A stretch of 64,000 nt of DNA from Octopus vulgaris. Its lineage: Eukaryota. A model generated the notes under the pieces. It was not told where the DNA came from. It did no database searches and worked only from the letters and a program-made list of their open reading frames with translations. The stretch lies in assembly GCA_951406725.2 (NCBI GenBank), contig OX597820.1, positions 122,326,001 to 122,390,000 on the forward strand. Direction: 5' to 3'. Of this stretch, positions 1 to 64,000 are shown in pieces. The translations under genes were made by a program, and so were the position numbers. The first letter of the stretch is position 1, and the number at the start of each line of letters is the position of its first letter.

Positions 1-192
1 ATTGGCACAATGATTAGCATTTTATCTTGTTTTTACATTCTGACTTCAAATTCCACCATGGTTGACTTTGCCTTTCATCCTTTTGGGATCAATAAAATAA
101 ATGCAGGTTACGCACTGTACTCAATGCAATCGATAAATTCACTCCTCTGAAATTTCCGGCCTTGTGCCTATAGTAGAAAGGATTATTATTAT
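1..192 (+). mobile_element. SINE family B, diverged, cut by window edge
   Basis: ttcaaattccaccatggttgactttgcctttcatccttttggg ... ggccttgtgcctatagtagaaagg(att)n. Confidence 0.7.
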
Positions 193-1196
193 CATTTGTT
201 GTTGCTGTTTCATGGAATTGTTACTTTGCCTGTTCCAATTATTCTTCCTATCAAACCACAACTTGTGTTCTAGAATGTGGAGCATTTTGTGTCTTTTATA
301 GAAAATTATTTCCTGCCCTTCATGCTTGTTTTTACATACAGCTGAGGAGTTTTTGAATAGTTCTTGGTGAGCTACACTGTATTTACCCTGAAGTTAAAAA
401 TCAAATTTTTTCAAGGTTTGCTTTTTCCCTTTTTTTTTTTGTCACTTTTCTCGTGACATTATCATGATCCTATTAACTTCTCTGATCCAAACTTTGACAA
501 ATTCACACTTCATGTCAGTATAATGCTCTACCTTTGTTTTTCATTTCTTTTTACTCTAGTGACAAATGGTTATGTCATGATTATAACACTTAGATTCTTC
601 TTGTCAAAAGCTTCGATATTGGGTCTTTTGAATTCCTTTCTTAGTTTGTATAGGAAAATCCTCACTTCAATGTTTTCAATAACCTGCAATGTTTTCAGTC
701 ATCACAAAATGTTTATTGCTGGTCACTTTTGTATTTGCAAAACTTAACTTTGTGATAATTCCCGTACATTGTTGCAGCCATTTCATTATGTCTACACTTT
801 TTGTATTCATTCAGAGCTGCTATCAACAATCAACACTCATTAACCTCCTCCTCCTCCTCCTCCTTCTTCTTCTTCTTCTTCTTCTTCTTCTTCCTCCTCT
901 TCCTCCTTTTGGAATGGTAGTACAGAGCAAGACCTTTCTGTTCGTTGGCCTTTACCTTCTTCTGGCTCTGATGAGGAGGGAATCTTACTGCTTTCCTCAA
1001 AGCTGAAACTAGTGGTGCTCCTGTAACATCAGCTTCTAGGGATCTGCTCTTGTTGCTACTCCTGCTTCCTTTTTCCCCCCTGCTTTTCCATCCCTTCTGG
1101 ATAGAAAGGCCTTGAGTAACTCTTCTTTATCTGGCCTAGTCCCACTATCAGTTTCATTTCTTTCTTTTCTGCTCTCACAATGGAGTCTAGTTTGGC

Positions 1197-1441
1197 ATCA
1201 TCATCATCATCATTTAGCGTCCGCTTTCCATGCTAGCATGGGTTGGACGGTTCAACTGGGGTCTGTGAAGCCAGAAGGCTGCATCAGGCCCAGTCTGATC
1301 TGGCAGTGTTTCTACGGCTGGATGCCCTTCCTAACGCCAACCACTCCGTGAGTGTAGTGGGTGCTTTTTACGTGCCACACGCACAGGTGCCAGATGGGGC
1401 TGGCAAACGTCCACGGACGGATGATGCTTTTTACGTGCCAG
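1197..1441 (-). mobile_element. Retroposon family D (GGCGTTAGGAAGGGCATCCAGCC motif, (ATG)n tail)
   Basis: Near-identical to 44400-44568 in reverse. Diverged copies at ~8280-8420, ~54360-54570 and ~63140-63330. Confidence 0.8.
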
Positions 1442-2596
1442 TGAATTTTTTGTTGTTGTTGTTAGGACTTGCATATCTATACAGACACCACCCAAACACC
1501 TATAGTCATCACCACCTGTTCATACTGTACCTAAAAAAGGGATAACTGCTATTGTCTCCAGCTGTGTACCTATAGATTGTTGCAACTATTTGTAGGCAGG
1601 TATTTCTCCACTCGTTCTAGATTCTCAAAGACCAGATATCTCTGATCCATACTTTCTATCCCAATAGATGCTACACATTAACCAGAATTTCTGACAATTG
1701 TTCCTTTGGGCTTACCTGGAAGATTCCTTCAGTTTTCTGGAAAAAAAGACAAAATGCCCTGGTGTGATATTCCCATCTGTCAATATATTTCTTAGGCCCA
1801 ATCCTTTATATTTGTTTTCTCGGTATTGATCTGTACCCAAAGTATTTCTCAGTGTTTCGTGCTTCTATCAAACCTGTTGCTATTGCTCTGTCTTCTTGTC
1901 ATTAAGGTATTGGATTCTTCCTCATAAGATTAGAATTTCAATTCATAGACTGAGTAGAGCATTGTGGTCATGAGAAAACACTTTTTGCAAGTGGTCCCAT
2001 TCCCGTCACCTATAAATCTGTCCTGGTAATAGCTACGGGTCAGCCTTCCGCTTCACGAATATATTATATGCTAAATTACTGACAAATCATAGGAAGGTGG
2101 AATATGTTCTGGTCTAATACACCTGTAGATTTATGAAGGATCTAAGACTAAGTAAATACCAGTTGTAGTCTTTTTCATTTTATCTTTTTTATAAATCTGT
2201 GTTATTGATTAAAATATTTTTTCTATGGTGATGTAATCAACACTACTCTATTTGTTGCTTTTTCAATTCTCCGAGAAGAAGCCATTTTAATTAGCATTAA
2301 ACAACAATTTAAAAAAATAAATATATATCAGACCTTCGATCTTTTGTGCATCCCAGGTAATAGGGTAGATGGTAATGTCCCCAAATTCCTTATTTACAAA
2401 CCGAAACAAAAAAATGTTTCTTCCCATCGCATAAAGTATTGTAAAAAATATCACAAAGATTTCCACACACACTAATATATGACAACAACAACAACAATAC
2501 CAATAACAATAATAATAATAATAATAATAATAATCATAATAATGAAATTAATAATCCTAATAACCACAACCATAATTTTTTGTCATTTTCTTACAG

Positions 2597-2744
2597 ATGC
2601 TCAGCCAAGGTTCCCACGAACTGTTCCTCCTGCCAGACAAGGGTCAGTTGGACAGGGACAGTACCAACAAGTTTCAGGATCTGATTATCCCAGACACTTC
2701 CAGAATGGCGATCCTAATGCCATGAATCAAGCCACACTAGATAG
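2597..2744 (+). CDS. Ten-m: Teneurin internal exon, intracellular domain ((D)AQPRFPRTVPPARQGSVGQGQYQQVSGSDYPRHFQNGDPNAMNQATLDR)
   Basis: Acceptor ttttcttacag|AT and donor AG|gtaagg. The 148-nt exon is open in one frame (phase 1 in, phase 2 out) and joins the next exon as AG|A = Arg. The sequence is poorly conserved, so the call rests on splice sites and phase. Confidence 0.7.
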
Positions 2745-3182
2745 GTAAGGTTTTGTAGTATTTCAAAACAATTACTTTTTGAAGTCATTGATTTACGTGC
2801 AATGTTGCGGTGTGTGTGTGTGTGTGTGCAAATTGTGCATATGTAGTTCTATGTGTGTGTCTATGTTTGTATCTTTGTTAATTTCTGCATATTACTGAGT
2901 CTGTGTGTGTGTGTATATACATATATGTGAATATGTATGTACGTGTATGTGTGTGTGTGAGACTCTGCAACTGTATATATGTCTGTATGTATATTCACAT
3001 GTACACACACACACATAGTATATGCATATTTGTGTTTGTTTTTCACAATGTTGCAAGAATGAGTATGGATCTGTAGTCCTTTACCTAATTGGATTGATAT
3101 TAAACATTTTTTTTACCAGTCATCCACCTTTAGTATCAAAGTAGGCTGTACATTTACACACACACAAGCAAAATACAGGACA

Positions 3183-3227
3183 GCTGTGAGCATGTGTTTC
3201 TGCCTCAGTAGACATCATCAGCACATC
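3183..3227 (-). ncRNA. Degenerate minimal type I hammerhead ribozyme motif
   Basis: Minus strand reads gatgtg-CTGATGA-TGTCT-actg-AGGCA-GAAA-C-acat-G-c-t-cacagc. The core is canonical, stem II has 5 bp and stem I is TGTG/CACA. U16.1 is replaced by C, so it is probably inactive. Confidence 0.5.
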
Positions 3228-3913
3228 ATTCTCCTACTTTGACACCTTCCAGGTCTCTAATAAAGTTCCACTATTAAAATCCCTATACTTGTAACTTTGT
3301 GAGTTTGCGTAATAAATCACCACCACCACCACTACCACCACTTCTACTACTACTACTGACTAATTAACACTACTACCACCGCCACTGCCACCACGTATTA
3401 GTAGACTATATTGTACTCTTGTTTCTAGTCCTGCTAAAAGGTGTAATCTCTTCTCACTCTACGTTAATTACTTGGCCTGTTTTAATCTCATTGATTTTCT
3501 TTCCCCCTCACTGTTGTCTCTCACTCTATCTCTCTCCTTCCCCCTTCATCTCTCTCTCTCTCTCATCTCCCCTCTCTCTTTCACATCATTCTCCCCCTCT
3601 CTCTCTTCCTCATACCATACACCTTAGTTCTCATCATTCTCACCTCCTCTGCTCCACGGCTCTCTTCTCTGGTCCAGGTAGAAAAGTTCTTCGGTACAAA
3701 TGGCACGAACCAGATGTTGGATCAATTAATTCATTAGACGAGGAAGTCTTCTTCTTCTTCTCCTTCTTCTTCTCCTCCTCCTCCGTTTTGATAATTGTGA
3801 GATTGTGGACATAGCAAAGGTGAATGCTGGAGGTATGTTGCGGTAAAGAAGGGGGATGAAAAAAAAGATGGCCATTAAACATTCAAACAAGTGTGTGTGT
3901 ATATATATATATA

Positions 3914-4297
3914 GGCGTAAGAGTGGCTGTGTGGTAAGTAGCTTGCTTACCAGCCACATGGTTCCGGGTTCAGTCTCACTGCGTGGCACCTTGGGCAAAT
4001 GTCTTCTACTGCAGCCTCAGGCCAACCAAAGCCTTCAGAGTGGATTTGGTAGACGGAAACTGAAAGAAGTCCGTCGTATATATGTATACATATGTATGTG
4101 TGTGTGTATGTGTTTGTCTCCCCCAACATCGCTTGATGCTGGTGTGTATACGTCCCCGTAACTTAGCGGTTTGACAAAAGAGACTGATAGAATAAGTACT
4201 AGGCTTACAAAGAATAAGTCCTGGGGTCGATTTGCTTGACTAAAGGCATTGCTCGAACATAGCCACAGTCAAATGACTGAAACGAGTAAAAGAGTAA
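3914..4297 (+). mobile_element. tRNA-derived SINE, family A (CORE-like CCTTGGGCAAG, internal TA/TG microsatellite, GAGTAAAA tail)
   Basis: A-box TGGCTGTGTGG, B-box-like GGTTCAGTC. At least 9 similar copies in the window. Confidence 0.85.
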
Positions 4298-4607
4298 AAA
4301 AAAAAAAAAAAGAGTATATATATATATATATATAAATATATATATAATGAGAAAGAGTGTGAGGAAGAGAGAGAGAGCAGGGGACAGGCAGACAGATGCT
4401 GAAAATATGGAAATAAAACATGTGTAGTGATGCAGCATATTTTGGGAATGTGTAAATGAAAAGTGGGGCCCGAGAGAAAGTATAAAAAGAGAAAGATTGG
4501 GAGAAATAACAATGAGAATAGCAAGCTTAGCTGCAAGTAAATTAACAGTAAAACCCATTATAGGGAAATGTTTTGGAAAAATTCAAATGAGAGAGATAGA
4601 GGCAGAC

Positions 4608-4610
4608 AGA

Positions 4611-4657
<47 letters not shown>

Positions 4658-4835
4658 ATATATATATATATATACCTTATATATATATTTGTATATATTT
4701 GTATGTATATATATTTGTATGTATATATGTATATGTATATATTTGTATGTATATATATGTATATATATATATTTGTATGTATATATATTTGTATGTATAT
4801 GTATATATATATTTGTATGTATATGTATATGTATA

Positions 4836-4866
<31 letters not shown>

Positions 4867-5233
4867 TTGTATGTATATATATATTTGTATGTATATATAT
4901 ATATATATATATTTGTATGTATATATATATATGTATGTATATGTATGTATATATATATATGTATATATATATATGTATATATATATATGTATTTGTATGT
5001 ATATATATGTATATATATATATTTGTATGTATATATATGTATATATATATATTTGTATATATATATGTATATATATATATTTGTATGTATATATATGTAT
5101 ATATATATATTTGTATGTATATATATGTATATATATATATTTGTATGTATATATATGTATATATATATATTTGTATGTATATATATGTATATATATATAT
5201 TTGTATGTATATATATATATTTGTATGTATATA

Positions 5234-5274
<41 letters not shown>

Positions 5275-5297
5275 ATATATGTATATATATTTGTATG

Positions 5298-5334
<37 letters not shown>

Positions 5335-5346
5335 ATAGAGAGAGAG
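4608..5346. repeat. Compound microsatellite (TATC)n/(TA)n with TTTGTATG higher-order units
   Basis: Direct inspection. Similar tracts at 22930-23200, 23940-24750 and 27020-27290. Confidence 0.95.
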
Positions 5347-6133
5347 ATGTGAAAAGAGGAGGTGCGGAATATAATAAGTACCTTGCAGTAAAAACTATTA
5401 TAGATTTTATTTCTTCTTCTTTTATATTGACTGCAAAGATTGAAGATGAGGGAGAAGCATCCTATTGAAATAGGGATAAAATATATTAGCAAATGGCGTT
5501 AGTGTGATATAATAAAATTTACATTACAAGTGTTGTTACGAATGTTTGTATGTTTTACTTTCTATTATTTTACTTTTTGTCTTTTATACCTAGATCTATG
5601 TTTAGTGCCTTCTGGCTCCAATGTAATCACTTTTATATATTGAAAGAGTTTCATGTATTCAGTCTATGCAAAGTGCCCTGTATTTGATGTATGCTATGGT
5701 TTTGGTAATTTTTCTGCTGTGAGTGTAAAACTCGTGTGCCTTGGGCTTTCATTTTGCTTCTACATTTATGTTTTCCCCGAGTCCTAACACCTCTCTTCAT
5801 TATTATTACAATAGTTTCTACTTTCATACTCACATCTTTTCACCCTTATGTTTTGATGGCTTTGTCAGATACTTTCTCTCACTCTCTCTCTCTCTCTCTC
5901 ACTTTCTCTCCCCCTTTCTCTCTCTCTCTCTCTCTCTACATACATATGCGTACCGCCCACTGAGTCTGAGATTAGTACCTAATGACAGACTGGAGTAAGA
6001 TGACCAACAGCCAAGTGAAACCCAGAAGTTTTACATCACATGGTTCCTCTTCTAGAAGGATGCTATCCTTACAGGATACACACACTAATGCCCATTCCTT
6101 TCCATTACAGGGGCTTATATGCCCTAATCTTAA

Positions 6134-6354
6134 CCCTTTTGATACCAACCTGCCTGAAACCACCTCTGGCTCTGTACTACAAATGTCTTGTTTTCAAAAG
6201 TTCTGAATTAAAATCTTCCACCAAACCTTAATCACATTTTATGTTCCTAACACCAGCTGAATGAAAACTAAGTTATTTTACTAAATTCTTTGTTATATTT
6301 AAATTAATTGAAAGAAATAGAGAGCTTCTCAACAGAAATATGGTAACAAAAGGG
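6134..6354. mobile_element. piggyBac-like MITE (TTAA TSD, CCCTTTTG.TACCA TIRs)
   Basis: TTAA|CCCTTTTGATACCA ... TGGTAACAAAAGGG|TTAA. Confidence 0.85.
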
Positions 6355-7738
6355 TTAAATATTTTTCTACAGTCAATATACTGTGAAGGCTTATAATTCT
6401 ATTTACAGAATTTCAGTCGCCTTTGTATACAGTGTATATGTCCCTTCTTTTTCATTGTATGCTGCGTAAACTTACGGTTTTCTTATAATCATTTTATCAT
6501 TTCATTACAAGTAACTTCCCACACTTTATGTTTGTCTTTGTATTGCCCCTCACATCCTTTGCCCTGGTAGCAAATAAACGAAATCATTATTATCATCATG
6601 TTTGTTGTTGTTGTTGTTGTTAGGATGGGAGATAGACTGAACTGGGATAAACCACTTAGTGGGATTTGTTGCAGTTTGTGTTGGATTCAAATCTCACTGA
6701 GACCAACTTTACCTTCCATCTCCCAGGGTCGACAAAATAAAGTTCCAGCAAAATAATGAGACTCATTTGAATGGCTAAAACCATTTCCTTCAAATTGTTT
6801 GCGTCGAAAGTAGAAACACTTATTTTTGCTTAAAGAAGATATTTTTGGCATTCACCACAACTTAAAACATTATTATCATTAATATTCTGGATATTATGGA
6901 TATTTTCATTACCATAATAGCTGCTGATTCTGTGACAATTCTTGTTACTATTGATATTAATTTCCCTTGCCTTTCCATCATTCTTTCTGCTATCTTTATT
7001 CCTGCTATTGTTTCTTTCCATTTATTATTTGCATGATAATCTCACCTTAGAGTTAACTCATTAATGGTATCCTACTGTTTCCAGCATCCTGCTGTTTTCT
7101 AGTCTTTGTTGGTTAGCATCATTGTTCTCATTAGCATAACTAGCTTTATTGTCACTGGTAACGGCAACATCATCTAAGTTTCTGGGGTTTTTTTTGGGTT
7201 TTTTTTGGGGTTTTTTTTTGGTTTTGTCATGTTTCTCTAACAAGTATTTGTTGTTGGTTTATAAGATGTTGCTGGTAACAGCAATGATGATGATGTTGAT
7301 CATGGGTGTGTTGATGGAGTGGATGAAGATTATCATGATATTGTTTGCTGTTTAAGACTTGTAACTATTGTTCTAATTTAGCAGATGGGCGTTTGCATTT
7401 GTGCATGTATATATATACACACACACACACATGCATACGCGCTCACACATACACATTCAAATATTGACATTCCTACAAACACACACACACGTGTGTGTTT
7501 GTAGATTTGCATATATTCTATCATTTATTGATGACATTTATTCACCTGTTGCTAACGTTCATAATATCAATTCAATTAGTGTTGAATGTGTTTTGTTTAT
7601 GTTTTTTTATACAAGAGGAAGAAAAAGGATGTCTCTTCATGTATTTGAATATGTGTGCCTCTCTGTCGACAGTGCTGTAGCTATATTTATTTTCAAACAT
7701 GTATGTCAGTATAGCAAGCTGTATGTTTCAGTGGGTGG

Positions 7739-7781
<43 letters not shown>

Positions 7782-8086
7782 GAATGAACTTCAGAAGTAC
7801 TTTAAATGTTCCAGATTATTAACTTTAACTCTTGGGTTTCCAGATTATTACATTCTAATCAGTGGATTCATCTTTAGGAAAACTTTATTTTCACTCACTC
7901 ACTTACCCTCTCTTTCTCTCTCTCTCGCACACACACACACAAACACATACAAAATACACACACACACACACAAAATACACACACACACACACACACACAC
8001 CTGTATATACATATATATACCGGAGTAAACACATAAATGTGAAACAAGGTGGAAAAAAGAGTACTCAAATACCAGTGGTAGAGTAA

Positions 8087-8230
8087 TATACTTTATTTAA
8101 CAAAACCTGTTACTCTGAGTTTCCCGTTCCCGTTCGTCGGACAGTTTTTCAAAAACTGTCCGACGAACGGGAACGTGAAACTCAGAGTAACAGGTTTTGT
8201 TGAATTTTCTGCTGCTTTAAATAAAGTATA
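8087..8230. mobile_element. Fold-back element with hammerhead-like motif (Penelope-like terminal remnant)
   Basis: Arms 8099-8149 and 8151-8201 are reverse complements with 1 mismatch. The + arm reads CTGT-CCGACGA-ACG-GGAA-CGT-GAAA-CTC-A-GAG-TA-ACAG, followed by AATAAA at 8220. Confidence 0.6.
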
Positions 8231-8432
8231 CATATGTATATAAATAGATGTGTGTATTTTACCCTTGTTTACATGCCAGTTACTTGGCAACCTCACCAGT
8301 GCCAGTGGTGGCATGAAAAAAGAAACCATATCAAAAGCTGCCACTGAAGTTTCATCTAGTCCCGTGGCTCAGCAGATGTCCAACTCATGACAGCATAGAA
8401 AATGGATGCTTAATGATGATATATATATATAA

Positions 8433-8465
<33 letters not shown>

Positions 8466-8546
8466 ACATACATAACACATATATATATATATATATATAG
8501 ATATAACGTACATACACATATATATAACATACATACATACATACAT

Positions 8547-8582
<36 letters not shown>

Positions 8583-10294
8583 CATACATACAGTATAGCA
8601 CATTCTCCCTTACTTACACAAACACACCCACACCCAAATGTTCCCAAGTGTTGGTTTAACTAAGAACCTTTATTTTTAATGCAATAATTGAAGATGAAGT
8701 TGATAATCTGAAGAACTTTGAATTATTTCTGTAGTCAATTTATTTGAAGAATTTATACGTATTGATGTTGTTTAATTTGTTTTTTATCCCCACAAATTAT
8801 GTTTTAACTATGATTCTTCCCATGTATTTTTTGTTTCACATCCTTCCCTGTATATTTTCGTTTTTATTTGCATTCTTATATTTATTTATAACCACAATAC
8901 TCCCACACATATCCTTTCCTTGAACACACACACGCACACACACACACACACTGTTTTGATGATCAACAATGTCCTACAGCCGAGTAGATATTTGTCTTTC
9001 TTTCTCTTCCTTTCATTTCATCATTCTAAATTCTAGCTGTCAAGCAGCACTTCCATACAATAGTACAAACTATTATTAGATTAATATAAATTGCATTCTA
9101 CCGATAATAAATCTACACCCTTATTTCAAACTAGCTTCTTTATTTATTTTAAACTAAGACTTCCAAATAAATATCAATGCTACAAAACCTCCCTCTTCAT
9201 ATTTTTTTCTAAATTTCTCTGCTTCAGTGACACCTGATTTTAGATCCAAAATTGACAGATTGTTTTAAGATTCAATATATTATGAGTAGAATTATTTTGC
9301 TATATTGGCCTCACTTTCACCTAGCTTTTGAGGAGAATACTCGTCTGGGTGTTTTACCTTCTGGTAGAATGTTTATCTTTTGTCCACTTAACTCTGTGAC
9401 ACTGTACCCAAATACGAGTCCATAAATTCTCTCTAAATTTTTTAGTGGTATTCTGCAATTTCAAATGTTGAGATCAAACTTACATTTGCAACTTGCTCAA
9501 ATATTTATCCACTTTTTGCATTAATGTCAACCCATCTGCTTTACTCTATTCTTCAAATCTCAGAGTATGTTGTTACTGCATTACATAGATTGGCAAAAAC
9601 TAATTGAATTGAACAGAGTGATTCTCATTTTTATTTTACAGAATTTCAGATAATACCGTTATTGTATTTTCTCCTTTCATCTATAGCAGTAGCAGGAGGT
9701 TTTATTTTCTATGGGTTCTTCTGGAGTTGTAGGGCATTTTATTTATTTATTTTTTTTGTAGTTATTTTTTCTCATTTCACATGAAAGCTAGCCCCATTTA
9801 TTTTAAGTACAGATCGTACATAACCAGAAGAACCTAATAATAGATTATTTAGTTTCATTTAGCTTGGTCACTTGACCCTATTAACCATAATTGCTATAAT
9901 GAATTAGGTTAGGATTTAATTTAAATTGTAATATTGAGGTAGTTTAGTTCAATATTCATGAGCTAAAATATTTAATTTCATCACTGTGATGTGGCTTTTA
10001 ATTTTATCAAAATCTTAATGATGCTTATTCATTTCACAGTTAATAAGTGACAAAAAATAAGTACATTAAGATATTTTCAATCGATTGGATCTAATTTCTA
10101 TGAACTTGATCCTTCTACGGCAAATTTTCTTATTTTGATGTCAAGCCTTATCCTGTTGCGTATCTATATCTGCATTTGCATATAAATATATGCACATGTG
10201 TGATGTTTTAATATATTTTTATTGATTTTATTCTACGAGTATAATTATACATATAGGTACACTATATGATTTTTGAGTTACAATGAATTATACA

Positions 10295-10670
10295 TAGAAC
10301 AGATATGTGGCCCCTCACAAAAGGCCCTGGCAAAGAGGATCAGCAACTTCAGTAGCAGAGCCCTGAGCACCATTGAAAACATCAGACGGTTCAACAAAGA
10401 ACCTCGTGTCTCATTACTATGTGTCAAATACACTGACACAGACATGTTCTCTGTCTCCCACCAGATCATCCAGCGGGGGCTTTACTCTCATTTGCCACAA
10501 TAGCTTTGGGGCTGGAAGAGGCCTTGCAACAGGCCCCACACTAGGTGGCTGGAGAATGCAGAGGGGCTGGCATAGGCCCACCAGCAATGGAGAGCACTGG
10601 TTGGCTCTATGCATAATGATGTCTTTGGGACCACCCCCGGCTTCACCGAGCAAGGATATGAAATGAAGCT
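10295..10670 (+). mobile_element. RTE-clade LINE 3' remnant
   Basis: Frameshifted WPL...LAKRISNFSSRALSTIENIR and GWKRPCNRPHTRWL, resembling the RTE GWKRPRGRP.TRW C-terminus. Confidence 0.6.
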
Positions 10671-11452
10671 TAAAACGAAAATTTACAATAAAACTAAAAA
10701 AGAAAAATCATAACACCATCCGAAGAAGGATGTCTTCATTAATATGAATGCAAAATAAGGGTCTTAGGTGTGGGCCATTTGATGTTTTATAGTTAGAAGC
10801 AGGTAAATAGTTTGGTAAATAGAATAACAATTACCCTTAGCTATTTCTATAATCCTAATTGCTGTCTTCTTTTCATATTTAAGTAAATCTTTTATATTTT
10901 GATTTTTATCATTATGAGGTAAATCTAAAATTCTTTACTTAGCAGCCCTCATATAATACTATTCTCAAAACTTATGTATTTGAGAATGGGTAAAGGATTT
11001 TAAGTGAAAGTACTGTTTGTAACCATGGCAACAATGGGTAGTGACAATATGCTGACAGAGGACTCAATAAACCAAAAATAAGTTAAAGATATTGATCCAT
11101 TTTTTAAGTGATTGATTTTAGTAATTTTTTCCTTAAGCCTACTTAGTGCTCTATCTCTATCTTAGTTGTGTTCTTATATTATTTGCTGTTCCATTCTGAC
11201 TCTCACCTTTGCTATCATTGGCAAACATCTATCACCACTAGTCCCCTTTATCACCTTTCTCCTTAATTAATCACCCTTTAGAATCAGTTTTATATCCCAA
11301 CTTTTTATTTTCTTGGTACTTTGTTCGTTTCTTTTTGTACTTTCTTTCCCTGTGAAACTGTTTGATCTTACTCTTTCAATCTCCTCTTTCTGGCTCTGTG
11401 GCCCACCCACTCCCCCCTCTTCCGGTTGTTGTCATTGTTGTTGTTGTTGCAG

Positions 11453-11667
11453 ACACACTTACACGTTCCCCCAGTTTGCTGCCACAGCGACAACGGTGAC
11501 AACATACCCTCCACCACCTCAGGACTATACAGTATGTTATTCCAAATTTAGCAACGCCAGCCATCGGGTTAAGAAACAGTTAAAGCAACGCTGCAGTTGG
11601 AAGTGTATGGCCTTGCTCCTGCTTATCATCTCGGTCGCTTTACTTGCCTGTGTAGCCTATTTTGCAG
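11453..11667 (+). CDS. Ten-m: Teneurin exon: Pro-rich end of intracellular domain plus transmembrane helix
   Basis: ttgttgcag|A ... GCAG|gtatgt. Encodes HTYTFPQFAATATTVTTYPPPPQDYTVCYSKFSNASHRVKKQLKQRCSWKCMALLLLIISVALLACVAYFA. CSWKC followed by a hydrophobic helix ending in AYF is the teneurin juxtamembrane/TM signature. Phase 2 to 1. Confidence 0.95.
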
Positions 11668-11834
11668 GTATGTATTCAAATTTAATATTATTCAACTTTT
11701 TCTTTTTTCCATTTTGAATGTTTTTACTGTCAATACTTCATTTAAGGAATTTTCACTCATCTAAAATCCACTCATTATATGCACTTAAACATCATCACAG
11801 CAAACTAACAAAACGCTTATTAATCTTACAATGT

Positions 11835-11835
<1 letters not shown>

Positions 11836-11925
<90 letters not shown>
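11836..11925. repeat. (CT)n microsatellite (another at ~14370-14497)
   Basis: Direct inspection. Confidence 0.95.
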
Positions 11926-11928
<3 letters not shown>

Positions 11929-12830
11929 TACTCACTACAGCTATTTGCAGCAATTTAGATTGTAGTGGAAGTTAACTGTTGTATAGATGCTTCCTCATAT
12001 TGCAGTGACAGAATCTGAACCATCAATACAACGGTCTGCAGTTTGACACACACCTAACTCATTGATAACTATTTGTAATGGGTCGGTTATTGACTGTGTT
12101 TATCTTAATGTTGACAGCACTGGTGTTCAGCTAAAATCCTGAAAGTTACACTTCCTATATAATGTTAGCTAATAAATCTATAGCACTCAGATGTCTATCT
12201 CGTATATTTAAAATGAGTTAATATGGAACTAATTGCACGGTTCCCCTATTCATAGGAGAAAACCAACATGAGCTTGTTTTCTAATAGTTATTTATTTATG
12301 GTTTTTTTTTGGTTTTTTGGGGGGTTTTTTTTGTCATATTTCCTTTAACACTAATAGTCATGACGAGATTACTTTCAGATTCTAAGTGAAAATATATTAA
12401 TAGCTGTAGTGATAATATTTATGAAATAAACAATTTTATGTACATTGGAAATTTTCACTTTGAATGTTTTGTATTGAAAGCAGTGTATATTTTTATATAA
12501 CTTTTATTTCTAGATCATTGTGTGTGTGTGTGGTCTTTTTTTTTATATTTTACTTGTTTCAACCTGCTAGGATACGACTATGCTAAGTTACTGCCATTAA
12601 TGTCATCACGGAAAGATACACATGGAATCGTTACTCATATTGATTCCAAGGTGACACACTGATTGTAAATCTAAGTTTGCAATCACTTCTGGTCCTCTGT
12701 CTCCTGACTGCAACAAATTAATTGACTGATAAAAGAATGCTTGAAATTTTCTAACATTGCTGGAGCTCACTTCTATATTGCTTTTAAGTTTTGCAGTAAG
12801 TTTATGATAATCTTTGATTGTCTGTGATTT

Positions 12831-13242
12831 ACTCTTACTCTTTTACTCTTTTCAGTCATTTGACTGCGGTCATGCTGGAGCACTGCCTTTAGTCGAGCAA
12901 ATCGACCCCGGGACTTATTCTTTGTAAGCCCAGTACTTATTCTATCGGTCTCTTTTGCCGAACCACTAAGTGATGGGGACGTAAACACACCAGCATCGGT
13001 TGTCAAGCAATGCTAGGGGGACAAACACAGATACACAAACACACACACACGCATATATATATATACATATACATATATACGACGGGCTTCTTTCAGTTTC
13101 CATCTACCAAATCCACTCACAAGGTATTGGTCGGCCCGGGGCTATAGTAGAAGACACTTGCCCAAGATGCCACGCAGTGGGACTGAACCCGGAACCATGT
13201 GGTTGGTTAGCAAGCTACTTACCACACAGCCACTCCTGCGCC
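12831..13242 (-). mobile_element. SINE family A, full length
   Basis: Reverse complement of the 3914 copy. Confidence 0.85.
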
Positions 13243-13839
13243 TATTTTGCTTGTAAAAAGAAAAAAATTGGCTGTAAATACGACTGAAGCCACATCTGAG
13301 AAAGTGACTGCAAAGTAAACTGGCTCCAGTACAGTTCTGTAAGAGATTCCACTTAGAATAAATGAAATTTTTGAGAAGGTGCCACTGACTTTCGAAACAT
13401 CTCATGTCTGCTGTGATCATTTAGTTGATTTCATGTCATTCCATGGCTTTTGCATATTCGAATGACGGAGATGCTGTTTCCATACCTAGTCATAATACCA
13501 CAAAAGCTGTGTAACGTAGTCCCTTCCTAGATGGTTACTATATTGCATAGCAGTAAGCAAGTGATTTTCTTCTACAAAATATATCAGCTTCCACTTCTGG
13601 CCTTTCATTCTGTAACTTTGCTGAAGTGTGAAATCAAAAATACAGGCTTTTGTTGTTTTCAGCATCTGTTGTGCTTCTCCCTTTACCGATGGGGCTTTCT
13701 ATCCCATCTTTCACTGTACTGGAAGTTAACCATAAGCACAGAAGCTCTGGAAAAGGGTCAGTAAAGGATTTATCAGAGTATTCATACCCTCTCTCTCTTT
13801 CGGAGAGGCACTGAGCACCTACACGCACATATACACACA

Positions 13840-13987
13840 CGGCAGTAACTTCTGCCTACCGAATTCAGTCACAAAGCTTCGGTCGACTCAGGGCTATAGT
13901 GGAAGACACCTGCCCAAAAGTGCCAGGCAGTGGGACTGAACCCGAAACCATGTAGCTAGGAAGCAAGCTCCCTAACCACACAGCCAT
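13840..13987 (-). mobile_element. SINE family A, 5' part, diverged
   Basis: gggctatagtggaagacacctgccc...gggactgaacccgaaaccatg...aaccacacagcca. Confidence 0.75.
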
Positions 13988-14375
13988 AACCATCAGGACC
14001 TTCTGAATTGTATCTCATCTATTCTATGGTTAATATTCCATCTTTCTCAGATGAAATTCTGACCAAGAACTCATCTAGCTTATTTATTTCCATATGTTCT
14101 AGTGAGGAAATGAAAATGCTTTGGAATTGTTCTCTCAGTAATTCAGTTATCGTTTTGGAGTCAGTAAGTTACTTCCTTCCAATATGGGCCGTATCTTACA
14201 GTGCATAAAAGATGATTTGTTTTTCAAATTAGAAAATATATAAACTGAACAAAGGGCTTATTTCTAGATAATCTAAAACCACAATTTCTCTTTCTGCAGC
14301 CACCATGTATCTAATATCTTTAGCTTTACTGTTAGTTTTATATTTTTATGCTTTATTTTTAAATTTCAGATCTCT

Positions 14376-14502
<127 letters not shown>

Positions 14503-15109
14503 ATATGGAAGAGAAATGCTAAGTGGTCTGAGGATATTTAACTACAAATAGACAGCAATGAAAAAGCTCCAGGAAACTAAGAAGAGCAATATGATGTCCC
14601 CCTGTGAATTGTGACTGGCTTGAATCCATTTTTAGATTTTAAATGCCTGCTGTTCATACAGCAATGTCCATCTTTTTGAATTTTGCATAAAAAGTATGAA
14701 CCTTGATTTCCTTACAGTCACAAAAACCTACCAGGGCCTGTTCTTTATTCTTCAAAAGTGTTTTTAGCATGGCTGGCTCCAACTTATTTCACAAAGACCA
14801 CTTTAATCACTGTGTGTATAACAGTATGGTGGGTGATTGTCTGCACAATCTTTTCAGCAGTTCTTCAGGATGATTTGAACCAGTTGCAACAACAACTTAC
14901 GCACACCAGTATGTCAACACTTCTAATTGGAGTTGGTTACTGTTCCTCAAACGACCATCAACACACACAGCTCTTTTTTGATATCTCCAGAACTGCATCT
15001 TTGAAACCCCTTATATCAATGTTGGCGATTTCATTTACTTATAGTCTGATCCTGAAACCTATCACTGGCCACAAATGACTAATGGATGGATTTGAACTTA
15101 TCCCTAGTT

Positions 15110-15260
15110 GTTACCTCCCCAACAATGCGTAAATAACACGTTGGATCTGCTATTTGCCAGTGCTCCTGAATCTGTTATCAGCGTCAATACCGAGAAACAT
15201 TTAGGAAACTCCGATGCTGCTATGGTCACAGTCAATCTGTTTGGACAGAAAGAGAAACTG
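15110..15260 (+). mobile_element. CR1/L2-type LINE endonuclease fragment
   Basis: NNTLDLLFAS...HLGNSDAAMV resembles the APE C-terminal N.LDL...LG.SDH motif. Confidence 0.5.
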
Positions 15261-15664
15261 GTGCCACCACTGAACTGTACACACGTTGACCATAACAGAG
15301 CTGGCTGCAACTCTTATTGTACTGAGTGCCCAGGGTGGCCTTAAGCTTATGATTGTGAAGATATCAATGCTATCCCTCAGCACATCCTTAATTCGATCCT
15401 AACAAGCAATGTGGGAAACTGCAATAGTCTGCTGCCTTGCACCTCCACCCACCCCACCGAAAATAAAATGCTGAAGATGAACACATAGGAGACAGGATAA
15501 AAGAAGGCACAACAGATGACCATATGAAGTAGGAGATGAGAAGTCAGAATTTATATTGGAAAAGATGCAGCTAACACTGCATTTATAAACTGAACAAAGG
15601 GCTTATTTTTAGAGAATTCAAAACCATAGTTTCTCTTTCTGCAGCCATCATGTATCTAATATCT

Positions 15665-15895
15665 ATTTCTTTACTACCCACAAGGGGCTAAACAGAGAGA
15701 GGACAAACAAGGACAGACAAACAGATTAAGTCGATTATATCGACCCCCAGTGCGTAACTGGTACTTAATTTATCGACCCCGAAAGGATGAAAGGCAAAGT
15801 CGACCTCGGCGGAATTTGAACTCAGAATGTAACGGCAGACGAAATACGCCCACGCATTTCGCCCGGCGTGCTAACGATTCTGTCAGCTCGACGCC
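15665..15895 (-). mobile_element. tRNA-derived SINE, family B (GCCTTTCATCCTTTCGGGGTCGATAAA domain), 13-bp TSD
   Basis: B-box GAGTTCAAATTCC on the minus strand. Flanking direct repeat gtatctaatatct at 15652-15664 and 15896-15908. Confidence 0.88.
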
Positions 15896-17769
15896 GTATC
15901 TAATATCTAATATCACGTATCTAATATCTTTTAGCTTTACTGTTAGTTTCAGGAAATATGTGCATTTGAAACAGAGGATTCACTCTGCGGCCAGCTCCCT
16001 GCACAATCTCTACACTGTCCAGACAACCAATGATTCCAATAAGTGCATCAAGCTTATTGTCAAAATGCTGTATGCTGGCCTTTTTACAGTTGAAAATCCA
16101 AGTGCTTCATCTTTGCCAGTACTGGCATAACATCTGTGGAATTTAACTCGTATAAAGTTGCAAAACCACCTCAAGTGCCTATGCAGATTCCCCTTAGTCT
16201 TGATGTTACTATCTGTTTCTCAAATGTGGCCACCTTTTTTTTACTGCATCAGCTTTCGTTCCTTCCAGTCTTACCTTAATAACTATGTTAACTTCTGTTA
16301 TGAAAAAGTGTCAGTTATTCTTCTATTTAAGAACAGGTGACAGCCTATAACTTGCCAAATAATCAGCCAGTCTGTCTCATTGGCTGTCTCACCAAATTGA
16401 TGGAGTTCTGTGTCTGAGAGACACTTTGCAATTTCTAGAACTCTCATAACCTTAGTTGGATTTAGCCCTGACTCCAGCTGCTGTGGTCAACTGACTGAAT
16501 GCTTTGAAGGCCTCCCTCAGCAGTTCATGGGAAGATGTTATCAATCTACTAATATAAGTGCATGAGTCTAAAGTACATTAATATAAAGTTTTGATTTTCA
16601 GGGCCCAGCAACATATGTTACCATTTTTATTTACCCTTCAAGAAGTGTTTGTCCATCCACACAGACGTTCTTAGCAAATTTATGAAGTATTATAGTTGAT
16701 CTTTGGTTATCTATTTTCTTTCCTCTCTTTTTCGATGGTGGTACTGCAGGATTAAAAAAAAATTTTTTTTTGTTTATTTCCCTAATTTTGAAGTTTGTAC
16801 TTAACTTTTCTATGGTTTCACATTATGACCATGATTATTGGGACCACCACAACCACCACCATCATCATCATCGTAGTCATCATCATCATCATTATCGTCG
16901 TCGTCCTCATCGTCATTATCGTTGTCATCATCCTTATCATCGTCATCATCATCATTGTCATCGTTACTTAAATTTCTGTATGTCTGATGAAACTTATTAA
17001 TAATCTTTTGTCCTTATCTTTGTTACACAAATTTAATCATGAGAGAGTCACATGTGACAGAAAATGATGAGAGGGGAGACAAGGAGGAAGGGAACCATAT
17101 GCAGTAGACCCATACATATATATATATATATATATATACATACACCACAAGGCGTTTTCTGACACTAACAATTCTGCCAGCTCACAAAATTTAATAATGA
17201 TAATAATAATAATGATAATAGCTTCTGATTTAGGCACTCAGTCAGCTGTTTTGTAGTCGATATCATTGACTCTGCTAGACTCTGATACCGTATTCTATCA
17301 ATCCCCTTGATATGGATAGCAACAGATTCTTCTCTGGCCAAATTCACTGTGGAGATATTTTTTGTCCTTTGAGGTAGCATACTTATACAAGCTGCTCTTT
17401 GAGGAGAAAAAAGAAAAACAGGTCAAAGAAGCAATGTTTGTCCAACTTGGCAGAAAATGCATTCATCTTCAATGCTCAATTTCTACCTACTGTTATTGGA
17501 CACAGTTCACCTGCTTTGTCTATAAGTAATTGTTTTTTGAAAGAAAGAAAGTATTAGGAAACCAGACAACCTAACCAAATGCATTAGGAAAGGTTGGTGC
17601 CCTCACTGCTCCAAGTTTAAAGCATGAGGGTTCTGAGCTGCTGCTACCCCTAACAGTGTGGATAAAATGAATATCAGAAATATTCTAAAGTTGTAGCTGA
17701 TTGTCAATTATATGATTGAATCTGTAGAGATTGATAATGAGTAATTAAGGATATCTAGGAATTCAGTGA

Positions 17770-17990
17770 AGATGTGTGGCCTTGTGCTTAGAATTTTGCA
17801 CTTGTGACTGTAAGATTGTGGTTTCAGTTCTTGGACTGGGAGGTGCGTTGTGTTCTTGATCAAAGCACTTCACTTCACATTGCCCCAGTCCATTCAGCTA
17901 TAAATGGGCCACCCTGTGATGAGGGTCCTGTGTCCTGTTGAAAAGCAATATTGGGATCTTGGTTATTTATATACCATGGAAACTGGATGC
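17770..17990 (+). mobile_element. Diverged SINE family C
   Basis: gtgtggccttgtgcttag...gcgttgtgttcttgatcaaagcacttcacttcacattgccccagtccattcagct. Confidence 0.65.
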
Positions 17991-18129
17991 ATGGATTTAT
18001 GGTTTTTAGGATTTGAATCAGCAATGTCAGGTGTTAGTTTTGTGTCCCTTTAATTCATGAATACAAGTTGTGTAAAGGACCCAGTTCAGTTAATTGTAAT
18101 CTTTATCCTCAATATCTCTCTCTCTCTCT

Positions 18130-18306
18130 CTTTTACTTGTTTCAGTCATTTGACTGTAGCCATGCTGGAGCACCGCCTTTAGTCGATCAAATTGACCCCG
18201 GGACTTATTCTTTGTAAGCCCAGTACTTATTCTATCGGTCTCTTTTGCCGAACCGCCATGTGACGTAAACACAAGCAATGCTAGGGGGACAAACACAGAC
18301 ACACAA

Positions 18307-18343
<37 letters not shown>

Positions 18344-18513
18344 CACATATATACGACAGGCTTCTTTCAGTTTCCGTCTACAAGGCACTGACAAGGCATT
18401 GGTCGGCCCGGGGCTATAGCAGAAGACACTTGCCCAAGATGCCACGCAATGGGACTGAACCCGGAACCATGTGGTTGGTTAGCAAGCTACTTACCACACA
18501 GCCACTCCTGTGC
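18130..18513 (-). mobile_element. SINE family A
   Basis: Matches the 12831 copy with small internal deletions. Confidence 0.85.
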
Positions 18514-19169
18514 CTATCTGTGTCTGAACGAAAATCATTATATGTAACATATGTAATGACTGCTTCATTGATAAACTTTAGTAATACTAATTCACTGTTT
18601 GGCTTAGTTTGGTGATTGAGAGATTAATTATTTATTAGGTTATGAGTTGTGTGGCAGGATTTGGTTGGTCAACTAAAATTACCACAAAATTACAGAATTA
18701 TGGTTTCATGTAAAATTTCTAGCCGTTACCCTTGGCAACAGTTTTTTTGAAAACTCTCCTTGTTTCTTTACCTCCCTTCTCACATATATGTATAAAACAC
18801 ACACACACACACCTATATATTCTGGATGAAAATGTCTTGTGCCCCTTCATGTTTTATTGTGTAATACCTGAACAAAGCTTTCATCTTCATGTAGCATGTC
18901 CTCAGCAAATGAGTCAGGTAGATTTTAGGTAAGCAGTTTTCAAAACAAATTCCAAAGAACAGACAAGAACAAATCAGCATTGAGCTTCACCCTTTTGAGG
19001 AAGGAAAGTGGGTGATAACGGGTATCATATTTATTATCTTCCTCTGTTGGGAATTGAAACTTGCACAGCTTACTTGGCTTGCAGAGAATTTACCTCTACT
19101 ATATGGCACCTTAATGTACATACATTTATATAAATACACTTACATATTTATCTGCATAATGTACTCCTT

Positions 19170-19422
19170 ATTCCTTCGGAATTAGGAATATGCAGCCTTC
19201 GAAACATATGTCGAGAATAAAGGATATTTGTTAACTAGTCGTTCAACTCCATTCTTTCATATACTTATAATTTTAAAATAAACATACAAATTTCCGCACG
19301 AAGACACGTAGTCTATGCCCTAGGGACGTAGCTTCAACCGTGTTCTTTCTGATGTGAATTTGCTACCCAGGTATCGGTTATCTTTTGAATTATCCTTAAT
19401 AAGATAATTCATTCAACTACTC
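19170..19422 (+). mobile_element. Same repeat family as 31685-31987, opposite orientation
   Basis: GAAAC-ATAT-GTC at 19201-19212, then AATAAA. Shares gttcaactccatt and tttgctacc.aggtatcggtta with the 31.7-kb copy. Abuts (TA)n. Confidence 0.5.
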
Positions 19423-19596
19423 AAATATACATATATATATATATATATATCTATAATGAAAATATATTAGATATGATAACTCTTATGACCAGCTACATAT
19501 ATTTATGTTAACTCCATTACAAACACATTCATGCTCTGATGCTCCAATGTCCATTGTCCTCCTCACTCTCCACTCTGTCCTTCTTCCTCCTTTCAG

Positions 19597-19722
19597 CCAT
19601 GTTGGTATTTGAAGAGAAAGAGCGAGTTGCCAATGATGCAAGTCCCCAATATATCGACGGTGCCTTTAATACGTCTCGCGGCAGTGGTGGTGGTTACAGT
19701 ACTGCTGGGGGAGGTAGTCGAG
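19597..19722 (+). CDS. Ten-m: Teneurin exon: extracellular linker after TM ((A)MLVFEEKERVANDASPQYIDGAFNTSRGSGGGYSTAGGGSR)
   Basis: Polypyrimidine tract with tttcag|CC, donor CGAG|gtagga. Splicing gives AYFA-AML, resembling the AYF-x-AM seen after teneurin TMs. Phase 1-1, 126 nt. An alternative in-frame donor lies 9 nt upstream. Confidence 0.8.
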
Positions 19723-20693
19723 GTAGGAACCATATTTTATTGATTTAAATCTCATTTTCTTGATTTGCTTAGAGAAGAATTTGTTTTGCACATAACTACA
19801 TGCATACAAACAAGCACACAGACAGACAGACATTTACATGCACACGTACACACACACATATACACACACATGCACATTGTTCTAGATTGCCTGAGTAAAC
19901 AAAAGAGAGGTTTTGAGCAGAGAGTCTATGAGTTAGTGTATTCTGCTAAAAATAGCAACCAAAAATTGTCTCAGAAAATTCAAGAACACATTGACTAATA
20001 TACTCAATGGATGGTGCAATAGTCATGGATGGAATGTCTGCCTGTGATCGTAACTTTACTAGATCTTTGGTGCCATAGGGCTGAGTAAAAATTAAAAATC
20101 AGTCTTCATAGCTGTTTCCCTTTTAAATGATTAACTATGAAACTTGTTGCAGTGAGGTGTAAAAGTAATTGCTGAAACAGGTAAAGCATTGCATCCATGG
20201 AATCCTGAATGATGTGTGTTAAAAACGGCAAAGTATAAGAGAATCGAAAGTTAAGATGTACGCGATTAAAGTTATCAGCTGTTACAAAGCAGGTAGATGT
20301 GGCCAAGGTGATACTGACACGAAGTGTGGGGAAAAGTGCTGACAGTGGGAAGGGCTATGACAGGCTGAGTTCAAAAGAATATGAAATGTTTTAAGTAGGA
20401 AAATATGGATGTTGAAACAAAGAGATTGTGAAATGTTCAATGGTTCAGACGTTTATATTTTATTACAGCCTTTCAGAAGAATTTTTGAGCAAAATGAGCT
20501 GATGAGGGAAACTTTGTGTGGGTACTTGACCTACTAGAAATAACAGCTAAAGCATTCGCAAGTCACAGCTTATTGTATGGTCAGAGAGATAAATGTAGTC
20601 CTTTGATACACTAGAAGTATTGCAGGATGGGGTCATATTGGAATGTTGTTGTCCAGATATACCCTCGGTCCAAATTGACCTGGAGCTAAACAG

Positions 20694-21487
20694 TATGTGG
20701 TGGTATCAAAAAGTCCCCAGACTAGTTCTGTAGTGTGCCAACAGATGGCAGTGCATGGTTGTGTGCACAGTGAGAGCTGGCAGTGACTTTCAGTTAGGAG
20801 TGTGCCAAGTGACATCAACTGTATTTACTTTGCTAATTGTGTAATTTGCTTTCTTGTGATCACGTGTGTATGCGGTAGTCTGTGATTTTGTCATGGACTG
20901 GAACTAAGTGCCAACATGAAATTTTGTGTTGAACCTGGGAAGTCTACAACTGAGACATCGAGCATACTTCAGCAAGCTTATGGCTATAAAGTAATGGGTC
21001 GTACGCAATGTATCAAGTGGCATGGGCACTTCAAAAGTGGAAGGACATCTCTAGAAGACGATGAGTGACCTGAAAGAGCTGCTGTGAGTGTCATCTCTGG
21101 AAATGTGGTATTGGTCATAGAGAATCCGTTCCCCAGGGACAGACCATCAAGGGACCAGTTCTGTGGAGTGTGAAGAATTGGATTCTTCACTGGGTTCTTC
21201 TCACTCATGAGGTTCTCACCAAAAACAACATAGAATCACTTTTGCACCTGCCCTGTTCACCAGATTTAGCACCTGTGGGACATTGTTGTTGAGATCCCGA
21301 GTGAATTGCTGAAAGTCCTCAACATACTTACGGAAAACTACTTATAGGCCAGATTCCATAAGTGACAGGAATGCTGGGACTGCTGTGCACGGTAACTTTT
21401 TCAAACGAGATGATGTTAAAATATTGGTAAATAAGTAATCTTCTATTAAACCTAACTAGTCGAGGAACCTTTTGATAACACCTCATA
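20694..21487 (+). mobile_element. Internally deleted mariner transposon with TIRs
   Basis: TIRs TATGTGGTGGTATCAAAAAGTCCCCAGACTAGT / ACTAGTCGAGGAACCTTTTGATAACACCTCATA. ~20900-21075 encodes ELSANMKFCVEPGKSTTETSSILQQAYG...RTQCIKWHGHFKSGRTSLEDDE*, a mariner HTH. Confidence 0.85.
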
Positions 21488-21863
21488 ATAGAAGAAACAC
21501 CTGTAAAAGGTACATAGTTGCACTTGCCTGATTTATGCCAGTCACATTCTTCAATCTAACTTTGAGTGCTTAACAAGTTCAGGGCATCCAGCTGTGAAAA
21601 CAATTTGCTTCTGCTGAAATCCCCTGCTCCCCATGAAAAAGCATGGAATAATTATTGTAAAAGAATGAAAAAGATACGTGTGCAAATTTAAGTATAAATA
21701 TTTATTTATCCAAAGTTATTTCTTGATTTTTTTCTATTACTTAAATAGCTTGTGTGACTCTTATCTACTCATTAACAACATTAATTTCAGATACACAACA
21801 AAGTACAAAATAGAAATTAGTTTGCAGACTGGAACTAAAGAAAATATTTCTACTATGCTGCTT

Positions 21864-21913
<50 letters not shown>

Positions 21914-22039
21914 TGTAAACTTGATGTATGTACATAAAAATGTCTATGGCTGCAATTCTCACATTTTGCATCTGTGTGTGTGTGTATATATGCATATACA
22001 TATCTGCATGTATGTTCATATGTTTTGCATTTGTGTGCA

Positions 22040-22790
22040 TGTAAAAGGTGTAGGCAAGAAGTATCCGACTTTTGGCCCAAAATCAAGTAATATTAAAAAA
22101 CTCAGCATTTTGATTTAGTCTCCTTCAAAGTATTTGCCTTGGGAGTCTACACACTTCTGCCAGTGTTCCTACCACTTCTGGAAACATTTCTGGAAATTCC
22201 TTTTTGGGATGTTGTAGAGCTGTGCCGTTGAATTTTGCTTAACATCGCCTGTTGACTCAAATCTTCTCCCTTTGAGTGATTTTTGAGCTTTGAGAATAGC
22301 CAAAAGCCGCACAGAGCCAAGTCTGGGAAGTAGGAAGCCTAACAGGCAAGTGGTGTGTATTTTGCTTGTAGAGGAATGCTTGGACGATGTGGGTGGAATA
22401 AGTGAGTGCCTTGTCATGGTGGAGTTTCCAATCCCTTGCTGCCCACATGTTGGGTTATTTTCACTGCACAGCCTCATGAAGAGGACAAAGAACCCCCAGG
22501 TAGTATTCTTTGTTAATTGTCTGACCTTGTGGTGTATATTTATAGCACACTATCCACTGAGGTGCGACCATATTTGAACCGGTTGTAGCACTCTTTTATT
22601 GGTGTTTTTCCCATAACATCATCTCCAAAGGCCTTCTGAATCTTCTCAATAGTCTGGCCTTGCATATCACAAAGTTTTTGGCAGAATTTGATACAGTATC
22701 TTTGCTGAAATCATTTAGTCATCTTGACTCAAAAACAAAAATTGTACAGCACACTCTTCACGTCTGTACTCAACACATCACTGCGGGTGA
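22040..22790 (-). mobile_element. Mariner (DD34D) transposase remnant
   Basis: WKLHHDKA...HIVQAFL and LKGRRFEST...LYNIPKRNFQKCFQKW are C-terminal mariner motifs, frameshifted. Confidence 0.85.
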
Positions 22791-22930
22791 ATGGCACAAC
22801 CTTCAGACATAGATATTTTCATGCGTGCTCATGAAGGATGCAGCCACCTAATACCACCCATGTGGATCTTGCTCACACATTATTATTTTCTGCATAAAAC
22901 ACATTATGATCGGATACATTTTAACTACAC

Positions 22931-22970
<40 letters not shown>

Positions 22971-23009
22971 CATGCATATATATATATATATATATATATA
23001 CATACATGC

Positions 23010-23040
<31 letters not shown>

Positions 23041-23800
23041 CATGCATATATGTTTATGTGTGTGTGCTTGTGTGTATATATGTGTGTGCATGTATATATG
23101 TGTGCATGTATATATGTATATGTATGCATGTACACGTGTGTATATATATACATGTACATATATATGTATATATGTATATTTGTGTGTGTGTGTGTATAAT
23201 ACATTAAAAGTGAGTTTGAATCTTGGTGCATAATAGGAAAACACTATGGATTAAGTCTCCCCTGAAATATGAATACGAACGGAATAAAACAAATTTCACA
23301 TAAATTGAACAGGTGGTTGTTGAGATATTAGGGGTTTTTGTGGTATAATTACCCAAAACAGGGCATAATGGGAAAATATTCCGAAAATAACTTAATCCTG
23401 AAATGGAAGAAACTCTTGCCTTTCGATTAGACACAGTGACTTGACAATGAAAAAATACAATTTGCTTTTTACGGTACATGTTTCTATTTTTGCTTTTGTT
23501 AAACACAATATTTTAATAATTTAGAAATATTTTTAAGTGAATGTAATTTCAAAAATGTATGCTTTTTGTACAGTAAGTATTTATATTTTAGCTTTCTTTA
23601 ATCAGACAATATTTTAATGTTTTTTTAAATTATTTTCTAGTGAACACCATTACAAAGGTTTTTTGACATATTTAAAAAATATTTCTAAGTAAAATTGACT
23701 TTAAAAATACAGTAAATATTTTGTAAAAGACTCGCTTGTAACCTCGTGAAATAATTTTTTCCATAGGATTTTTCGAGTGCATTTAATGTATCTCAGCTCC

Positions 23801-23919
23801 AAAGATTTGGCTGCTATTTCTAGCACACCCTGCTATCACATAACAATTATTTGTGATAAAGGATCCAAGATACCTGTTATGTGATAGCAGGGTGTGTAAG
23901 AAATAGCAGCCAAATCTTT
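23801..23919. repeat. Hairpin with 45-bp arms and 29-nt loop
   Basis: aaagatttggctgctatttctagcacaccctgctatcacataaca pairs with tgttatgtgatagcagggtgtgtaagaaatagcagccaaatcttt. Confidence 0.85.
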
Positions 23920-23937
23920 CCTTTTCTGGGTTTTCTA

Positions 23938-23981
<44 letters not shown>

Positions 23982-24224
23982 GTATGCATATTTATATATG
24001 TATATGTATGCATATTTATATATATATGTATATGTATGTATATTTATATATATATGTATATGTATGTATATTTATATATATATGTATATGTATGTATATT
24101 TATATATATATGTATATGTATGTATATTTATATATATATATGTATATGTATGTATATTTATATATATATATGTGTGTATGTATATATATGTATATTTATA
24201 TATATATATGTATGTATATGTATG

Positions 24225-24255
<31 letters not shown>

Positions 24256-24268
24256 ATGTATGTATGTA

Positions 24269-24311
<43 letters not shown>

Positions 24312-24681
24312 ATTTATATATATATATGTATGTATGTATAACTTAGACGATTAGATTTGTTTCAACCAAAATGCATTGTATCCATGCATAGTGGCTTATC
24401 TGGTATTCTTTGAAGAAATTTGTCCAGATATATACCATATATATACTTATACATACATACATACATATATATATATATATGTGCATGTACACATATATAT
24501 ATGTGCATGTACACATATATATATATACATGCGTGTGCACATACATATATATGCATGTACACATACAATTATATGCATGTACACATATGTATGTATCCAT
24601 ACATATATATGTATGTATACATGCATATATATATACATATGCACACGCATGTGTATGTATATACAACACACGCACACACTC

Positions 24682-24742
<61 letters not shown>

Positions 24743-25248
24743 CATATATGCATACTAACAGAAAGACTGCCATCCAGGCAGTTTTCTGCTGGCCACTAGA
24801 TAATATTTCCACATTTGTTTCCCAAGTGTAATAATATTTATGATATTTTACATCTAATTATTTCTTTGTATAATAGTGCTCACTTGCTTAGTAAATATTG
24901 CTTTCACTATTTTATCAGTCATAATCTTTCTTTTTTAAAGAGTCAATCTGTTATATAATATATATTTATCATTAATAATTGGTAGAACTTACATTGGTGT
25001 ACATAGATAGATATAGGAGGGAGGGATACACACACAAAAGTCTGGTGGTGTGATAACACATGGAAATGATGTTTCTTCACTTTTTGAAATATACCCAAAT
25101 TTAAAATGATCTAATATAACGATATCATTCATTCATTATGTGTTAAAATATGCCAAAACAATTTAATAGCTCACAAATATATGTTACTTTACATATAATT
25201 TATGTGTTAATTCTATTTACTGATACTTGCTAAAAAGCATATTTTGCT

Positions 25249-26390
25249 TTAAAGTAGTATCTCCTTGTAGAGACAATTGTCGGTAATCACACCGTTTCCT
25301 TTTCTCTCAGCCGATATTTTTGCATTAGCCTTCTTTCGAACATAAGATAATGCAGTATACATTTGAGTATGTGAGAAGAATTGTGTTGGAAGATATTGTC
25401 CAATTTGTTTAAAAGCTGACTTCACAAGAAATTGCTTGCATGTAAATGGAAATAGAAATTCCATTTCTTGTGATACATGTTGTATTCTTGGGATTAGCTG
25501 AGTTGATCCTGCATAAAGGACCAGAAGCAACCTCAGCCTCAGTAACATGCTCTGACAATGATGTGGTGTGTGCTCTTGCAATGTCACAATCAAAATCAAA
25601 TCACAATCAAATGGAAATTGTGGTTGTGGCCAATGCCAGTGCTGCTCAATTGGCTCCCGTGCCAGCGGCATGTAAAAAGCACCCACTACACTCTCGGAGT
25701 GGTTAGTATTAGGAGGGGCATCCAGCTGTAGAAACATTGCCAGATTAGACTGGAGCCTGGTGCGGCCTCCTGGCTTGCCAGTCCCCAGTCAAACCATCCA
25801 ATTCATGCCGGCATGGTAAACGGACGTTAAATGATGATGATGAGGATACAGTAGCATCTAAGTTTCCCAGAAGCATCATGCATCGTTTTTCTTTCAGTTT
25901 GAGAATGTGTGGTGGAAACCCTGATGGTGTGAGTTTGTTGATGAACTCGATTGGGTCATTATCAACTGCATCTGAGCTTCTGTATGTTTTTAGCTCCCCA
26001 GGCATCCTGGTCAATAGAAAATCATTCACAAATTCTGCTGCTTCATTTGTTGGAGTAACGATGGTTCTATTTGCAAGCCACACAGGGTTTGTGAAGTTAG
26101 GTCAGCATATACAAAATCACATTGATCTGAAAGAGTACCACTTTCAAGGCGAGAGTCATTGGGTAGTTTGGCTTCGAATGCACCTAGGCTTTGTTCAACA
26201 GACAGATTTCCATTTTCTACATCAAGAAGGCAATTAGCAAACTCTCTTTCATCAGAATGACCTTCTGTAAGAAGTCTTAGATTGGTTGTCAACTCCACTA
26301 CTTCCACATGGTTGCAAAGAAAAGATCTCTTTAAGTGTTGCATCAACAATTTGTGATCTGACACCATTGTTTTGAAGTAGAATATTCTCC
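25249..26390 (-). mobile_element. Helitron remnant (PIF1-family helicase pseudogene), split by a SINE
   Basis: Translations LTTNLRL...EFANCLLDVENG, RTIVTPTNEAAEFVND...PIEFINKLTPSGFPPHILKLK...MLLGNLD and LIPRI...FPFTCKQFLVKSAF...FFSHTQMYTALS match Helitron helicase motifs (ILAPTN, SGLPPH.L.LK, FSHGQLYVALSR). Frameshifted. Confidence 0.88.
25588..25845 (+). mobile_element. Retroposon family D inserted in Helitron remnant
   Basis: cacccactacactctcggagtggtt...ggcatccagctgtagaaac...ggacgttaaatgatgatgatg. Confidence 0.8.
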
Positions 26391-26404
26391 TCTTATATAT
26401 ATAC

Positions 26405-26455
<51 letters not shown>

Positions 26456-26681
26456 CATACACACACACACATATATACATATAGTGTGAATTTACAAAAA
26501 AACAAAAGACGATGATGGGTGTGTAAACAACAAACAGGTGTATTAGTTTAACACTCAGGAAGTGAGAAAGTATTTTACACATTTTGAGCCTATGGTCTTC
26601 GACAGAAAGGAACACAGAAATGAACAGGGAGAGAAAATAGAAAAATGTGTAGGGGCTAGTGATATATATTTATATACATAC

Positions 26682-26712
<31 letters not shown>

Positions 26713-26719
<7 letters not shown>

Positions 26720-27017
26720 ATCACGTTACCGACCAGACCATCAGAATGTTGTTACACATCGCTGGTTACAATGCACTTCGCATTGTTTTAGCCTTCGAAT
26801 GACGCCACCCCGCAGGCTAAGTGAGCAGGCCAACAGAAGAAAGAGTGAAAGAAAGAGTGGTGAAAGAGTACAGCAGGGATTACCACCCCCTACCCGAGCC
26901 TCATGGAGCTTTAAGGTGTTTTCGCTCAATAAACACTCACAACGCCCGGTATGGGAATCGAAACTGTGATCCTACGACTGTGAGTCCGCTGCCCTAACCA
27001 GTCGGCCATTGTGCCTC

Positions 27018-27018
<1 letters not shown>
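26713..27018 (-). mobile_element. SINE family C-related, different 3' half (3' fragments also at ~58915-59025 and ~61075-61150)
   Basis: Minus-strand tRNA head GGAGGCACAATGGCCGACTGGTTAGGGCAGC...TTCGATTCCC. Embedded in (TA)n. Confidence 0.78.
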
Positions 27019-27057
<39 letters not shown>

Positions 27058-27065
27058 CATATATA

Positions 27066-27112
<47 letters not shown>

Positions 27113-27122
27113 CACATATATA

Positions 27123-27160
<38 letters not shown>

Positions 27161-28382
27161 CACATATATATGCATATATACATATATATATGTATGTATG
27201 TATATATGTAGACATATATATATGAATGTATGTCTGTATACATTCATATATGCATATATATTCATGCATTTATATTTATATGAATGTACGTATAAATGTG
27301 TGTGTGTGTGTGTGCGCGCATGTGTGTTTAGCAATGTCTTCTTAATTCTGTTTCCTTCTTATTCTCTGCTTTGAGTTCACATATCTATCTTCATGCCCAT
27401 GCATATGTCAACACACACATACACACACACACCCCCTCACTTTTCTTTCAAATCACCAGCTACTAGTTTTTTTCTTGTTCTTGGTTTTTTTTTTTTTTTG
27501 TTTGAAAAAAAAAACCCCAAATTGTTTGCTGTTAATGGGTTGGGTTTGTGGAAAGAAGGAACTTTTGAATTTGGCAATGCCATTTGGCTGACTATTGAAG
27601 TTAAAATGTTAGCAGACTTATTATTAGCAAAAACTATATTACACAGCTTTAAATAATTGCCTTGAATACATTACAACTGTACAAACAACAACAACAAAAC
27701 AACCAAGAGTTATCAAATGTGATGATATGTGGAAGTATATTAGGAAAAAAGCAACAAAAACAAAAAATAATAACATATGAAGTTTGTTTTGGGATGGTGT
27801 TGTGTTACACTTCTAGTTTCCCTTTCTTGTGTGTGTGTGTGTGTGTGTAGATATTTAATTTTCTCTTGTGTTCCTTTTCTTTCCCATCATTATTGATGTA
27901 AAGGTAAAAACTCGTTAAAGACACATTTTAAAGACATACAATTTGCTTATGTTGAAAGAGATAGTTTTATTGATTAGTAATTAAATAATTATAAATATAG
28001 AAATGATGATGATAATAATAATGATGATGGTGATGCTGTTTTTCTTAAGCAGGTAGGGATTTTGTCATTGTTACCTTTTTATTGAGGCACTGCCAAAATA
28101 CGATGATTGAAACCAGAGAGAGGTTTTGGGGTGTAAAGAATCTGTCTCTTCCTTTGTTTTTGTCATTTGCTCAACTGTAGTTATAGGAATGGTGATGATA
28201 ATGATAATAATAATAATAACAATAATAATAATAATAATAATAACAACAACAACAACTACAAAGATTTCTTTTGAATAGGCATAAAACTATAGATTTGTTT
28301 TGACTTCAAATTTGATATTGTAACATTGTTGCTATTCTTCAGAATATTATCAGTGTAAAAGAATTGAGATGGCTTTGTGGTG

Positions 28383-28418
<36 letters not shown>

Positions 28419-29608
28419 GTAAGTCTTGATTGTCGTTGTCTGTATTGTGGTAATAGAAACAGAAAGTATTGGAGCCTCGCAGCCTTTTTCTGCTTCTCGC
28501 TTTTTTACTTTCTAAATCGAAATCCCAATGTGAGAGATTTGGCTTTTTCTCTTTCCAAGTTGATAAAATAATATACCAGTCCATTACTAATGGTTATAAT
28601 TGCTTCCTTCCCACAAATTGGCACCTTGTGCTTATGTAACAACAACAACTACGACAACTACTACCGCTGCTACTACTACTACTACTACTACTGCTACAAG
28701 ATAGTTACATCATGTGTGGAATAATGTAGATGTCTTTATAGTATGTGATAAAAGAATCCTCTGAGGCTGCTCTGTGACGATAATATTGCTACACTTGTCT
28801 GAGACGTTATATCTAAGTTGTTAGAGAAAAGTCAGTGAAAATCACTTGCAGATCAGAATAAAAACAGAAAATGAAAGTTCTAATAGAAATATCATTTGGA
28901 AGGAAATAGAAGAGTATAAGAAGTTTTAAATAGGAAAAGCAAGATGTTGGATACATGGGTAACTAATAATACCAAGAATGATTAATGCAGTGCGTAGCAT
29001 AAAAAAAGAAGAGGAAAAAGAAGTATCAGGACGTCCAACTTTATACCCATTTCCCAAATATTCTTATTAAACACATTTTATACAAGATCTTAGTTTTTGG
29101 TTGACTCCCATACAACACATGCAACTTGCAAAGATGAAAGCTTCCTTTAAACAAGAAAAACCAAAACTATGGCAAGGCCCAACAGAACATCATGGCTTAG
29201 ATTTGGAGCCTGTAGAAAGACACTCTTTCCTCCGGCACCAGAAGACAGTATTGCACATCTCTCATCTTCTCATAAAGACAAATGCGCAACTGGTGTTGCA
29301 ATGAACAACTCGTTTGAAATTACTGGAAACATCCAAAATTAATAACAACAACAAAAATAGTTTTAATAATGGCCTCTAGTTTAAGGTGAAGGCTAACAAT
29401 TTTGGTCCAGTGTTTTATTGACTCCATGCCCACCCAACCACTAGGAGAATGAAAAGCAAGGTTGACTATGCTAATATTTGAACTCGGAATAACTAATTAC
29501 TCTAAGACATCTCGTTCAATGCTTTTATGATTTTGTCTTGGCCATCTTCCTGATAATAGGAATAAATCAAAAGAGGGACATGTTTACACGCCTATCACTT
29601 AGCATGAA

Positions 29609-30095
29609 CCCTTTCGTTAACAACCTGGCTGAAAGTGGAGGTGCGTGGCTTAGTGGTTAGGGTGTTGAACTCATGATCGTAAGGTTGTGTTTTCAATTCC
29701 TGGACCGGGCGATGCGTTGTGTTCTTGAGCAAAACCCTTCATTTCACGTTGCTCCAGTCCACTCAGCTGTCAAAAATGAGTAATCCTGCGACGGACCGGC
29801 GTCCCATCCAGGTGGGGAATTTCTACGCCACAGAAACCGGGAAACCGGCCCTTATGAGCCTGGCATGGCTCGAGAAGGAACATTTACCACCTGGCTGAAA
29901 CCAGCTCTGGCTCTATAGTACAAATGTCTTGTTTTCATAAGTTTTGCATTAAAATCTTCCACCAAACCTTAGTCACAATTTATGTTCCTAACACCAGTTG
30001 AATGATAATTAAGAAATTTTACTAAATTCTTTGTTATATTAAAAGTAATTGAAAGAAGCACAGAGCATCTCAACAGAAATTCAGTAACGAAAGGG
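29609..30095. mobile_element. Same piggyBac-like MITE, interrupted by SINE C
   Basis: CCCTTTCGTTA ... TAACGAAAGGG|TTAA; internal sequence matches the 6134 copy. Confidence 0.82.
29635..29888 (+). mobile_element. tRNA-derived CORE-like SINE, family C, inserted into a piggyBac-like MITE with 12-bp TSD
   Basis: A-box TGGCTTAGTGG and CORE-like TTCTTGAGCAAAAC. TSD acctggctgaaa at 29623-29634 and 29889-29900. Confidence 0.85.
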
Positions 30096-30706
30096 TTAAA
30101 GGAATTGGTCATGAGACTGGAAAGATATAAAGAGTGAGCACACTTTATCATTGCAGGAACTTTAGAAAATATTTTGGTAGTGAGCAAACCTTGAGTAAAA
30201 TTTCAGCCGTAAGATTTTCTGGGCAATTGTATTGAAGCAAGGGATATTACCTTTTCCAAATTAGAAACCTAGCTGCTAAACACACACACACCAAACACAC
30301 ACACAGAAACAAAACAACAAAAACAAATGTTATTCATTAATTACCTTCTGTGAGAATATTGCCATCACATGAAAATCTGGTGTTGCATGGAGTAAGAGCA
30401 CAACACACACAAACTAAGAAAAATGTTATGTTAAGAGCATTTATAAGAATACGTCTCTCAATTTTCAACCTAGATTGAACTTGTAAACTTTCTAAATGCA
30501 GATGGAGATTAGGAACTTGTTTTGATTCCACTTTAAAATCTGTGATCACTGTTTTTCTTCAGATGGAATCGAATGAAAGCTTAGAAATTAAAATTATGTC
30601 TTTTTCACTCTGAACCCTTTCCGTCTGTCATACAAAGCAAAAATGGGATAAGTATTTTAAAGTAAGTTTTTACGTCATTTTCTTTTTTTGCCTTTCCTTT
30701 AAACAG

Positions 30707-30966
30707 GTTCCTCATCTACAACTGCATTGCCAAGCCCTTCAATTGTGCATCTTGGCCAACTCCAACAACTGAAGATTCCACCCAAATCGTTTTGGCAGTC
30801 AAAGTTTGAACAACTTGACCCAGGTTTTATCAAGATCAACTTTACCATCCCTGATCATGCTGTACTAGGTATATACGGACGGAAAAACCTACCGCCAACA
30901 CATGTCCAATTTGAGTTTTTTGAAATTTTCAGTGGCTCGAGACTGGTGAAAAGGTCACTATCTTGG
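30707..30966 (+). CDS. Ten-m: Teneurin exon: conserved pre-EGF ectodomain (IPPKSFWQSKF...LGIYGRKNLPPTHVQFEFFEIFSG...VKRS)
   Basis: ctttaaacag|GT ... TGG|gtatgt. IPP..FW and GIYGRK.LPPTH.QF.F match the teneurin motifs IPPGLFW and GVYGRRGLPPSHTQFDF. Phase 1 to 0. Confidence 0.96.
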
Positions 30967-31097
30967 GTATGTTATTTTTGAGAACTTCTTTCAGTTTGTT
31001 TCATTTTCCATATTTTAAAAGTTGATGCAGAAGCGAACCCAGTCCAGTTTGCTTCTGCTTATCATTTAAGCTAAGTTACACCGTCGTTTCTTTTATT

Positions 31098-31345
31098 CTT
31101 TTACTTGTTTCACTCATTTGATTGCAGCCATGCTGGAGCACTGCCTTAAAGGGTTTTTTTAAGTCAATGAAATTGACCCCAGGACTTATTCTTTGTAAGC
31201 CTAGTACTTATCGGTCTCTTTTGCCAATCTACTATGTTATAGGGATGTAAACATACCAACATCGGTTTTCAGGCAATGGTGGGGAGACAAACACATGCAC
31301 ACACACAAATATATACATACATATCTATGTATGTATGTATGTATG

Positions 31346-31396
<51 letters not shown>

Positions 31397-32270
31397 TGCT
31401 TCTTTCAGTTTCCATCTACCAAGTCCTCTCGCAAGGCTTTACTTGGTCTGAGGCTATTTTTCTTTTACTTGTTTCAGTCATTTGACTGTGGCTATGCTGG
31501 AGCACTGCCTTTAGTCGAGCAAATTGACCCCAGGACTTATTCTATTGGTCTCTTTTGCCGAACCGCTAAGTTATGGGGACATAAACACACCAGCATCAGT
31601 TGTCAAGCGATGTTGGGGGGGACAAACACAGACACACAAACATACACACACACATACATATATATATATATAATTTATGTGAAATAGAAAGATGAATAAT
31701 CTTGTTGCAGATTAATCAAAAGTTTAACCGATACCTTGGTAGCAAAAATCACAGCAGAAGACAGCACGGTTGGAGGTACAACCATATGGTGTTGCAACCG
31801 TGCGTTGGTGCGGATAATTGAATTTTAATATTATTAGTGAATTGAAGAAATGGAGTTGAACGAAGATTGAACAGAAATCGTTTTATTTCATTCTACACGT
31901 GTTTCGAAATATACACGTGTAGAATGAAATAAAACGATTTCTGTTCAATCTTTGTTCAACTCCATTTCTTCAATTCACTAATAATATATATATATATATA
32001 TATATACGACGGGCTTCTTTCAGTTTCTATCTGCCAAATCCACTCACAAGGCTTTGGTCGGCCCGAGGCTATAGTAGAAGACACTTGCCCAAGATGCCAC
32101 GCAGTGGGACTGAACCCCGAACCATGTGGTTGGTAAGCAAGCTACTTACCACACAGCCACTCCTGCACTATAGTGAAAAACGCTTACCAAAGATGCCACA
32201 CAGTGGGACTGAACCTGGAACCATGTGGTTTTGAAAGCAAGCTTCTTACCACACAGCCATACTTGTGCCT
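31098..32270 (-). mobile_element. Nested SINE A cluster: outer copy 31098-31455 + 32168-32270, inner copy 31460-31670 + 32005-32167
   Basis: Two 3' halves and two 5' halves in nested order. The fold-back element lies in the inner copy's (TA)n. Confidence 0.75.
31685..31987 (-). mobile_element. Penelope-like terminal remnant ending in a fold-back with ~75-bp arms
   Basis: Arms 31828-31902 and 31913-31987. Minus strand has GAAAC-ACGT-GTA followed by AATAAA. 31690-31780 is similar in reverse to 19330-19415. Confidence 0.55.
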
Positions 32271-32623
32271 GCACTCTCTGCAATAGTACATATTCTAAAA
32301 CTGGAACGATTCTGATAATATTGCATTTGCTTTTTTGTCTTTGTAAATCACAGTTTTCTTTTCCTGTTGGTGCTTAGTTCCATTTTAGAAACAATGTGGT
32401 TGAGTTGATGTAGTGTTTTCCTATCAATGCATTACTTGTTAAATTCATCTTCACTTGGTTGTATATCGGACACAGATACTTAATGCAGTCAACCAGCTAA
32501 CAATTATTTACCTCAACACCTGGAAATGGTCCCTGAAACACCTATCCTGTCGCTAATTACAAACTCTTATAACATTGCATGTGTTTCCATTCTTCATGTT
32601 CGGAATGGACTGAAGCACTTTAA

Positions 32624-32842
32624 CCCTTTAGTATTTAAACCGGCCATATCCGGCCAAAATAGTTAATCTGTTTTATGTTCAAACTGACCAGATCCAGGCC
32701 CTCACACCTACCCTACAATGTTATTCCACATTAAGTAATTACACCATCAAGATCTTGAAGATATGAGATAATGCATGATTAATTCAAATTAATGGGAATC
32801 AATAAGCATTATGTTTGATAGAATAATCTGAACACTAAAGGG
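32624..32842. mobile_element. Second piggyBac-like MITE family
   Basis: TTAA|CCCTTTAGTATT ... AACACTAAAGGG|TTAA; different internal sequence. Confidence 0.8.
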
Positions 32843-33231
32843 TTAAGGGCTTCAAGAAAATATGTGGAACTGTTTTGTTTTTCTTTGTATTTATTCAGCT
32901 GAACTTATAATACAAAAACAAAAAAAAAAAAAGCATTACATGAAACTATGATGCATTTTTAATTTCTAAAATCTTACATTATTTTTAATATTCATGTAAT
33001 AATAAGGTTTTGTTAACACTTGTCATTTAAATATGTGCTGATTATTAGAAACAGTTTCTTATGGGTTGGTAATATGAACCAAGTTGGTTTCAATAATAAG
33101 ATTCAAAGTGTTCAGTCAACACCGTCTCAAGTAAAATTGACCAAAGCTATTCAACAATAAAGACTAACTTCCTTTTATCATAAGTTCCTTTTGTCTTAAC
33201 ACTCTCATTTACATCATATACATCCTGTATA

Positions 33232-33369
33232 TGGCTTGACACCATCAGGAGTGATACCGGAATGGACATGGCCAGTCTGAAGGAAGCGGCCCAGGATAGA
33301 ACTGACTGGAGGACACTGATCCAAAGAGTGACCAAGAGTCGACTTCGACTGAGCGGTTAGAGAGAGAGG
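33232..33369 (+). mobile_element. 5'-truncated RTE (BovB-like) LINE 3' end with 12-bp TSD
   Basis: Encodes WLDTIRSDTGMDMASLKEAAQDRTDWRTLIQRVTKSRLRLSG* followed by an (AG)n tail. TSD acatcctgtata at 33220-33231 and 33370-33381. Confidence 0.88.
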
Positions 33370-33589
33370 ACATCCTGTATACATCATATACACTCCTTAC
33401 AAATGGTGCCACTATATATGCTTCCACGATTACTAAAAATACATGAATGCACACATACACGCACACACACAGACTATCAGAACAGTTTGTTGAGATGGTT
33501 GACATCTCTCTCATTCAATATCTTCTTTCACAGTTTTTGGGTAAACAACAACCTGCATTGATATAGCCTCAACTACTGTATTATATTGG

Positions 33590-33898
33590 TGGAGGCACAT
33601 GGCCTAGTGGTTAGAGCAGCTGACTCGCGCTCGAGGGATCATGGGTTCGAATCTCAGACCGGACGATGTGTGTGTTTATGAGCGAAACTGTTTATGAGCA
33701 AAACACCTAAGCTCCATGCGGCTCCGGCAGAAGCTAATAGCAAAACTTCTGCTGACTCGTTCGCCACCTCTCACTCTTCCCTCCTGCATCTTGCAGCTCA
33801 CCTGCAATGGACCAGCGTCCCATCCAGGTGGGGAACCTATACACCAAGAAACCAGGAAACCGGCCCTTATGAGCCAGGCATGGCTCGAGAAGGAACAA
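33590..33898 (+). mobile_element. SINE family C
   Basis: ggaggcacatggcctagtggttagagcagc...gggttcgaatctc. Shares the tail ccggcccttatgagcc.ggcatggctcgagaaggaac with the 29635 copy. Confidence 0.82.
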
Positions 33899-34186
33899 AC
33901 ATAACTGTACATATTATTAGGACTTTTTATAGAAATTAGGCTGGTTGATTTGTAAGGGGATGAGGATAAGCATGAGATCAGTTAATGATGACAGAACTTT
34001 ACTGATAAAGATGCTATAAATGACAATGTCATTAATGAGTTTTGCGATGATATCAGTGTTTACAACATTGCTGCTGATGTTGATAAGCAAAATTAAAATT
34101 ATGATGAGGATTATAATGTTAAGAACAAAAGCCTCAATGGAAATAATAAATCTCTGAATGAGGTATAGACAGTAACTGCACGACAA

Positions 34187-34600
34187 TGTGAAGTATATTT
34201 GCCATCTAAATATGGCTAACCACTAAGGGTGGATGTTACTGTAGCTTGTAGCCCCAGGAGAACATCTTCTCCAGCTGGCTATCGACAAACTTTCTGTGCC
34301 CTATCGGTATTTGCAAAGGAAGTGATACACACGGACTGCAGTTTCTGGGTATTGACCCGTCATCAGCACACCATTGAAAACCGGTGATTGTCGTGCACTG
34401 ATGACGGGTTAGTACCCAGAAACTGCAGTCCGTGCGTATCACTTAGGTTGATGAAGAAAGGATGACCTTCCTTTGCAAATACCGATAGGGCACAGAAAGT
34501 GTGTCAATGGGCAGCTGGAGAAGATGTTCTCCTGGGCTACAAGCTACAGTAATATCCACCTTCAGTGGTTAGCCATATTTAGATGCAAATATACTTTACA
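34187..34600. repeat. ~415-bp imperfect inverted repeat with CTGATGA...GAAAC-TGCA-GTC motif in both arms
   Basis: Left arm 34187-34366 pairs with right arm 34398-34600, which carries a ~23-nt insertion near 34445-34466. Hammerhead-like core at 34398-34430 (+), mirrored on the minus strand. Confidence 0.85.
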
Positions 34601-34716
34601 ATGAAAATATTTACTGGAAAATTAATATTGCCAATAAGAAAAGATAAGGATGACAAGCACTATGGTGGTAGCAATGTTATTGTTAATGATGTTTATGTTT
34701 TTGGTCTTTACAACAG

Positions 34717-34837
34717 AGAGATAGCCCAGGCAAGAACACAGCTATCATTCAGTACTTGACTGCAGGAGTGTGGTACTTTGCCATCTACAATGACAACAAC
34801 AAACCACAAAAGGTGGCATTTGTCACCAATGTAAAAG
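34717..34837 (+). CDS. Ten-m: Teneurin exon (RDSPGKNTAIIQYLTAGVWYFAIYNDNNKPQKVAFVTNVK)
   Basis: ctttacaacag|AGA ... AAAG|gtaagt. Absent from the ORF track. IQYL..G.W..A.YND matches teneurin IQYLDSGIWHLAFYND. Phase 0 to 1. Confidence 0.95.
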
Positions 34838-37800
34838 GTAAGTACGGTCTGCTATCTGCTATTGTACCTTGTGTGTGTTTGAGTTAACAAGTGTCATTTC
34901 TTATCAGTGTGAAATGAAGGAGCAACTCTACTGTGGGTCTGTACATGTGTGCTTGTGTATTTGCCTGTATATGTGTGTCATTACACGCATATATAAGCTT
35001 GTAAGTTTGTGTTTGTATTTTACCAAGATTCATTATTAGTGGTTGTCGTGGATGGAGCTGGAAGAAACATCTGAGTGTGAGAATGCTTTCCTTTTCATTA
35101 TTTTAGTTGTTTGACACTGAATAACTCAACGTGTTGATTTTAACTTCACAATTCTCCAGGGTTGACAAAAATAAAAACATTGGTTATGTGCTAATCCAAT
35201 TAATTATACGCCCACCCTCACTTCCCCACCAAATTACGTGGGTTCTATGCATGAGTTGGAATTAATGATTATTACTGGTGGAGGGGGGAGGGGTGGGGGA
35301 GAAGATGAAGCTGTAGATTGCTGGAATGTTTACGTTATAACATTTAGTTTCAACATGGTATATCCTAAGTGAACATGTCACTTTGTCTTTCATCCTTCCA
35401 GTTTGATTTAAATAAATACTAGGTTGATCCAGTTGACTGTGCAACCAGCCATTAACAATTTAGCCTTGAGGAGGATAGTCAAAAGAAATTATAATCTTTT
35501 AACCAGGCACAAAGTCTTGTGTTTTGGCAAATGTCACAGGATCCAGGAAATGGATGTTGTGATATTTGCACCTTTCCCAACGGCTTCAGTAGTGCAAAAC
35601 CATGTCACTGTGCCACCTTACCGTTAACTTGCCTCTTGCACTACGATATGTTCTTTTTTTTTTTTTTTTTTTTTTTACCTTTTTTTCTGTTTTTTTTTTT
35701 TTGTTTTCAGATGTCAGTATTAATAACATTATCATTACTCGAGCATTTAACATTCAGCAGCTGCTGTCTCCTCCAATCGCACCAGTTAAAATAGTCATTC
35801 TTTTTTTGTTATTATTTTACTGTTTTCAGTTGTTTCTCTATCTCAAGTCACCCCGCCGCCTCCCATACATACACAAAATATTCATTTAGCATGCGTTTTA
35901 TTGCAAAAACACTTGTTCATCTGATGGAAATTTAAGAAGGCATAGAAAAAAAAAAAAACGTTTTTTAAATATCCTTAAAAAAAAATACCCCCTCAGTAAT
36001 CATAGCAAATTACATGCCTTAATTATAGCATCAAACTATCAGAGATATTAAACATGTTAGCTTTTAATCACAGTGGTAGAGGCTTGCTAGTTATTTTGGT
36101 CATTTTGTAATTATGGGCACTTTAGATGTGTGTGTTTGGTTCTTTCGAAAATTGTAGCCACTTTGCAACGAACAAGGACGTTATGACGCTGGAGTTGGTG
36201 TAATTTAGATTAAAATGTTCTTGTTGTTGTTGGTGGTGGTGGTTGTGGTGATGGTGATGATAGCAGAAGTAATAGTAGTAGTTGTAGTGGTGGTGTTGAT
36301 AATTTGGTAGTAATTATGTTAATTGTAATATTTTCCTTTTTTTTTTTTTCTTCCTATCTTTGTTAACTGGAGCTTAACCACACTAACATTAAAACTACTA
36401 CTACTACTGCTGCTGCTGCTGCTACTATTACTACTACTACTACTATTAATAATAATAATAAGGATGATGATGATGATAAATGAAAATAAAAAAGCAACAT
36501 AAAAGTCTATACAGTAAAGTATGAAAGTTAAGGAGTTGCTGTGATTGATTGTGATGATAATGATGATGGTGTGTAAATGAGGGTGGCACTAGTGACCGGA
36601 TGAGTAGCTGAAATGCTGGCAATGATGAAGATAAGGAGGATGTATATGCTTCCATGCACCCTTCTTCGCCTATTTTATAATGCAAGATTGGGTTGTTTTG
36701 ATGAACGAATTTAAGAATTTATGCCCAGTGCATTTTGCTATCCATTCCTCCCTAATTTGCAAAGGCTGTTATAGTTCCAAATTTTTGACAGAGTGAATTG
36801 CGTCGGGGTGCTGTTTTTTCCACAGACAGTGCCCAACTGACCCTACTTTACTGTGTAGTCAACAAAATCAAAAACAAACAATGTACATGGGGGAAATTAA
36901 AAATATATAAATGGCGACAATTTACTCATCACACTCTGTATATATTTTATTTGATAAAATCGTAGTTCATTGTGGTGATATCTGAGCTTGATCTCTTACA
37001 TCTTAATATGAAACAAGATATCTCTTAGTACTCTAGTCTCTAAGTACTCTTGACCTAAATCTTGTGGTTCGTGGATTCAGTCTTTTGCTTAGTTTTATAC
37101 CAGCACTCTACTCTAAAGCAATGATTCCTACTGATGAATTATGGGATGGGGGATATTGTTATGGGATAATATTATGGTGTGTCTTATTTTAATGCAATAC
37201 CATTTATATTTGGACTTTAGTTTTACCAATATATCTTCCCCAAACTGTATTATTATAAGCAGCTATAAAATATATTTAACCTTATTCCGTATGCCCAAGT
37301 CCCAAAACATGCAGATTGACAATGCCTGGAATACCAACTGGGACTGAAACTAAGTCCAAGTTATTGAAGGCATTGTGTGGCCCCTGTGCTTTGATTGAAT
37401 AAATATTTGCCAAAACTGATAAAGGATTTGTCATCTTCATTGAACTTGGCAAATCTCTAAGTAACAACTGCATCGCTTGATTGGAACTTTACTGGTTCAG
37501 TTTTAAGAGATGCCAAGAGTTAATTAATCTATATGCAAGTTGTTAGGATAATTGCATAATAGTCTCCATGTAAATTGATTTGAAATAAAAGAAGATTTTG
37601 TCTGCTAATTTTCTTAGATTCTAAGCAAGATATTTCCTAATTCCCAAATTTTGATAATGTTTTTATTTTGTGTTTTTTAATGTTTTTTATTTTGCATTTT
37701 TGTTATACCAGTCATATTCTTACATGATCTCTGATATCAAACACTGACAATTCAAGAAATAAATCATTTTGGAGAGATTTACAACAATTTTTAGTGTTAA

Positions 37801-37878
37801 ATTTGATATTTACGACAAGCAGTAAATAGATGTCATCAACCATGTCTGTCTGTTCTTACAGTGTGAGGCTCTGTTATG

Positions 37879-37910
<32 letters not shown>

Positions 37911-38084
37911 TACATTCTCCTTTCTCTTTAATTCTTTCTGTCTCTCTTCCCTGGAAGAAAAGGACTGTGGTCAGACAAAGAGTGGGATAGGTACTACTAT
38001 GTCTAAAAGGTCCAAAGATACACCATATGTTATGAAAGCACCTTTGTGATTCTGTGAAGGAGTTAAGGGCCTGGATATGGCACA

Positions 38085-38130
<46 letters not shown>

Positions 38131-39067
38131 CACACATATATACACATTTGTGTATCTGTCTACCTATCTATACATACATACGTATGTATACATATATATT
38201 CATATAGACATACAAGCATGCACACAGACATGCACAATCCTTTATATATATATATGCAAGCGTAGAGGCAGATGAACATAGCCACTTGCACACACATACA
38301 CATTAAATTTGCTATTTTATTTGTTTATAAAATCTTGTGGTTGCTTAATTAGATATTACTGTTTTATTTCTTTTAAAATTTAATTATGAAACTTATTTTT
38401 TTTTCTTTTATTTGTTTATTTATTGATATATTTAGTTTTAATATTGTAATATTTTATTATAGAAATGGATACTAACACAATTACAGAATGCATTGTTGAT
38501 TTAATTATAGAATACAATAATTTAATCAGAAAACACAAAGATAGATTAATTGTAGAATCTTGCTGGAGAACAATGGCAACAGTAACAAATACGATAACAA
38601 CAACAACAACAATAGCATTAATAATAAATACCTAACATAGCATCAAATCAAATAAAATTCAGGAACTGCAATCTATTGTTTGTGAAAACTGGTGCTGTTC
38701 CTAGATTCTGTATGCAGACGTCAACACACACACACACACACACATACCTGTGTCTGTTCTTTCACAAACACTACATGCAAATAGCACGCACATATGCATG
38801 CATATGCGCATACACATACATACACATACATGCACACACACACACTCTCATGCCACACACACACATGCACACTTGGAAATCACAGCTTCTAGGTAAATGT
38901 TATTTATACTCTTGAACCTTTCTCCGCAAATAACATTTAGATTGATTTCAAGCTACAGTTACATAACACTGCCTGCAATATCTTTGGCATAATTTATGTG
39001 AAATCAACAGGATCAATTTTGTTATCATCATCATCATCATCATTATTATTATTATTTTGTTAATTCT

Positions 39068-39276
39068 AGAAACACACAAAAGCCGTTCGATTCACTTCAA
39101 CATTTAAGTTTAATTTGTCAAAATATTTTCTTCGCTTTAAGACCGCGACCTGTTCACTGACAAAAATCCAGCATGGTTTTTTGTCAGTGAACAGGTCGAG
39201 GTCTTAAAGCGGTGAAAATATTTTGACAAATTAAACTTAAATGTTGAAGTGAATCGAACGGCTTTTGTGTGTTTCT
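39068..39276. repeat. Near-perfect inverted repeat with ~99-bp arms
   Basis: 39068-39166 is the reverse complement of 39178-39276 with about 3-4 mismatches and a ~11-nt loop. Confidence 0.9.
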
Positions 39277-40886
39277 TAAATGGCTTACAAACACCTTCCA
39301 CACTGCAATTGTTTTCGTTTCAGCACACGATCTCAGATCAAATCACTTGCTATGCATGTACATCTCCGTAATTTGTTAATTCTTCCAGACAAGAAATAAA
39401 TTCTTAAAGAAAAAATAGAAATAAAAAAAAAGAAACCAACTGTAGCTAAGCTGTACCCATTAAAAAATAAATTGCTTTGCTATTTATAGTCAAATTTCGG
39501 GAGAAATAAATGTGATGTTGTGACTTTATGTATTTTCCAAAAGTGCATTGGAGGTATAAAAAAAAAATGAACTCTGTTTCAACCGAAAGTTGAAACAGCA
39601 TCACAGTCTCAACTGGTTAGGAGGAGTCTAGCGCCTTCACTATGGCAGTTGTCAGGTCTGTTTATAAATAGCAGCAATCATAAAATCCAATAATGTCCTA
39701 AACACAGAAGCGTTATTGACTGACAGTAGTGTTACATTGTAGACATTTGTTGTTTGACAACAAACCTTCCACCATTGTTTCCTTGCCTTTTGCTTGTGGT
39801 AGAAGGAAAAGGGCAAGGGTGGGGAAATGTCTAGCTCTGGACATCCAAATGTAGTTTTAGACGAGATTTATAAAGTCAGTGATAGTGAGATATTCTCACT
39901 GCTAATTACTTTTGAGAGGAAATTTATAAACAACAGATATACTTGTGTGAATGTGAATTGGCAGGCACCAAAACCAAGAACTAGAATATTTCTGGGAATG
40001 TCATCTGTAACAGGAAAATTTAAATGGGCCATTTCTTCTTTGGACCTTAAATATGTGGCCATTACTGGCTACACATTAAACAGTATCAGTTTAAAAAAAG
40101 GCATTGGACAATTTCTCAGAGTCCCTTCTACCTAAAGAACATGCAAAAGGCAGGGTAACTTGATATATTAATCCCCCAAAATTATTTACACAATTGAAAT
40201 TGTACCCTTAATGATTAGAAAAGCCATTAGCCTAATGAAAACTCAACAGCAAGAAAGAGAATTTTCAACTTTCGATTGATAAAAAAATCTCCCTCTAGGG
40301 AGATGGGCAGATATGGAAAGAGAGGGTGAGGGAGAGAAAATCTCATGTTTTTAGTAGTTATGGTAGCAATGTTAGACATGTTTTAGGTTAAGCTTTAATT
40401 TTATCACACACTATTAATGTTGCACAGTCTGTAGTAGACCCCAGAATAACTTAAAAAGATAATATAATATTGGTAAGGAAATAAATGGCAGTTATTAATC
40501 TCCTTTAACTGGAATGACTCTACCATTCAGCTATAAACATGAGGTGTTATACCAGCCGAAAAAATCCTTCTCCACCTTTTCCTTATTATTGTTATTATTG
40601 AAATAAGGGAGCCAGTAAAGTTCCCGGCCAAGCCAGGGTCAACTAATTGGATCCCACAAGGGTTAATAAAAGATTTACCAGTTGTGCTTCAGGCATGTAA
40701 GAAATTATTGTTATAGAAATTTATTTGTTGTGTAATCTTTGTTGATGTGTCTCTTGTGTTTGGTTTGGTAACAGCAATGAATGATGATAAATAGAATATT
40801 AATGTTGACACACAAAATTATTATTTTGTTTTCTTTGACCATCAAATGAAATTTCAATTGTCTCTCATCTTGTCATTGTTTTTTAG

Positions 40887-40991
40887 GTCATCTAGACACG
40901 AATTGTCTGCATGATTGCTACCACCATGGAGAATGTAAAAATAAAAGATGTATCTGTTACCCTGGATACTCTGGCAAATACTGTGGCCAAA
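40887..40991 (+). CDS. Ten-m: Teneurin EGF repeat 1 exon ((G)HLDTNCLHDCYHHGECKNKRCICYPGYSGKYCGQ)
   Basis: gttttttag|GT ... CAAA|gtaagt. Six-Cys tenascin-type EGF repeat, 105 nt, phase 1-1. Confidence 0.95.
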
Positions 40992-41992
40992 GTAAGTTGA
41001 AAGACATTTCTCCACCCTCTTATTTTTGTTGTTTGTTTTACAAAAAATACCATTTTGATGATGTAAAGATAAAGTTATTTAACCAAATAGCCGCCAATGG
41101 AATTTTAATATCTAAAAAAATGTTTTTTTTTCTGTTGTCCTACATGCATGCAATTCAGGGATGGGTATTTTTGATTAAAATGTTGTTTTTGTTTGTTTTT
41201 CATTTTTTTTTTTTTTTTTTTAATTTCTAATTGATAAAACTTTGTAACTCCATAAATTAAAAAAATATTCTAAATTTTTTTAAGAAATGGTGATTGGAGG
41301 GAAAGTAAAATTTTTAGCAATTCAAATTTCAGTTTCCTTTTATTAAACCTTGAATATGAATTTCAATTTCTGCTTTATATTTTCCTTTAATTCAAAGTTT
41401 TTTTTTTTTTTCCATCTCCAACTGATTTCTGTTCTTGAAAACATCCAAGTTTAATTAATATGAAACTTCATTAAGAACAAAAAAAAAAAAACCGAATTAA
41501 TGTTGCAGTCAGCGTCAAATGCTGTGATTATACCAACATAACAAGTATTTCATGCATTTTTAGAAACCTAATTTCCAGGGTCTCTCTAAATTTTTGATGC
41601 CTCAGTTGTATTTGGGCCAATTTTCTACATGAAATGACCCCATCAAACATATTTGATTCTTATATAGTGTCTTCATTTAGCTTGTTGAGATTGACTCACA
41701 TCAATGGTTGATGCTAATTATAAAGCCCAGCAGCTAATATTTTACTTCATTTTTTAAAATCAATAATATAAAAAGTAGTTATCTTATTTATAATTAATTG
41801 AATTGAAATAACCAAGAATATTTTCAGTTGGTTATTGTTAGAAAAATTCAATAACCGTTATAAATATCCTGTGAAAGTTTAAAAGTATCTTCATTTTGTT
41901 AGATACAACATTAATCATCTACTGACTGAATTGGAGTACAATTTACTTGTGCCTTTGAGACTATCACATGTCCTAATACATATGTACGTACG

Positions 41993-42025
<33 letters not shown>

Positions 42026-42027
<2 letters not shown>

Positions 42028-42255
42028 TTCTTCACTGCCCACAAGGGGCTAAACATAGAGGGGACAAACAAGGACAGACGAAGGGATTGAGTCGATTATA
42101 TCTCCCCCAGTGCGAAACTGACACTTTATTTATCGACCCTGAAAGGATGAAAGGCAAAGTTGACCTTGGCGGAATTTGAACTCAGAACGTAACGACAGAT
42201 GAAATACCGCTAAGCATTTCACCCAGCGCACTAACGTGCCTGCCAGCTCGCCGCC
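42026..42255 (-). mobile_element. SINE family B
   Basis: Highly similar to the 15665 copy. Confidence 0.85.
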
Positions 42256-43449
42256 TTATAACATATTTATATATAACTGTATTTCTTCTGCGCCCTCTGT
42301 CTGTCTGCCTAGCTATCTTTCTGTCTGTCCGTCTATCTCTTCCTCTCTTCACACACACACACACACCAAAACTCTATGTATCTATCCTTAAACATAAACT
42401 CTTTTTTGAGTCTCATAAATCTATTTTCTTGATTTTTGTGTGTGTGTGTGTGTGTGGACTATATATATACACATGCATACTTAGTGTTCATGTATGAATA
42501 TTAGTTCAGAGTAAATCAGAGACTTGTCAAAACATGTCCTATATATTTATTTACTCTACATTTATGGCTTTCCTTGCAGCATTTATTTTGATTTTGTTTA
42601 ATCAACACCCAGATGCAATACAATCCCCTCACAAGCATACACAACAAGCTGCTCAGAGACACATTAACTGCTATGCAGTGCACTGCAGTAGAGAGAGCAT
42701 CACTGACAGAACAAATGGGGGGGACAGGGTAACACAGAGCATGGATTTGACGATTGCTTTAGGGGTGGCAATGCTATGCCCAGTAGCATATCTAGGATGG
42801 AAGAGAACCAGAGGGGCAGAGGAGGCTGGAACAACATAAAATAAAGTGTAATGGTGAGGAACTCAATACGCTGCCTAGTTCAGGAATTGAACTCTTTTCA
42901 TCATGATCCAAACACCTTGACCACCAGGCAGCATTCCTTTACAGCAGTTATAGAAACATCTTGTGATTGAAGTACATGGATATGCATGTGACATCCCACA
43001 GCTCAATGTTCGTGGGCTGCATATAAATCTGTATCTGTCTATAGAAGAAGTGGCTATTAACACCAAAATGCACACCAAGAAACAAAGTTTAGCAGCATGC
43101 ACAAAAGTGCAGCAGAGTCATATGTAGGTGCAGAAATGTGAACATGGCTTGGTGCCGTTATCCCTTTCTTCCTCTCTCACCTCAACTTTTCCTCTGACAT
43201 CACCCTCTCTTTTGCATGTTTCGCATCTTCATTTCATCTCTCTTTCTTTCTAGCTTGCCCAACAAGTTTCTCACCTCCTACTGTATTCTCACATAGCCAT
43301 GTGTTCCTCATCAGTTACAATCAGTCTCTCAAATGTAGAAGATGTATAACTCTGCTGTCCATCCTTTATTTTCCTCATGTTAGCTCTACTCTGAAGATGG
43401 GATCTGTTAGAAACTTTGGCTTTTCCATTCTTCATAGCAATTTCATGGT

Positions 43450-43480
<31 letters not shown>

Positions 43481-43711
43481 CTGTGACTATATGAGGAAAA
43501 CATTGGGTAGATTGTGTATATTTGTCCTGCTAGTGTTTATGAATGTTTGTGTGTGTTTGAGGGTATTTACCATGTCTGTTTATCTCCAGACTTGCCCTCA
43601 TTTGAACATAAACATGTGTATATGTGCATGTTTATATTCTCATATATCAAAGTATATTTGTGTGAACACTTACAAAATCACACCTTAAAGCATCACATAG
43701 TGCCCATATAA

Positions 43712-43925
43712 TCTTTTATACTCTAGGCACAAGGCCCAAAATTTTGGGGGAGGGGGCCAATCGAATAGATCAATGCCAGTACACAACTGGTACTTAATCT
43801 ATCGACCCTGAAAGGAGGGAAGACAAAATCGACCTCGGCGGAATTTGAACTCAGAACATAAAGACAGACAAAATACTGCTAAGCATTTCGCCCCGCGTGC
43901 TAACATTTCTGCCAGCTCACCACCT
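43712..43925 (-). mobile_element. SINE family B, alternative 3' tail, ~16-bp TSD
   Basis: TSD catagtgcccatataa / catggtgcccatataa. Tail GGGCCTTGTGCCTAGAG. Confidence 0.85.
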
Positions 43926-44009
43926 CATGGTGCCCATATAAGATATGAACTTGTGATTCTGTAACCATAAACAATCCAAATTGTTTCCTCTCAACTTTTT
44001 ATGTTTCTG

Positions 44010-44568
44010 TTCAAATCAAAATAGATGAACATCAATGGAATTTGTATCTTTGTGGTACCAGTGCTGGTGGCACGTGGCACACAAGAAAACCATCCGAACG
44101 TGGCCGTAGCCAGTACCGCATCGACTGGCCTCCGTGCTGTGGGCACGTAACAAACACCATCCGATCGTGGCCGTTCGCCAGCCTTGTCTGGCACCTGTGT
44201 CGGTGGCACATAAAAAGCACCATCCGATCGTGGCCGTTCGCCAGCCTCGTCTGGCACCTGTGTCGGTGGCACATAAAAAACACCATCCGAGCGTGGCCGT
44301 TCGCCAGCCTTGTCTGGCACCTGTGTCGGTGGCACATAAAAACACCATCCGAGCGTGGCCGTTCGCCAGCCTTGTCTGGCACCTGTGTCGGTGGCACATA
44401 AAATCACCCACTACACTCACGGAGTGGTTGGCGTTAGGAAGGGCATCCAGCCATAGAAACACTGCCAGATCTGACTGGCCTGGTGCAGCCTTCGGGCTCC
44501 CCAGACCCCACTTGAACCGTCCAACCCATGCTAGCATGGAAAGCGGACGTTAAATGATGATGATGATG
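44010..44568 (+). mobile_element. Retroposon family D with internal 62-63-bp tandem array
   Basis: Units start at 44155, 44218, 44281 and 44343. 3' end GCGGACGTTAAATGATGATGATG. Confidence 0.85.
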
Positions 44569-44851
44569 AGGAAAACCTTTTGTTTGCTGAGATTTCTTTG
44601 AGATAGCTGCCGCTGTAGTTCTTTTAAGTGGTTATGACATTGAAACACTTAGGTACATTGGTAGGTTTTGACTGCTGAAGATGTTAGGATGCGAGGGAGT
44701 TCTTCAGTTCTGGATTATTCCCCTTTTCTCCTTCATTATTAAATTCCTTCTCACTTATTAAACATTTTAATTGATTAAGAAACACATTTTCAGCATAGAA
44801 TGGAAAACAAAAATAATTTCAAAAAGGTAACTGGGATCTTTTCGGTTTGAA

Positions 44852-45220
44852 CGGCAGTTTTTTCTAGCATAATTATGTTTCTAGCATAATTATTACCCTA
44901 GTATCGATCTATTGCATTTCAATCTATTTTAGGGTTAGGGGTGGGGGGAAGGCTATCTTTTTTCTTCACAAATGTAAATAAACCCAATCTGTTTCTTAAA
45001 CGAGGGACATATTCATATGGCACAGAATATTTTTTTTACCTCGAAGGACGTCATTGATTGGTTGAAATTGCAGAAATTGCAGAAAAACAACAACAAATAT
45101 CTTACAAACTATAGAATTTTCTCAATAAAGCCAAGAGAAAAAGATGTTTTATAAACACATTCTACCAGTATACGAAGTTTAAAATTTTTTAGTTACCTAG
45201 AAATTATGTTAAAAACTGCC
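44852..45220. mobile_element. Non-autonomous DNA element with subterminal inverted repeats
   Basis: ggcagttttttctagcataatt ... aattatgttaaaaactgcc; internal ttagggttaggg. Confidence 0.55.
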
Positions 45221-45469
45221 AGGAAGGGCTACAATACTTTTACTATAAACTCTACCTGTAGTAAAAAGGAACCTTGTCGTGGAAATTTATTAGGAATAGC
45301 TTTCAAATCTCTGAAAATGACACTAACCATCTTAAAAAAGGCGATATATGCAGGGTATTCCAGAATTAACTACTAATTAACTAATGAAATCAGGCAAATT
45401 AAAAGCAAAAAAAAAATAAAACTGACAGAATTTTATAATTATTACTTAATTATGATATCAAAACAAATA

Positions 45470-45633
45470 GGCGTAGGAATGGCTGTGTGGTAAGTAGCTT
45501 GCTTACCGACCACATAGTTCCATGTTCAGTCCCACTGCATGGCACTTTGGGCGAGTGTCTTCTACTATAGCCTTGGGCCGACCAAAGCCTTATGAGTGGA
45601 TTTGGTAGATGGAAACTGAAAAGAAGCCTGTTG

Positions 45634-45696
<63 letters not shown>

Positions 45697-45860
45697 CTGT
45701 GTTTGTTCCCCCAACATTGCTTGACAACCGATACTGGTGTGTACATGTCTCTAACTTAGTGGTTCGGCAAAAGAGACTGATAGAATAAGTACTAGGCTTA
45801 CAAAGAATAAGTCCTGGGGTTGATTTGCTCGACTAAAGGTGACTAAAGTAAAAGAGTAAA
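45470..45860 (+). mobile_element. SINE family A
   Basis: ggcgtaggaatggctgtgtggtaagtagcttgc ... aagtaaaagagtaaa. Confidence 0.85.
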
Positions 45861-45929
45861 GATTTATAAATCTTGTGTCAAAATTTGATTAAAAGATTTT
45901 CAACCTGTGCTCCGTCTGTATTTCTGCAA

Positions 45930-46326
45930 ATTTCAAATCTATTCTAAGGATTGTGAAATGCATTTTGGAGCATTTCAGTGGTTATTTCCTGCACTGCTAA
46001 CTGAATGCATTCTTTAAGTCCAGCTGAACTTGTTGCTCCATCCTGGGGATAGAGATAGGGAAAATAATTGCATCCAAATTGAAAAAAAGCTGTCATGGAC
46101 AGATAAATGGCATCCAACAGGAATGATAAGAAAATTACAAAATTAATTATAAACATATAAAATTATAAATTTATAAATTATAAAATTACAAACATAATTT
46201 AAAATTATAAACAAAGTTAAAAATTTATACACCTTTAACACATTAAACATGATAAGCATAAATAAAAGTGAGTTTTTAAAAGATTGATCAATTTCACTGA
46301 AATAGTTAATTGTGGGACACCCTGTA
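45930..46326 (-). mobile_element. Tc1/mariner-type deleted remnant
   Basis: Terminus TACAGGGTGTCCCACA on the minus strand; QDGAT and LKECIQLAVQEITTEMLQNAF. Confidence 0.6.
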
Positions 46327-48334
46327 TGAAGGCCTTATGATCTGCCTGTACAGCTGGAACATCTTTGATCATAGGTCTATTCTACCCATTCTAACCTGGG
46401 GCTAAGCAACAAAACCTAAGCAAAAACTGGCCTAGAATAACTTCCATTACCATCATCATCATCATCAGAGTATGTACAACAGCTACTACCATTGAAATCC
46501 TTATCAGTTTACCAGGAGCACTAGTGTCATCTCCACTACCCTTAACACCATCAGTACCACTCTGCTGACTTTTGCAAACAGTACCAATAACTTCCACCCC
46601 CACCCCCACCACGCCCACCACCTTCCTTTCTAGTTCCATTTGTTTCTACAGCTGTGTGAAATCAATGAGCACAGCTTGTGTAGGGATCCTAGTCTACAGA
46701 CTCTTTTACATCCCTGTAACTAAAGACAACCAAACTCCCTTCTGCTATTCCTTGTTTTCACACTGTGATTGAAGCATAAGGAAAACAAGGCATGGTGCTC
46801 GGGGTTGAAGCTGAGGGCAGCAGAATATCAGTAGCAACAACACCGAGACAACAAAAACAATTGCAAAAACCAAGAAATACCCTTTGTTGTTGGGTAAGAA
46901 AGAGGAGAAGCAAAAAGGAAATACCCTTCTATTGCCTGTTCTCTCCTTCTCTCATGCTTTCTTCTTTTCTCTCTCTCTCTCTCTCCTACCACTCTCCTAT
47001 CACTCTTGTCTACACACACACACACACACCACAAACTTATACTTTTGTCTTCCAAACTTTTACAAACTAAATCATTGCTATACTTATCCTTCATCTCTTT
47101 TTCCACACACTCATCACACATAAATGGCCTTTGCTTTCTCTCTCTCCCTCTCTCTCTCTCTCTATCTATCTATCTCTCGTTGTCTCCCCCTTTTACTTTT
47201 CAATATTTCTCCTTCCAGCTAACTTTGAAATAAATACTAGACAAATAAAATGTCTCGTAAAAGGGAATACAGTCTTTCCCTTTCTACTTCTTAATTTTCT
47301 CTTTTTTAACACACACACTTTTCTATCTTTTGCTCTGTGTGTGCGATGTGCGTGCATTGTGTGTGTGCGTGTGTGCATATCCATGGCTTCCAATTCAGTG
47401 GTGGGGGGAAAAAGAGGGAGGTTGCTGGTCCAACTAATTTCAAAATAGCAGGGGTCTGCTTCAGAAACCCATGGCCCAGCTGATGATGTTCAACTTTATG
47501 AATCCTACCACACCTTTTTTCCACTCAAATCTGTGGCATTATCTCACCCCCACCCCCGCCCCTGATTACTTTTCAAAAATAAAAATCTCCCTCTTTTCCT
47601 ACTCTCTTCCCTCTCTCTCTCTCTCTCTCTCACTCTGTCCATGAAGGTTCTTGCCTGCAATATTTGATATTTCCTCTCACCATAGTGGGAGCTTACCTCA
47701 TTTCTCCTTATTTTCCCCCACCCCCAACCTTTCTCTACCAGCTCATTCATCTTATTTCTTCTTCTCATCTTCTCTACCCACCTCATATCAACATGGGCAC
47801 ACCTCAATTCCAACCCATCTCTCTATATATCTCTTCCTCTATTCCTCTCTTAATACCTGCTTCTCTCTCCCCATCCTTGTGCATCTCTGTTCTTCTTCTT
47901 CTTCCATACCTACCTGTTTCATAACCAGTGCACATTTAGATCATCCCCCCACCACCTCCCACACACTCTCTTACACTACTTTTCTAACTTCCTGCTTCTC
48001 TCTCAAACCTAATCAACTTATGTTCACATCACAAGCTTCATAGCTTGTGCGTCTTCCCATCTGTCCCTCATCTCACCTGTTCTGTTCACAGAGGCTAGCT
48101 TTGTATGTGTGTCTGTTTTGTTTATCTGCCTCAAAATATTTCAGTATCTGGGTGGATCTGGGTGGATATTAATAAGAAGACTAAGTTTGTGAAATTGGTC
48201 AACTATAAAACACACCATCCTTAATGCACTTTCCCTCCTCTCAAGTGCATTTTACAACTATTAATATTCACATATATATACTCTCCGAGAAGTGAATGAA
48301 GAACATAGCTTTATAGTTAGATCAAGTGTTTGCA

Positions 48335-48689
48335 TACTCTCTTTACTCTTTTATTTATCGACCCCGGGACTTATTCTTTGTAAGCTCAGTACTTATTCTT
48401 TCGGTCTCTTTTGCCGAACCGCTAAGTGACGGAGACGTAAACACACCAGCAATGTCAAGCAATGCTAGGGGGACAAACACAGACACACAAACATATACAC
48501 ACACACTTATATATATATACATATATATGACAGGCTTCTTTCAGTTTCCGTCTACAAAATCCACTCACAAGTCATTGGTCGGCCTGGGGCTATAGCAGAA
48601 GACACTTGCCCAAGGTGCCACACAGTGGGACTGAACCCGGAACCATGTGGTTGGTTAGCAAGCTACTTACCACACAGCCACTCCTGCGC
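48335..48689 (-). mobile_element. SINE family A
   Basis: Reverse-oriented copy ending ccacacagccactcctgcgc. Confidence 0.85.
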
Positions 48690-48800
48690 ATATTTATGAA
48701 AGATTTATGAAAGAAGATATACAGAATGAACCTGGTATACCCTCCTCTGTGTATTCCAAGAGAATCAAAATTAAATACCTAAAAGTTTTCACATAAAGTT

Positions 48801-48832
<32 letters not shown>

Positions 48833-49208
48833 TACACACATTTATATGAGCACATCTGTGTGTGTATGTATGTACATTTGTTACTGTTCAGTGCCAGTTT
48901 AGTGCCAGGTCAACAGTAAGCAAAACAGACCAAGGATCCGTAGCCTTCCAGCCATGACTGCCATGTCTTATTTTCGAGGCATAATTATATCTAGGACTAC
49001 AGTGTCTTCCTTTAAGGTCTTAGATGTTAATTGAAGAAGTCTTTACTGTATTTTCAAACAGGCTGAAGGACTTTGTGAAGGCTGTCATGGTTTAATATAT
49101 GTAGTATATATTGTATAATATGTGTATGTATATATGTCATGTATTACATATATACTCATATGCATATACAGATAAGATACATACATCTCTCTCTCAACAT
49201 ATATATAT

Positions 49209-49604
49209 GAGTGGCTGTGTGGTAAGTAGTTTGCTTACGAACCACATGGTTCCGGGTTCAGTCCCACTGCGTGGCACCTTGGGTAAGTGTCTTCTACTAT
49301 AGCCTCGGGCCGACCTAAAGCCTTGTGAGTGGATTTAGTAGACGGAAACTGAAAGAAGCCTGTCGTATATATGTGTATATATATATATATGTATGTGCGT
49401 GTCTGTGTTTGTCCCCCCCAACATCGCTTGACAACCGATGCTGGTGTGTTTACGTCCCTGTAACTTAGCGGTTCAGAAAAAAGAGACCAATAAAATAAGT
49501 ACTAGGCTTACAAAGAATAAGTCCTGGGGTCGATTTGATCGAATAAAGGCGGTGCTCCAGCATGGCTGCAGTCACATGACTGAAACAAGTAAAAGCGTAA
49601 AAGA

Positions 49605-49605
<1 letters not shown>
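49209..49605 (+). mobile_element. SINE family A
   Basis: gagtggctgtgtggtaagtag ... gaaacaagtaaaagcgtaaaagagta. Confidence 0.85.
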
Positions 49606-49640
<35 letters not shown>

Positions 49641-49782
49641 ATGTCTGTGTGTATGATAAATTCACATGCACAAATAGAATTTCACACACACACACACACA
49701 CACATCTACATGATACTCCATTTTGAATGTTTTTGCACCTAACTCACATGTAGCTTCTTCCATTTGTCTGTCTGACGGTCTA

Positions 49783-49813
<31 letters not shown>

Positions 49814-49892
49814 CTCAGTTTTTGTCTCTCGCGTCTTCATTATCCTTTCCCGCCCCGCCCCGCCCCGCCCCGACCCCCACTCCTCATCTCCA

Positions 49893-49935
<43 letters not shown>

Positions 49936-50049
49936 CCCTTACCCTGAGTCATTGTGGAACTCTTCAGAGAGAACACTGTTTCTTCACTGTGAAATAACAT
50001 TGTCAATTGAAGAAAGAATGTGGTAATTAGGCCACTCAAGAAATGGCAT

Positions 50050-50058
50050 CACCAACAA

Positions 50059-50099
<41 letters not shown>

Positions 50100-51400
50100 C
50101 TTCAACCTTCATTACAGCTAACACCATCACCACTGTTGTCACTGTTACCATTACTGACTGCATCACTAACACCATCTAGTGATGCTATCAGTGATGATGG
50201 TGGTGGTGGTGGTGGTGGTGGTAAGAGTGATGCCATCACTAATGTCATTACGACCAGCCTTATTAATAAATGAACAACAACAACAACAACAATACCAATA
50301 TCGTCTCCGGTAGCACTGTTAACATTACCACCTAGTAGTAGTAGTAGTAGTCGCATCACTAATGATACCATCCGTTGTGTTATAATAACAGAATCACCAC
50401 CACTGAACAGCATCGTGCCATCCACCCCCCACCCCCACTCTCGGTTAGTACTCTCGCTCCAAAAACCATGCATTTACCATCGCCACAACTGCAACCAACC
50501 AACCAACCAACCAACCAACCAACCAACCCAACCCCGCCCACCTCGACAATGAGCATCTTCTCATACCATCAATGTCATCATGACCACAATTATCACTACT
50601 ACTACCAACTCCATCACTGTGATCAGCACTACCACAAGTCAACTACCACCACAACTACCACAACCACCACCACCACCACCACCACCCCCACTGCTGCCAC
50701 AACCATGCATTACCATCACCACCGCCGCCACCACCACCACCGCCGCCACCACCACCACCACCACTGCCGCCGCCACCATTATTTACACCGTGAGCTTTAT
50801 CATCGTCTCTGTAAATAATAAAATCATTACCGTAAACATTGTCAACCGCATCACCACTCGCATCGTACAGCTACAACTGCAGCAACCACATCTCCTTGCA
50901 TCCCTATCACTACTACAAAACACTGCCGCCGCCGCCCCCACCCTCCACCACCACCACCACCACCACCACCACCACCACCACCTTGAACTCCATCACTGAT
51001 CATTTAGGCACCACTCATCCAACAGCTACGAATGCGACTACCACGTCCAACAAAATTAACAGTAGCACTAAGCCTCTACTACTACTACTATTACTACTAC
51101 TGCTACTATTACTACTACTGCTACAGCTAACTCCCCTTCCTTATCACCATATTACTATCTCTGCTGTACATCAGTAGTAGTAGCACTAAAAACTGTCACC
51201 TTTTTCTTCTTCTACAACCATCTTCCATAAACAACTGGAAGTAACAGAACTATCACTGAACCCATCAATGGTACCACTACACACACTCATACTACAACGA
51301 TTGCAGCTACAGCAACAGCCTTACTACTGTGTCTACCACTTAGGACCACAGATTATTACCACCACCACCACTACCACCACCACCACCACCACCACTGCAG
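50050..51400. repeat. Low-complexity trinucleotide region (ACC/CAG/ACT/CAA)
   Basis: Mixed triplet repeats giving poly-T/H/P pseudo-ORFs. No compatible splice sites seen. Confidence 0.85.
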
Positions 51401-51684
51401 CTGCTGGCTCCATCTATTCACACACACACACATACGTGTGTGTTATATGTACATATATACACAACATTTTTACATGTACTCTCATTTAATACAATACACA
51501 CACACATTTGATACAATACACACACATACACCATCGTTGTTCATCACCATGGAATCCATGGTAATCAAATATGCTAACCAGTTGGTCGGTGCCTATAACG
51601 ATGAGTTCTACATCAAATGGACACCAGCCGGTCAGCTAACTCAATGCTCATCAGACCATCATTAGCTGGCAGAATCATTATCAG

Positions 51685-51915
51685 GGCGGCAAGCTGGCAG
51701 AATCGTTAGCATGCCCGGAGCAATGCTTAGTGGTATTTCGTCTGCCGTTACTTTCTGAGTTCAAATTCCACCGCTGATGACTTTGCCTTTCATCCCTTCA
51801 GGGTCAACTAAATAAGTACCAGTTATACACTGGGGTCAATGTAATTGATTTAATCCCTTTTTCTGTCCTTGTTTGTCCCCTCAATGTTTAGCGTCCTGTG
51901 GGCAATAAAGAAATA
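51685..51915 (+). mobile_element. SINE family B
   Basis: ggcggcaagctggcagaatcgttagc...gagttcaaattcc...ctttgcctttcatccc...aataaagaaata. Confidence 0.85.
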
Positions 51916-52904
51916 CTTATTTTATCCAAATTCTTAGAATCAAATAAATAGGTTGACTTAAGTGCTGGTAGAGTGGTTTCGCCTGGTCTGGTTTAAGGGA
52001 GTCATTCCCTCCAATACTTACAGCACACAGCATAGCAGGGCCATGAACTCTGGGCAGCAACATACTAAAACACTTGAGAATTAATTTTATTATTTACAAT
52101 GGCTACTTATGGAAAATGACTACTAAGTACCAGCAGTACTTACTTACAACTAGGTTGACTAAAGTGAGATAACACTAGTTAAATATCTTGTTATGTCCAC
52201 AAGACCCAGTATACAAACACAAACATACCCAGATGCAACATACACACACAGACATACTCTTATGCCTGTATATTTGTTCTCCGTATAGTTTTGGGTTTCT
52301 ATTGATGTCTAACAATAAATTCTTATTCTATTCATAAATAACGTCACAGCACACACACACACACACACACAAAATATTTTCATTTTCAATAAAAACTATC
52401 TACTTGTCCTGCTTCTCCACCCCCACTGGCTGTTCTTAGTCAATATTAGAGAGGTGGGGTTGAGGGTTAACCCACTGCTTTCTTCATTAACTTTTCTTCC
52501 CCCTCACCCGGCCACTTCAAAGAACCACTGCTTCATTCTTTATCTTCAACATCATTTTACTCCCTTTCTCACAAGGCAGTTACCTTGCGTTAATCCTCCT
52601 CCTCCTCTTCCCCTTCCATTACTACCACTGTTAATATCTCCAAAAGTCAACATACAACCACCATCTCTTCTAGCCTTCACATCCTCTTTAGACACTGTTG
52701 AACAAACTATGAGACATAATTCAAAATAGTCCAAGTGTTACTTGTTCCTCAATCATCATTACCTTCACTTTTTAGGCTGCTATGGCATAAAAATCCTGCT
52801 ATCAATGTTAGCCATTTGCTTGTGCAAATGAGAGACAGACATTTTTGTGCAAAAATTCTCAAAATCATTAATCTTAGCTGCAAACAATGTGTATTGGATT
52901 AGCA

Positions 52905-54140
52905 TTTGTCAAAATCAAATGTGGAAAAGAACCTCCATCATGTGGTGCCTGTTTTCTTTGATGCATTTCTGAAGGTGTTCTTGGAAGCTGGCCTCCACTC
53001 TTTCCAGCATTGCTCTGCTGATTTGGGTAACCCCCATGTGAATAGCTTCCTTCAAATTATCCAATGTATGGGGCTTATGCTCATATACACACACCTTGAG
53101 GTTTTCCCACAAGAACAATCACACATGGACAAATCAGGGGACTGAGGGGGTCAAGGAATGTCAGCAAACCTGGAAATGAGGCAGTCATCGAAGAGAGGGC
53201 AAAGAACACCCATTGATGCTCTGGCTGTGTGGGCCATCACCCCATCCTGCTGAAACCACAAATACTGAATAGGCATACGTTTCTGTCATAATTCAGGCAC
53301 AAAGAAGTTGTTTATCATCTTGATGTAACACTCGGAATTGACAGTAACAGTATTTCCATTATTGTCTCCAAAAAGTAAGGACCAATGATGACAGCTCTTC
53401 CAACAGCACACTAGACCATCACTTTTGGGTTGTGCAGTAATCTTTCGTGCAGTTCTCTCGGATTTTCAAGAACCCAATAACGACAGTTCTGTTGATTCAC
53501 CAAGCCATTGAGATGAAAATGATCTTCAACACTCATTAACAAAATGCAGTTGTCATTTGGCTCAAAAATTGCTTCCATCTGATGTACGAAGTCAAGCCGC
53601 TGTGCATAGTCCCATGGTTTCAACTGTTGCCCAATGACCAATTTGTATGGGTCTTCATGCAAAATACACCTTATTGATTGATTACCAATGCCAAGTTCAG
53701 TGGAAAGCCTCCGAGCAGAGCGATTCGGACTCCGTATCAAAGCTTGTCTGACACATTCCACATTTTCCAGGGTCTGTATCCTTTCATGGCACCCCAACCA
53801 GTCTCTTATTCATTAGTATACTTCGTGTACCTCGTGTACGAAGTGCATTCAGCCAACATAAGATTTGTGTTACAGGTGGGAGCAGCCTGATTTTGGTGAA
53901 TGTTGAAGTGGCGCTGACACTCATGCTGAACTGCAGTGACAGACTCGATATTCTTCATGTAACTGTTGTAGGCAAACACATGATGCTCTGTTGTCCACGG
54001 TGCTATGGCTTCACCTGAAAAGACAAAAAAGTACTGTGACACCACGGACCAAATGGCACCTGTCAGACATATATCCCTCCTAATGGGACTGAGTAACAGC
54101 CATTTCAAAAACATTTGTCCTCTCTGCCCCACTCAGTAGA
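52905..54140 (-). mobile_element. Tc1/mariner DD41D (rosa-like) transposon, decayed and near full length
   Basis: N-terminal WTTEHHVFAY...ESVTAVQ...RHFN, then MSVEDHFHLNGLVNQQNCRYW..ENP...LHNPKV, WFQQDGVMAHTA and FLWENLKVCVYEHKPHTLDNLKEAI. Multiple frameshifts. Confidence 0.88.
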
Positions 54141-54188
54141 ATGGGCTCAAATAACTACCACCATCACTGCTGCCGCTGCCACCACTAT

Positions 54189-54238
<50 letters not shown>

Positions 54239-55859
54239 TTCAATGTCTTTTACTCATTTTCCAACTACTCTTGATGTAGCTTTCTGCTCTCATATTTGAG
54301 TACACGTGTGCAAGTACACACATATGCACACATAAACAACCACTTCCTCCTCCTCCTCCTCTTCATCATCATCATCATCATCACCACCCATTTAATGTCT
54401 GTATTCCATGCTAACGTTAGTTGGGTTGTTTGACAGGATCAGAAAAAGTCAGAGGGCAAAGTTGGATTCCATTGTCTGCTTTCACATGGTTTCTATGGCT
54501 GGATGCCTGCCCTTCCTAATGACAACCAGTTTTTAGAGTCTATTGGGTGCCTTTTTTTTGCCACATCAGTACCAGTGAAGTCACCAAATACCTTGCAAAA
54601 CAAGAAATCCTTAATGAAACTGGGATTCAGTATTGAGGGAGGTGGCTTTGTGTCAAGTATCGATGAGCTAAAGTATGATAAGGGGACAGGAGTAGAGGAG
54701 TGTGATGTAGAGGATAAACATAGCTACTCCAGCAGGAAAGGGTGAAAGAATGGTAGAGATGTTGGGGTGTACTCCCAAGGTGGCTGAAAAGAGAGTACCC
54801 TAAGACCAAAAATTGTGTGTCAGTTGGTAGGGAGGTGACAGGAACCACCCTCTTAAACATATCTCTTCACATTCCATATAAAACTAAAAATCTTCAGTCG
54901 AAATTTAGCCTTGGGATTCACTCATGGTTACCTGGAATGCTTAAAAAACATTATTTTCCCCTACAGCTGGATGGTTTTGAACAAGCACTGTAACTCCTCA
55001 AAGACTATCATCAAAACTACAAAGAATGCTTCCACTGATAGCACAGCCCATTGGTTTTCCTACCTTTGGAATCACAGCCAAACAACCAATTTTAGAAAAT
55101 CCTCCTTTTCTAGTCTTCTTTAGCATGATTTTTTGGTAAAAAAGTGTTTCTCTGGTGAAAACCTCCACATTTGCTAATTATTTTGAATCCAATTCCATGC
55201 TGTACTCACAAGATAAATTTCTCCCAAAACTACTACTTCCTCCTCTTTGAGGACCACTACCATGGGCATAAACATGGCAAGTGCAAAGCAAAACCTCAAG
55301 TCCCTTCAAACTAACAAGGCTGTAGTCTATGGCACTCTCCCTTCCATTCCTCACAAACAATATGCCCAAGGCCCGGGTACCAATCCTCACCAAGCTCTTC
55401 AATCTCTCTTTCTCTCTCTCCTGTCTGAACGTGCTACCCTATCTGACCCCCCACCCCACTATTTAGTTTTTTTTCTATACCGTTCCTCTTATATGCCTAA
55501 TTATAAATTTGAAATCCTATCAATATGGTTTTTGTCTGTGGAAATGATTTGCATTTTAATTCAATCAAGCAAAACCTATTTGATTACTTTGTACGAATGT
55601 GGAAGAGAGAGAAATGTGAATTTGAGTGAATCCAGATCTCATTTATTGTAACAATGGAAGTGGGGGAAATGTGTTTCTTTGAAGGCCGACAATTTGCCTA
55701 TCGTGTGATTCATGTTTCAAACTTATATTTTCAAAACCTCTCTTGTGTGATTTTTGTTGAAAGTGAAATTAGAATTTCTAATCCACTCTGAACCAGCAAT
55801 GACAAACTTCCACTGCTTCCTTGAATATATTTCTGTGAATTTCAATTTTCAACTATTAA

Positions 55860-56075
55860 CCCTTTCATTACCGTATTTATTTTGAGATGTTCTGTGTTTC
55901 ATTCAATTAATTTTAAATATAACAAAGAATTTAGTAAAAAAACTTAGTTATCATTCAACTAGTGTTAGAAACATAAATTGTGACTAAGGTTTGGTGGAAG
56001 ATTTTAATTCAATACTTATGAAAGTAAGACATTTGTACTACAGAGCCAGAGTTATGGCCAGGGTTATGGTAATAA
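55860..56075. mobile_element. Third copy of the piggyBac-like MITE, opposite orientation
   Basis: TTAA|CCCTTT...aacaaagaatttagtaaaa...aaggtttggtggaagattttaa...cagagccagag. Confidence 0.75.
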
Positions 56076-58226
56076 AGACAAAACACTACTTAACTCACCA
56101 GTGCAATGTAGACATTCTCTTTGTAACCTCACTGACAAATATCAAGCCATAAGTCTGATATATTCTACTGAAGCAAACAAACAATCACATTAATCCAACT
56201 GAAGATGTATTTTTTTTCCATTAGAAAAGCATTTTTTATTGTCTTAACTTTATCTGTGTTGCTTATTATTATCTGAGTTTCTTGTTAGTAATTTTTGCTA
56301 TGTAACCACATACGGGTTCTATTCTCTTATTACCCACTGAATTTTGTAAGACTGGCAGAGAGCCATGAGAAAATTTATCTGTGCTCTAAGTGGTTCCAAT
56401 ATTTCCTTGTTTTTAAGGTTGAAAATATTCAAGTAATTCTATATTAACTTCCTTGATTTGTTGATAAACTAGCAGATTCGGTAATTCCATTGGCACTATC
56501 CTTGTTTCGGTTGTAGTTTTATATCTGCTGAATCCTATTTTTTTTTCTTTTATAGTTGTTGTTTGCAGTGGTCCGATTCCATAGTTCTTGTTGTTTTCAC
56601 TTTCTTGATGCGATTCATATAGCTGTTTGGAATTTAATGTTTCTTTTCGGTTTTTTTTTTGCTTTTTATTTCCTATCAATTCTGCTTCTTCCATTGATGT
56701 TTCTTTTTTTTTGTTTTTTTACCACTGTTGTTACTGGTTTTCTTTTCATCTGTTTAGCCTAGGATTTACCATTCTAAGACTCTGTGATGTGAAATCACTT
56801 TGCACACACAACATCCATTCTCTGTATCTCTTACAGACACAAAGTACAACACACTCGCATCCATATAATGCAAAACCAGTGAGATCTGTTAGTCTCCACT
56901 GCCTCCTCCTCCTGTTCCCCTCCCAATATCTCTGCCATATCTAATCTCTCCATCTTCGTCCCACCCTGGCTCAAACCAATATGATCCATGCTGACACTTG
57001 AAGCTAATTCCTCTGCAATGACAGAATTCTAATAAATTTTCTATTTGCTTAGGATGAAAATGAACCACATCATTTGCAGTCAACAATAACAATAACAATA
57101 TCCAAAAGGAAAAAAAAGGCAAAAAAAGCAAATAAATGCAATAAAAGCAAGAATACAATAAAAAAGAAAACGACTTTTTTCCTGATTTGTTTTGTGTCTA
57201 TGTGTGTATGGATGTGTTTCTATGTGTGTTTGTATGTGACTACACACCACCTGTGTGTTTGTGTGTGTTTATATGTCTGTAAATGCATTCATGTTACATT
57301 GCGTGTGTGAATGTGTATGTTGTGTATGTCTGAGTGTATGTGTGTGCATGTGAATGTATGTCTGTGTGTGTTTTGTGTTTGTAAATATTTCCATGGTAGA
57401 GTGAGACTGCATGTATGTGTGAGTGTGTAATGTTGTATGTGTATGTATGTATGTATGTATGTATGTATGTATGGCTGTCTGTGTGTTGCATTTCTATGAA
57501 TCTGTGTCTGTGTGTTGCAATCTAAATCAAACTCTGGCTTTCCATTTCTATTTTTTTTGTAGTAGTTTTTGTCGCCATTTTTAATACATTTCTTTTCTAT
57601 TTGGTGTGTATTTTGTGGGTTTTTCTTCCTTCCTCTGCGTGTGTGTTTGTGTAGAGGAAGAGAGAGAGAGAGAGATGTGCGTATGAGTCGTTTTGTGCCT
57701 GTATATACATATACGTAGTAGCATGCATGTGCATGCTTGTGTTATTTCTAAAATATGTAAGATCAAATTTCAGGCTATTTCTCAATGGCTTTTTGGTTAT
57801 AAGAATGTGTATAGCAATGCATATCAATGCAATCATCTTCACTAAAATGCATGCCTACACTCCAATTCTACTTCACAATATCCGCTGGTAAATAACACTT
57901 TTACATTTGTTTTATAAGGTTGAGAGCAAATATATGTATTTGTTTGTTTTTAAATTGATTGGTTTTTCAGAATTTGATTAGCTGCTGCTACAGAGAATAT
58001 AGATTCTGTTCAACTTTTTCATGCATAATTAATAGTTTTTTGTTTTTTTTTGTTTCTCCCAAATAAATGTAAATGTTTATGCTTATGTGTGTGTGTGTGT
58101 GCGTGTATTTACACAACAAAATGCAATAGAGCCAAAGATTAAGAAATTCATTTCAGAATCACAACATACTGAGTTCAATTCTACTGCATGACAAGTATCT
58201 TTTACCATATTTTTGATAGCTCTCTG

Positions 58227-58256
<30 letters not shown>

Positions 58257-58261
<5 letters not shown>

Positions 58262-58430
58262 GTAAAATAATATGAATGTGACAATTATTCGGCAGCCAAG
58301 ATAAAACTCTGAGTTTTGGATGCCGAGGTGGATAACCGAAGAGATGGTGTTGAGGATTTCCACCTCGGCATCTGAAACTCAGAGTTTTATCTTGGCTACC
58401 GAATAATTGTCACATATTATTTTACAGATA
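58257..58430. mobile_element. Fold-back element with hammerhead-like motif, adjacent to (TA)n
   Basis: Arms 58257-58332 and 58359-58430. The + strand reads GATAA-CCGAAGA-GATG...CATC-t-GAAA-CTC-A-GAG-TT-TTATC (58331-58391). Confidence 0.6.
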
Positions 58431-58880
58431 AATTTACTCTATTTACATAATGTTGAGGTCTCTTACTTTCTTTTGTTATCTTACCATTTTTGCCAATATA
58501 TATATACACACACACACATATATATATATATATATGTTCCTCTAGCATTCACTAACTTACCTCATCTGGCCTTAATGGCCCTCCATGTTTGTTTACGTTT
58601 GGTTTGTTGTATGTCTCCACTGTGCTGTTTTTGTTACCAACTTCAACCCTCCGCAAATCCCAAATTTTATTTTGGTTCGTGGGAGCAACTGTTTTAACGA
58701 AGCCTCATGTTGTCGTTAGTTGCTCGAAATGTGGAGTAGATGAACAGCTGACAACTGATGAAGGGACATTCTTTATGGTTACTTGTCTTGATTTCCATTT
58801 GTTTCTTTCATTGTTCGGATACAAAAGTTTGCTTTTGTATTTCATGTTGTTTACGTTTTGTGACATCCTGTACCCATATA

Positions 58881-58921
<41 letters not shown>

Positions 58922-59736
58922 ACCGACCAGTCCATCAGATGTAGTTACACATCACTGGTCACAATGCGTTCGCATTCTTTTAGCCTTTGAATGACGCCAC
59001 CCCACTAGCTAAGCGAGCAGGCCAATATAATATATATATTTTATATTATTTTATATATATATGTGATTGTGTGTGTATGTGTGTATATCAATCTATCTAG
59101 CTGTCTATCTATCTATATATATGTATGTAGCAAAACAGTTTGATTCAAATTCCTTGGTACTCAGAGTTTCAAGTGTGTTGCTAGTCTTCAGCCATTACAG
59201 TCTGAATGAGAGTTTAATTGAAGGGAGTCAATGTTTACTACTGGACCTTAGCCTGTGATTGGTCAAGAAAGGTTATGCGGTGTCACAGTTTGATGTTGGT
59301 ATTTCAACTACAATTACTTGGAAATATATGATGATGATGAGGATGATGATGGCCAGTTGAGTGAGTTCATTGATTTCTTGCTGAACCCAACTGCACAAAG
59401 GATTTGTGTATAGTGATCAAAATGTCTGTGCTGTACGATAGCTCTCTCTCTCTTTCCATCAAATTGGTGTCACCTGAACGGATGCCCGATGTGTGCCACA
59501 GGTGTTGAAATGATCACAGAACAAAGTGAGGTGAAGTGTTTTACTCAAGAACACAATGCAATGCATTGCTTGGTCCCGGAACTGAACCCACAATCTTACA
59601 GTCATGAGTGCAACACCCTACCCACTTGGCCATGAGAGTTCACATACACATTTATACATACATGGATCCAACCCATATAAGCATGGAATATGGATGTTAA
59701 ATGATGACGATGATAATGGTGATACATGCCTAATTT

Positions 59737-59791
<55 letters not shown>

Positions 59792-59876
59792 ACACACACA
59801 CACACACGCGCGCGCGCACACACACGTATATTCTTGGAGTAATATTTACTTTTGTTTCTTTTGTTTTCAATTACAG

Positions 59877-60071
59877 ATACATGTCCTGTATTGTGCAATG
59901 GTAACGGTTATTATAATGAAGGTTTATGCCAGTGCCATCCAGGCTGGAAGGGACAAGAATGTGAGATTCCAGCCAATGCCTGCGAGGTGCCTGACTGTAA
60001 TGGAAATGGAGAATGTGTTCATGGTCAATGCATCTGCAATAATGGTTACAAAGGTCCAGACTGCAGTGTTC
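59877..60071 (+). CDS. Ten-m: Teneurin EGF repeats 2-3 exon (TCPVLCNGNGYYNEGLCQCHPGWKGQECEIPANACEVPDCNGNGECVHGQCICNNGYKGPDCSV)
   Basis: caattacag|AT ... GTTC|gtaagt. CPVLC.GNG.Y..G.C.C..GWKG.EC is the diagnostic 5-Cys teneurin EGF2. Phase 1-1. Confidence 0.97.
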
Positions 60072-60621
60072 GTAAGTATCCATTTGTCAATATTTCTAAT
60101 CAAAAGGACTGAAATATCTTGAGAATTTGTTTATTGTATGTATTTGCCATTTTTTTATGATTAAATGTCCCAAGATAAATTTCAACAGTGTGGCTGAAAT
60201 AACTAGTTTGAAAATATACATTTGAGAATTACTGAAATATTGAATGCATATTTATTAAAGAGAAAAGAAACTTTTCCATATTTCAAAGTGTATATAATCG
60301 TTTAAATTGCTATATACAGACTGATTTCAAAAGTCTCATTAACATTAATATAAACCAGTTAACAACAAAGGTCAGTTGTAGTCAGTTGAGCATTTTAATT
60401 TAGGGGATTTTATTTTTTTTAACCTCTCCTTATCTCATACCCACACATTCTCTCCATTCATAATAGCTTTCAGCTTTCTCCCCATAGCATTTTTTAATTC
60501 CAATCAACACATCAGGCCTCCATTCGTTTTCAAAATTTAGGAATTCTTGCTTAACTGGTCTATTTACCCTACTCTTGTTCCTGATAGTCATTCAGACCTG
60601 TCCCTGGACATTTATCTAGAT

Positions 60622-60799
60622 CAGTGCTTTTCAAACTTTTTGCTGGAGCAGAACCCCAAGAAAACATTTCACTGGCTCGAGGAACCCCTGTGCAATAATT
60701 TAATTGTCCTATGCACACATATCTGCACAGGAGAATTAAAAATTAGTCGATTTTAGAACCCCTGGACTGTACTGGCGGAACCCTGGTTGAAAACCACTG
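60622..60799. mobile_element. hAT (Charlie-like) MITE with 8-bp TSD
   Basis: TIRs CAGTGCTTTTCAA / TTGAAAACCACTG. Identical ATCTAGAT flanks at 60614-60621 and 60800-60807. Confidence 0.9.
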
Positions 60800-61199
60800 A
60801 TCTAGATATACTCAAACAATTGAACAAGAATACCATGATAGGTGTGCCATTCTATTTTCCCATCTCTTCTTAATGATTTTTTTCTAAATTTATCCAAAGA
60901 TATTTACCACAAAATAACAATAATAGAATTAAAAATAAAAAAGGAAGATATTTAATGAAATAAAAAAAGTTTTCAATTTAATTAAATAATACAGGGACTT
61001 CTAGATCATTTTGTGCATACACTATATGCTTATACATATACACATACTTTCAGCTTTACACATTTCCCAGTATCACTATATCGACCAGACAATCAGATGT
61101 TATACATCACTAGTTACAATGCGCTTTGTATCATTTTAGCTTTTGAATATTTAGATTCAGTGATTGTTGGGGAGTCAATCCAAGTGATAACTTTCTTTC

Positions 61200-61955
61200 T
61201 TTTGTATTCTTCATCCCAATGTGAATTGGTTCATTTATTGTCTTGGAAGATTGTGTTACCAACAGGGAATGATCTTTGTACCATAGGATGAACATGATCA
61301 ACCAAAATACTCAAATAATTCTTGGAATTAGCTCTGCCATGTAAAACAGCTAAAGGGCTGAGAGAATTCCATGATATGCATGTCCCTCACAGCAGAGCCA
61401 TCTCCATGCTTCATGGTAGGGACCAAACACTCAAGGCTGAAGATTTCTTTGTCTCCAGTCATAAACTTCTCAAAGTGAAGGAAAATGGTGAATGATGATT
61501 CTGCAAAGACAACATTGTTACATTGAGCCATTAACCACTTCTGATAGTCTTGATGCCATATTTTCCCTATTTATGTTGAAGGTGGTGGTAGTGGTAGGTC
61601 TAGTAATAGCAGCCGCTTCATGGTATCCAGCTTTAAGAAGCCCACAGTCAATGGTTTCGCTTGACACAAGGTTGGCAATGTTGAGTTTTAATTCTGCTCT
61701 GATATTTGTTGCAGTAATTTGATGCATTTTACACACAGTGCATTTCCTTCTGTGGTCCCACCTGCAAGCTTTGCTTTCTATCCACAAATGTGCTTGCGAG
61801 AGCTGGTTTCAATTTGGATTTGGAATGTCAATATGATTTCAGAATGGACTCCTCCTCAAAGTACTAAACACTTCAGCAGTTTTAGTAACTGAAGATCCAG
61901 CCATCTACTCACAAACAGTTGGTCCTCTTTGAAAATCAGATAGGTCACACATTCT
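61200..61955 (-). mobile_element. Tc1-like (DD34E) transposase remnant
   Basis: DLSDFQRG...GSSVTKTAE, ITATNIRAEL...VSSETI...L.KAGYH, VVFAESSFT and VPTMKHGDGS. Confidence 0.8.
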
Positions 61956-62195
61956 AACTTATTTATATATATCTTAAGTAAAAAAAAAAAAAGGAGTGGG
62001 GGTTACAGTGTGAGATAAAAAGCATACGACACACACACACACACACACACGTATACACACACGTATACAGACTTGAACAGTTTTGAATTTCTCCTGTTGC
62101 TAAAGGAAGCATCGTTAAATATAAAACATTGTTTCCATTATTTTATCAAACTGCAGTATACATACATACATAAATTATACATATATATATATATG

Positions 62196-62236
<41 letters not shown>

Positions 62237-64000
62237 ACCTATGTGTGCATGTGTGTGTGTGGGGGGCGTACTTGTGCATATGTATGTGTGTATTTGTAGT
62301 TGATAAGAACACATACACATAATGAAGAAGCTTCTACTGTGAAGAGAATAAAAGCGAATTTGAATAAGTAAGACATATTGTAGGAAAAGTATTGAAAAGT
62401 AAAATGAAACAATAAGAGTCAGAGAATGTGAACAATGAAAGAAAATCTTTGAAATGAGAAGAAATGAAGCGGGGTTGAAACGTTGCAGGATTTTTAATCT
62501 TTATTGCAGAAAAGCAAAAAGATTTAGAGAAAGTGGAGAATGAGAGATAAGAATGATGCCACTTTTATGGCTGTTTCTATTGTATATTCTTATTTATATA
62601 CATGCATGTATATTTACATAATAAAACTAACATGTGTGCACACATGCTCATGCACACACACACACACACACGTGCGCACGCACGCATCAGGCAGCAGAGT
62701 TTGGAATGTAACAATGCCATTTGATATTCGTTGCAGCTCTCTGCAGTTTGTGTTTAAATGGATTGAAGGTCAAGTTTGCCTTTCACTTTGGGGTCAATAG
62801 ATAAATTATCAGTTGAGGGTAGTGAGTTTAGTGTAAACTGTCAGATGTGGTCAGTTCAAATGGTTAGCTTGGCCTACCCCCAGCAATAGATAAGCTGACA
62901 ATTGTATGCCTGGGTTGCATTCAATATTTGATCAAAAATGGTTGGAGGGAAAAAACAAAAAAAGACACAAAATTTATTACTTCAATATTGGGGCTCGGTT
63001 TGACAACATGGTCAAACATGATGTCCTCTCTTGAGATGGTGGTCATCCATCATAGATAACTAAGATTACTAATTTCATCTGTCTTTATCCATAATACAGA
63101 ATACCTCTTAATCTATCTATCTATCTATCAAATCATTATCACCATCATCATAATTTTATGTCTGTTGTCCATGCTGGCATGGCTTAGATAGTTTGGCAAG
63201 CTGTGAGGCTGCAGCAGACTCACAGTTGGATGCCCTTCCTAACACCAACCACTCCGAGAGTGTAACGGGTGTTTTTACATGCAATTGGCATGGGTATTAT
63301 TTTCGTGACACTGGTATTTGCCACGACTGCAGTTTCCGTTGGCTTGATAGGCCTTCTTCTCAAGCATGGTATAATGCCAAACAGATTCAGTCATTGCCTC
63401 CATGTGGCCCAAATATTCATATATATCTATTTACATGCATATACACACACACGCATTTTGTAATACCCTGACAAGCACTGTGCTATGTCTATATGCTTTT
63501 CATGCTAGTCATTAAGGGTCATTCACAAATGATGGCACATTTGTAGATGTATGGAAGAATTTTGTGAATAAAAATTTCTATAAACACCAGAATGTGAAAT
63601 AATTATGCATATATATATAAATATATATATAAATTAAATTAAATTAGAGATAAAACCACTATTAGGTAACTCAAACAGTGATCGACATAAAACATAAAAA
63701 CAAAAAATAAATATAATTAATATAATATATAATATATATATAGAAAATATAAAATTTAAATTACTAAAATTTTAAAATTTTAATATTTTTTAATTATTAT
63801 ATTTTTAAATTTTTAAATTTAATTCTTTTTTTTAACTAACCAAAAAGTATAAAAATAGTTATATATAATATAATAAGTAAATACTTATTATATTCTCTAA
63901 TTTAATTCATATTTATACTATGAAATTTGATTTAATCCTAAATCTAATTTTTCCCTGTAAGTTTGGATATACTCCCTAATATTATTTTATATATATATAT

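What the first reader, a model, noticed from the sequence alone, without database searches (positions are those of the whole stretch)
58257..58430. Second, dissimilar fold-back with the same CCGANGA core and GAAACTCAGAGT stem III
Seen: GATAA(58331-35), CCGAAGA(58336-42), GATG...CATC-t, GAAA(58374-77), CTC-A-GAG-T-T|TTATC(58387-91). Stem I (GAUAA/UUAUC) and stem II differ completely in sequence from the 8.1-kb element but still pair, while the core and stem III are shared. This looks like structural covariation and suggests U4C is a family trait rather than decay. One extra base precedes GAAA in this copy. The element abuts a (TA)n tract.
Basis: partly seen in the sequence, partly recalled or inferred. 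Interest (0 to 1): 0.75.

Follow-up and report, generated by a model that had tools for sequence, protein, structure and literature searches.

The report
C4-core hammerhead of active Penelope retroelement
This hairpin is the broken-off end of a jumping gene and carries a predicted self-cutting RNA with one normally fixed core letter changed; intact and likely still active copies share that change, so the family would allow a natural test of whether such elements need to cut their own RNA.

Summary
Window 58260-58496 is a 5'-truncated, inverted end (pseudo-LTR) of a Hydra-clade Penelope-like retrotransposon, inserted in (TA)n. It carries a minimal type I hammerhead with core CCGANGA (U4C) and palindromic stem III.

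C4 is a family trait. It is in 92 of the first 100 of 4,241 family hits and in all 60 complete motifs beside 30 full-length ORFs. Genome-wide the stem-III descriptor gives 9,352 C4, 6,437 U4 and 334 purine-4 hits, against 0-10 in reversed controls. C4 occurs in three Hydra lineages about 40% identical in protein. It is derived in this lineage, and the youngest subfamily of the 8.1-kb lineage has U4 again. The other core bases stay fixed, so weak dimeric cleavage is likely; cleavage was not shown.

One new lead: U4 lets CUGA mispair with UCAG in stem III and C4 removes this predicted trap, but one young subfamily contradicts the idea.

U4C is known from a viroid; I found no report of it fixed in a retroelement (the key 2017 paper was unavailable). 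The scan noted similar Penelope fold-backs before, none with C4. This copy is probably inert.

The parts
58227..58259 (.). (TA)n target, left flank
   Evidence: all 30 family loci end in TA repeats
58260..58332 (-). inverted, 5'-truncated second copy of the pLTR (left arm); holds only the 3' half of the hammerhead, with G12 changed; joins the sense copy at a 2-base GA microhomology
58331..58335 (+). stem I, 5' strand (GAUAA); the distal part of stem I seen in longer copies was lost by truncation
58336..58342 (+). hammerhead core C3-A9 with C at position 4 (CCGAAGA)
58343..58373 (+). stem II (GAUG/CAUC base, imperfect upper part) with one extra pyrimidine before G12; can be read as a G10.1-U11.1 pair plus one bulged C
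58374..58376 (+). core G12-A13-A14
58377..58385 (+). palindromic stem III ACUC-A-GAGU with a 1-nt loop; predicted to pair only between two copies
   Evidence: architecture as in PMC4209133
58386..58386 (+). H17; predicted cleavage 3' of this base
   Evidence: inferred from hammerhead numbering; not tested
58387..58391 (+). stem I, 3' strand (UUAUC)
58392..58496 (+). rest of the pLTR; the left arm corresponds to the end at ~58428, and 58431-58496 is the optional tail (12 of 30 loci end at the first site, 18 at the second; two of the 30 are one locus)
58497..58535 (.). TA/CA microsatellite, right flank
8093..8205 (.). fold-back stub of a second Hydra lineage (B), with two C4 motifs: core at 8160 (+) and 8140 (-)
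59158..59191 (-). hammerhead of a third Hydra lineage (C); this copy has U4 and loop U
59876..60085 (+). context: teneurin EGF exon; the insertion likely lies in an intron of this gene, in sense orientation

Best explanation
The stretch is a truncated, inverted end of a Hydra-clade Penelope-like retrotransposon, and its C4-core hammerhead is inherited from a likely still active parent in which it probably works as a weak ribozyme that would cut only as a dimer. Shown: the parent is a 2,580-base tandem unit with a 717-codon RT + GIY-YIG frame and the C4 motif 191 bases after the stop; copies sit in (TA)n, have two 3' ends, and often carry an inverted 5' arm. Inferred: read-through RNA of a tandem array brings two motifs together, their palindromic stems III pair, and slow, perhaps protein-assisted cleavage releases unit-length RNA; C4 is the one tolerated core change besides N7, so master elements drift between U4 and C4. 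The RT starts internally downstream of the motif, so copies contain the uncleaved motif. This window copy has no ORF and is predicted to be locked in its own hairpin, hence probably inert.
For: About 90% identity to the pLTR of the intact element and 94-98% to the other full-length dispersed matches. 49 of 62 scored ORF matches are full length without a stop, and the top 10 are identical in score at 100% identity on 8 contigs. 60 of 62 stem-III anchors in 30 such loci carry CCGAAGA; the other 2 are cut by inversions; some loci overlap. Hydra hallmarks are in P0001. With the core left free, the first 100 of 4,427 hits show recurring change only at positions 4 (8 rows) and 7 (4 rows); G5, G8 and A9 differ once each and G12 twice. 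A 77-row series up to 40% divergent keeps C3, G8, A13, A14 and A15.1 in 77 of 77 rows while stems change. Purines at 4 are 334 of 16,123 hits. PMC3088659 states that U4C lowers activity in vitro yet permits viroid infectivity. Dimer-dependent, low activity of PLE hammerheads: PMC4209133. Protein-assisted cleavage: PMC11167929.
Against: No cleavage was observed. TA-joined 5' ends show no peak at the predicted cut: about 2 of ~30 family loci among the first 100 of 616 rows start exactly there, and the rest spread from -17 to +10 (counted by eye). In a deep mutagenesis of a type III hammerhead, all single mutants in the CUGA region had low activity (PMC9901934). Hammerhead mutants did not impair insertion of an anole PLE in vitro. 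Core invariance is partly circular, because 20 of the loci were picked from searches, most of which required the core. Activity of the family is inferred from identical intact copies only.
Confidence: 0.6

Rival explanations
1. C4 is a compensatory change. With loop A, stem III contains UCAG, the perfect complement of core CUGA, so a U4 motif misfolds; C4 breaks this trap and improves folding at some cost in chemistry. This is compatible with the best explanation but adds positive selection.
For: With loop A, C4 lowers the predicted cost of freeing the core in 9 of 9 backgrounds, by 0.7-3.2 kcal/mol. Trap probability falls from 0.56-1.00 to 0.10 or less in 8 of 9; the ninth has no trap. In lineage A, U4/loop U is followed by U4/loop G, then C4/loop A, the last changes on one branch with 99/93 support. 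The reciprocal trap C4/loop G is rare: 5 of the first 100 of 2,386 loop-G hits, and 0 of 22 C4 against 8 of 33 U4 copies in lineage C.
Against: The youngest, very abundant lineage-B subfamily has U4 with loop A (trap probability 0.98) and ORF-bearing copies. In B, C4 is already present with loop U or C, where there is no trap. Penelope-3_HM also has U4 with loop A. Counted by eye as subfamily or family states, 3 of 4 C4 against 2 of 9 U4 have loop A, p=0.12. Copies are not independent, and U4/loop G is itself predicted to be partly trapped (0.29-0.92 in 8 of 9 backgrounds).
Confidence: 0.2
2. C4 abolishes useful cleavage. The fold is kept for another role, such as binding the element's protein or positioning reverse transcription, or cleavage is simply dispensable.
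For: Insertion in vitro did not need hammerhead activity, and no RNA ends were seen at the cut site, in an anole PLE. No junction peak here. U4 belongs to the uridine turn, where mutants have low activity. Naiads proliferate without canonical hammerheads according to PMC8557442.
Against: The remaining core bases did not change at subfamily level in C4 lineages whose stems, N7 and loops did change. The only tolerated change is the one known to stay viable in a viroid.
Confidence: 0.18
3. The motif is chance, or C4 is post-insertion decay of a canonical core, in a MITE-like fold-back.
For: The element is a near-perfect hairpin and Rfam finds no hammerhead.
Against: 0 hits in 60 shuffles; reversed genome controls 0-10 against thousands; C4 in intact tandem arrays. 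Decay runs the other way, CpG to TpG or CpA, as in the CTGA and CCAA copies inside the C4 clade.
Confidence: 0.01

Closest known systems
Hydra-clade Penelope-like elements and their hammerheads (Craig et al. 2021, PMC8557442; seen: abstract, section 11, passages, supplement part 2 of 59 and search hits)
   Same: C-terminal GIY-YIG without CCHH; RWK, DKT, CxCX5C, CxxC and CxH motifs; unit under 3 kb; (TA)n targets; tail; inverted 5' copy. Type I motif with palindromic stem III: 5 of 25 listed families have ACTC-N-GAGT, and 19 of 25 list an extra pyrimidine before GAA.
   Different: All 25 Hydra families in File S2 have CTGA, including Hydra-1_oBim, which has another stem III. Here three lineages have C4 subfamilies, one of them likely active.
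Minimal dimeric type I hammerheads of metazoan PLEs (Cervera and de la Pena 2014, PMC4209133; seen: main text parts 1-2 of 4)
   Same: pLTR location, short stem I, long stem II, palindromic stem III needing a dimer, opposite-strand pairs of truncated motifs.
   Different: The core variant reported in the text read is U3-A8, not C4, and the unpaired base is on the 5' side of stem II.
U4C hammerhead variant of a viroid (Ambros and Flores 1998; not seen, known only through PMC3088659: section 8, passages, reference list)
   Same: Same core change; said to be weaker in vitro but sufficient in vivo.
   Different: A single viroid variant there. Here it is the majority state of thousands of genomic copies and of intact master elements.
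PAc Poseidon element of the anole (Frangieh et al. 2024, PMC11167929; passages)
   Same: Internal RT start at two sites giving a tail, AT-rich targets, hammerhead upstream of the start sites.
   Different: Different PLE clade; its hammerhead overlaps the ORF start, whereas here the predicted cut is 211 bases before the first ATG.

Membership tests
Penelope-like elements (EN+) | single ORF with RT and C-terminal GIY-YIG, linked to the repeat | tested here: met
   In the parent, not in this copy: 717-codon frame, RT motifs at 259, 323 and 355, IY..YVG at 586-607. Pfam GIY-YIG only E=0.014, below its cut-off.
Penelope-like elements (EN+) | tandem units forming pLTRs, inverted 5'-truncated copies, optional tail | tested here: met
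   2,580-base tandem array; inverted arms in about 23 of 30 loci by eye, and two 3' ends
Hydra clade | RWK, DKT, CxCX5C linker, no CCHH or CX2-5CxxC, CxxC and CxH near the end, unit under 3 kb, (TA)n target | tested here: met
   RWK 46, DKT 123, CSCRNKELC 566, CGLC 669, CPH 700, no CX2-5CxxC; criteria
Hydra clade | RT phylogeny with reference Hydra sequences | not tested
   Reference proteins were not available as stored sequences; 840 unnamed relatives at E<=1e-30, the listed ones 41-52% identical
Hydra clade | canonical hammerhead core (CUGANGA) | tested here: not met
   C4 in the active subfamily; met in older subfamilies of the same lineage. Treated as a derived variant; the paper presents this as a shared trait, not as the clade's definition.
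Type I minimal hammerhead ribozyme | three-way order stem I - CNGANGA - stem II - GAA - stem III - UH - stem I | tested here: met
Type I minimal hammerhead ribozyme | conserved core incl. C3-G8, G5, A6, A9, G12-A14, A15.1-U16.1 | tested here: met
Type I minimal hammerhead ribozyme | U at position 4 | tested here: not met
   C4; a known natural deviation, and at least one published descriptor allows CYGANGA (PMC13481778)
Type I minimal hammerhead ribozyme | stem covariation | tested here: met
   18 lineage-A rows: 84% of cells paired, 19 cells with double change against 7.8 in shuffles (0 of 500), slid controls 34-50%; rows are related
Type I minimal hammerhead ribozyme | self-cleavage 3' of H17 | not testable with these tools
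   Only contigs were served, which show no ends; junction test without a peak
Naiad clade | N-terminal endonuclease | tested here: not met
   Endonuclease is C-terminal
Non-LTR retrozymes | short non-coding tandem units | tested here: not met
   The tandem unit is 2.58 kb and coding

The most novel reading that the evidence does not exclude
In these Penelope hammerheads core position 4 and the central base of the palindromic stem III co-evolve: the core can pair with its own dimerisation palindrome, and U4C is a repeatedly selected escape that tunes how often the retroelement RNA is cut. A normally damaging core change would then be the fitter allele in an active animal retrotransposon.
Probability: 0.2. 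Interest if true: 0.7.

Novelty: new variant of a known kind. Interest (0 to 1): 0.45.

Why it matters
Whether Penelope-like elements need their hammerhead to cleave is open (PMC8557442, PMC11167929). This genome holds natural sister subfamilies that differ at core position 4, all of which amplified, one with dozens of near-identical intact copies. They give a ready panel for testing cleavage against retrotransposition. Searches that require CUGANGA would miss over half of these motifs here (9,352 of 15,789 with loop A or U). The window copy itself probably has no function.

Tried and rejected
1. Rfam: no hammerhead model matched at E<=1.
2. DNA search with the 8.1-kb motif returned nothing, not even itself; patterns were used instead.
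3. First guess of a Naiad element: rejected, the endonuclease is C-terminal.
4. 5'-junction pile-up at the predicted cut: none.
5. RNA evidence: no RNA holder on record was listed. Contigs of four runs guessed to be RNA cover the unit, but show no ends or strand.
6. Contigs of four runs under other organism labels list no change at position 4. What these samples are is unknown, so this is not used as evidence of host range.
7. Metagenome scan: 4 loci; the two with a clear pLTR motif have U4.
8. Pairing of the C4 core with CUUCGG in stem II, and a 4: 11.1 covariation in lineage B: not supported by the folds or the subfamily series.
9. A constrained dimer-energy calculation crashed. Only monomer constraints and an unconstrained cofold are reported.
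10. ADAR editing as the source of C4 was considered and dropped, since it would need the antisense strand as template; not tested.
11. Literature searches: hammerhead+U4C gave 1 paper; CCGANGA none relevant; octopus+hammerhead ribozyme, variant-core strings and Penelope/Hydra/cephalopod gave none describing a C4 PLE family in the listings. Lunse et al. 2017 and Ambros and Flores 1998 were not held. The supplements of PMC4209133 were not opened. Either could already mention C4 motifs.
12. PMC5785220 was opened by a mistaken id and is irrelevant. PMC3907566, PMC6155905 and PMC3376415 (passages) added nothing on C4. PMC13282606 (passages) lists recently active Penelope-like families in an octopus, with no ribozyme mention.

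Full report
Observation. The region folds as one long hairpin of -115.8 kcal/mol, with arms 58260-58332 and 58359-58428. The sense copy continues to about 58496 and both ends abut TA repeats. A structural type I descriptor with position 4 free finds 4 motifs in the window and none in 60 dinucleotide shuffles. Rfam has no hammerhead hit. The host genome has 2.8 Gb in 227 contigs; that it is a cephalopod is my inference, shared by earlier scan notes, and was not tested. A teneurin EGF exon lies 1.4 kb downstream on the same strand, so the insertion is likely intronic.

What it is. The 98-base query gave 53 matches from 40 scored candidates, the full-length ones 94-100% identical. All 30 loci fetched end in TA repeats, at one of two sites about 65 bases apart, and about 23 carry an inverted copy of the same end upstream (by eye). 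A 20-base pattern with positions 4-5 free has 4,241 hits and 0 in the reversed control. The first 100 are 92 CCGA, 6 CTGA, 1 CTAA and 1 CCAA. Some hits recur every 2.58 kb. [quoted passage not shown] The protein has the Hydra-clade marks listed by Craig et al.: RWK, DKT, CxCX5C, CxxC, CxH and no CCHH. 49 of 62 scored genomic matches are full length without a stop, the top ten at 100% identity on eight contigs, which suggests recent activity. In 30 of these loci, 60 of 62 stem-III anchors carry CCGAAGA and two are cut by inversions (some loci overlap). The window copy is about 90% identical to this pLTR and belongs to a slightly older C4 subfamily.

How general C4 is. With stem III GAAACTCWGAGT, the genome has 9,352 CCGANGA, 6,437 CTGANGA and 334 CRGANGA hits; the reversed controls give 0, 2 and 10. 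The listed hits fall mostly into three lineages. A is this element (4,427 hits with the core free). B is the 8.1-kb type (8,869 hits), with an ORF about 40% identical to A. C is old (57 hits) and lies beside ORF remnants 29-58% identical to A or B. All 25 Hydra families in the published table have U4, as do two metagenome relatives, so U4 is ancestral by inference. In A, 77 rows form a ladder: U4/loop U, then U4/loop G, then a 99/93-supported clade of 51 rows with loop A in 50, of which 44 have C4 and 7 have U4. The tree has only 97 columns and includes position 4, and the old rows were picked from U4 and family searches. However, no old-type row appears among the first 100 C4 hits, and 95 of the first 100 loop-G hits have U4. 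In B, ordering by distance puts C4/loop U or C furthest, C4/loop A next and U4/loop A youngest, which implies a return to U4. C has both states (22 C4, 33 U4, 2 G4), blurred by CpG decay. Position 4 has therefore switched repeatedly, while other core positions show only scattered single changes. Lineage-A stems covary: 19 cells with double change against 7.8 in shuffles, with related rows. The extra pyrimidine before GAAA is family-wide and common in the clade (19 of 25).

How it likely works. By established PLE biology (PMC4209133; PMC6765202 passages), tandem transcripts let two motifs pair through the palindromic stem III and cleave slowly. An unconstrained cofold of two C4 motifs does pair the palindromes between molecules, whereas the U4 version does not. 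Work on an anole PLE shows protein-assisted cleavage, internal RT start at two sites, and insertion without cleavage in vitro. The two 3' ends and inverted arms here fit that start mechanism. U4C is reported to weaken a viroid hammerhead yet allow infection, and one published search descriptor allows CYGANGA. A mutagenesis study found low activity for mutants of the CUGA turn. I give 0.6 to weak but selected cleavage by the C4 form. I found no direct sign of cleavage: TA-joined 5' ends do not peak at the cut, and only contigs were available. In the window copy the left arm is predicted to bury the core (13.8 kcal/mol), the distal stem I is lost and there is no ORF.

A lead. ACUC-A-GAGU contains UCAG, the complement of CUGA. 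With loop A, U4 motifs are predicted to fold the core onto stem III, and C4 removes this in 8 of 9 backgrounds and lowers the opening cost in 9 of 9; with loop G, C4 is trapped in 8 of 9. Lineages A and C match this: U4 goes with loop U or G and C4 with loop A. The youngest B subfamily and Penelope-3_HM carry the trapped pair, and old B has C4 where no trap exists. At subfamily level the association is not significant (p=0.12; states assigned by eye). I give it 0.2.

Verdict. A known kind of element and ribozyme with a core variant known from a viroid. What I did not find in print (Lunse 2017 unseen; bioRxiv 10.64898/2026.07.22.740005 read only part 1 of 5) is its fixation in an apparently active retrotransposon and its repeated switching in three lineages. 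New variant of a known kind; interest 0.45.

Noticed in passing
window 34320-34450: Fold-back with two canonical CTGATGA hammerheads on opposite strands and stem III GAAA-CTGCAG-TC, with an extra A before GAAA; likely another PLE family.
   Followed up: no
window 31854-31963: Fold-back holding only the 3' half of a minimal hammerhead (GAAAC-ACGT-GTA); likely a further PLE stub.
   Followed up: no
window 39063-39281: Hairpin with 108-base arms, 94% complementary, 3-base spacer; no hammerhead core seen.
   Followed up: no
window 48577-48683 and 49209-49315: Two inverted copies of a SINE-like repeat 525 bases apart.
   Followed up: no
window 59876-60085 and about 11511-11714: Teneurin EGF exon (Pfam 3e-21). 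The upstream piece resembles a teneurin transmembrane exon by recall only, with no Pfam support; if so, most of the window is teneurin introns.
   Followed up: partly
G000:C1:57.208-57.222 Mb (L031, L032): Array of four units on one strand and two on the other, diverging head to head; two units have intact 717-codon frames.
   Followed up: partly
L078 (G000:C1:13.83 Mb): Young lineage-A variant with N7 changed to U (CCGATGA) beside a 98% identical ORF; 4 of the first 100 hits.
   Followed up: partly
runs X17 and X18: Single low-depth contigs under other organism labels match 501 bases of the active element with one substitution and a short gap; contamination, diet or transfer cannot be told apart.
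   Followed up: no
L093 (metagenome contig): Complete Hydra-type element with two pLTR hammerheads (U4, stem III ACAC-U-GUGU, A before GAAA), ending in (TA)n.
   Followed up: partly
window 44142-44403: 63-base tandem repeat, 4.2 copies, inside a common dispersed repeat.
   Followed up: no
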